A stretch of 64,000 bases of DNA from Eledone cirrhosa (Eukaryota), in assembly GCA_964016885.1 (NCBI GenBank), contig OZ024749.1, positions 49,786,001-49,850,000 on the forward strand. The letters are read 5' to 3'. The notes below the pieces were generated by a model. The model saw only the letters and a list, made by a program, of their open reading frames with translations. It was not told the origin of the DNA and did no database searches. A program made the position numbers and the translations under genes. Below, in pieces: positions 1-64,000 of this stretch. The stretch's first letter is position 1. The number at the start of each line of letters is the position of its first letter.

Positions 1-434
1 CCAAATAAAATGTCATTATTAGAAAACATAAATTCGTACATCTCTGAAACCAAGCGAATTATATTTCAAAATATGAGATCAATGCCAGGAACCGATACAG
101 AATACATAAAAAAAACATCTAAATTTGACATATATAAATGTGTGTGCCTTCATGTATGAATATGTATGCGTATACATATATGTGTGCTTGTGTCTTTTCA
201 GATACGTTGCATCCTGTATATAGCCATAGTTTCAAACATCTGAAACTACTATGTCGACATTGTTTGTTGAGTTTCTACTAAAGAAAATGTATTTTTACAT
301 ATAGAAAGACGATTATAATTTTGCAAAGCTAATTTTACTCTTAAAAGCCTGCAGCGATTCTGAATATATTTCAATGATATATTCCATTTTTGTAAACATT
401 TTCATATCAGTTTATTTAAAATTATCATATAGTA

Positions 435-498
<64 letters not shown>

Positions 499-519
499 TA
501 TATGTAAAAGTTCTATTTA

Positions 520-850
<331 letters not shown>

Positions 851-1033
851 AACTAATAAAACCCCTACCATAACATTTTGATTAAGATATCTACAAGCCA
901 CTCTCTCCTACTTCTCCAACCCCTGCATATCTTTCCTTCTCTCTCCATCTTCCTTACTTTTCTCTCTTCCTGTTCCACTCTATCTTCCCCAACAACCCCA
1001 CTTAAGGGTTTTTACATTGTATATTTACCATTC

Positions 1034-1145
1034 TGCTCTGAGGAAACAGTGGTCACAGCATTGGATATTCGAGTTCTGCAAATACTTGTGAATTTGCACG
1101 TAGCGGAACTAGGCTGCAGTACCACCGTGGAAACACTTGTAAGCA
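1034..1145 (+). ncRNA. Type I hammerhead with long helix II, family B (partly decayed)
   Basis: tgct CUGAGGA aacagtggt ... accaccgtg GAAA c-acuu-g UA^ agca. Nested inner helices are cagc/gctg and agttctgc/gcggaact. It is preceded by a CT-rich tract, and the 845-1340 segment is bounded by (TA)n. Confidence 0.65.
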
Positions 1146-1336
1146 CACGGAATAAACTACCTTTTTATGATGTCTACCTGTTATTATTCATTCTTTATAT
1201 ACACTCCGGAATACTGAAGGATCAGGAACTAAGTTTCTTGAACAATTCTTCCATAACTCGTAGAGTAACCTCTTACCGTACGTCAACCATATCCAGTGTA
1301 GTAATTAACCATCACTGCATCTTGGATAATCCTATA

Positions 1337-1486
<150 letters not shown>

Positions 1487-2068
1487 CATGCATATATATA
1501 AGTGTGTGCGCGCGTGTGTGTACTTGAAGAAGTTAAAATCAGTTTAATCTTCATTTCTTCTTTTTAATTTCGTGTACAATGTCAGTCAGTATATTATATA
1601 TAACCGGAGTTCATCTTTTCTAAATCTACCAAATGTTGTTTAGAAAGTACAAAACATTATCATATATTACTATAGACGTTGTGTAACAAGTATCGGGTTT
1701 TAATTATTTGTTTCTGTATCTTCTTGTATGAGTAGATCATATACCTCAATGAATCCCGTAAACATAGATATACAAGTTTTCAAGCTTCATTTGTGCAGTT
1801 TTCCCTAAGGCAAGACGTTCATAAAAATTGTACTGTAACACATTATTTGCAATTAATCCATATTTAACAATTAATTGGTTTAGATCTCCATTAAATGAAT
1901 TTGTTTGATTGTGTGAACTATTCTCTTTAGTTAAGAGAAAATTGGTTAATTGCTTGTACTGATGATAAAGTGCTTATAAATATTATGAAGAAGTTGTATT
2001 ATAAATTTATATTCAACAGTGTAGCCTGTGAATATTTCTCATATCATAATATATACATATATATGCAT

Positions 2069-2115
<47 letters not shown>

Positions 2116-2117
<2 letters not shown>

Positions 2118-2317
2118 ACGAAGGAAATGTGGTAAGGAACCAGGTGGACAATAAAGCACCAAAGTACACAATACTTAGGGTAGTAGTGTGGGTAATAGGA
2201 ACAAGTAAGACCCCGACGGATGAGCTCAAGCCGTTTCGACGCCTAATTCTGTACTCAATTATGTACAGAATTAGCCGTCGAAACGGCTTCAGCTCAGCCG
2301 TCGGGGTCTGACTTGTT

Positions 2318-2321
<4 letters not shown>
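2116..2321. mobile_element. Fold-back element in (TA)n, family D
   Basis: Long arm aacgaaggaaatgtggtaagg...gccgtttcgacg, hinge at about 2250-2265, short inverted arm ending gttcctat|(TA)n. The arms carry the HHR 3' half GAAAcggc..gccGUC. Confidence 0.85.
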
Positions 2322-2410
<89 letters not shown>

Positions 2411-2665
2411 GTATATATATATATATTTTGTTTTCTTTTTGTTTTCTGACGACTGGTAAATGAAATAATTATCTTATGTTGTTTATTACATAATTAATAA
2501 GCTCTGTAGCCTATATAGAGCACTCTTTTTCCCTGTACCTTTCCGGCGGAATTACTTCATATATATACATATATATATATATAGGCTTAAACATGATGGA
2601 ATGAAAATAAGTAGAAAACAAGAATGGGGGCGGGGGGTTCCCATCAGTGTCTACTGGGGTTCTCG

Positions 2666-2810
2666 GAACAGATTAAAGTTTAAGCAAAGAGTCGCTGCTT
2701 TCACCCTTAACAAGATCTCCTGAACATCATGGTTTTATATATTTTTATATATATATTATCCTTATCGAAGCCGTCTTCGGATTTTAGTCTTCACATTTAT
2801 TATTATTATT
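2666..2810. repeat. Dispersed TA-associated repeat, family M
   Basis: acagattaaagtttaagcaaagartcgctgctttcacccttaac...ggattttagtcttca recurs at 7052-7135, 26155-26272, 27273-27325, 35587-35812 and 55607-55783. Confidence 0.8.
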
Positions 2811-2988
2811 TTGGATTGTTAGTAGCAGTAGAGGGTCAGATGCCATGCTGTGCAGCAAAGAGTTTCGGTCTTGAGTTCAAATCCCGTCGAATTTAATTTG
2901 CCTTTCATCCTTACGGGGTGGATAAAATAAAGTACCAGTAATGCACTGGTTAATTGCTGGTCTTGTGCCAAACGTAGAAACAATTATT
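2811..2988 (+). mobile_element. tRNA-derived Deu/Nin-domain SINE
   Basis: B-box-like gagttcaaatccc, central gcctttcatccttacgggg..gataaaataaagtaccag, tail gaaacaattatt. Confidence 0.85.
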
Positions 2989-2993
2989 ATCAT

Positions 2994-3029
<36 letters not shown>

Positions 3030-3637
3030 ATATATTATATATGTGTGTGGGTGTGGGTGTGGGTATGTGCGTGGGTGTATGTGTGAGTGTATATATATAT
3101 ATATAGAGAGAGAGATAGAGAATAAGAGTGAATTACCAACATAACCCGCCCATGTTTCAAGTATATTTGGTATGTATATATTTGGATTTAACATCTACTC
3201 TGCAGCAAAGTATAACTTCATTTTATTTATAACTCCCAAGGGAATTGTGATACGATATTATAAATGATTAAAAAATGGAAATATAACATGTATCAATCCT
3301 ATTATCTCACGGTATATGTTAATCAACATTTCTAATCTTTATGTAAATCAGTAAACCTTTCTTGTGTTGTATGGAGAAATATCCTTATCACCAAAAAATA
3401 CAAACAAGGCTTGATGAAAAACAATATTATATTCAAAATATAGGTATAATATTGGAATGCATGTCGTATTTTCAAGACATGTTGGCTGCGAATCATTATA
3501 TAATCAGTAGAGGCCACACGTACGTTAAACAGCTATATATGAATTAATAATATAAATGCAATTTTCATATTGGAGTGAACAAAAACTTAGTGCATTTTAA
3601 AATGAAATTAGATACACACACAAGCGCGCGCACGCAC

Positions 3638-3676
<39 letters not shown>

Positions 3677-3749
3677 AATATAAATATTTATGCATATATA
3701 TATTATATATATATATATAATATATATGTATATATATATTTATATATAC

Positions 3750-3795
<46 letters not shown>

Positions 3796-3850
3796 GTATA
3801 TATAAATATATATATACATATATATAATATATATATATAATATATATATA

Positions 3851-3932
<82 letters not shown>

Positions 3933-3991
3933 TATATTTATATATATGCATATATATATATATGCATATATATATATTTATATATTCATAT

Positions 3992-4061
<70 letters not shown>

Positions 4062-4777
4062 ATATATATATATATGTGTGTGTGTGCGTGCGCATGTGTG
4101 TGGGTGTGTCTAATTTTATTTTAAAAGGTATTAAGTTTTAATTTATTTATATGAATAAAAATCATATATGGAACAAGAGATAAAATATCGCTGACAAAAG
4201 TAATTCAATGTTGAATACAGGAGAACAAGCTATAATATTATGATCCTACATGCTTACTTCAGTATTTCCCCAACCGGGTATATCTTTAACTTTCACGTTT
4301 GAGGTAAAAATAAGCACAATATTATTCTGCTGTTGTTGCTAAAAGTTGACTAAATGTTCTATAATGAAGAACAGAATGAAATATATATTTCACTCCCCAC
4401 AGATTTTTTACAGTTATCGTTTTCATAAAGTGTACATGAAATATGTTGATTATTATGTAACTCTATTTAACGCTTTATTATATCACTTGAGACATCAGAA
4501 TATGTCAACATTATTTTCATATATTTATAGGATATATTTATTTTATTTGACATCAATTGAGTATAATATGGTATAATACAAGGATGCTTCATACTGTTTT
4601 ATGCAACATTGAAATACTTGAAACACCTTACTCTATTGCCACAAATATGGTATAATTTCAAATACATAATGTCAGAAAGTAATCCCATTTAACTTATAGT
4701 ATCACATCTCACAAGACACTGTGTAATATTATGTCTACTCAATTATATTTTGTCGTTTATTTATTATTACAATGCCT

Positions 4778-4838
<61 letters not shown>

Positions 4839-4842
4839 CTCT

Positions 4843-4949
<107 letters not shown>

Positions 4950-5326
4950 CACATCTCCTTCAATATATATGTATATATTTGAACTGTCGAGTATCACACC
5001 GGTCTGCAAAGATGGATGAGCGAGAAATATAACAATTGTTTAGGTAAATAATATTTCATCAATGCAGACACTAACATTTGTTCTACCTGTTCTGCAAGTT
5101 GTTTGAAAATAGTTGTAATCAATATATTGACTATGGATATAGACTAACCAAAATGTATTACTATAGGTAGACCAAGTTATCTGTTCTTCCACAGGCATAT
5201 CTTACGGACGAACGCTTATATACTTATATATGTAGATATTATATTCAAGAGAATAGTATTTTGTCTGTACACATGTAGTTACGTACATATGTAAAATGAT
5301 ACGTGTATATGCAAATATACATAGTT

Positions 5327-6053
5327 ATCCTATGGACTGAGTACTCAACTTACTACCGATATAACATCTCGATGTTATACTGCTATATATATATATACAT
5401 ATATATATAATGCGGATGCATTCATGTATATATGTGTGCGTCCGCATGTATCTGTGTGTTTCTAAATATATTAATAACTCCCTCTGGTCGAGCAATCTTT
5501 GAGGTGTGGGGACAACTGGAAAGCTTCCATTACTCATACTTCTCGCCTTCTTCACTACCCCTTCTACGGCCTCGATATGAATACCCCCTCCGCCTCCGTG
5601 GTATTTTCTTCGTGGTTATAAGAGGCTTAGCTCTGTTTCTCGACCGTTATATCGCGTGACTATCTCCCCCTCCGCCTTTTGGGATTCTTTCTCACGTCGT
5701 GTAGACGCGTTCTTGAGACTAGTAAAATGAGGTATCCTCTTGATAAGTCGGCAGACCTCGCAAGGACTCTATATCTTTGATATATTGTTTTTGTTTATGC
5801 CACGAAACTACGTAGTCGAGGAATTTAGGAACAGTTTAAGTATGATACATTTTATTACTAATTATATCTAAATGTTTCTTCTCTCTTCATAATGTATTTT
5901 TAACTCTGATACTGGTTCAGTCTAGTTCAAACTGAATTGGTCTGTCCCAGTCATTCATTGAGCAACATCGGTGAAGTTGGCACCCTTAACTCACAGTTGG
6001 GTGCGGATGCATTCATGTATATATGTGTGCGTCCGCATGTATCTGTGTGTTTC

Positions 6054-6090
<37 letters not shown>

Positions 6091-6157
6091 GTATTAGTAG
6101 TAGTATAACAACGTGAGGTTATATCGGTAGTAAGTTGAGCACTAAGTCCATAGGACG
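5327..6157 (+). mobile_element. HHR-bearing element, family C, with direct repeats 591 bp apart and outer inverted repeats
   Basis: A ~59-bp direct repeat tgcggatgcattc...ttctaaatat occurs at 5411 and 6002. 5327-5385 is an inverted copy of about 6100-6157. The HHR lies at 5735-5822. Confidence 0.75.
5735..5822 (+). ncRNA. Type I hammerhead, U3-A8 core variant, family C
   Basis: tcctc UUGAUAA gt(c)ggca ... tgccac GAAA c-uacgua-G UC^ gagga. Helix III region is the palindrome ACTACGTAGT, with a GUC cleavage triplet. Confidence 0.8.
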
Positions 6158-7051
6158 AGTTCGGTATAAACCAGGTATGGCTTGCTAATTTGTTATGGAA
6201 CACACCTTACATATGTATATATAGTATATAGGGAGTGAGAGTGACATGGACGCCCGTTTTCCATTATTCATGTTTAATATTGGTGAAAAAATATTGGTGG
6301 TGTTTGTTTATTTCTGTATATATAGAATATTTGTTGGCATCTGCGTAAGACTCGTCTCATTGAGACGATATTGATATGTTCTGACAAATTTGTCAAGTAT
6401 GCATTTCCATTATCTAAAATTAAATGCTGACTATTTCAGCATATGCATATTTACTTAAAACTTAAAACATGAACACTACAATGTAAATTCAGTTGAGAGG
6501 CGGCCTGAACAAAGCTTTGATATTTTTCTACGGAAATATCACACCACTGTTTATTGTGAAGTATTTTAATAATACAGATGATGGGGTTTCTTGCATGTAA
6601 TTATGGTAATTGGCTGTTAGAATTCTAATTAACACCCAAACTGAATTTGCTCTGAATAAAGGAAACACATTATTTCGTTCTTATTTTCGTTGCCATGCAC
6701 ATGGATTCTATATACGTGTTTGCATTTGTATGAAAATGTTTAAACAATTCATTTGCAATTTGGGAAGGGGGATATCATTTTCTAATTAAATGTGCCTGTG
6801 TTTGCGTGTTTCAATCCTTAAGATTTAATTTGTACATCTTGATGAATCAGTTATTTTATATATTAATTTATACGATTGTAGTTTTGTACCAGTTTATTCG
6901 CATGCGACTTTCTATGTTCAGACAGAAATAAAGACATAGATATCTAAACATATTCCCATGCACACAAACGCACACACTGCTATATGTATATTTGCATTTT
7001 TGAATATATATATATATATATATATATAAGAACCCTAGAGCCCTAGAGCAA

Positions 7052-7135
7052 ATATTTATTAAAATAACAGATTAAAGTTTAAGCAAAGAATCGCTGCTTT
7101 CACCCTTAACTTTAGTCTGTTATTTTAATAAATAT
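7052..7135. repeat. Family M fold-back (about 27-bp arms)
   Basis: tatttattaaaataacagattaaagtt ... aactttagtctgttattttaataaata. Confidence 0.8.
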
Positions 7136-7147
7136 ATATATATATAT

Positions 7148-7330
7148 GGGAAAATAGTCAGGAAACCGCGACGGCTGAGCTCCGGCCATTTCCACAGCTG
7201 AATTCGAAACGGCCGGAGCTCAGCCGTCAAGTTCCTGACTATTTTCATATTACCTACTCTACCACCGTAAATATCGAGTACTCTGGTGCGTTATGGTTCA
7301 CTTGGTATCTTAGCACACCTTCTTTGTTAT
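7148..7330. mobile_element. Diverged family D fold-back copy
   Basis: gaaaatagtcaggaa..gacggctgagctccggcc / gaaacggccggagctcagccgtc..ttcctgactattttc, followed by a family D-like tail and (TA)n. Confidence 0.75.
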
Positions 7331-7809
7331 ATATATATATAATGTGGGTGTGCGCGCGCGTGCGTGTGGGTGTGTGTATTAATATTCTCTTTATAATGCC
7401 TTTTAAATCATATACTTAAAAAGTGTTTTTGTCGAAGAATGTGTATGATTGTGTGTGTGTTTGCCATCCAGGAATGAGTGACAGATTGTTAGCAAGACTC
7501 TGTGGTTGTTGACCAAATATAGCTAGGATGGACCCTGTCATATGCATCTTACCTGTACAGCGGTTCTCCTAGGTGTTGCACAAACTAGATAGACACGTTG
7601 ATAACGAGGCAAGCAAGGGAATAAGAAAGTAAAGACAAAGCTGTCTTACAATTGTGCATTTTCTAGTGATATTATATTTATATCTACAATCTTTGACAAA
7701 TTCTCTCTATTAGGACTATTCGACCTATCCTTTTTAGATTCTTTGTCTTTTTCAGTCTCTCACATGTCCACCTGATTTATATTACTATCATTATATTGTT
7801 TCCTACAAC

Positions 7810-7998
7810 GGCGGTAAATTGGCAGTATTGCTAGAGGGTTGGACGCCATGCTTTCTAGCACAGTTACGTCCATTTACAGTCCGAGTTATAATCCCCCCGA
7901 GGTTAACTTTGCCTTTCATCCTTACGGGGTCGATAAAATAAAGTACCAGTAATATACTGGGTAATTGCTAGCCTTGTGCCTAAAGGAGAAACAATTAT
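7810..7998 (+). mobile_element. Full-length Deu/Nin-domain SINE with 20-bp TSD
   Basis: Head ggcggtaaattggcag. TSD attatattgtttcctacaac at 7790-7809 and 7994-8013. Confidence 0.9.
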
Positions 7999-8392
7999 AT
8001 TGTTTCCTACAACACCCCTGTTAACCTTTAGCCAATCAATTTGCCTTTAATCTCTCCATTGTGGCAAAGGGCAAACATTTTATCTTCAGCTCCCAACCCG
8101 ACCAAATTCTGTTGATGACAACCATAACGTTTCATCTTAATTATATATTCAGCACTAACCTGTACCGCATTTTACAGGCTAAGAGACTTGACCGTATAAA
8201 TATATTTGTATACGCAAGGCATTGGTCGGAAGACACCCATAAAGACTCAGCTGCATGTTAACAACAGAGCAGTTTCTCTATTATGTTGCGAAAACTAATA
8301 TAACAGTTGTAACATGAACTTATTTGGTGGAATTGCATCCCTCGTGGAGGTGTGTGAGGTAAAAATTTACTTTACAAAACTGCACATTCCGA

Positions 8393-8456
<64 letters not shown>

Positions 8457-8461
8457 ACACG

Positions 8462-8495
<34 letters not shown>

Positions 8496-8499
8496 GAGA

Positions 8500-8753
8500 G
8501 AGATTTTGAGTATATGTTGGTTGTATACCAACACCTCAGTATGCAGGCTGGAGCATTCGACGAAGTGCGCAGGTTGGTTTTGGTTACTCCGGAGTAATGT
8601 ACAATAAAGTAAAGTAAAAGTCAAATGTTTAAAATTTAGCTTCGTTTATTACTGCGACAGTAATAAACGAAGCTAACTTTTAAAAATTTCACTTTTATTT
8701 CACTTTATTTTACACCAGTAATAAACGAAGCTAAATTTTAAACATTTCAGTTT

Positions 8754-8760
<7 letters not shown>
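8500..8760. mobile_element. Family H element that folds back at the predicted HHR cleavage site
   Basis: Homologous to 53968-54120. It stops at ttattactgc (8655) and is followed by two inverted copies starting cagtaataaacg at 8658 and 8716. Confidence 0.8.
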
Positions 8761-8816
<56 letters not shown>

Positions 8817-8818
<2 letters not shown>

Positions 8819-9421
8819 GACGGAAATATGGTACGGAACCAGATGGACCATGACGCACCAAAGTACTCAATATTTAGGGTAGTAGAGTGGGTAATAGGAA
8901 CGAGTAGGACCCCGACGGCTGAGCTCAAGCCGTTTCGACGGCTAATTCTGGACTAAATGACATTTTTTATCCTGGTCAATGAATACCCGAGCTTCTCAGG
9001 CGGTACATTCCATATATGTGATTGTAAAAGCGGTATATTCCATATATGTGATGTAAAAGTGATTGTCACAAGGATTGGTCAAAAGTTTGTTGTTGAGACA
9101 CATAATTCTATCAGGGCATTTTGTGGAAGGAGGGTTAGCTGAACTTGCAAGTAGAAGAAAGAGGGAGAGGAAGTGGGGGAAACCCAGTCGTGCGTCGAAA
9201 GTGACGACTACAGCAGAATCCTAAGGATAAGAGGTCAAGAGGATTAAGTCGAAACAATAAGTAAATGTATGTGGAGTATATCTATATAGAAAAATAAGAA
9301 TGTTAAAAATATAAAAAAACACATTTTCTGGTTAATATTCCCCTACCACAATGTCTAGAATTAGTCTAGAATTTGGCGTCGAAACGGCTTGAGGTCAGCC
9401 GTCGGAGTCCTACTCGTTGCT
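8817..9421. mobile_element. Longest family D copy (hinge about 400 bp)
   Basis: Long arm 8817-8960, interior homologous to 48740-48870, short inverted arm about 9360-9421, with (TA)n on both flanks. Confidence 0.85.
8909..9004 (-). ncRNA. Type I hammerhead, family D (core CUGAGAA here, UUGAAAA in the copy at 48780-48786)
   Basis: accgc CUGAGAA g-ct-cgggtattc ... gaattagccg-t-c GAAA cggcu-ugagcuc-agccG UC^ ggggt. The other copy gives helix I cccc/gggg. Confidence 0.65.
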
Positions 9422-9437
9422 ATATATAAAAATATAT

Positions 9438-9652
<215 letters not shown>

Positions 9653-9730
9653 CATTTATGTATGTATATATATATTTTGGGGGGTAAATATATATATAAA
9701 TATGTATATACGTGTATACATATATATATA

Positions 9731-9830
9731 GCCATCGGTGTCGTGAATCATTTTCATATTTCCCACTCTACTGCCCCAAGTATCATTTACTCTAGTTGGT
9801 TATGGTCCAGCAGGTTTTTACCACGACCTA

Positions 9831-9836
<6 letters not shown>
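9731..9836 (+). mobile_element. Diverged family D 3' fragment
   Basis: gccatcggtgtc...cccactctact...tatggtcca aligns to the family D tail. It begins about 6 nt before the predicted GUC cleavage position. Confidence 0.55.
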
Positions 9837-9874
<38 letters not shown>

Positions 9875-10688
9875 GTGGGGTATGTACAAACCCATATGTG
9901 TGTGTGTAAATACTTATAAATTTATATGCAGTTTCAAAAGCTAACCTAATAAACATACATGATATTTGACTTTCAAATAGCTAAGTGAGTTTGGGATATG
10001 CTGTATATAGAAAAGACAGATGGATTTGCATATAAAAGCAAACCGAATTAATAATTCATTTACATCTTTTATTTATTCACCACCCAAGGAACTCCTCCTT
10101 GCCTCTATTACTTGTAATCTCGCTCTTACTTTCCTTATGTGTGTTACCATCCGTTTCTCTATTTCGGATTTGTTTACGATTCTTCAATACAAAAGCCTCT
10201 ATCATTGAGGTGGATTCAGTCAGATTATATTTTACAAACAATGTACCTCTGGAGATGATATGCTATTGTTTTCGAAGTGTATTGTGGGATATATTTGCAT
10301 TTGAAATAATTCAGCGTTTGCAAGACAATTTATTTTTCAAATTCTTAGAAATGTTTTGACATCCTTTTCATTCATATGGGGTTTATATAATTTACAAACG
10401 TTTATTTTATGTATTTTTAACAGAACAGAATTGTTTCCGTATAAATGAAATAAATATCATTCCTTTTTGTGAAGAAACTGAGTTTTGGTCAGTTGGTTGT
10501 GTATGTTTAATGGAATAAAGAAAGCATATTTCATTATGTGCATCTTTGGTGGATAAATCAATTTCACATTAAAGATAATATAAACGGTTGGACATATTAC
10601 CCAGAATCAATATAATCCTATGCTCCCACACACTGGCAAAGCATAAAGAAACACGACCACACACACATGTATACACGCGTGTGTGTGT

Positions 10689-10749
<61 letters not shown>

Positions 10750-11090
10750 TTGAAAAAAATGAAAACGAAATTTCATTTCTCACTCTTAGTATGGCACTCA
10801 ATATGCAAATTAGGCTGCTCAGCCGTTAATTTTCATAAGGAAAGTATATACTTTCGAACGTTCAACTATCTGGCAGATGGGTAAACGGTGCTGATGATAG
10901 CTAACAAGCTTGAAACTAGTACATCGTTCCTGTGTCAGTGTTGAACAAAAAGGTGACGTGGTTGCCTTAACACCGTATGGCATAAATTCAGGCTGTTCGA
11001 TTTGTAGACAAACAAACGAACAAAGCAGGCGTTATAATAAACGTCGGCTAAACTGATGCGTGCATATATGTATGTGTACCTGTATGCATA

Positions 11091-11146
<56 letters not shown>

Positions 11147-11196
11147 TGCTACTGTACGTCTGTATACATATATGTATGTACGTATACATACATACT

Positions 11197-11197
<1 letters not shown>
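10750..11197 (+). mobile_element. HHR-bearing element, family E
   Basis: Reverse-complement homologue of 26311-26930. Its first ~45 bp is an inverted piece of the same element. Flanked by (TA)n. Confidence 0.75.
10884..10928 (+). ncRNA. Minimal type I hammerhead, family E
   Basis: aacggtg CUGAUGA tagct-aaca-agctt GAAA c-ua-g UA^ catcgtt. Helix III region is the palindrome ACTAGT. Confidence 0.85.
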
Positions 11198-11241
<44 letters not shown>

Positions 11242-11952
11242 TCCATTACTATCTGGTATACAGCGGTCACAATTTTCATTCATATACCAATTATAGATGC
11301 CTGTATATATATATATATATTTATATATATAATTATATATATATATCTATATATCTATATATTTATACATATATATATGTGTGTGGGGGGGGGGGGTGTA
11401 TCACATACTCCTCTGCAAATTTTGCCTCGTGTCATTGTCTTTTACCATCAGTTTTATGCAGCAGGTACGTACACTATTCTACATGCTTCATGTGAACTAC
11501 GTCGAAAAGACTCACCGTTTTGTATACTTCCTCGTTTGTTCTCTCAGGTTGCGGTATTACAATGCTTGGTTCACGGGGCAGAATGTTTCCATTATGAAGT
11601 TCTATATTATATAAAATGTAATTGAGGGAGAGTTCAGTTTTAATATCTTGAGACCGTTGTTATCATGAGGAAACCTTTGATTATAAAAGGAATGTATAGG
11701 TTTTTTCTCCACTGTATACCTATAACACATATGCCCAAAGTTTAGGTTATATACATTTGCCTTAACTAAACAAACTTTCCCCTGTGCAGCAAATAACTCG
11801 ATGATAATGTGTAAGAGATACTACATAATTGATTGTGTTACTGAGTTAGGAGCCGATAATGCATATAGCTTCATCAGTAACTGTATTACCTGGTACTCTC
11901 GGAGGATATTGGATATAAGTGCATGACATGTGTAGGAGGAGAATACGTATAT

Positions 11953-12070
11953 AGGCGTGTGGCTGAGTGGTTAGAGAATTGGATTCACAATCTTGAGGTT
12001 GTGAGTTCGATTCCTGGACCGGGCGATGCGTTATGTCCTTGAGCAAGGCACTTTATTTCACGTTGATCCT
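11953..12070 (+). mobile_element. tRNA-headed CORE-like SINE, 5' half
   Basis: A box tggctgagtgg, B box gagttcgattcc, then tgtccttgagcaaggcacttta, which resembles the CORE domain. Confidence 0.75.
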
Positions 12071-12163
12071 TCTACCTGGAGTTGAGACCGATAGATAGTA
12101 TTAGCAACTGGAAAGACCAGCGGAAACATTGTTTCCTCGGTCCGATTTGACGAAAGTCGATCG

Positions 12164-12203
<40 letters not shown>

Positions 12204-13459
12204 ACGGCAGTAGATATTTATTGAATTATCATAGTAATTGAATGTTAGATACACCTCAACCATACATGCGCTTCCCATTTATAATACATCTCGTTTTACA
12301 TTAGTTATTGCTTTTGTATACCTTATTCGAAGTAATATTCAAATAAATGTAACCTACAAGATTCTATAGCGGTTTCTGCGACGCACTTAATTAGTTGTGC
12401 TATCCAAACATTCTATGAGTTCTATATTCAAATATTTCTGACTCCTACAATAAACATGTATATGCTTAAAACTCCTTAGACCCTTGTTAAAGTGAGGAAA
12501 CATAACATTTATGATATATTTAGATGAATAGAAGTATTATAATTAATATTTCCCTTCATCAAGAGATGAAATATTATTTTTATACAAATCTTCCCATATT
12601 TTAGATTGATTAGGCTTAAGTATTAATTATTTAAGCTAATGTTCAATATCTCATATTAGATGTTTAGTAATGATTAATACGAAATGCACTTAAACCGAAT
12701 ACTATATTATAAATTCACTTACATAATCATCGTGTCGTCTCGAGTTCGTTATGAGTCTCTTTTTTATAAAAGGATACCACACAGTGTACGATAGATAATG
12801 ATTACAATATTTTTGAGCAAGAATTCTAGTCCCACACTTTTGAAGGTTTATTATAACATTCTGTGGCTCTTTTGAGCTTCCGCATTTTTCAGTTCTAGTT
12901 TAATATTTTATTAAGGCAAAGCTTGTAATAACTCTAGTTAAACATGATATATTAATAATAATTTATTGTTGTATGTAATTAGATTATATAATTGTTATTT
13001 TATAAATGATCTTATAAATATTATTGTAAGATGTATAACAATATTTTCAGACTTTTAATATAAAAAAACTACAAAAAACAATCAATATTAAATAAAAATA
13101 TTTTACATAATAATTGTTATAGTTGAATTAATAAAGAATAAATATTACATACAAATAGTCTAACATAATAATAAAAAAATAATCTAACATAATAATAATA
13201 AAATAATCTAACATAAAACGAACAATAATATGCACATATATACAAGTAAATATGATACAACGAATATGGTAAGCATGTTATAACAAAATGAAAAAATAAA
13301 AATTTTATAAATCATATATAAAATAACAATATAACTTTCCCTTAATATTATAATTTCGAAGCAGTAAACATGCAATTCAAACCGATACTAGACTTATGGA
13401 GGAGCTGAAATCCTGGTCGAATTTGGCAACACCATATATATATATGTATATATATATAT

Positions 13460-13675
13460 ATAACGAAGGAAATGTGGTAAGGAAACAGGTGGACCATAAC
13501 GCACCAAAGTACTCAATACCTAGGGTAGCAGAGTGGGTAATAGGAACGAGTAGGACCCCGAGGGCTTAGCTCAAGCCGTTTCGACGGCTAATTATGGACA
13601 AAAAAAATAATATATTTTTTAGTCCAGAATTTGCCGTCGAAACGGCTTGAGCTCAGCCGTCGGGGTCCTACTCGT

Positions 13676-13679
<4 letters not shown>
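13460..13679. mobile_element. Family D fold-back copy
   Basis: Same termini as 2116-2321. AT-rich hinge at about 13600-13620. Confidence 0.88.
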
Positions 13680-13742
<63 letters not shown>

Positions 13743-14481
13743 ATTAAGGATACTATTTATGGTTATGTATATATTAAAACTTTTTATAGTTATGTATATT
13801 TTAAACCCTAAACAGTGGAGGTCAGTAATTTATTACTACCTTATTTCCAGTAAGATAAATAGCTCAATGTAATAACATCAGTTGTCTACAGAGCACTTAT
13901 ATAGAATTCACAAGATTCAAAGCTATGTTCAAAGCATTTATTCACTTAAATTGTTTCATCCAAATCTAGGCTTGGAGTCCTCGGAGCATTTTTCAATGTT
14001 TGTACATATAATTGACCTCCTTTCCAACGCAGGAGACATACAGATACATATATATATATTGATGTCCGTTGGAGTGACATATGTTATACTATACTATTTT
14101 TGTACAGCAATTCAAATTCAAAATGAAAATCAAAATAATAAACAAAATCAAAATTACAATACATTCGGCAGATAACACAGATAATGCAAGGGGATAGTTT
14201 GGTAGTCAGATCTAGTAGGTAGTGTATGCGTTAGTTACATATGGAGCATGCAAGTGTGTCTCATTTTTATACGATTATTGTGCGGCAGGGTGTTACATGT
14301 ATTGCAAGCATTTTAAGCGGGTTATGGCGGCTGTAGTGGTAAGGTATTTTTTGTATAGAACAAAAAAGTATGTGTGCAGAAAAATAAAAATAAAGCCTAG
14401 GTTTGGATGAAACAATTGTAAGTGAATAAATTCTTTGAACATAGCTTTGATTCTTGTGAATTCTCTCTCTCTATCTCTATA

Positions 14482-14639
<158 letters not shown>

Positions 14640-14673
14640 ATTCCGAGTTGGATCGGGGGTAACCACAATAGCC

Positions 14674-14715
14674 GGGTTCCTGATGATTTGTCACGAATGA
14701 AACAGTTATAGACCT
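14674..14715 (+). ncRNA. Degenerate minimal hammerhead, family F
   Basis: gggttc CUGAUGA tttgtcacgaat GAAA cagtta UA gacct. Core spacing is correct but all helices are imperfect. Confidence 0.45.
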
Positions 14716-16422
14716 GTAGAAGATCTTCTATATTAAAACATATATATATATATATACCAATACAACCATTTTATTAAAATAATCGCTCAAATATCTACAA
14801 AAAGATGTTAAACAAGAAATGTGACATTTACATGTCACATACAGTTGGGTTTAAATAGAGAACAGGCGTGGGAATGGATGTAGATAAAATGTGATTTCAG
14901 CTATCTCATGATTTTGTAATGTCTCAATTTACATTTCTTTGTCGCGGGTTAAGATGAAATTTTAGCATAAGCTAAACATGTGACATGTCTATTTTTTTTT
15001 AAAAAATATATTCCTTATATTTGACAATGTGCGGAATGAGTAGTACATATATTGCAGTGGGTACCATGCAATATATAGGCAAATGGAGCTAACTTACTTA
15101 AAGTAACGTTAGTATATATGGCATCAGCTTAAATATGGAAATGAAACAAAATGTAACTAGTTTAAATGATAAATATGTAGCGTTGAATAGCAATAATTGA
15201 TAAGAATGGAAAAGGATACCTGAATCGAAATTTTGTAAAACTAATTGAATGGATATGTGCAGAGAGTTCTAGACTCGATATGCGTGAAGTACAGCAACGT
15301 TTGCCAACGTATGTCAGCCGTATTATAAACTGATAGTAACATATTTTTTTAGCATTTCTCAATTGATTTGAAAAGAGATCAAGCAAAACACAGAATTTAA
15401 AGGAACATCACAAAATTCCATATAATTAACTAAATTGAAATAAAGCATGTTAAAATGTCTAGTGGTATCTCGTGTATACAAAAAATATATTAACTTATGT
15501 TGATGCTAGACTTTTGAAAATCAGTTGATTCTTCGTATCACTCATTAGTAACCAAAAAGATGCAAAATGTTAAGTACTTCACATATTTGCATGTTTTCCC
15601 ATTTATATCGTATTTTACCTGATTTTGTCAAACATAATATGAAAAGGGAAGGTTTATCAATAGTGAATTTATGTTGTTTTTCAGTTACTGTGTGTATTTT
15701 GCATTCTCTATTGCACAGAATAAATCAGCTATTTCAATCTACGTTTTTCAGCTTCATTTCATTTTACACATTGACATGATTTATACACAAACTCACATTC
15801 ATCTTATATAAACACTTTATACAATTTCAAATATTGTCGCTCAATAGTTTCTGTTTTCGCTAGATATCACACCATAAATTCTCCTGCTACCAGACATCCA
15901 TTATTTGCAGTACATGCAGGTTGTCGTATCACTCCCAACAGCTGTTATACTTTATTTCTTAGGCAATATCCTACACTGATTTCACAATTCAAAACACCAA
16001 ATCCCAAATGTATAATATATTTGTGTCCTCGTTATGATATAGAATCCAGTTTGTGAATGCAATCCTTCATATAGAATTATGGCAGTACATTATAATTTCT
16101 CACACTATATCACAATAAGAGCGTCAGATAAACTGTTGGGCCGAATTTGACACAACACTTTACATTGAAAATTACATGAAATCGATGAAAAATTTGAATA
16201 TTATCCTTCTGAAGTCTATAAAATAAGCCCCGGGAGTTCGAATCCAACGCACGATGCTGTTCACTGTTTACGTTTCATTGAAATCTATATGAAAAAACTT
16301 ATTCAAATATATTTCAATAGTTAAAATATCGCCTGGTCGCCTTTAAATCTAATTTAAAATAATATTGTTCAGTCTATGGTGTGTTCATACTCAGTCACTA
16401 GGTGTAACTTAATCTCTCAATA

Positions 16423-16571
<149 letters not shown>

Positions 16572-16587
16572 CTCTTTCTCTCTTATG

Positions 16588-16621
<34 letters not shown>

Positions 16622-16673
16622 TACGTCTGTGTGTGTGAGAGAGAGACATAGAGATAGGAGGAGCAAGACGGAT

Positions 16674-17158
<485 letters not shown>

Positions 17159-18115
17159 AGAGTCAAACATACTATGATTTTCAATGGATATATAGTGTTC
17201 TTTCAAATTTGTTAAGATGATTGTTAAATACTAATAGAAAAAATGTTTCCAACGAGACAATATCAATTCGTTAATGTCTGTTGCTAAGCTGTTAATATCA
17301 CTGCTAAATATCCCCTCGATAATTCCGTTATTTGTTCTTCAAACTTCATTAGACGCTCACCCAACTTTCATTAATTATAATGTATCTTATTCTATTATCT
17401 TATTTTGCAAACTCACCATTCACTTTAACCAACACGCTTTTATCTTCAACGCCATTAGCAAAGCCGATACCACCGTCATCATTGCTGTTATCAAATAACT
17501 TATTTTCACAAAGCACGCGTGTATCCGACCATGGAATATCATTGTTGCGTGTGGAATCAAATCCTGGCTCTCTGATATAATGTTCGATTTATCGTTATAT
17601 AAATATGACTATGGTCATGATTTACATTTTCTTCTCTCATCTATTGCCAAAACACATAATCATTTCAAACTTTTTAGGGATACTCTATAACAAATATCAA
17701 TATTACATAATATTCACAAGCGAAGGTATACTCATGGAAATTTTCGTATATTCACTGAATACTTTACTGTTAGAAAGGTGCATTTATTTCCGGTAGTTTA
17801 CGTAGGGTTGTACATTCTATTTCTTGTTTCTAGTAAAGTTTATATTCATGACAAACTATCATTGCTGCATAGAATTACAATAAGTTTCAATATATTATAT
17901 ACATCGCATATAATCATTCCGAGTTTATATAGATCATATATATAACACAATCTATATAATAGTTGTAATATGGAAGCTGAAATCTCATAAAAAACTTTAT
18001 ATTGCAAGAATATTTATAGATTTCGTTCAACGGAAATTTTTATATGATTTTAAATGTGATTATATCTATCCATTTTCCGAAATACATTAGAAAATATGTA
18101 TGTATGTCTCTCCCC

Positions 18116-18187
<72 letters not shown>

Positions 18188-18227
18188 AATAAATGTATAT
18201 ATATATATACATATATATGTATGTATG

Positions 18228-18292
<65 letters not shown>

Positions 18293-18715
18293 ATGAGAAG
18301 AAGAAGAATACTGCATGGTTGCACATGGGTTACATATGATCAAAATAGTCCTTCGTCAGTGATTTTACAACCATCATTGGTATTTCATCGCATTAAAAAT
18401 CATACACCTCAGGTTAGTGCGAGCAATAACTAAAAAAAGTTAGTAAATCGCGTAAAGCGAGAGGGACAAGTAAAGAACATAGAAGGATAATAGCAAACCG
18501 AAGATATATATATATTATATATATATTATATATATATATAATATATATCTCTCTTCCCCTCTCTCTGTATATATACATATATATATGTGTGTGGGGGGGG
18601 GGGATGTATGGGTGTGTGTGTGTACATATGGATAAATATACCGACCGACCGGATTATAATACTAAATTGTATTATCATGCTATATTTACATTGCTATATT
18701 GTATTATATTATATT

Positions 18716-18820
18716 ATAGAGGTTAACTTTGCCTGTCATCCTTACGAGTTCGATAGAATAAAGTACCAGTAATGTACTGAATAATTGTTGGCCTTGTACC
18801 AACAGTAGAAACAATTATAT
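18716..18820 (+). mobile_element. 5'-truncated Deu/Nin SINE
   Basis: gaggttaactttgcctgtcatcc...gtagaaacaattat. Confidence 0.8.
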
Positions 18821-21062
18821 TATATTATATTATGTTATAATATATTACGTCGCATTATTTTCCCAATAATAATCACGTATTCATTGACGAATAAGAATAA
18901 TTTTAGAGTGGTTTATTATTACTAATTCAGATGTATATAAAGATTTACAGTTTTTACTTTATGCCATATACCTTACACTTATTAATATGTAAGACACATT
19001 CATTTATTATTCCTCATTACTTATGATTATTAACACCTAAATAATTTTGTCGAATAACATAACAAAACCAAATTAATAGGAATGTTGTTAATCAATTGTT
19101 GTTTAAAAACATGCAGAGACATGCTTCATGAATGCTTTCCTTTTGTGTCTGTTTTTTTCTATAATTAACTTGCACATGATAACATTAAATGCAATTCTCG
19201 AAAATTATACTGCCATTATAGAGTTTAATTATGGGTAATTTATTGAACAGGCTAATAAATTGAAATGTACGTACAAGAAATAATAAAATATAGCATGCTT
19301 AAAATATTTAATTAATTTGAATTAATTTCAGTTTGTTTTGAATTTTAATAGTATTGTATTCTCGTATTTCAGATGTATAAATCAATAATAGAATATTATT
19401 ATATTCTCTTATTTAGCTTCTTTAATAATAGAATTTCAAATGTTCGTTTGTCTAAGCATATATAGCATATTAAGCGTATGTAAAATACATTAGCGTACGA
19501 GCAAATTACGTAAATCTTCAGTCCATTTTCAAATCTACGAATACATATGCATTCTTATTTTTATCCAGAAATGTTTTATTATATTTGTCAATTGCAAACC
19601 AATTTATAACTAAGGCACTATTATGATACAATCTTAATAAATATGTAGGATAACAAATTTATACTATAAATAATATATAATTATACTCATATACACTAGA
19701 TACGGCATGTGATATATAGCAGGATATGCAATTTCCCATGGCTTATCATATAGTTTATCCACAAAAATGAAAACTTCACTCGGAATGAAATAAGACATAC
19801 CTAATGGATTAATCCAGCGTAAGCTCAGTGCATTGTAAATGATCGAGTAAATATTTGGCCATAATATAATTTAGAACTTTTCGACCATAAATATATATAT
19901 ATACCTTGGATTTTGTACGTTTGGTATGACGATATTCAGAAATATAAATATAGGATCTCCACTATTGTTAACATTCTGTACACGGAATGGTATGATTTCA
20001 ATTCCATTAAACACTAAATAAGTTAATGTTTACGAAATCTGAAAACGAAATATAATAATTTCGATTCAGTGAGGAAAAAACAATTGCAGCAGGATTTAAT
20101 TAATTATCAGATAAAAGATTTAAATTCATGAATAACATATATGATTTGTCTAATCAATTATGTATCTTTAATATCAGTCACCACCATCTTCAAACCGGGA
20201 AGTCGGGAAAAAACGAATAATAGGTCATTAATAGGAGCGGTGAAAAACTATTACGCGCAAAGACAGAACCACGTTTATGGTATAAAAGAGGTCGTAGACT
20301 ATGTAAATATACCGAAATCTATTATTTAGTTTCCCATCGGATTTTATGACATTAATATATGAATAGTGTACATTCCTTTGTCTATAGTTTTGCTTATGTG
20401 TTTGTTTTCGACATAGCCTTATCTTTCCGACCTCTTCAAATATTAAATATAATATCTTCTGACAGAATATATACAGGCACCACGGGGAATTTGAACGCTG
20501 TAACTTTCGCAGACATATGTTGACATTCTTTTGCCGATATATATCATAAATATAATATATTATAAATATAAAGTCCGAAAATGGTTACACTACCTTTCAA
20601 TATAAATGTGTGAATTATCAATTCACTTTTATATTTAAGCCCATGAGCTTCAGTTTATATGAATTACTATTCCCTGATTTTTTGATGTTGTATTGAAGCA
20701 ATCGTACGCCTTAAGACGTGTTTTTGAAATTTCATCTGAATTAGCTGCCTTAAGGTATTGATATGGAATTGTAAAATAAAATCAATATAACAAATGAGTT
20801 CTTAAGTAAGTCTGGCAAACTATTTAATATATATTTAAATGTTGTATGTTTAAAGAGATACGGTATGTTTATAAACCAACATTTAGAAAGCCGTAGATAT
20901 GCAAAAACAGTGGTTGCTAACGCCACCATTGGGTGGCATTAGCTGTCAGTGTTTTTGCCTAGCTACAGGTTTCAAAATGTGTTATTATATACATACCATA
21001 TTTGTTTAGAAATACGGAAATCAAATACATATTTCTATACAGCTATGTTCGAAGCTAAATTA

Positions 21063-21120
<58 letters not shown>

Positions 21121-21162
21121 TGTGTGTATGTGTGTGTGTGTGTGTAAGTACCTATATACACA

Positions 21163-21201
<39 letters not shown>

Positions 21202-22015
21202 TATATACCTCTATACACACTATATATATATATATTTGATGCAAAATACAACCGAGATAGTGAATAGTATGTATAATATATCAAGAAATAATTTGCTAAA
21301 CAATATTCTAGCAGGAAATGAAGAAAAAATACAGACTTGTTTAAAATTCTATATTGCTGTTAGTCATTTTCGTGTGATTCATTTATTTACTGTCTCTTTT
21401 GTAAAGCATTTGCGTGGGAATGTATTTCAACTGAAATATCATTATTTGTAACATTGTTTATTAGCGTATTTCACTTGAAACGTTTTTCAGGTGTGCTACA
21501 ATTTTACTTTTGATCTGTATTATATATTCATTATAATACCTTAATGAATACATTTTTATACACCTCCCCTTATCATTCTAAATGTGCACTTTAATTATGT
21601 TTCTATTTTGTTTGTCGGCTAGTTTCCTTATATACCTATTGTAATATTATTGTATTGTGGAGATTTTATACTCTTTTACAATTTTCTTATTCGTGTCATT
21701 ACATATAAGCTTATATGTTAATGTTTTTATTTCAATACAGATAACATTAATTTGTGTTTTTGTTTTATGTGATTCTTGGTACAACATATTTTAAGTTGCC
21801 TTCATTTTTAATGTTTCAACATCCATTGTAATTGTTTGAAAGTTAACGCTAATAAAGGTGAACCCTTATAGCTGTTTTCATCTAAATTACATTATATTGT
21901 ATATTAGGAAAGGGAAAAATAAAGGAATATACACATACATACATTCAAAACACTTACACACACACATACATTCCCACAGAGACACACCCAGACACGCCCC
22001 CCCCCATAAAATAAA

Positions 22016-22049
<34 letters not shown>

Positions 22050-22193
22050 TACTTTGGGAGGGTCATGTTGCGAATAAGAAACACACGCACCAGTTGCTCT
22101 CACTTCAATTTATTATAATAATTTAGAAATTTATAAATTTATAAATTTCCGGTTGGTTGGTTGGTTCCACAACCAGATGGTTGTTTATATATT

Positions 22194-22236
22194 GTCACAG
22201 TTATTTCGTCACACATTATGTGACCTCTTCAGTGAC
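22194..22236 (-). ncRNA. Hammerhead-like motif, family G (helix III decayed)
   Basis: gtca CUGAAGA g-gtcaca-taatg-tgtgac GAAA uaacug tgac. Confidence 0.6.
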
Positions 22237-22842
22237 TGGGGATTATTTGCCTTGTTTTGTGTGCCTCTCCTTTGTTCTGTCCTACGCCATCTTGTTTTTG
22301 TGAGTGTGTTGTGTGCCTAGTTTGCGCATGTGTTACATCCGGGTGTATGTATGTATTTATATTCGTTTATTTATTTGTTTATTTACATGTTACTGGTTGG
22401 TTATTTGTTCTATGTGCGTGTGTGTTTTCATTTTGTCCTTAATTGTAAGTTGTGATGTTGCTGTTCCACTCATGTTTTCTATTTAATTTTCGTTGTAATT
22501 CATTTATGTTTATTGCCTCTGTGATATGTCTAAACATTGCATCTTTTTAGACAAATCACAGAGGCAATAAACATAAATGAATTACAACCAAAATTAAATA
22601 GAAAACATGAGTGGAACAGCAACATCACAACTTACAATTAAGGACAAAATGAAAAGACACACGCATATAGAATAAACAACCAACCAGTAACACGTAAATA
22701 AACAAATAAATAAACGAATATAAACACACACAGACACCCGGATGTAACACATGCGCAAACTAAGTACACAAAACACACACACAAACAAGATGGCGTAGGA
22801 CAGAACAAAGGAGAGGCAGAAATAACAAAGAAACGAATCCCC

Positions 22843-22887
22843 TGTCACTGAAGAGGTCACAACATGTGTGACGAAATAATTTTGACA
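22843..22887 (+). ncRNA. Hammerhead-like motif, family G (helix III decayed)
   Basis: tgtca CUGAAGA g-gtcaca-acatg-tgtgac GAAA uaauuu tgaca. Confidence 0.6.
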
Positions 22888-23277
22888 ATATATAAACAAC
22901 CATCTGGTTGTGGACCCAACCAACCAACCGGAAATTTATAAATTCCTAAATTTATAAGTTTATTATAATAAATTGAACTGAAAGCAACTGGTGCGTGTGT
23001 TTCTTATTGGCAATATGACCCTCCCAAAGTATAACAATATCGGTTTCAACACACGTTTTCAGATAAAGAATCTTGCTAAACAAATTCAGACCAAAAATAT
23101 ATATATATATAGATATATATATTCAGAGAGAGGATGTGATTGGATATTAAACCAGCATAAGTGGAAACATATGAGTACTAAGTGAAATGGGCTTCCAGAT
23201 TATTATTCTATTATTATTCGAATGTACTTTGATCTATTCAGTATTTTAAATTTTTTCTCCGTAATTCTTATAGCATA

Positions 23278-23459
23278 AATTGTATCTACTTTAGGCAAAA
23301 GGCCAGCAATTACACGGTTCACTACTGGTACTTTATTTTATCGACCCCGTAAGGATGAAAGGCGAAGTCAACCTCGGCGGGATTTGAGCTCAGATCGTAA
23401 AGGGACGTAACTATGCTGGAAAGCATGGCGTCCGACCCTCTACCGATACTGTCAATCCA
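23278..23459 (-). mobile_element. Deu/Nin-domain SINE
   Basis: Reverse complement of the 7810 and 32098 family (ctggtactttattttatcgaccccgtaaggatgaaaggc). Confidence 0.88.
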
Positions 23460-25038
23460 GTACTTCAATAGTGTGTTTTATCTAATAAGAATTACAATAA
23501 TTTCGATTTTCTTCTAAATATAACTATGTAAACAGAATGAAAAAAATATATCATCGATGTTTTCAAGAATTATAGATATTTCATGGGAGTGTACTCCTTT
23601 AAAAGATTTATCTATGACCAGCATGTAATGAATGGGGATTAGTAGTGTCTAAAATCAAGCTGACATATGTATAAAGTCTATGTAAGTTACGTCAACATTT
23701 CAGCACAATTTTATGAGAAATCTCAAAACGTTTTGATAAATTTGATTTACTGCTGAGCTAATTATTCTAGAAAATTAGAAGTAACGTAATTATTGATGGA
23801 ATATATAAGTGCAAATATATAAATGCAAAATTGACTTTACAGTCTCACTAATGATCTTTTGATTTTAACTTTGATCAGCAATATAGGGATGTATTTTCTA
23901 ATAGAAGGGCAGACATTGTCCAGTCATTGTCATATATTTTTGATGAACGCAAATATTTTATATTTCCCGATTTAGAGCGCAGATTACACAAATTCTGTTC
24001 GCTGTGAGGAATGGTGTGTAGTGAAAGGTAATAAATATACGTTGAATAAAAGTTCTAAATACATAACGCCGGTAATATTGTTGTAACATAATGGCTACAT
24101 AGTGTGGGAAACGCTCGCGCAACAAATACACACATTTATAGAATGATGGACGTGCATGTATTGACAACCACTGCAGTTACTTTATTTTCCTATTGTTTTC
24201 ATTTCACTTTCATTTCATTTTTAACATGCCAACATTTTTCTTCTACTATGACTTCAGTCAATAAATCTTGATATACATATATCTTATTAATCATATTATT
24301 CTATTTGGCTGTCCATTCATCTTCATTCGCCCGTATTGATTCATGTATTTATATCTATCTAGATACCACATATTACTAAACACTAGCACACAGATAACGT
24401 AGGAGCGGTAACACGCAAGTAATCTCACTCCCACTAATTTTTTTCTCATTCACTCCTGTATACTTCACTCGGATGTAAATCCAATCAGACGCGAATATTC
24501 CATTAGAATATTTGAATACTATATGTATTTAGAATATACATTGTTTCCATGATTGAGACAGGTTAGGTCAGAGGTTTTAAATGAAACCTCAAACGAGCTA
24601 CAAAAACATTCATCAATCAAACTTTTTCTGAAGTGTTTTCATATCGGCACTGTCCATGCTGGATTGGGTGGAAGTGATGGAAAAGATTTCGTGTTAATTC
24701 TCTGTAGAATACAAAGATTGATTTCAAAGAAAAATTTGAATAATATAGAGATGAAAAATTGGCAATCAATTTAAGATTGATTTCTATTTAATTTGAATTT
24801 TCCCAAGAAATATTTTCAAGACGTAAAATGATAGGCTATTGAGATTATGTCTATGACCTTCTAGATGCTTCGTATCTAGATATTCCTCCTAAACAAATTA
24901 TAAGATTTGATGAGTAATAAAAATACCGAATCAAATTGAAAGCAAATACAGAATAAAAAGTAAAATAATGTATTAAAATAGATAGGAAAATTAATAATAA
25001 GTGAATTAGAGGGGATGTGAATAATGTATATATACATG

Positions 25039-25104
<66 letters not shown>

Positions 25105-25106
<2 letters not shown>

Positions 25107-25163
25107 TATGGTGCCCCAGCATAGCCTCACCCGGATGGCTGTAACAGGTAAAAGATTAAAAGA
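25105..25163 (+). repeat. Probable isolated SINE 3' tail
   Basis: ggtgccccagcatagcc...aacaggtaaaagattaaaaga resembles an octopod SINE tail as recalled from memory. Not verified. Confidence 0.4.
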
Positions 25164-25173
25164 GTATATATAC

Positions 25174-25257
<84 letters not shown>

Positions 25258-25260
<3 letters not shown>

Positions 25261-25447
25261 AACCAGTAAGACCCCGACAGCTGAGCTCAAGCCGTTTCGA
25301 CGGCTAATTCAGTCCAGAATTAGCCGTCGAAACGGCTTGAGCTCAGCTGTCGGGGTCTTACTGGTTCCTATTACCCACTCTACTACCTCAAGTATTGAGT
25401 ACTTTGGTGCGTTATGGTCCACCTGGTTCCTTACCACATTTCCTTCG

Positions 25448-25450
<3 letters not shown>
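25258..25450. mobile_element. Family D fold-back copy (short arm on the left)
   Basis: Near-perfect arms with a 6-nt hinge at about 25311-25316. Tail ends ttccttcgtta|(TA)n. Confidence 0.9.
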
Positions 25451-25491
<41 letters not shown>

Positions 25492-25917
25492 TATTAGCTA
25501 TCTTAATACTAGTGATGCTAGCGCAACAATTATAATTGCCATAATATGTAATGACCAAATTATTTTAATCAGTGAACACTCTTATATAATGGTGGGAGTG
25601 TTGGATTATTATCTTTAGCATTCAGTTGTGATATGTTATGGGGCATATTAAGAAAAACCTTATACTACTGAGAAGATAACTTCGCAATCATGAACTATAA
25701 AATAGCTTTCACACGACGCTTCCATACGAGAACTCGTGACTGCTAAAACAGGTAATCATCTGGCAAGGAGTTTAAAATAATACTCCGCACAGCTCACTAA
25801 TGGTGTATTCACCAATGACTCGCCCCCCCACACACACACACACATACACACCCACACACACCCACGCACACATGCATACATAAATACACTATTTTAATAC
25901 ATTATTTTAATAATATA

Positions 25918-26108
25918 GGGTGGTGGGTTGGCAGTATCGGTAGAGGGTCGGACGCCATGCTTTCCAGCATCGTTACGTCCCTTTACCATGTGAGTTCAAA
26001 TCCCGCCGAGGTTTACTTTGCCGTTCATCCTTACGGGGTCGATAAAGTAAAGTACCAGTAAAGAACTGGGTAATTGCTGGCCTTGTGCCTAAAGTAGAAA
26101 CAATTATT
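25918..26108 (+). mobile_element. Full-length Deu/Nin-domain SINE
   Basis: ggtggtgggttggcagtatcgg...gagttcaaatccc...gtagaaacaattatt. Probable TSD attattttaataa at 25901 and 26103. Confidence 0.9.
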
Positions 26109-26115
26109 TTAATAA

Positions 26116-26148
<33 letters not shown>

Positions 26149-26270
26149 ATATATCAAAATAACAGATTACAGTTTAAGCATATAATCGCTGCTTTCACTC
26201 TTAACGGGATCTTCTGAAATTTAACCTTATCGAGCCCTCATTGGATTTTAGTCTTCAAATTTATTATTAT

Positions 26271-26310
<40 letters not shown>

Positions 26311-26311
<1 letters not shown>

Positions 26312-26930
26312 CGGCTGTTACTTAAATATAAAGTATGTACATACATATATGTATACAGACGTACAGTTGTATGTATATATATATACATACATGCACACAT
26401 ATATATATGTACGTATAGATTCACCGAACATTTATTATAATGCTCGATGCGTATGTAAACAAACATCCCGTATTAAGCCGTAGTGTCTATCAACCATCGT
26501 TGCTCGTTTACTCAACACTGACAAAGGAACGCTGTACTAGTGTCAAGCTTATTAGCTATCGTCAGCAACGTATACCTTCCTTCCATATTGTTGAACGAAT
26601 ATACTTACCTTATGCATATTACGGCTGAGTAGCCAAATTTGCATATCGAGTGAGTTCAGTCGGCCGGGTGCACCGAAAACGATAAACGGAAAAAATGAAA
26701 CGAAATTTAATTTCCCAATCTTAGTACGGCTGTTACTTAAATATAAGTATGTACACGTACATACATATATGTATACAGACGTACAGTAGTATGTATATAT
26801 ATATATACATACATGCACACATATATATATGTACGTATGGATTCACCGAACATTTATTATATATGCTCGATGTGTATGTAAACAAACATCCTGTATTAAG
26901 CTGTTATGTCTAGCAACCATCGTTGCTCGT
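26311..26930 (-). mobile_element. Family E head-to-tail ~1.5-mer (415-bp period)
   Basis: acggctgttacttaaatata begins at 26311 and again at 26726, and about 200 bp is duplicated. HHR at 26529-26571. Confidence 0.82.
26529..26571 (-). ncRNA. Hammerhead, family E (GAAA mutated to GACA)
   Basis: acgttg CUGACGA tagct-aata-agctt GACA cuag UA^ cagcgt. Helix I shows a G.U to U.G swap relative to the 10884 copy. Confidence 0.72.
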
Positions 26931-26944
26931 ATATATATGTGTGC

Positions 26945-27182
26945 ATGTCATCCTGCGGTTCTGTAACCAGGCGCTGGAGAAAGGAGTTGCCTCGAATCAG
27001 TGTAGGACCAGTAACGTCGTCCCAGTGCCAAAGAAGGGAGATTTCTCTAACACCACCAACCACCAGTCACATCCTGAGGATGAGGAGGATATTAGAGGGA
27101 GCTAGAGAAAAGTGTCTTCGTGCGGTCATGGTTTTCATTCACTTTAGGAAGGACTTTAATTCTGTGGACCGACCGTCACTGC

Positions 27183-27185
<3 letters not shown>
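26945..27185 (+). pseudogene. RTE-type LINE reverse transcriptase remnant with an internal deletion
   Basis: ILRFCNQALEKG...NVVPVPKKGDFSNTTN, then in another frame HILRMRRILEGAREK..VMVFIHFRKDFNSVDR. These match the IxPIPKKGD and FIDFxKAFDSV motifs. Confidence 0.85.
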
Positions 27186-27275
<90 letters not shown>

Positions 27276-30200
27276 AACAGATTGAAGTTTAAGTAAAGAA
27301 TCGCTGCTTTCACCCTTAACGGGCAAATAAATATGTATATATATATATATATATATACATACCCGTAGAGCAAATACATATTTATTATTCACGATGAAAG
27401 CATGAAGCAAAGAAGTGCTTGCTTAAAATGTGTGTATATAGTCATGAATTATTAATGATGTAGAAGTCTGAAATTATTATTTAAGTTAGATCTGACATAA
27501 TTGTTGTGAATATAACACATCATTAGTTATCACATAATCTTGACGCATATTTGCGCAATGTTGTTTCCTTCAATATACCACCACCTGATTTAATGCTTCT
27601 CTCTCTAATGTCACTGCATTGTGTAACTTTCCGGTGTATATCATAATGAAGTTAACGCCGTCATACATTACTCATATCAATATAGCGAAGTCGTTAGAAA
27701 TGTTAATACCCAATCATCCATCAACTAAGGTTCAAATTAATGTGGATGATTTTGATTTAATATTCTAGCATGATGCCAATATAGCGATTATATTATTGAT
27801 TTATACAAAATCGTGTTTTTTATAAAACATGATTACCTCGTTTACAGGAAATATTAACCCTATGAACTTTTAAATATTTGTTGTTTTAATTAAAGTTCAT
27901 TAAAATGTAATTCAGAAACACCAGGTTGCGTTGCATTGTGTTAACCCAGTGGGTCTAATATGCTAGGCTTTTGGTGGGATCAATTTTAAAAGCACATATT
28001 TCAGTATTGTAGGGACTTAATCAACACCTAAAATTAGAATAGTTCACAGAAAACCCTGAAAACATTAGGTTGTGTACTTCATTATCAAACAGACTCAATC
28101 GACCGAAAGGATAATTTCCTATATTTTTCATAATGTCGAAAGGATCAAATAAAATGCGTGGAAATTTACGAATGCCAAACAGTAGGATATCAATTTGACT
28201 GAATTTGTTGCAATATTTTAATTAATTTTTTTAATTTATTTTTCTTTCAACAGTAAGGCTATGCGATAGCTTCAACCGAAAAAAGATCAAATATTTCCAA
28301 ACTTTCACAATGTTAACATTTGTTAAAATTTGCATGTGTATGTTGTGCATTATTTCTTTCGATTTTTATGATTATTATTTAAACAAAAAAATAAAAACAA
28401 TTGTCTTTAATAAATTTGTAATTGATTTAGACGCTTCTTTTAGTACGGGTTCAGAGAAATACTTCACGCTAAAATGCTTTATGGTTTGTTTAATTCCGCC
28501 ATCCTTCTAAATCGTTAGGGACAAAGCGAAGTTAAAATGTTATTACATGAAAGCAACACGTATTTAAGGGATTTATGTATACTAGTTTCTACAATAGTGT
28601 TGCCTCATTTGCTTTCTATGGTATTAATTCTCTAGCGATCTTGGCAATTCGATCCAATTATAAAATTAAGCAATTGTTCAATCTAATACGATGTACAACT
28701 AGTTACTGATAAATTTCCAAAATATAGCTGTAGTTTCTTCTTCTCTATTTATATTAATGAGATAATAAATTGTCATATTTAAAACTGTAACTACACATTT
28801 GAAATATGGTTCTTATTATATCTGATCAAGACAAATGTAAGTAAAGTCACTACCACGTTGAACATAACGGTAAAAAATACCAGATTTAGATATAACCTTC
28901 TAAAGAGGAATAAATCCCATTGCCATCACAAGAGTAGACTACATAAAATCACTTCACGATTTATTGACTAAGTGTGCATTGAGGAATTTCTCTAAAATAA
29001 AAGTAGCAATTTGTAAAATAAATATATGAAGATACCCAAATATTGGTTTGATATTTGTAACTCTCATATGATTTTAATCCACATACATTCTCAATCACAT
29101 AATGTCTACATAGTTGTAGACAACAAACAAACTTCGTAAAACATAATGTGTTCAAAAACTGTCAAACAACCGTTATTACTTATCTCTCTCTGTCCAATTA
29201 TTGAATATAAATTTTAACCTGTATATATTTTAAATTACTGCACTGATGCATTGCAGGGAATCATTTTCCCCAACTAGATTCGATTTTTTTTCTATCATTC
29301 TATGCTCGTATTGGAAATCAATATGTTAACAATTCTATAGTGATATTAATTAAAATGCTTTTCCTTCATTCATAACTCTATGTTCATAAAGTGAATTCCG
29401 TATTCATTTTATGAGTACAGCTGTAGTGTTATAATGGCTTGGGTAGCAGTTGTCAACATGGCAGGATTATGCTTGAAAATATTTAGATTATAAATGAATC
29501 TAATGATTTGAGTTAACAAGAGTGGAAATCATTTTTCATAATATTGAACTTTTTTTCAAAGCCAACATTGAAAGCAAGTACTTCTGCAAATTGATTTTTA
29601 ATCTTAGAAATATTCATGATTCTTAAAGAAAATGTTTCGAAAATTTTAAGCATATTTATGCCATGTGAACGAATGGATTTATTGTGTTAATTTTAACATG
29701 TTTATTCATGAGTTATAATAATTTTAATTCAAATTTCTCAGAGCAGAATACTTAGAAGTAAATATCATTATAATGTTCAGGGGAAATATAAGATGTATCT
29801 AGAAAACATTTAGGAAAGAAATCATATTTGCGTAATCTCCTGAGAAATTATTATCTACATAATTCTGCACAAACTGATTCGAAATAACATATTTTAAACT
29901 TTATTGGGTATTTCGTCCACATAATAATATTAAGACGAACAACTGACATTACTATTCATCCTTTAAGGAATAATGTCTTACATTATATTCAATGCCAAAT
30001 ATTAATATCTATATAGTGTCAATGTATAGGTATATTCAACACATATTATCATCTATCAAGAAATATTTGTAAAATTATTTTCTATAAACTGAAAGTAGTT
30101 TATTTGTAAACTTATATAATTTTTGCTACCTAAGTTATAGAAGCTTAATCGTGTCAAATTACTTGCAAAATTATTACGTCTATTGCTTCATATGTTATGC

Positions 30201-31290
30201 ATAAAATTTACTCTTAATATAAAATAAGCGGTGGAATATATTCGCGGTATCATATTTCTAAGTTATATGAAATTCATATGTTACATACAAACTGATGTGA
30301 TATATACATGGTTAATATGGAAATCATTGATTTCCGATATAAATATTTTCGTAAAATTCAAGTTGCTAAGAATTTAATATTAAGCTACTTTAAAACAAAT
30401 TAGCAGTTGTTAACTGAACTAAGTCAATAATTCATTTTGTTTGGCATCTCTCAAGCAAATATATTAATTTTATTTAAAATACAGGAATTGTACATGATGA
30501 TCGTTTTATAATAAAAATTGCCTATCGAAAATGGACCAAATATTTTTTTCATCGCATTTTCCAACAATATATCATGACATTGATTTAATCATGCATGTTC
30601 CATGCATTGGGCTGTACCTGAGCTTGGTTAATGCGTTATTTTTACTGATAATGTATATATATTGCCTTAGTCATTTAAATATAACCTACACACCACATGT
30701 TACCTACTTTCCCTTCCCATGCATTATTTTAATTACATTCTTTCTAAGCATTTTGCCTCCACTTTGTCGTTGAAATGATTGTGAAGACAGTACATTTCAT
30801 CACTGTGCGTTACGTTAAAAAGACAATGAGTTGCAGTACAATAGTTTCCCTTTATTTGTCTAATTTATCGAGAATAGACACTGTGGTCTATGTTATTGTA
30901 TTCTGTCATATTACAATTACGTGTCTGAGGGAGAGAATGGTATAAAATGTATGGCATATGACACCATAGAGATTTCAAGTAGTCAGCTAATAATAAGGGA
31001 CTTGTCCGGCTTATATCTGTTAAATTAGAGTACGTGACAACATTCTTGACATGGCGTCGGTATTCAAAATCTTAGCTGTTATAAAATATGTTATCCATTT
31101 ATATGGCATAGCAAGTTATTTGTATAACGACACACTTGATTTCGATGAAGAAATATCTTCCAAAATAGTTTCTCATAATGAATAACATTATTTTATTATT
31201 GGCCTGACAACTTCGGATTTCTTTGCCCATAGACTATCACATCAAATAGGAAGGATACATAGATGTGTGTTTTATCATTATTACACCATG

Positions 31291-31388
31291 CTTGACTTTG
31301 CCTTTCATCCTTACGGGGGTCATTAAAATAAAGTACCAGTAATGCACTGGATAATTGCTGGCCTTTTGCCTAGAGTAGAAAGAATTAT
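31291..31388 (+). mobile_element. 5'-truncated Deu/Nin SINE with 14-bp TSD
   Basis: TSD attattacaccatg at 31277-31290 and 31384-31397. Confidence 0.9.
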
Positions 31389-32097
31389 TACACCATGGTT
31401 TTTTGAATGGATAACACAAACACAATCACAGCTATCAATTAGTAAACGCGTTATAACACACACACAGAAGGAGAGAAACAGACACACATAAATACATGCA
31501 TGTATAGATATATATGTATATACATATATATATATATATATACATTATATATTGCATGTCATTCGAATCTAGTTTGTCTATCACGGAAGTAGGAAACTCA
31601 AAGCAGTATTGTGATGATTTCAATTCTGCATAAATATATCTTAGCAGCATAGTTATATATCATGTGTTCCGATAGGAAACACTTGTCGCTCACACGCCGC
31701 ATTGATGTATTAAATTATATTAAACTTATTACTATATTATATTATTACTGCCGTTGATAGGAGAGGTTCATGTTGCCATACGCTTAACACCATGCAATTA
31801 GTTATTAGTTGCCAAGCAATTTCCTGGAAAGCCTTTTAAGACAGATCTTGGGAAACGAACAACTTACACAAGCTTATAACAAATGAAAGAGTACTTATCT
31901 ATGTCCATCATGTGTTAGCATATTACTTTGGATTTTAGACAATATTTGACTATATTTCAATATGTGATTGTACAACCCATTGTAATCTGCGTTTTCCTTT
32001 AGAAATTGTAATCTGTGTTTGTATATTGTATCTACTGACGATACATTTCGAATTACATTTAAATAAAAATATTAAAGAAAGTATACCGACCATTATT

Positions 32098-32278
32098 CTG
32101 GCAGTATCGGTAGAGGGTCAGACACCATGCTTTCCAGCATAGTTACGTCCCTATACGATCTGAGTTCAAATCCCGCCGAGGTTGACTTTGCCTTTCATCC
32201 TTACGAGGTCGATAAAATAAAGTACCAGTAATGCACTGAGATAATTGATGGCCTTGTGCCAAAAGTAGAAACAATTAT
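32098..32278 (+). mobile_element. Deu/Nin-domain SINE
   Basis: Near-consensus copy. Possible TSD attattct at 32092 and 32274. Confidence 0.9.
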
Positions 32279-32297
32279 TCTAGCATAAATATGTATC

Positions 32298-32338
<41 letters not shown>

Positions 32339-32540
32339 AACTTTGACATGCTATCAGTGACATAATCTGAAATCTCCAATGTATGTCAGGTGACAGCATT
32401 TATTTGTTAAGTGTTTATGTGCATATCTTACAAATTATAGAATATATAACGTAAAACAAACTTACAAACACATGGTCAGTCCTACATATTTCTCTCTCTC
32501 TCTCACTCTCTCTCTCTTTCTGTTTGTTTATATATATATA

Positions 32541-32765
32541 TGAAATAAAATAAAATAAATCAGTCAAATGTTTTAAATTTGGCTTCGTTTATTACTGCTA
32601 TATATATTTCGGGGACAGCCATCTTTACCTGTGACCTCTTCAGCCAGTCCGAATTAGTGTGGTAGAGACGAGTACACATGTTGTTGAGGTGTATAACTTT
32701 GTCAATACTCTGATATGCCCAGTTCCTGGTTTGGGTTGTTATTTCACTGAGGAACTGGAATCATA
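32541..32765 (-). mobile_element. Family H element segment
   Basis: Homologous to 54065-54285. Confidence 0.8.
32594..32648 (-). ncRNA. Hammerhead, family H
   Basis: actgg CUGAAGA ggtcacag..ctgtcccc GAAA uauaua UA^ gcagt. One mismatch in helix I. Confidence 0.75.
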
Positions 32766-32829
32766 TGAATTCAAACAAACGAATTTCAGCGTCAAATGGC
32801 CTCTTCTCCTCTCATTAGTCCGTTATTAG

Positions 32830-34486
32830 AACATTCCTCAGTCAAAAGTCTATAGAAATTCGTTCTGAGGCAAACCAATCTATAGTTGTTGTTCTTGTTA
32901 TTGTTAGGTACATCTGACTTCTATTCTTGTGTTGGTAGTGGTGTTATTGTTGGAGTCAGCTAAACAAAAAGTGATGAAGTGGTAAAAGGAATAAGATGGT
33001 AAAGGAACAAAATAAAATAAAATAATCGAATAAAATGTGTGTGTGTGTTATACCCATCTAAATGTTATAACGATTTGTAAGGTCAAACATCCCATTGGTC
33101 AGTTTTGGGGGCATTCCTCAGTCCAAAGTCTATAGAAATTCTTTCTGGGGTGAAGCTCCCTGTAGTGTTTGTGTTTGCTATTGTTAAGTACATCTGACCT
33201 CTATCCTTATTTTGGTAGTGTTTTGGTCTTGAGGTCAGCTTATATCTTGATGCTGCTGACAATTTAGAGGTATTTGTGTGTGTGTTTCTTCATCCCTCCT
33301 GCCACCACATCCCGTGGTGGTGGTGGTGGTCGTGGTGGTTTGGAGTTCTGCCATGTATATGAAGATATAGAAGGCAATAAAATGAAGTAAACAGAAAATA
33401 AATAATAAATAGAGAATAAATGAAAAATTAATGAAAAGGTAATGAAAAAGTAATGACAAATGAATATGGAAAATGAAAAATGAAAATGAAAAGTGAAAAA
33501 TAAAATGAAGATTCAAATATAATAAGATAAAATGTGTGTGTGTTATAACCAATCTCAACTTAAATATAAGTATAAGGTGATAAAGTGAAGAAAACAAAAA
33601 AACAAATAACAAATGAATAATGAGAAATCTAAATTGAAAAATCAAAAATCAAGTAAATTAAAATGTGTGTGTGTTATACATATGTTTCCCAAATTATAAA
33701 GGCTGTGTCAGAATCAATCTCTAGGATACCATGGTGTCTGCTCAGCCTGGGTTCGTCCCTATGGCTTGTATTTATATTTAAGTTGAGATTGGTTATAACA
33801 CACACATTTTATTTGATTTTCCTATTTCGTTTTATTCTTTTACCATATTGTGCCTCCTACCAATCTATCCAACATATTTCTAACCTTAAGATTGGTTATA
33901 GCACACACACATTTTATCTTATTTTATTTGAATCTTCATTTCATTTTTCACTTTTCATTTTCATTTTTCATTTTCCATATTAATTGTTCATTACTTTTTC
34001 ATTACCTTTTCATTAATCTTTCATTTATTCTCTATTTATTATTTATGTTCTGTTTACTTCATTTTATTGCCTTCTATTTCTTCATATACCTGGCAGAACC
34101 AACAACACCACCACCACCACGGAATATGGTGGCAGGAAGGATGAATAAACACACAAACCGATACTTCAAAATGGTCAGCAGCAGCAAGACATAAGCTGAC
34201 CACAATACCAACAACACTACCAAAATAAGTGTAGAGGTCAGATGTACTTAACAATAGCAAACACAAACACTACAGGGAGCCTAACCCCAGAAATAATTTC
34301 TATAGACGTTGGACTGAGGAATGCCCCCAAAACTGACCAATGGGAAGTTTGACCTTACAAATATTTATAACTTTTAGATGGCTATAACACACACACACAC
34401 ACACACATTTTATTCGATTATTTTATTTTATTGTGTTCCTTTACTATCTTATTCCGTCTACCACTTTATCCCTTTTTTGAGCTGAC
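32830..34486. repeat. ~1.5-kb imperfect inverted repeat with internal tandem and inverted pieces, family N
   Basis: 32955-33555 is the reverse complement of about 33890-34486. 32830-32960 repeats 33113-33240 (period about 280 bp). 33530-33590 is inverted again at about 33770-33815. Confidence 0.85.
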
Positions 34487-34586
34487 TTACATTAATCCGG
34501 TGTAACCAAACCAATCTAGGCACCTCGTCGAGTGCTCCAATCTGCATACTGAAGTGTTGGGATACAACCAACATATACTAACAAAA

Positions 34587-34590
<4 letters not shown>
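34487..34590 (+). mobile_element. Family H terminal segment, inverted relative to 32541-32765
   Basis: Reverse complement of 8505-8600 and 53970-54066. Confidence 0.75.
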
Positions 34591-34626
<36 letters not shown>

Positions 34627-35387
34627 ACTTTTCTCTATATTGATAAGCAGTTGAGTTGTGAGCGTGTCTTGTATATATTGTACTTCGCAACTATGCATCG
34701 ATTCGTATATCCAATTATTATGAAAATATCTTAAATATATTGAATATGCTTTAAGTCATTTCTTAAGTAATACTTTATCTACAGCATGTCTAGTGTATGT
34801 TTGTATCTTTTTCCCATTACTTTCTTATATATCATTACCTTTGTAAAGAGCGCAAATCTTCAAAATGAGATGACGCATCTTCTATGTAATCTCTGAACCT
34901 TCACACTCATGAAGCTTACGTCAACATCCAAAATTCAATCCGACGATACTGCGGTATGTACTAAATAATTCACCCTCATTTATCATTTGCAAATTTGAAT
35001 CGGGAAATTATTAATCAAATCATTCCAAATGGATGAACCACGTAAAGTAAATTTCCTTCGATCCCAAAGCAGGTGAAGGTTTTCGTTATCTTAGACACAG
35101 AAAAGAAATGAATAAATAAATAGATTCATAAATAAATAACATTTTATTCCAATTACTTTAAAATATTTAGATTGCTATGAAAGAAATTTGAGGAGGATTA
35201 CAGTTTGGAAATGTTATTCGAAGAATTTAAAATGCAGCCTCATAAGAAATGTATAACAAGTTCAGCTCTCATGAGATACATTATCAAGATTGATGTAAAC
35301 ATTGATAAGGCTTCATACATTCGACACAGAATTCTATTTCTGCGTTAAATATGAACTAGGAGATGTTACAGACTGAGAGATAAATTG

Positions 35388-35659
35388 GAAAGTTAAGTTT
35401 AGCCGTGGAAAACAACACTCAATTTGATTTTAGAAAATGTGTAAAAAAAAGATTCAGTGAGTTGTTAGAAAAAATTTAATGACATCACTCATATATGTAC
35501 GCATATATAGAAACACCTTCCTACACACTAATACACATCCATACATACGCACATACACACTCATATATATACATACAGTTATATATATTTATTGAAATAA
35601 CAGATTAAAGTTGACGCAAAGAATCGTTGCTTTGGATTTTAGTCTTCAAATTTATTATC

Positions 35660-35740
<81 letters not shown>

Positions 35741-36022
35741 TAATTAATTTGAAGACTAAAATCCAAAGCACCGATTCTTTGCTTCAAATTTAATCTGTTA
35801 TTTCAATAAATATATATAAATATATGTATATATATGAGTGTGTGTGCGTATGTATGTATGTATGTGTGTGTATGTATGAAGGTGCTTCTATACATGCGTA
35901 CATATATGAGCGATGTCATTAAATTTCTCCTAACAAGTCACTGTATAGTAGACTTGAATCTTTTTTTACACATTTTCTAAAAGCAAATTGAGTGTTATTT
36001 TCCACGGCTAAACTTACCTTTT
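35388..36022. repeat. Inverted duplication (~270-bp arms) centred on (TA)n
   Basis: aagtttagccgtggaaaac... / ...tttccacggctaaactt. The inner parts of both arms are family M with the same internal deletion. Confidence 0.88.
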
Positions 36023-36049
36023 CAGTTTATGTATGTATATATATATATA

Positions 36050-36311
<262 letters not shown>

Positions 36312-36628
36312 TGTATATTGGGTCGTCACGTATGAAATTTGTAGACTTTTTTTCTACAAATCTCTACAAATGTCATGCTTGACGTCCCAATTTATATTTT
36401 GTACTACCTCTTCGCTTCCACATTTTGTTATATTTTTTCTCTGTTTATTTAAAAAAAATATGTATATATATTGGAATAAATGCTCTGAAAAAGCGATATA
36501 TATGTGAATATAGACATAGAATATTCGAAAATATTCTGTATGTTTATAATAAACATTTTGAAGACCTAATCGCTATAGAATAGAATACGTCACGTATTAC
36601 AATTAGATTCTCGATAAAAGCAAGGGAA

Positions 36629-36671
36629 GTAATCTACGCGTTTCATTCTTGTTAGAATTCATCAGGACTAC
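36629..36671 (-). ncRNA. Intact minimal type I hammerhead, family I
   Basis: Exact reverse complement of 36961-37003. Confidence 0.93.
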
Positions 36672-36960
36672 ATATCCAGTGCTTTTATCGAGAATGACAC
36701 AGCTTTATCGAGAATCTAATTGTAATACGTGACGTATTCTATTCTATAGCGATTAGGTCTTCAAAATGTTTATTATAAACATACAGAATATTTTCGAATA
36801 TTCTATGTCTATATTCACATATATATCGCTTTTTCAGAGCATTTATTCCAATTTCTAATTTCTGCCGGACCGGCAACCGCTCTTTCAAACCAGTTCCTGT
36901 ACACAGCTAAGTATTCTATAAGTCTCTAGCTGTGTCATTCTCGATAAAAGCACTGGATAT

Positions 36961-37003
36961 GTAGTCCTGATGAATTCTAACAAGAATGAAACGCGTAGAT
37001 TAC
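36961..37003 (+). ncRNA. Intact minimal type I hammerhead, family I
   Basis: gtagtc CUGAUGA attct-aaca-agaat GAAA cgcg UA^ gattac. Helix III region is the palindrome ACGCGT. Helix I extends past an internal loop by 16 bp (36937-36952 with 37010-37025). Confidence 0.95.
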
Positions 37004-37119
37004 TTCCCTTGCTTTTATCGAGAATCTAATTGTAATACGTGACGTATTCTATTCTATAGCGATTAGGTCTTCAAAATGTTTATTATAAACATACAGAATA
37101 TTTTCGAATATTCTATGTT

Positions 37120-37169
<50 letters not shown>

Positions 37170-37556
37170 ATTATATAAGGCGTAGGTTGGCAGTGAAAGA
37201 GGTATAGAAAGCGAAAGTGTGATACAGTGAGTGAGATATGGTGATGCATATGGAAATAGCCTGCTCATTACAAGCAGAGAGGCGGCGCATTTGAAGGACT
37301 CGCGTAATCTTAAGGTAAATCTCTTGGTGATTTTTCATTACACCTGGTCCTTTGAATTATATTTACAGTTCATCCGATGAACTTCATAAGAGTGTCCCTG
37401 CACATAAAGAATACGGTCAACTGGGATTAATGTAAACGACAATTCGTCATGTTTCCAAGAATTATCAAATCTGTTGCCTAAATACCTTGAAAATAAACTC
37501 AAATATATTCGACTATACATAGATACCTCATACATAGCATGAAATGATAGTCTGTA

Positions 37557-37607
<51 letters not shown>

Positions 37608-39657
37608 GTAAACATAATACAAACATAATCATAAACGTATGCATGTAATTCCCCTGTTGAAATACTCAGAACCACCGCAAATATTCTCGTGCATTATTCA
37701 CTTCGTTTCTGCTTTTTTTAGTATGATACATTCTTCATATAATTTCTTCGATTGTTTTCAATATGTAAGATATACATTGATTTGTTTCCATCTTTGATCT
37801 AGAATGCTATATCATAAATCTTTCCGCATATCCCAGTAGTTTGTCTACGACATAGAATAAATTATTGTGTATAGGAACATTTGCTTGTGTCCAATTTAGC
37901 AGCGTGCTTGAATTTATGTACAAATCATTGCATAGATGAATCTTATTCCATAGGGTGAACATTCTTTTTGGTTTACGGTTTTAAAAGTCTCAGGATTCAA
38001 TATGCTTGTGTTTCTCTTGTATGCGCTTGAATGACATATTGTGATATTTTAATTTCTAAGTGACGTACGAATTAGAATTCTGATAAAATATATTTTTAAT
38101 CCAGGAAAACATTGTACTAAATTATTTTCATTCTGTTATACCATGATAACATGATGTATCATATTTAACATTATATTTTAGCACGATTTTAGTCCTTAAT
38201 AAAGAAAATTGATTTAATAAACTTTCGCATCATAGATAGACATATGACTTGGAATATCTCACCTCGACTAATAATGCTTTGTTCAATTTCAAATCAAAGC
38301 AACACAATAACAGCTTTCCTTTACCAGCGTTCTCTATTGCGTCATTCATTCTATGCCAGATGAAATATTTTGTAGCATGTATACTAAGAGTATATATGTG
38401 AAAAGAAGTTATGAATTAGAGTTATACCCTATCCGCATTTCACTGGAGCTGGACACTTATACATTTGTAGTTCAATGTAAATTAATCTACTGTAGCTAAT
38501 GGAATATTGTATTATTTCAAAACGAGTATTATTTCATAGCTATGAGAAATTATAATTGTTTCAATTATATAAGATAATTTCATGATAGAGACACTGGGAA
38601 ATGTAGTTCTTAAGTTATAGATTGTCAGAGATTCAAGTCTTTCTTTTGTTACTTGCTATTAAAGATGTCTGTATTATACTTCTGTGAATTTGGTGTGTTA
38701 ATCAGCTGTTAATATACGTCAGGTAACACCATATATGCTTTAATATGTGTTGATGTCAGGTTATTGATATATAATACAAGTTACGTCACCCTGAAAATCA
38801 CAAATTATAAAAAAAATTATGAATTCACACATCTGCTCATATGTGTTTAATAAAGTATGTATATTGACAATTAATATGGAATATGAATTTATTTGTGTTA
38901 CGAAGCAATGGTTACACAATGCGATGACGAAATTATATTAATTGAAATACTATACATAAAACCGAGTATGTGTTCTTATTCAATACTGAACCTCATCGGT
39001 GGAATCAAATGTTTTTGATGAGAGCCCTAGGACATACAGTAATATGTTTCATTCTTCATTGAACCTCGACGAATGAAACTATTTTGAACAAATTTATATG
39101 CATATGCTACCCGTTTGAAGTTCATGGAGATCAATTCACAGATTTTTCTGTGTTGGGTGAGTGATTATGTGTATGTGAATGTTTTTCTTTTCTATATATT
39201 CAGTAGACATATAAAATTCATTGATATATACAATGATTGAATGTAAATATTTGCTAAATTACTTGCGATCACGACACGCTGAAGGATATTTCATAGAAAC
39301 ACACGAATCATAATGAAAATCGATAGATCTATATGGCTAATTTCAAAACGTATATATCTATACAGTAACTAACCATTAAAATGTAATACACATGCTCTCA
39401 ATTAAAACGGGACGTACAAAAACAGTTATGTGGCTAGGAATTATATTTTATTGCTAATATGATAACCATTCAAAATATTATGAATGATAAAAAATGCAGA
39501 TAAACGTAAAGTATAAAAAAAGAATATGAGAAACAAAGAAGAAATTTAATTATAGTGGGGCGAATCGGCCAACTAATATATTTAATAGAGGTGCAAATTC
39601 GCCGTACATTAAACGAAGCAATGTTCTGTTTTAAGAGATTTCTGTTAGGAGGATGAA

Positions 39658-39860
39658 AATAATTGTTTCTACTTTTGGCACAAAACCAGCAATTATCCCA
39701 CTGCATTACTTGTACACTGGTACATTATTTTATCAACTCCGTAAAAACGAAAGGTAAAGTTAACCTCTGTGAGATTCGAACGTAGACCATAAAGGTGCGT
39801 ACGTCTATGCTGCAAAGCATGGCATCCAACCCTCTACCGATACTGCCAATCCACATAACT
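39658..39860 (-). mobile_element. Diverged Deu/Nin SINE
   Basis: aattgtttctacttttggcac...ccctctaccgatactgccaatcc. Confidence 0.82.
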
Positions 39861-39903
39861 CACCAGGCTGAATATAACAGAACTAAAGGAGATATTTTAC
39901 GAA

Positions 39904-40006
39904 ATAATTGTTTATACGTTAGGCACAAGGCCAGCAAATACCAAGTCTATTACTGGTACTTTATTTTATCGACCCCGTAAGGATGAAAGGCAAAGGTAAC
40001 CTCGGC
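39904..40006 (-). mobile_element. 5'-truncated Deu/Nin SINE with 15-bp TSD
   Basis: TSD gatattttacgaaat at 39891-39905 and 40007-40021. Confidence 0.88.
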
Positions 40007-40503
40007 GATATTTTACGAAATGATGATTCAATAGTTAAATACACACGTAGGAAAACCTTCAAATTCCATTTTATCTTTTTCGATAGAGAGATATACTGAC
40101 ATACTATCGACCCAAAATATTAAGTAATTGGTGTGCGTAATTCCATACAGTTAATTTTCTTCGTGAAGGACATTTGAAATACAACAAAAGAATACCAATT
40201 ATAATATATCACTGAAATAACAATTATTATATTTATTTTTCTATGAGTTCGTTAATTGATACAAACGTCATAGTGGGATTTAAAAAGCAGCTTTGTATTG
40301 TGAGATGCGCCGCAAAAATGAATACCTTTATGTCATTAGGTTGAAATACAATCGTTCTTTGACAATAATGAAAAGAGGAACAATTCTTAATACATACCCA
40401 ATCACACTATCACCCCCCCCCTCCACACACACACGCATGCACATACATGAGCAAAGAAAAACACACACACACACATATAAATAGATATATGTATACATAT
40501 ATG

Positions 40504-40572
<69 letters not shown>

Positions 40573-40581
40573 TATATATAT

Positions 40582-40660
<79 letters not shown>

Positions 40661-40848
40661 TTATATATATATATACATGAGTATGTATATATAGTATAAA
40701 TATATATAAATATATATGTTTATAAATATATATAAGTATGGATATATAGTATATATATATATATATATATATATAAAGAAAAAAAGATGAAATCGAAAAC
40801 ACAACTGGAGTCTTATTTTTTTTTTAAATATATATATTTATTTGGTTC

Positions 40849-40884
40849 CTCTACCGGTTTCGCAGTTCTTCTGCTTTTCAAAAG
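40849..40884 (-). ncRNA. Minimal hammerhead, U3-A8 variant, family J
   Basis: ctt UUGAAAA gcag-aagaa-ctgc GAAA ccgg UA^ gag. Confidence 0.7.
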
Positions 40885-40956
40885 TAGAGTTGAGATGGAG
40901 GGTCTGTGGATTTTCTCACATCTGATAAAAGCCACAAATCCTCCATCTCACCTCTA

Positions 40957-40992
40957 CTTTTGAAAAGCAGAAGAACTGCGAAACCGGTAAAG
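40957..40992 (+). ncRNA. Minimal hammerhead, U3-A8 variant, family J
   Basis: ctt UUGAAAA gcag-aagaa-ctgc GAAA ccgg UA^ aag. Helix III region is the palindrome ACCGGT. Helix I is short (3 bp). Confidence 0.75.
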
Positions 40993-41139
40993 GAACCAAA
41001 TAAATATATATATATTTTTTTAAAAGAAGACTACAGTTGCATTTTCGATTTCATCTTTTTTTCTTTATACTTTCACTCGTGTAGGACACCTCGGTTATTT
41101 TTCATTTTGTAAAAAAATAATAAAAAAAAAACCCTCACT

Positions 41140-41816
<677 letters not shown>

Positions 41817-41964
41817 TTATATATATATACATATATATATACATATATATATACATATATACATATATTTATAAATATATATATATATAAATATATATAG
41901 ATAGATATAGATATATATATATAAATATATATATATATATGTATATATACTTATATATACATAC

Positions 41965-42005
<41 letters not shown>

Positions 42006-42012
<7 letters not shown>

Positions 42013-42168
42013 GTGAGGTTATTTTTTTACAAAATGAAAAATAACCGAGGTATCCTACACGAGTGGAAGTATAAAGAAAAAGAGATGAAATCGAAAATGC
42101 AACTGAAGTCTTATTTTTAAAAAAAATATATATATTTATTTGGTTCCTTTACCGGTTTCGCAGTTCTT
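42006..42168 (-). mobile_element. Family J copy truncated inside helix II
   Basis: Reverse complement of 40970-41143, with (TA)n on both sides. Confidence 0.82.
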
Positions 42169-42243
42169 ATATATATATACATAACATACATATGTATACA
42201 TATATGTATATGTGTGTGTGTTTATATATATATATTCATATAA

Positions 42244-42642
<399 letters not shown>

Positions 42643-42646
42643 TGTT

Positions 42647-42699
<53 letters not shown>

Positions 42700-44824
42700 G
42701 CACCTGTATGTGTATGTCAGTAGACGAGCGTGGGCTGATTCGATGGTTTCGAAATGCGACATCATACATCGATATGATGATGTAGACATAATGTGTATAT
42801 CTACGGTGATGTGTGCAAACTTTAGACGAAATATATAAATAGAATCTTAACTTCACACCACCAACAAACCGTTTCTGCACACACACATAAACACCCACCA
42901 TTGCACACACATATATATCAATTTCGTTGCCATAAAAATCATTCGTTGGTTGAAACCGATAATCTCATTCTCAGTTACATTCATGCCATTACAATTAATA
43001 AAGCATTTTATTTTATTTGTAAAACCATTATTTACCAAAATGCATATAACCTGACTGCATGCTGGTCGAAACAAGAGTAAATCAGAAATGTGCAAATCTG
43101 AGTGGTGATCATATGCAGCTTAATATATATGAAGCGTAAACATGAAAACTGGTCATTTATATTACTGATGCTGCTATCGATGTCAGCTATAAGTAACCCC
43201 TTCCAATTTCTGCTAAAATTGTGCAGATTTTATTCTAATGGGAGAACCCTTATATAGGCATCCAAACGACTCTATTTTGAGGTATTGTAATTGGCTCTTG
43301 CAGAGAACCATTCCTTTACGTCTCAATATGTCGCTGTTCATTTCAATATTCGCCATATGGAAATTGGAATTACTTGAAGATTTAATCTCAGAAAATGTAT
43401 ACCACATGCACCTTCTTTAGTGAAGCGCCTACACGGTATTGATTATCGTGAGGTATAAATGATAAACCCGAGTAAATGTTGGGAGAGTATTAGTTATCGG
43501 CTATATGACATCTATATTCGTTCACAATGATATGCACGATCAGTAGCGTTAGCATAAAAGTTACCTTGTCGGAGGCTACTGCAAATATGATTACCCCTTT
43601 GAGAAAATAGCTCCGTCCTTGGAAGAGAAACCCATTCATTCTCGATGACACGTATCCGAAATGAACCCAGAGAGAAAATCATAACTCCATACACCATTTA
43701 CTTCCTGTCTCTCCAATTTTATTTGTCTATGTAGTGAAAAATTATTGTTATATACGTAGATTTTCACCCTGAAAAGATCATGGAAAAAGTTATTCTCAAA
43801 CTGTCTCACTGAAGCCTAAAGAGATTTATATATATATATATATATATATATGTGCAGCTTATGATCTTAGGAGATGAAATAACGAATTCATATACTAAAT
43901 GCATTTTACCACTATCTTGAAATGCTTCTCAATTAAGCAAACTTAATATGTGAAGCCTGCATTAAATGTGCATGCTAATTGATCTGAAATATCGAGTTAC
44001 GATATCTCATGAGACCAAATTCCAATCAGGTCAAATTTAACATTGAACCCCTCTTCTATCGATTTCTACTACTTTGCCTTTCTCCCAAATGTTGCTAGCC
44101 AAGTACATAATTTTTGAAAAATCAGTATTTGGAGCCGTTACTATTAAGACTGAAAAGAAAAAAAACTACTCTTGATTATAAATTTACACAAATACTAATT
44201 CACTCATTAAATAATTATGACAAGCCGAATAAAGATGAACACGTTAAATTTATATTGTTTGAAATTGTTTACTTGGAAATAGTGATTTCAAAATTATTAA
44301 GAATTAAGAACAAATATATGAGAAGAAAACTAATTCCACCATCATCCGCAGGACAATAGAAACAACAACGACAATAAAAACGATTAGACGATAACAAAGC
44401 AGTAAATTATATAAATCTATTTATTTCTATAATAAAACTGTCAAAGTCGTATTCTGAAAACCTCCTTACATAATTACAATTGCGATCACGTATCTTAGTA
44501 TTAAAGCATAATACTAAGTACGCTCAATGAAAAATACGAAAAGGTCGGTAAGGCTAATTAAAATATTTTATTTTCAATTAGATATTTTCTAGAATTAATT
44601 CTAGTATAACAGCGGCAACAAGAAATACATAGATACAAAAACAATATATCAACAACAAAACATCAGTGTTGATAATATATTTCCTCTAAATTACGAAAAT
44701 ACAAACATATGTATATATTAGTGTATACATAATATATATGGTCAATGACTTTATTTTAACAAAGAGATAAATCACATATACACTTTTGCATCTATATATT
44801 AGGAGCTGGTGCAAGATCATATAT

Positions 44825-44877
<53 letters not shown>

Positions 44878-45001
44878 GGAGGTGAGTTTTATTGTAGTAC
44901 AATAAAGCAATGCAGATATCGGATAAGAAGCACTCTACAGTTTGTAGGACTGGAGTATACATAATATATAAGATCAAAAGATGGTTAAAGGAGTTCCATG
45001 T

Positions 45002-45070
45002 ATTTTATTATGCGCATTTCAAAAACAAACATCATCATGCAATAATATTTGTGTTTTCATCAGATAAAAC
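45002..45070 (-). ncRNA. Type I hammerhead, family L (distant relative of A)
   Basis: gttttat CUGAUGA aaacacaaata...tgtttgttttt GAAA ugcgca UA^ ataaaat. Helix III region is the palindrome ATGCGCAT, with C.U at pair 4 of helix II. The host segment runs to (TA)n at about 44875. Confidence 0.88.
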
Positions 45071-45124
45071 AGGAGGACATGATGTGAAGGCTAACAAACA
45101 CTTGTGGATAGTGCAGTTTTAAAT

Positions 45125-46190
45125 CAACATATGTTAGATGTTCTCGAGTTGGCAGCCGGAAGAACCTCTTTGCTTTTACTCCAAACGGAAACACAAAGAA
45201 TATTGTATACCGTGAAGTTTTATAGGGTTTGTTGCTTCAAAACGACAATGTTACACCGACTACCTTAAATATATAGCGTCTACGAAACCTGTATTCTACA
45301 TCGATGCAGTGCATTCTGTTGACACCTAGGCCTCTAGGGACCAGCATTGCTCGCAAATCAAAGCGGACTCTGAAAGCGATGCTTTCGATTGTTAAGGACG
45401 ACCCTCCAATCGCTGACAAGTCCGGTCTTTAATACATATATACACACAACGTGGCGCATACATACAACTATTGTACCCGTCATTTCTTTCATTGCATTCC
45501 GACATAGACAACACGCAGCAAGAGCATTTCTGGTGCGTCGAAGTCAACTTTCGTCATCATTCTCAATTGCATATGAAGATGCAATAGAGTCAGCATTTCT
45601 GTTTTGTTGATTTCAGCGATTCTTTTTTGTGGATATGGCTTTTTCTGCAGCTGTCCACTTTGCATGCTGTGGCTGTCTATAATCTGCCCGTCAAACTCGC
45701 CATGGGTATGTTATGAGTTCTTCATAGTTTATACTTAAACATCTACGCTATTACATTGACAACATTTTTTTATCACAGGTTGGAAACTCTTCAATGCTGC
45801 CTGCCCCATCGACTTCGGTTAACGCATTTTTTTTTTCTTTCATGTCCATCCAATTTCTTTGTTTCAAAATAACTGATAGTTTGGTTACGCTGATATTTTT
45901 CTCTGAGACAAGTGTTGCAGTGTTTACATTTTCGATTATTGTTTCGATTATTGTATTGATTACCAGTGCATTTTCTATCCTCATCACCCTCTTTGTTTTA
46001 ACATTCCGGTTATTGTTATGTTTTCTTAACTTCATAAGGCATACGGTTGGTTGAGGGAATATTAATCAACAGTACCACATGAAATTCTACACTGTAGACT
46101 CTACAGTTTTTAAGCCAAGAAAGGAACTTAACATTGTAACTTTAACAGAGCTACTGATCAGCCGCAAGCAACGCCGGGCTTTACTGCTAG
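45125..46190 (+). mobile_element. Helitron 3' remnant (end of Rep/Hel ORF plus 3' terminus)
   Basis: 45130-45225 translates YVRCSRVGSRKNLFAFTPNGNTKNIVYREVL*, matching the Pif1-like helicase motif VI and the Helitron C-terminus. 46161-46190 gccgcaagcaacgccgggctttactgCTAG|T is a typical hairpin plus CTAG end. The interior between them is unassigned. Confidence 0.75.
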
Positions 46191-46191
46191 T

Positions 46192-46287
<96 letters not shown>

Positions 46288-46394
46288 GCGTAATATGCGC
46301 AGCATAAAGTGATCTACGCATATAGGAACGCCAATCTCAATGAACCTTGGACACCAAATAAATAACAATATATATAAATAAAATGAATGATAAA

Positions 46395-46470
46395 ATAATT
46401 GTTTCTACTTTTGACACAAGGCCAGCAATTACCCAGTGCATTACTGGTACTTTATTTTATCGACCCCGAA
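46395..46470 (-). mobile_element. Deu/Nin SINE 3' fragment with TSD and a local 30-bp duplication
   Basis: gaatgataaaataa occurs at 46385, 46468 and 46498. Confidence 0.8.
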
Positions 46471-47115
46471 TGATAAAATAAATATTTTATCGACCCTGAA
46501 TGATAAAATAATGATACAATATCAATAACAGAATGACAAAACGTAATAAATTAGAGATTTAAATACCCTAGAAATATTACATAATAAATGATTATCTGAA
46601 ATCAAAGAAGGGTTCAAAGAAGAAACATTTGCTGGTTGACAAAGGAGACGTTCACATAAAAAAGACAGAAGTTCTTTGAAGATAACAATCTTTACGATTG
46701 AAACACAAAGTGATTTTCTATAGAATTTCTGAAATGAAATAGAAATCATTGCGTCACCAGGAGGAAAGCATATAGAAGTATTCACAGAAAATGTGTGAGA
46801 GTTAACTAATCATCATATCAGATAATGTTTAAAATATTGAACACGAGTGAATAATCGTTTGAAAGTAGGAAACTGCCCTAAAATTGTAAAATTATATTAT
46901 TGAAATATTCGAAATAAGACAATTCCCTGAACTTCACATACTATTACTTATTAGAGACATATAATGGCACTAGCAAAGATACATATCGTAACCTTGACTA
47001 GATAAGAGATATCAACTTAGAAGCTCTAGGAAAGTATGTTAATCCCTAAAAATTCAAAGCTTAAAAGGAATAAAAAAACAACTTACTTTCATCCAGTGTA
47101 TAGAATAATGCCACA

Positions 47116-47298
47116 GGCAGTATCGTTAGAGGGCCGGACGCCAAGCTTTGCAGCAAAGATTTACGTCCCTTTATGGTCTGAGCTCAAATCTCGCCGAGGT
47201 TAACGTTGCCATTCATCATTACGGGGTCGACAACATAAAGTACCAGTAGTACATTGAGGTAACCGCTGGCCGTTTGACAAAAGTAGAAGCAATTATTA
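47116..47298 (+). mobile_element. Diverged Deu/Nin SINE
   Basis: ggcagtatcgttagagggccggacgcc...tacggggtcga...agtagaagcaattatt. Confidence 0.82.
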
Positions 47299-47389
47299 TG
47301 CAGAAGATAACTTTACACGTGGGAATAGATAATACCTATGTGATGCATAAGACTAGTGCTTAAAGGTACACGGGAATGCAACACCTACG

Positions 47390-47449
<60 letters not shown>

Positions 47450-48190
47450 TATCTCTATATCTAATAACTTATAGCAAAATGATAATTATCACGGCTGCGC
47501 ACCGATTGCACCACCGAATAAGAAGTAGAAATACTATTTCAATCCGGAATAAAGAATATATAGGGTTAGAAATGTAAGACAACAATATGTGAAAATACCA
47601 TTTCAACTACTAAGCATACAGAAAATATGGAACCCTCAAAGAAATTTAGAAATATCTCCCCCAAAATCACAAAACAAAAGCTTATGAACAAGGTAAGAAA
47701 AAAGGAACGGAACGATTTGCTAATAAGTTTGCAAGTAATGCTGAATTGACCCCACATCAAAGGAGACCAAACTGAGTCCGATAATCGCCCCAGAGCTAAC
47801 TTGAGAGTGATTAATTTCCTAGAAATTACTATCTATGGTCATAGACAATTGTCAGCATAACCACATTACATTTATTATCGATTACATGTCCTACTCTCGG
47901 GCAATTTGCCTAAATTAGTCCCTTTTCCTCTTTCGTATTTCTATCAAAATCCCTACATCCTTACTAGGTACCATCTTCCTCTTCACATTCTCCGTATCCT
48001 CCACCCATTCATGTCGTTCTCGAATAACTTTGGATCTCACTTTCTCATCCTTCTGTTACTGCTACGTACCATCTCTAATACATACCCATCCGATCCACAA
48101 ATAAATACATACAACACACACACGGATCTATCTGTCGAAACGGTCGGAGCTCAGCTATCGGGGTCCCGACTCTTTATCTCTTTATCTATC

Positions 48191-48286
<96 letters not shown>

Positions 48287-48500
48287 GAGCAAAAATCGCG
48301 AGCACTCTATCTCAAAATTAATTTTGAAAAGCATAAGAAATGCGCAACTGGTAAAAACTAAAAACTAAATCTGAATACAAACTAATACTTATTACTAATT
48401 TATACTTATTCCTAATGAAATAATCTCTCACTGGAGAAAAATTGTCAGCATTTTCTTTCCCTTTTTACAAATATATCACAACTCGTGTGTTAAACCTCTA

Positions 48501-48536
<36 letters not shown>

Positions 48537-48619
48537 CACTGGGAGATTGCAAACTTGACTGAACATGAATCTGACTGAATATGATTCCTTTGTTATATAT
48601 ATATATATATATATATATA

Positions 48620-48870
48620 TAACAAAGGTATTGGGTAAGGAACCAGATGGACCATGACGCACCAGACTACTCAATACTTATGGTGGTAGAGCGGGAAATA
48701 GGAAAAAGAGCTCAATCCGTTTCGACGGCTATTCTGGACTAAATTACAATTTTTAGCCACGGTCAGTAAATACTCGAACTTTTCAAGGGGATACTTCCTT
48801 ATATGGGAAGATTGTAGTTGTCAAGAGGATTGGTTAAAATGTGTTGTAAACACGAATAATAATATTTCTA
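48620..48870 (-). mobile_element. Family D copy with the HHR 5' core (UUGAAAA) and a deletion removing the cleavage site
   Basis: Minus strand: atcccc UUGAAAA gttcgagtatt...gaatagccgtc GAAA cgga. The GUC and 3' helix I segment is missing. Confidence 0.75.
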
Positions 48871-48891
48871 CAAGTATATATATATATATAT

Positions 48892-49091
48892 ATAACGAAG
48901 GAAATGTGTTAAGGAACTTGATGGACAATAAAGCACCAAAGTACTCAATACTTAGGGTAGTAGAGTGGGTAATAGGAACGAGTAGGACCCCGACGTACCA
49001 TCTCTAATACCGTTTCGACGGCTAATTCTGGACGTCCAGAATTAGCCGTGAAACGGCTTGAGCCCAGCCGTCGGGGTCCTACTCGTTCCTA
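48892..49091. mobile_element. Family D fold-back copy with zero-length hinge
   Basis: ...aattctggac|gtccagaatt... The left arm helix III is replaced by gtaccatctctaata, which also occurs at about 48066-48080. Confidence 0.88.
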
Positions 49092-49123
49092 TATACACAT
49101 ATATATACATGTATATATATATG

Positions 49124-49195
<72 letters not shown>

Positions 49196-50269
49196 TTTAT
49201 ATATATATATACGTTTGTATGCGTGTATGTCTGTTTGTTCGTGTGTATGTATCGGTAAACATTTCAAAATTATATTTCATACGTCTCGTTAAATGGTTAA
49301 ATTTTCTCGGAAAAATAAGATTTATTTTGCTCATACAACAGGCTTTTGTTCTCCGCCATGTATCGTTCAACATATCTATAACCACGTAGTATAAAAGGCA
49401 TTGAACTGTTGGTTGATCCGTAAGAAACTGCAATCTATGAAGCTATTATTCACCAATTACGATACAAAATAAAATAAAATACATGTTATAGCTTCCACGA
49501 ATGCCTGAAGCACAAATGTGACGTAAATTAAATATATCAGTAAATCGGTTCCACGTTTATGATTTTCTTGTCATTGCTTCTCCATTAAATTACTTGTATG
49601 AATTTAAAATGCAACAAATTGCAAGCGAGACAAACAAAGAAATTATAAAATATTGAATACTGAATGTTGCTCATGGCATCAAGATAAAAACTGTTTGTTC
49701 ACAATAAAGACAAATCATTTCAGTAAATCTTTCAATTGTTGTAACTGCAGACTTTTTAGTGAATATTTTTATTTGATTTTTCTAATCTCTAAACAGTTCT
49801 TTCAAGTAGAATTGCATTGATTTTCACCTTATGTTGAACAGCTGGAAAGTATGAACAAAAACACGCAAAAATATTGTAATTTTTCGCGCAAATAGTAATA
49901 AGAACAAACAGTAAAATATTATAGCTTAGATCTGAAGGATTGTTGATATGAATTTTTAAGAAGCAGATGTTATATGTTATACTATTGAAACATTTGGAGG
50001 GATAACAACCATACCCCTCTCCATTATTATAATATTGAAAAATGTCTCGTCCTTATATATTTCATATGTACCTATCATTCCTCTTCCCTTAACCTCCTTT
50101 ACATCTCCCATATATGTCAAATACCAGAGGAGAATAAGTTTGAAGCCAGAGTATATATTAAACTTTTTATGTTATAATATTTCTCTATTCAACCGCGATT
50201 AAAGTGACAAAAATACAATGTCAATAATATCCCTAATTGAGATTCAAATGAATAGACATTTAGCCATCT

Positions 50270-50322
<53 letters not shown>

Positions 50323-50860
50323 AGAAAGCGGTAGAAATTATGAGAGATAGATCTATGATTTAGCACTATACTCGAAGATTCATTGACAATTATTATACGT
50401 ATGATTGTATAGACATTTTAATATATCATTCCTTTTGATGAATATACTTTTAATGCAGAAAATATTGAGATATTTATTACTAAGATGTTATAGTTATATG
50501 AATATTAGTTTCCCATAGAAATAAAAAAGCTTTTGTTCGCATTATTACTTTAAACAGGGGCGAAAAAACTAACGTTTTTCTTTTCACCATTCATGGTTCT
50601 ATCTAATATGGGGTAATATTTCTTCTCCCTGGGCACCAAGAAATGAAATAACGTGCACTTATTTCTGGTGAAAAATGTGTAGATAAATCCGTATTAATTT
50701 AGGAAGTGGCCACAAGCATATGGTAGTAAAATAATTGACGGAATCGTTGTATAACATATCGTGCTATGGTCTACCGTATAATAATATTTATTCTGCACAT
50801 TACTATACTCTGCCACATTCAAATTAATTATTCCGTGTATTTGATTGGACTACTAGAACA

Positions 50861-51320
50861 TCATCATCATCAAGTCGAGCTTAATACGACACGTTTCCTC
50901 CATCCATCTCTGTCCCTCATAGCATTTGCCAGTTCTTCCGCAGTGCATCCAGTATCGTCCTCAAGTTGCTTGAAGTATTTCTTCTTGGGACGACCAGCGA
51001 TTCTTGCTCCATGAGATGGACTCCATAACAACACATCATCTGCTATTTCTTCCTTGCTCCTCAGTTGGTATGCGAAGTCTAAACGGCGATATAATCAAGC
51101 AAGTTGACGAATTCAAATACCTGGGTAGTTATATCGCCTCCACAGAATATGATTTTAACATCAGACTGGGAAAAGCCTGGGGGGCATTGAATGCAATGGA
51201 AAAGATATGGAAATCAAACCTGCCGGCCAAACTGAAAAGGAGTTTCTTCAGAGCTGATGTGGAATATGTCCTTGTTTATGGCTCTATCACTTGGACGCTA
51301 ACATCGAAACTGGAGAAAAA
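50861..51320 (-). mobile_element. RTE-type LINE insertion with 5' inversion and 13-bp TSD
   Basis: Minus strand about 51063-50875 encodes LRSKEEIADDVLLWSPSHGARIAGRPKKKYFKQLEDDTGC..AMRDRDGWRKRV..* followed by a (GAT)n tail. Plus strand 51070-51320 encodes IKQVDEFKYLGS..RLGKAW..IWKS..LVYGSITWTLT. TSD gactactagaaca at 50848-50860 and 51321-51333. Confidence 0.93.
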
Positions 51321-52063
51321 GACTACTAGAACACTGGACAATAAATAGCTTGATGTTCTACGAGATGAATGTATGTATATTTTTGTTCTCTATATGTTTC
51401 ATTTATATAAATTATACTAGTGATATAATAGTGCATAGATCTTTTACCTTTTAGTATCCGGTTCTAAATATTTTATAAGTATATATGCATACCTCGGAAG
51501 AACGGAATCATATGAGAGGTATATGCATGATATGCACGAGCTGAAACTACATGCACATGAGTATATAATAAACTATTGTGTGATTCTATATATTTCCGCT
51601 ACTAACTGCAGTGCAAAAGAAATTACGCACAGGCACAAACACATACACAGAACACATCACCTTAAACTGACATTGAGAATTAAGAAAAACAACCCCACTC
51701 ATATATACACACACAATTTATGTGTCTTACAAAGGCACAGAAACACATATACATTTATATATACCTAAAAATAGAGATGTAAATCTATAAACTGACACCT
51801 TACTATTTATACAAACGAAGCAATACAAGGTGTATGTACCATCCTTTAATAATACATAAATCAATAATTGAATAGTAACAACACATTTACGGTGCATCGT
51901 CTGTGTTTTGTTTGTCTGGACACTCAAGAAGACGCAGCTTATCACTTAAGCACAACACTTACTAATCTGATTAAATATCTTCATTGCTGAATGCATACAC
52001 ATTTCTATCCATCACACATGCACACTCTCTCATACACACACATATATATATATATACATGCGT

Positions 52064-52101
<38 letters not shown>

Positions 52102-52950
52102 GTAGTGTATGTTGTGTGTATGCGTGTATTTGTGTCACTATCTTAATATAAACTTATCTACATTTCGCAATTTGACATTAATAACTGTTGAACATCATTG
52201 AAAGTTTTGTATGGTTAAATGCTTATAATAGTGAATTACAATTCTGCATGAAAGATATAATTATAATGTGGTCATATTTATAATATACTGTTTGTTTTGT
52301 ATCAGAAACGGCTTACTAATTTTGGCTGCACAAATTAACTGAGAGTATCACGATCGATAAATATTTCTTTACTTTTATATATTTATGAATAGTAAATGTA
52401 GGAAACCGTAGTCATCGCTTGACCTAAATACTATAGCAATTCTAAAATATTCGAAAACTTTCTGTTCATATTTAAATTGTACCAATGGCTATATGTATAG
52501 GTAAATTGCAAGTGTCCGTGCGGGATATTTAATAGGGTTGTACATTTTTAGGATTCCATACATATGAATGTATGTATTCATGTATGCGTGCATATGTATT
52601 TATCGGGATATGCGCGTTCTGCAGGTTCTTGAAAATATATGTACAGCTTAGAATGAATGAGTTTAATGCAGGCGATGCGATGTGTCCGTCAGAATAAAAT
52701 TATATTTCACATTGCTTTAGTGCCCTCAACAGAGAGTATATGATGTACCTGTAATAGACACGCCTAGTCTTTTCATACAGTCTGTGAAATCGCACTGGAT
52801 CCGTTTGTCAATTACTTTCAGGAATCGCTTGTCAATAGAATACTAAACTACTTGCAGTTTATTAGCATGTGCACGAATCTTTCCCGAGGGTGAAGCTAGA
52901 ACATTTGTCGTTGAAGAATACATATGTATATATTTGTGTTTGTGTCGGTG

Positions 52951-53230
<280 letters not shown>

Positions 53231-53967
53231 CCTCTAGTTAAAATTCATAAAATATTAAACCTGGATATTGAATTATTTATCGATTAGTTTACTTTCATTT
53301 AGAATACTCTATTTAGTCGTGTAGACTGTAGGTATAGCTAGCAAGCTCGAGTGATTCTACAATACTAGGATAGAACTTACGCAAATGTTTTATTACTGAT
53401 TGAAAATCGTTATTTAGCTATCAGTTTAATCATATTGTGTTATAGTCACCCAATATATAGATACGCATATATTAATGTGGCGAGTTGTGACGAGTTTACT
53501 GATTAGATATTTAAGCAATTTGGGTTATGTTTTATGTTTAATTAATATGGATATACATTAAACACCAACGTAAAATACAATGGTGTTTCCAATTATGAGT
53601 CGTAATTGTATTGATTCGTAGCTTTCCGCATTAAACATTCCTCAAGAAAGAAGTAACGTTTGAAGTACTACATTTTATAATTTACATTGCAACATATCTA
53701 TCATAGATTTGGTTCATTGAGTATAATTCTCTATAGAAATCATTACATACAATGTGATATGTTAAGTTAGTCTACTTAATCTCTTAGTCATCAAACACAT
53801 TACTATATATATGTTAAGGAATATTATATACGATTTGTATATGCATGTGAAATAGGATACTAATCAACTATCCTCGCTCCCCATCACCCTCCACATAAAC
53901 TTACACACACATACCCACACACACACAAACACACACACACAGATATATAAATATATATATGTATATA

Positions 53968-54285
53968 GATTTTGAGTTTATGTTGGGTGTATACCAACAC
54001 CTCTGTATGCAGGCTAGAGCACTCGACCAAGTGTGCAGGTTGGTTTGGTTACTCCGGAGTAGTGTAAAATAAAGTTAAATAAAAGTCAAATGATTAAAAT
54101 TTAGCTTCGTTTATTACTGCTATATATATTTCAGTGACAGCCATATTTGGCTGTGACCTCTTCAGGCAGTTTGAATTAGTATGGTATATACAAGTACATA
54201 TGTCGTTTAGCTGTATAATATTGTCAATACTCTGATATGCCCAGTTCCTTGTTGGGTTGTTATTTAAATGGGGTACTGGAGTGAT
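53968..54285 (-). mobile_element. Most complete family H element
   Basis: Contains the segments seen at 8500, 32541 and 34487. Flanked by (TA)n. Confidence 0.85.
54116..54170 (-). ncRNA. Intact type I hammerhead, family H
   Basis: actgc CUGAAGA ggtcacagcc-aaatat-ggctgtcact GAAA uauaua UA^ gcagt. C.C mismatch at pair 4 of helix II. Confidence 0.9.
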
Positions 54286-54299
54286 ATGTATATATATAT

Positions 54300-54334
<35 letters not shown>

Positions 54335-55791
54335 ACCTATAACCATTGAGCCTCAAAAAGAACATTTTCGAAATTCATGTTTAGTGATCATAGGATCCTT
54401 TGATTGTCTCGTGTCAGGTCTGGTATTAGATCAATATTTCTCTTGTTTACATAATACCATCCAAACATTTTAACAGTAAATAAATAAATAACATAAAAAC
54501 CATTATTCCAGTAACTAATATAAATATTGTTGTATCACCTCCTGCACTTAGAGACATATCTTATCAAACCTCTCATGGCATTTACGTCTTCCCACATAAC
54601 ATTATTCTATTTGAATGGAATTTGAAATCTGCTCTAAGATCGTATCTATCTACATGATTAACATGGAAGCTCTGGGCATTGGCTTCTCCATCGTTCGACG
54701 TCCACTTGGCGCTGCTTGTCATGACGTTACCAAATCTTTGTTTAGCGCGTAATCAGTTTAAGTCAGCTTAAGGTTTGTTTAAGTGCTAATTTCAATTTAT
54801 CGTGACATACAATCACCTTCACATCGCCATTCCCACTTTCAAGTGACATTTGTTCACATTGAAAAATCTGTGTTCTAGATTAAAATTTCAAATAGTGCAA
54901 TATTGAGCAGCTTACATTCTTTAACAAATATTTGCCATGTCATCACATTCAGACAAAGGTCATGAAATACTATCACGAGCATTTCATTGATTTTCTAAGA
55001 ATTTCCAATAAATTGTTTAACTTATTTTATATTGTGATTTAACACTCGGTCAAATGCAATTGAGCAGAATTGTAGTATAAGCCAACATCAGTAGATACAT
55101 TCATTTCATCTGATATTCCGGTATTTAGTATATTTAGTCTAAATGATATTTTGTATTAAAATGTTGGATTATTCGAGGGGGTGCTGGATCATATGAGTTG
55201 TGTTTTATTTGATTGGAATCAGATGGTCTTACAAATAAACACATCGCATGATGAATTATAAATGTTGCTGCCAAAGAAGAGCGCCATACATTATATTAGA
55301 TATTGATGAATGTGTATATACATATGTATACGTGTATGTATGTCTGCATGTTTGTATATCTATGTATGTTTATATGCCTTTTATAGGAAGACTATTACGA
55401 TAGAATTTCGCTGTTAGATCTTCAAATTATGATAACAAAATTAATCAGATCTTAACATATCTGAAAAATTAATGAGATCTTAACATATTTTGGGATACAT
55501 CACTTTATCAAAATGATTATTCAGAAAACCAATAAATATATATATATTTATATATATATATATATATATACATTTTTTATATATATTTATATATTTATTT
55601 ATTTATTAATATAACAGATTAAATGTTAAGCAAATCCTCACTGATTTCACCCTTAATTATAATAAGACTAAAATCCAAAGAGAGCAGGATAAGGATAACA
55701 ATATATCAAATATTTATTAAAATAATAGATTAAAGTTTAAGCAAAAATCACTGCTTTCACCCTTAACGGGATCTTCTGAAGATATATATAT

Positions 55792-55846
<55 letters not shown>

Positions 55847-55854
<8 letters not shown>

Positions 55855-56052
55855 TATTCAATTTTATGTTGCTTTAAAATATATTTTTTACATTTAAATA
55901 ATACAAGTAGAATACTTAGACGCTCTCAGAATACGTATAATTATAAATGTAAGTAATATTGAAGTATTGCGAAAACAGGAATATCTTTAATTCGGAAGGA
56001 AGACATCCTTTCTGTCGATAAACTACATAGCAAAACTCTATCGACATCAATC

Positions 56053-56087
<35 letters not shown>

Positions 56088-56290
56088 TGATGTCGATAGA
56101 GTTTTGCTATGTAGTTTATCGACAGAAAGGATGTTTATCCTTCCGAATAAAAGATATTCCTGTTTTCGCAATACTTCAATATTACTTACATTTAAAATTA
56201 TACGTATTCTGAGATCGTCTAAGTATTCTACTTGTATTATTTAAATGTTAAAAATATATTTTAAAGCAACATAAAATTGAATATAATAAA
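55847..56290. repeat. Near-perfect inverted duplication (~205-bp arms) centred on (TA)n
   Basis: 55847-56051 is the reverse complement of about 56084-56290 with few differences. The left arm abuts another (TA)n tract. Confidence 0.92.
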
Positions 56291-57870
56291 TGTCTTGCCA
56301 TGACCAAAACTACATATAATAGGTAGATTTCTAAACGTAGACATGTTGCATAATGTTAGCAAAATTAACAAACAAAATGTGAATATTCACTTCATGCTGG
56401 AAATAATTCCATGCAAAATTGTATATTCTACGAGGATATTAAACAGCAAACAGTCAGCATTTCTTTTCTTCATTTAATATCATTAATATAGAATACTTCA
56501 AAGTAGAAATTAAATTAAATACAAATAAGTGAAAATATATTTTCTCTCAAATTGAATTCAATCCAAACATATTTTAGTCATCATATGAATAGAAATGAAA
56601 CTTCATATTAATGCATTTCATACGGAATAGAATGATATTATTTTTGCTTCTTTCAATTATAACAATATATAATACAAGCTAAAACATTATAAACTGGAGA
56701 GCAGGAAATTGTATTCACCTTAAATAAAATTAGAATGTCAAGAATGATGTCAACGTAAGGAATGTGGTTCTTGAAGATTCATAACAAAGTGTTGTATATG
56801 ATATGTGCATAATCTAGCGAAAACTATGTTTGATGTGGGCGATGTGGCGTTCGTCTTTACATAGCCCCAGGCTAAAATGAGACAAATTTGTTGAAGCTGT
56901 GTCTGCCCCTGAACAGAAAAATATTATGAATAATATGTAAAACTAGCATTGGACTCATTAACTGTTTGCTTTACTTAATATTACTCCTGTGAAGAACGGA
57001 CACTCCTCGCATACTTGCTGGCATTCCAAATGAAATCTCTCATTATTTTCGTGCATAAACACTGAATAAAAGGTTCTGTGAAAACTTTAACTCATATGCA
57101 GCGCTACTGTATGGGTATGTTTTGCTAATGCTGATGTATACTTTCATTCGTGTACCCAATTCTTTATATTTTAGTGTGGTGTATTTTAAATAACCTTCAA
57201 TTGTACATGATGCATTAAATTATGAAACGTTTGGAAGATTATCATAAATGACTGCATTTATTACATAACGTCTCCATAACACATATACTGCCATAACCTG
57301 GTGTAGTACCATCTACTTGTTAATTTAAAACATATATTTATGCCCCATAAAGTAAAGCAGATTCTAATGTAGCTATGAACAATCTAACCTTCGCTATTCT
57401 TGGTAGCTTGAAGCTCCATATATTCGTTTTGAATTCATGACGTGTTGTCCAGGTGAGCGGCATTCTTACAATATCCAGAAGTTTCAGCATAATGGTTTAC
57501 TCATTACCTATACTTGGGAGTATGAAGAAACATTTCTGTTATAAAATGATATTGTGTTTGTTTAGAAGAGATGTTCAGATTATTTGGAAATAATTTAACG
57601 TTATATAAACAGCAGCTTGTAAGATATGATTGAGTCTATAATAAAACATCGAACATATATACATGTAGGAATATGTCTATGAATATTATCCGGTTCACGG
57701 CCCCATTACACTCTCATCATATACAAAACTAAATTAGGCAAATAGTCCTACAGCGCATAAATTAAGAAACCTGCGAGGATCAGTTGTGCATGCGGCCCAC
57801 CCATGATGACAATACTAACAACCGGACACACAAACAGAAGATAATATATATGTTCTTTTGAGCTATAGGC

Positions 57871-57925
57871 CTGATAGCATCTGTAATATTGGCGATATCT
57901 GCTGATAGCATCTGTAATATTGGCG

Positions 57926-57928
<3 letters not shown>
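57871..57928. repeat. 27-bp direct repeat, period 31
   Basis: ctgatagcatctgtaatattggcgata at 57871 and 57902. Confidence 0.85.
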
Positions 57929-58011
<83 letters not shown>

Positions 58012-58015
<4 letters not shown>

Positions 58016-58180
58016 AACAAGTGTGACCCCGACGGCAGAGCTCAAGCTGTTTCGAATTAGCCGTCGTAACGGCTTGAGCTCTGTCGTTGGGGTCATACTT
58101 GTTCCTATTACCCACTGTACTACCCTAAGTACCTTGGTGCGTTACGGTCCATCTGGTTCCTTACCACATTTCCTTCGTTA
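58012..58180. mobile_element. Family D fold-back copy
   Basis: Short arm starts (TA)n|taggaacaag and the tail ends ttccttcgtta. Confidence 0.85.
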
Positions 58181-58228
58181 TGTATAAATATATATATAAA
58201 CATACTAATAAAATACGAAGATACATAA

Positions 58229-58259
<31 letters not shown>

Positions 58260-58266
<7 letters not shown>

Positions 58267-58750
58267 ATACTTTGGGAGGGTCATGTTGCCAATAAGAAAC
58301 ACACGCACCATCGCTTTCACTTCAATGTATTATAATAAATATATAAATTTATAAATTTCTGGTTGGTTGGTTGGTTCCACAACCAGATAGTTGTTTATAT
58401 ATAGTCATAGTTCTGTCGTCACACACTCTGTGACCTCTTCAGTGACTGGGGATTCCTTTCTTTGTTTCTGTGCCTCTCCTTTGTTCTGTCCTACGCCATT
58501 TTGTTTCTGTGTGTGTGCTGTGTGCTCAGTCTGCGCATGCGCCACATCCGGGTGTCTGTGTGTGTTTATGTTCATTTATTTATTTGTTTATTTACATGTT
58601 ACTGGTTGGTTGTTTGTTCTATGTGTGTGTGTTTTCATTTTGTCCTTAATTGTAAGTTGTGATGTTGCTGTTCCACTCATATTTTCTATTTAATTTTGGT
58701 TGTAATTCTTTTATGTTTATTGCTTCTGTAATTTGTCTAAACATTGCGTC
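58260..58750 (-). mobile_element. Family G single copy with decayed HHR at 58403-58447
   Basis: Colinear with 22046-22545. Minus strand: agtca CUGAAGA ggtcaca..tgtgac GACA gaac UA tgact. Confidence 0.85.
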
Positions 58751-60059
58751 TCTTCTGCGTGTAGATTCTATTTTTATTTCTATGTTCTCTAATTTACTCT
58801 TGTGTTTGTGTGGGGGTGGCGGTGTATGCGTGTGTGTGTGTAAACTTCAAATGTTTCAAGTCCGCAGCTACTTCCTTACAAAGAATAAGAAAGTATCGAA
58901 TCGACAAGTCAGTGCAAATAGCTTTGAACAACTATGAACAGGGATTAACAAAGTGGAGAGGTGCTTTTTAGAATGGAGAATACTGGTGAATAGCGACAAT
59001 TATCTACTCTACTGTTATTCTTCCTCTTACTACAACTACAACTACTACTACTACTAATATATATAACAATCGCTGCTACTGCTGTTGCTGCAGCTTGTAG
59101 AACTTTTGCTACTGCTACATCTGAAGCTATCGTGTATTTCAATTATAATTTCAGGGTCCTAGAGCGTGTTGGAACGAGATAATAAATTAGCGTTAGGTGG
59201 GTGATAATTGTTGCTCCCAAGAGGATATTTCAATTTTCAATTTTTGTGTTGAATGACCTAAAAATAATAGCTGCCATATTTGTAGATGTGTTGGAAATGT
59301 CATACCATTGATTGTCAGACCCTTCTATCTCACACTGTTCTGTACGCATTCGCATTGAAATGTTTCTTCACTCTATTCGTTTGAAAGCTGGAAGATTTCA
59401 CACATCAAATACAAAGTTATATATAGAATACATAATGACATTGAAAGGGTTCTTGCTTCCGAGATATTTCAGAGTTAATAAGATTGTCAGAAGGAGACAT
59501 TCTTATTACGAATCTTTACATTTTCCACATAAACAGTGTCATTTTGCTGATTCCAAGTGCGAGATGGAAAGTCTGCAAGTGTCAGGAAGTTAATTTAATT
59601 CAATTTTCTTTTTTAGTATTAGTAGAAATAAATGGAGTTGAAATGGAAGGTCGCATTCGTTTCGGCATCGGATAAATTTAAATGTTCATAAACTAAAGCC
59701 ATTTCTATAGTCAATTTACGAATTTAATGAGTAAACATTAGGCATAAGAGGTAAATCGACTGTACACCGAAAGACATTTATAAATAAGCCTGCGATATAT
59801 TAAATGTCCATAAATATAAAATGTTACCATAGAAGCAACAAAAATTCGGAATGCTGTATTATGTGACTCGGTATCTTTAACGTGTTTCAAGTGTATATGT
59901 GCATCTATGTTTCAGTGTGTGAGTATGTCTCTGTGTGTATGTGTTTATGTGTGTGTATGGGGGGGGGTAGCTGCCGAAAGATAGTACAGAGTACTCAGGA
60001 CCGAAGTAGAGTTTAAATGTTCATTCATGTTTACTAGTAAGAGTTATTAATCTGTAATT

Positions 60060-60640
60060 TCACCTGCCTACACGGAAGATCATAATATAACTCCTCAGTT
60101 GAAAGCCAAGAGTAACAAGCCTACCTAACTCAACTTTTTTTTCCTGGTAGGATCCAGGCGTCAGGCTACTCTGGCACGCTTTCAAAAATTCAAATATCTT
60201 CACTTGATTCGGCTGGAATCCCGACGTAGCCCAAATTACCTCATTGACGTTATCCAACTTCCAGGTCCGTTGTTCACAATCTATTCAGTACATGTTTGAG
60301 ATCCCCTTCCGGCAAGTGAAATACCATCTGCAAATTCCAGCCAATTGATTCTATTCACGCCGGTATTGGCACTCATTTCAACAGGGATGCACTTGTCAAT
60401 CCACTTCATGATATTATGAAAAGGAGATGTTGTACTTGGACCCATTGATGGCGTTCGTCTCGCACATTGACTGGTTTCGACTTCGCAATATTCAACAGAA
60501 ACACCTTTTGGAGATCCTCGAATCAGGTATACATGTCTTGGCAATTCTTCCACGATTTCCCGAATAACTCTCCCAAAATAGATATTTAGTTAGCTGCACT
60601 ACACTGATTTCAGGCTGTCTCCACTCCACACTATTCTAAA
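60060..60640 (-). pseudogene. Highly decayed non-LTR retrotransposon RT remnant
   Basis: FHNIMKWIDKC...INWLEFADGISL resembles the F..(D)W...L(E/D)FADD RT catalytic region. It is frameshifted. Confidence 0.55.
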
Positions 60641-63600
60641 TGCTTGAATCTAATAATAACAATATGGTCTTGCACATATAAGCTTGTATGTTACAGACCA
60701 AGTAGATGTCAAATCAGTGCTGTTGATTTATGTAGAGAGTATGGTTTTCAATTAGCAGACCTCACTCTTTTTAGGATTAGGGAACTATCTATGTCATAGA
60801 AGTGATGCATAATGTTCAAGCACTGCATATATACCTCTTGTAAAATTTTGGATATGTGCCTAATCTGAAAAAAACATTTTTGCTCAGCGAAAGAATACAA
60901 ACAAGATTTTTAATGCAATTTCGAAAATATTTAATATTCAGAATCCATATGATTATTATCATATTTATTTAAGCCGGTATATATTTAAGCAAATATACTT
61001 TATCTTCATTGTGCGTTAGTTGTTAGTATCTCATATTATGAGAAAAGCTGAAATTAGCTTTTTATATATTCTTCTAAGACGAAATATAAATATGTAATTC
61101 ATTTAATATTATTTATTTGCAAATAATTTATCAGAAATGTCTTTATATAATAATTGTGTATGTTTCTGTCACAGTAATAATATTTCGTGATAACGTTATC
61201 ACAATGGTATTTTTTGTACAGCTAATTTTATTTGGGCCAGTTACAGAGATATCGTTGTAAAATACATAATTGTCTTCGAAATTACAAATATATTATGCAT
61301 AGTTATTTCACTTATTTTATCGTTCTTCTTCCCTATTTCTAACTCATAGTAATATATATCTTATTCAGTATCGATTTACTTTAATCTTCTATCTACATTT
61401 CTGTATTCGTTTCATATATTCTTGTATATGTTATTAATATTCACGTTCTCCAAGTAATACATTTCATTTTTTTATTTTATTTCTATCATGTATCGTCAAT
61501 AACCTGATCCTCTGAAATTCATATTCATATCATTCGTCAATCATCTTCAGGTATTGCTATATATTAACATTAAAACAAACTACAAACACAAATCCTTCCG
61601 GTTGACAGAAACGTAAAAATAACATGCGAAGATATATCAGCGAGGAAAAAATAGAAATATCAAAAATAAAGGTTACAGGAACCTAAACGTAAATTACAGT
61701 ATATGTGAGAAAATTCTCTAAGAGATAAAACTCCTTTTATCCCCTACTTTATGCTGAAGGAAACATCACATTTATGACTGCCAGCTTCTATTGGAAATGA
61801 GATGAGAGAACCAGATATCCGTTTTCTGTAATATTACTGTCACATATATCCATGATTACTGTTGCAATGCGTCAAATACATATATTCTTGCCAATAAAAG
61901 TGTTGTCTTCACTTGATCATATGCGAGGAATATCGTCTACAATACCGTACATATTTTAATTGTCTTTTGTAGTTTTGTTTTCTTTTGCAAATATGACAGG
62001 AACTGAACCTCTTCCTTTGGTGACGAATATATTCTTTTGTTAAAGCAAAAACGGATATACTTGCACACCGTGTAAACAATATGTACTGCATTTGGCTACA
62101 ATCTCTGTGCTGATTATTGCGTACAAAAAATGCATATATTCTTATTCGTACATTAAAAAAAAATCAAGATCTTATATCCATATTTCTCACTGTGTCACAG
62201 ACTACGAAAGTAGAACAGACAATACACTCCAGAAAAATATTTTATTATTCAAAATGAAAGATATTCTCTTTCAGAATACATGCACAAACGAAGTTGGTAA
62301 GAAGACTAGATGTGGTTCTTAGATTTTACTCTATGACATGTTTAACATGACCATATTCATGAGTAAAAAGGAAGAATTTGCGAGATCTTTCTTCTTTTGA
62401 CATGTATGTTATTATCGACGGATTTATCGTTACGTGTGAATTTGAATCTGTCGTTAATGTCTATATTGTTCAATCACAGTTGAGCCAAACTATACAACTG
62501 TTTATCTCAGAAGTAACACGTTTACGTTTATAGTCTATTCAGGCATCATTACACTGTTTCAGAGGAAATTGAGACAACGAAATATAATGTAGAACGTATT
62601 GTTTACTTACGAATCTTTTATGGTTTTAATGTGAATGGGATGTTATTCTATCGCTTACCGTGGTCATGAAGATGTTCATTGATTAGCTCAGATATCAATA
62701 TTGAGACATTACTGAGTTACTGTCATCGTTGGGAAGCGAGATACGCGAGTCTTAACTTAAGAACATATAGTTATAATTAATGCTAGTTATAATTAATATT
62801 TTGATTAATACAAAATTAATTTGCAACATTAACACACAACTAAAAAAGAAATAATTTATTTAAAATGAAGCTATCAATAAGAGAAATGAGGGGACCAACC
62901 AATATCGTGGGAGATTTGTTTCATACAATAGAGATAAGAATGAAATATACATATATAATAGAGTTTCAATCTATGTTGTAGGTTAAAGATTCTTGGGGGT
63001 GAATCTTTATAATTATATAGATAGCAACCAGTTGAATCATCTTCTCGTCTAGAGTTAGGTTTATGAAATAACAAATTTATTTAAATATGTAGAATAAAAA
63101 CACAGATATTTATGCACGTTTTGCATGCTAAAATCAGCCGAAAACATACCGTTATTTTTTATCCGTTTATAGCGATAAGGATAAAATCATTAATCAATAA
63201 AGTTTTTATGGCTTTTAAAAACAAAATCACTTAAGTTTTCGATAATATTATTTAATGTGGAAATCACTGTTTTAATAACATTTATATCAACATAAATCAC
63301 GTGTCTCGGTTGTTCTATGGTGAAGAAAATGAAAAGTAACTGATATGATAACGCACATTCATATATAAAAATTCGGGTAATTTAACTTGGAATATGATAC
63401 ACAATTCTTATATTTTGTGAGAAAAGAAAGTATTCTTGAATAAATGGTTATTTATTTAGTGAGTAAATGATAATATATATCCCATATATTCACTGAATGT
63501 CTTTTCCGAACACAATATGATTTATATATATGACTGAATAATACATTATATTGGAAAATATTTTCTGCAATGTATGGTAGCACAAAGACAGTACATTCCG

Positions 63601-63883
63601 CTGCATCAGTGAACAATTGTAGTTTACATAGAAAATATTCATGATTTAACTACAGTTGTTCTTCTTCATATTCTTCTAAAGTTTTATTTTTTTAAATAGT
63701 TTCTCACAATGGTATTTGATAATAGACCGGGCGGTAATCTTCTAAATCCTCGGGCTTTAATCAGATTTTGTATTCAGTTATAAAAATGGCCTTCATTTTA
63801 ATCCTTTAGAGCAATATGAATATCCTATGGGAATTAATTATTACTGCTGCTCATGTGAAAATTACAGAGTCAAATATACAATA

Positions 63884-64000
63884 ATAATTGTTTCTACTTT
63901 AGGCACAAGGCCAGCCATTTACTAGTGCATTACTGGTACTGTATTTCATCGACCCCGTAAGGATGAAAGGCAAAGTCAACCTCGGCGAGATTTGAACTCA
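63884..64000 (-). mobile_element. Deu/Nin SINE cut by the window edge
   Basis: aattgtttctactttaggcacaaggccagc...gaccccgtaaggatgaaaggcaaagtcaacctcggcg. Confidence 0.88.

Follow-up and report, generated by a model that had tools for sequence, protein, structure and literature searches.

Head-to-head junctions at the predicted hammerhead cut of a Hydra-clade Penelope-like element in Eledone cirrhosa: a probable record of occasional cleavage

At 8500-8760 of the window (the whole stretch of 64,000 nucleotides that was analysed), a Hydra-clade Penelope-like retrotransposon, referred to here as family H, has left a short insertion made up of a long arm and two short inverted arms. All three arms have an end at +1/+2, where +1 is the G that follows the predicted cut of the hammerhead ribozyme of the element. 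In the genome as a whole, the family H copies have a dominant 5' end about 167 nt upstream of the cut, two fixed outer ends and, as a minor class, junctions at +1/+2 that are accompanied by short repeats. We infer, with a probability of about 0.6, that the junctions of this minor class record occasional in vivo cleavage of the element RNA, the cut RNA having then been copied; that cleavage gave rise to the +1 class is a reading drawn from sequence patterns.

The features of the locus and the two other family H loci of the window are collected in Table 1. The last bases of the long arm at 8655 are ...TTATTACTGC, and both short arms open with CAGTAATAAACG (8658 and 8716). The long arm thus reaches +1, and the short arms begin at +2, which is a single base in from the predicted cut. 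The first-pass annotation had reported a copy that ends at the predicted cut and is followed by two inverted copies with a common start, and this arrangement is indeed present in the sequence. The long arm shows ~7% divergence from a young copy, and short arm 2 has one 11-nt internal repeat missing. The GA dinucleotide at 8656-8657 is likely to represent untemplated bases. The exact hairpin pattern of the locus was found at 6 loci genome-wide and a control pattern at 0. Several bases differ between the arms, and a sequencing fold-back artefact was rejected on this ground. The comparison of 8500-8760 with the contigs of four runs gave no piece bridging the junction, which is uninformative. Another abundant repeat family with internal inversions was observed in the window at 8759-9021, 2031-2429, 13434-13798, 25165-25489, 48594-49211 and 57929-58263, and one of its copies uses the same (TA)n tract to the right of the locus.

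Table 1. Positions in the window of the three-armed locus, the ribozyme and the other family H copies
Feature	Positions	Strand	Description
(TA)n/(CA)n/(GA)n microsatellite	8395..8499		left part of the insertion target
Long arm	8500..8655	-	G+1 at the predicted cut (8655) through the 3' end of the tail (about +153)
GA dinucleotide	8656..8657	+	matches neither arm
Short inverted arm 1	8658..8715	+	+2 to +58 plus one C
Short inverted arm 2	8716..8759	+	+2 to about +45
(TA)n microsatellite	8760..8817		right part of the insertion target
Third family H locus	32543..34602		long inverted pair
Second family H copy	53967..54288	-	main 5' end (-168/-167 = 54288/54287) through the uncut ribozyme to the tail
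Type I hammerhead motif	54116..54170	-	core, triplet and stems I-III

As the terminal repeat of a Penelope-like retrotransposon, family H resides in a 3.0-Gb, AT-rich host genome, in which its 28-base tail motif has 1892 exact matches. The long copies are organized as repeat-ORF-repeat partial tandems, i.e. pseudo-LTRs (L190-L192), and the insertions sit in (TA)n targets. The ORF starts at +208 and carries the RWK and DKT motifs, the YRDD core of the RT and a GIY-YIG-type C-terminal end. Further features that define the Hydra clade were found as well, namely a CxCX5C linker, the absence of CCHH and a CxxC within the endonuclease; in one long copy (L190) the corresponding stretches are CNCRNPESC and CICKLC, and the GIY-YIG core has no cysteine pair inside. 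By these defining motifs family H is assigned to the Hydra clade, and an assignment to the Neptune clade was dropped on the same grounds. The GIY-YIG match (E 0.001) lies below the Pfam cut-off, and the Pfam search with six ORF pieces gave no match to an RT family; relatives of the protein carry PF26215, and one named relative comes from an octopod. The ORF copies examined are broken by stops and frameshifts. Non-LTR retrozymes are non-coding tandem repeats with a hammerhead in each unit, and family H is not one of them because the element to which it belongs is a coding one and the short copies occur singly or inverted. In the third family H locus of the window the minus-strand arm ends at +56 (about 32543), and the plus-strand arm bears the tail (34487-34602) after an internal deletion. 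At three loci (L188, L193 and L197), family H copies have fragments of RT and endonuclease from other Penelope-like families beside them, (TA)n tracts being places where nested insertions gather. Two tandem repeats (L160 with a period of ~520 nt and L171 with ~620 nt) have a hammerhead in each unit and resemble non-LTR retrozymes. What follows the ribozyme in families H, B, D and E is of two kinds, a short end and a longer one with a tail, and the tails open with a similar ACTCC...GAGT hairpin-like motif.

The ribozyme of family H has the CUGANGA and GAAA core, the NUH triplet and the stems I-III of a type I hammerhead. On the minus strand the core is formed by CUGAAGA at 54165-54159 and GAAA at 54132-54129, and stem I is ACUGC/GCAGU (5 bp). 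Position 11.1 is either U or C, both of which can pair with G10.1. Stem III is self-complementary, AUAUAUAU, at 54129-54122; it is weak, with a palindrome duplex of -3.2 kcal/mol, and stem II is much longer. The ribozyme is predicted to cut after the AUA triplet, between 54121 and 54120. Rfam gave 0 matches in the window at the gathering score, and its 25 weak matches include no hammerhead family, so it is by motif and fold that the ribozyme is called a hammerhead. Other families contribute at least seven more hammerhead-like motifs to the window (+10891, +22848, +36967/-36665, +41502, -45063, -690 and -18937); stem III is palindromic in most of these, and one pair is inverted.

The 5' ends of family H were mapped in 96 copies, taken from the first 100 of the 1892 tail-motif matches and all on one contig (C1). 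Only one copy ends at +2..-2, whereas the predicted cut is read through in 90 of the 96; five copies end at +3..+55, 30 at -3..-164, 24 at -165..-172 and the remaining 36 farther upstream. The main 5' end is situated 167-168 nt upstream of the cut (54287-54288 of the window, minus strand), and a pattern with the same gap range recovered 778 head-to-head junctions near -167 and 25 matches near the cut. An untemplated G was found at 11 of 27 such ends that are not preceded by a templated C (P 0.005), often before ATATG, the loci counted not being a random sample. This G is read as a copied cap, and the -167 end is therefore likely to be the capped transcription start. The site lies within TTCATAT, which we take to be initiator-like. 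A second ribozyme at -167 was rejected since no fitting CUGANGA core could be seen by eye and the untemplated G suggests a cap. Homology at a palindrome or at (TA)n alone was rejected as well, since similar sites hold far fewer ends; such sites are a palindrome of equal length near -82 and the run of AT at -9..-1. An internal promoter is known for Penelope, as described in PMC2377424. The first-pass annotation had taken the predicted cut as the start of the reverse-transcribed template. A local excess of paired junctions speaks for this claim, but the cut is a minor end (1/96 against 24/96 at -165..-172), and single-arm ends show no sharp peak there.

The local excess is clearest where both arms of a junction can be seen. 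In family H, 47 matches were reduced to 42 loci after removal of four unrelated or (TA)-joined matches and one repeat; the locus of the window and one further locus (L031) fall outside these 42 due to substitutions in their anchors. Both arms lie at +1/+2 in 10 of the 42 head-to-head junctions near the ribozyme, and in no more than four in any window of positions away from the cut. Against a null matched for homology length, +1 was compatible with 13 loci versus 7.0 (P 0.014) and +2 with 12 versus 5.7 (P 0.007). Two replicate hammerhead families, D and E, were found by motif, and among the matches listed 47 of 51 loci of family D (three dropped) and 49 of 124 loci of family E (one dropped) were used. 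At the predicted cut, family D gave 28 versus 21.7 (P 0.015) and family E 17 versus 9.7 (P 0.0035) among the loci listed. The combined P for the three families is 8e-5, and the rank-based combined P is 0.03. Equally strong positions were seen in the same scan, at +6 in H (P 0.011), -3 in D (P 0.004) and -14 in E (P 0.0015); -8 in D and +7 in E also stand out, and several of these standout positions lie just 3' of a helix. The double-ended peak was found only in family H, the corresponding counts among the loci listed being 2/47 in D and 6/49 in E, where it is not the top window.

The same junctions may be considered in terms of random truncation followed by joining at short homologies, i.e. 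at the self-complementary GC (+1/+2) and the repeated GCT (+17..+15), the match with the cut being coincidental. Four loci do share a join via a 4-nt match (+2/-15), 11 family D loci share a 3-nt join, and the null is overdispersed, with 10 of about 90 positions at P < 0.02. Five of those 10 positions are, however, +1 or +2, and the excess remains after homology-length matching in H, D and E. The +1 junctions are of blunt, inserted-base and GC-overlap types, several of them thus being formed with no overlap or with added bases, and several jump-back repeats have no GCT match. The longer AT palindrome that adjoins the cut was used in only 2 of the 42 junctions. We regard homology joining as an improbable account of the +1/+2 class. 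The +1 loci differ in their flanks by eye and are thus not one event that was copied; the flank comparison in family D is blurred by shared repeats.

Single arms tell less about the cut. A pattern for arms ending at +11..-34 was evaluated by eye in the first 100 of 375 matches, with ~30 rows that have internal deletions or duplications left out. In this set 12 ends fell at +2..-2 where about 5.4 were expected (P 0.01), an excess that is at most twofold. In the complete list of 71 matches of the main subfamily (by eye, 13 indel rows left out), 12 ends lie in the 4 nt of +2..-2, 34 in the 10 nt of +12..+3 and 12 in the 9 nt of -3..-11, which is a step and not a peak, with no excess of +2..-2 over +12..+3 (P 0.70). 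The end positions assigned by eye agreed with those of a script on 60 of 171 single-arm rows.

A genome-wide pattern for arms that run to the cut region and then return was also used. These jump-back repeats gave eight matches, of which six turn at +1 and two at -9/-10. Among the six turning at +1, five end there and one (L344) reads on past the cut. The control scan gave 0 at -20 and one match turning at -26, the stem II border (-13..-19) being outside its range. In the 100 of 375 single-arm rows that were assessed by eye, terminal jump-backs were seen only at +1, and the repeats at -4, -15, -19 and -22 continue upstream. Similar repeats also occur at the -167 end, and the jump-backs therefore look like a mark of template ends. 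At one locus (L187, G000:C2:266753400-266754600) an arm folds at the -168 site and its partner has four short runs of +1..+15, which resemble telomerase-style repeat addition at a template end. Another locus (L268, G000:C8:4400851) has, at a junction that does not lie at the cut, a 10-nt unit (+9..+18) in four copies and is a counter-example, since it shows that repeats are not exclusive to +1. The breakpoint excess at the cut that the first-pass annotation had proposed to look for was thus observed both in the double-ended junctions (10/42) and in the jump-backs (6/8), and not the absence of an excess by which it had said the idea would fail.

The uncut RNA may also have been the template; the reverse transcriptase would then have paused where the ribozyme core is folded, immediately 3' of stem III. 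Such pausing is in line with the excess of ends found 3' of other helices (+6 and -14/-15 in H, -13/-14 in E), with about seven near-symmetric junctions at -11..-21, with the lack of a sharp single-arm peak and with the L344 arm, which slips at +1 and then proceeds upstream. On the other hand, the stem III that would have to arrest the enzyme is weak, with stem II much longer, the terminal jump-backs in the rows assessed by eye are found at +1 alone, and the arms have their ends exactly on the cut base or one position inside it. Considering these points together, pausing is judged unlikely, though less so than homology joining. The earlier description of the locus as a fossil record of in vivo cleavage is supported in part, by the excess at the cut; cleavage itself is a reading to which pausing is the chief rival.

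The structure of the inverted arms bears on the direction in which they were made. An adjacent inverted arm is present in 50 of the 71 copies truncated within the reference, hence inversion as such is ordinary in family H. The outer end of these 50 arms is at +56 in 35 and at +49..+59 in 43, wherever the inner junction lies, and family H has two fixed outer ends, one near +56 and the other near +153. Because the outer ends of inverted arms are fixed near +56, short arms are best read as cDNAs from a second start; those of the 8500-8760 locus were probably made separately, running from +56 toward the cut, and not restarted from it. This departs from the first-pass annotation, in which the reverse transcriptase restarted or switched template at the cut. 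Its count of two such events could not be retained either. Both short arms carry a C at +34 that is absent from the long arm and occurs in 3 of 307 arms, so that they are not independent witnesses; they represent one RNA template copied twice or a later duplication, and count as one witness. In 38 inverted pairs, the arms of one locus show a mean of 5.1 differences as against 7.8 across loci, with 12 rare variants shared and 83 not shared.

For the direction of the arms and the second short arm only, a different origin was considered, in which the cDNA folded back and copied itself at the cut end, in the direction assumed by the first-pass annotation, or arm 2 arose from arm 1 by later duplication at the DNA level. 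Short fold-back stretches do occur (a zigzag at L289), the C at +34 is common to arms 1 and 2, and the outer end of arm 2 (+45) is unusual, as a stop at +46/+47 was seen in only 2 of about 130 short arms. Fold-back, however, gives no reason for a stop at +56, single arms from +56 with no long partner exist (L185), and self-copying of the long arm would not provide both short arms with a base that the long arm lacks. Duplication is at odds with the extension of arm 1 to +58 (ACA), which is unexpected if an arm ending in (TA)n was duplicated, although ACA may occur in the target repeat. This origin appears doubtful, and separate cDNAs from +56 are preferred.

The following course of events may be proposed for such insertions. 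The element protein would nick both strands of the (TA)n target and prime one cDNA from each; one cDNA would start near +153 and give the long arm, and the other near +56 and give the short arm. Both would run toward the RNA's 5' end and be joined head to head. That 5' end would usually be the capped start at -167, or else a stop at random, and occasionally the ribozyme cut. At a cut end the enzyme might run off, add a base or two and re-engage the same RNA, which would yield a second short arm. The pieces of the 8500-8760 locus are likely to stop at the cut because the template RNA was already cut, and cleavage is likely to be real but a side path that gives dead, promoterless inserts. More broadly, and only tentatively, the head-to-head junctions of Penelope-like elements may constitute a genome-wide record of RNA 5' ends, covering both the capped start and in vivo hammerhead cleavage, where RNAs with paired ribozymes would be cut together and the cut end re-copied in short repeats by a telomerase-related enzyme.

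The activity of Penelope-like hammerheads in vitro is low (PMC4209133), and cleavage is dispensable in PAc, the one reconstituted element (PMC11167929). If the +1 class is real, germ-line RNA is cut at a time when it can still serve as a template, in roughly one copy in 100, and so low a share suggests a brake or a by-product more than a step that the element requires. The head-to-head junctions give the transcription start and both RT starts straight from the genome, and they favour the view that the inverted structure comes from two cDNAs, each primed from a different strand. If the reading of junctions as a record is true, ribozyme activity would become readable from genomes for hundreds of families. 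The inverted structure is already known, and its link to the hammerhead cut was not found in print: in the open-access literature no paper was found that connects Penelope-like breakpoints with the hammerhead cut, and Fig. S2 of PMC11167929 may bear on the point.

In comparison to known systems, family H is closest to the Hydra clade as described by Craig et al. 2021 (PMC8557442), with which it shares RWK, DKT, the CxCX5C linker, the absence of CCHH and the endonuclease CxxC, as well as the C-terminal GIY-YIG, a hammerhead in the repeat, (TA)n targets and partial tandems. An inverted 5'-truncated copy plus tail on one end is typical of Penelope-like elements and is shared by the Hydra clade and family H, whereas the tail is about 97 nt (+56 to +153) in family H and 30-40 in the Hydra clade. 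In PAc, the Poseidon element of Anolis that was studied in vitro (Frangieh et al. 2024, PMC11167929), two internal RT starts bound the tail, both target strands are cut and extended, the targets are AT-rich and the hammerhead lies 5' of the starts, all of which is similar to family H; the ORF starts inside the ribozyme in PAc and at +208 in family H. Cleavage is dispensable in vitro and uncut RNA is dominant in PAc, and in the available text of that report no RNA-seq reads end at the cut, whereas the family H junctions suggest a small class of cut templates.

The hammerheads of Penelope-like elements described by Cervera and de la Pena 2014 (PMC4209133) are of type I with a short stem I and a long stem II, as in family H. 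Their palindromic stem III, which family H shares, is predicted there to act as a dimer. In the available text of the same paper, in vivo evidence for cleavage by these hammerheads is stated to be absent, and circular RNA templates are proposed, whereas the junctions of family H fit linear cut ends. The R2 element (Eickbush et al. 2013, PMC3774820) offers a comparable case, in which the cut of an HDV-like ribozyme is recorded in 5' junctions with untemplated bases and repeats. In R2, as described there, the cut sets the 5' end of every full-length copy, whereas in family H it is seen in ~1 in 100 copies, with the promoter region lost.
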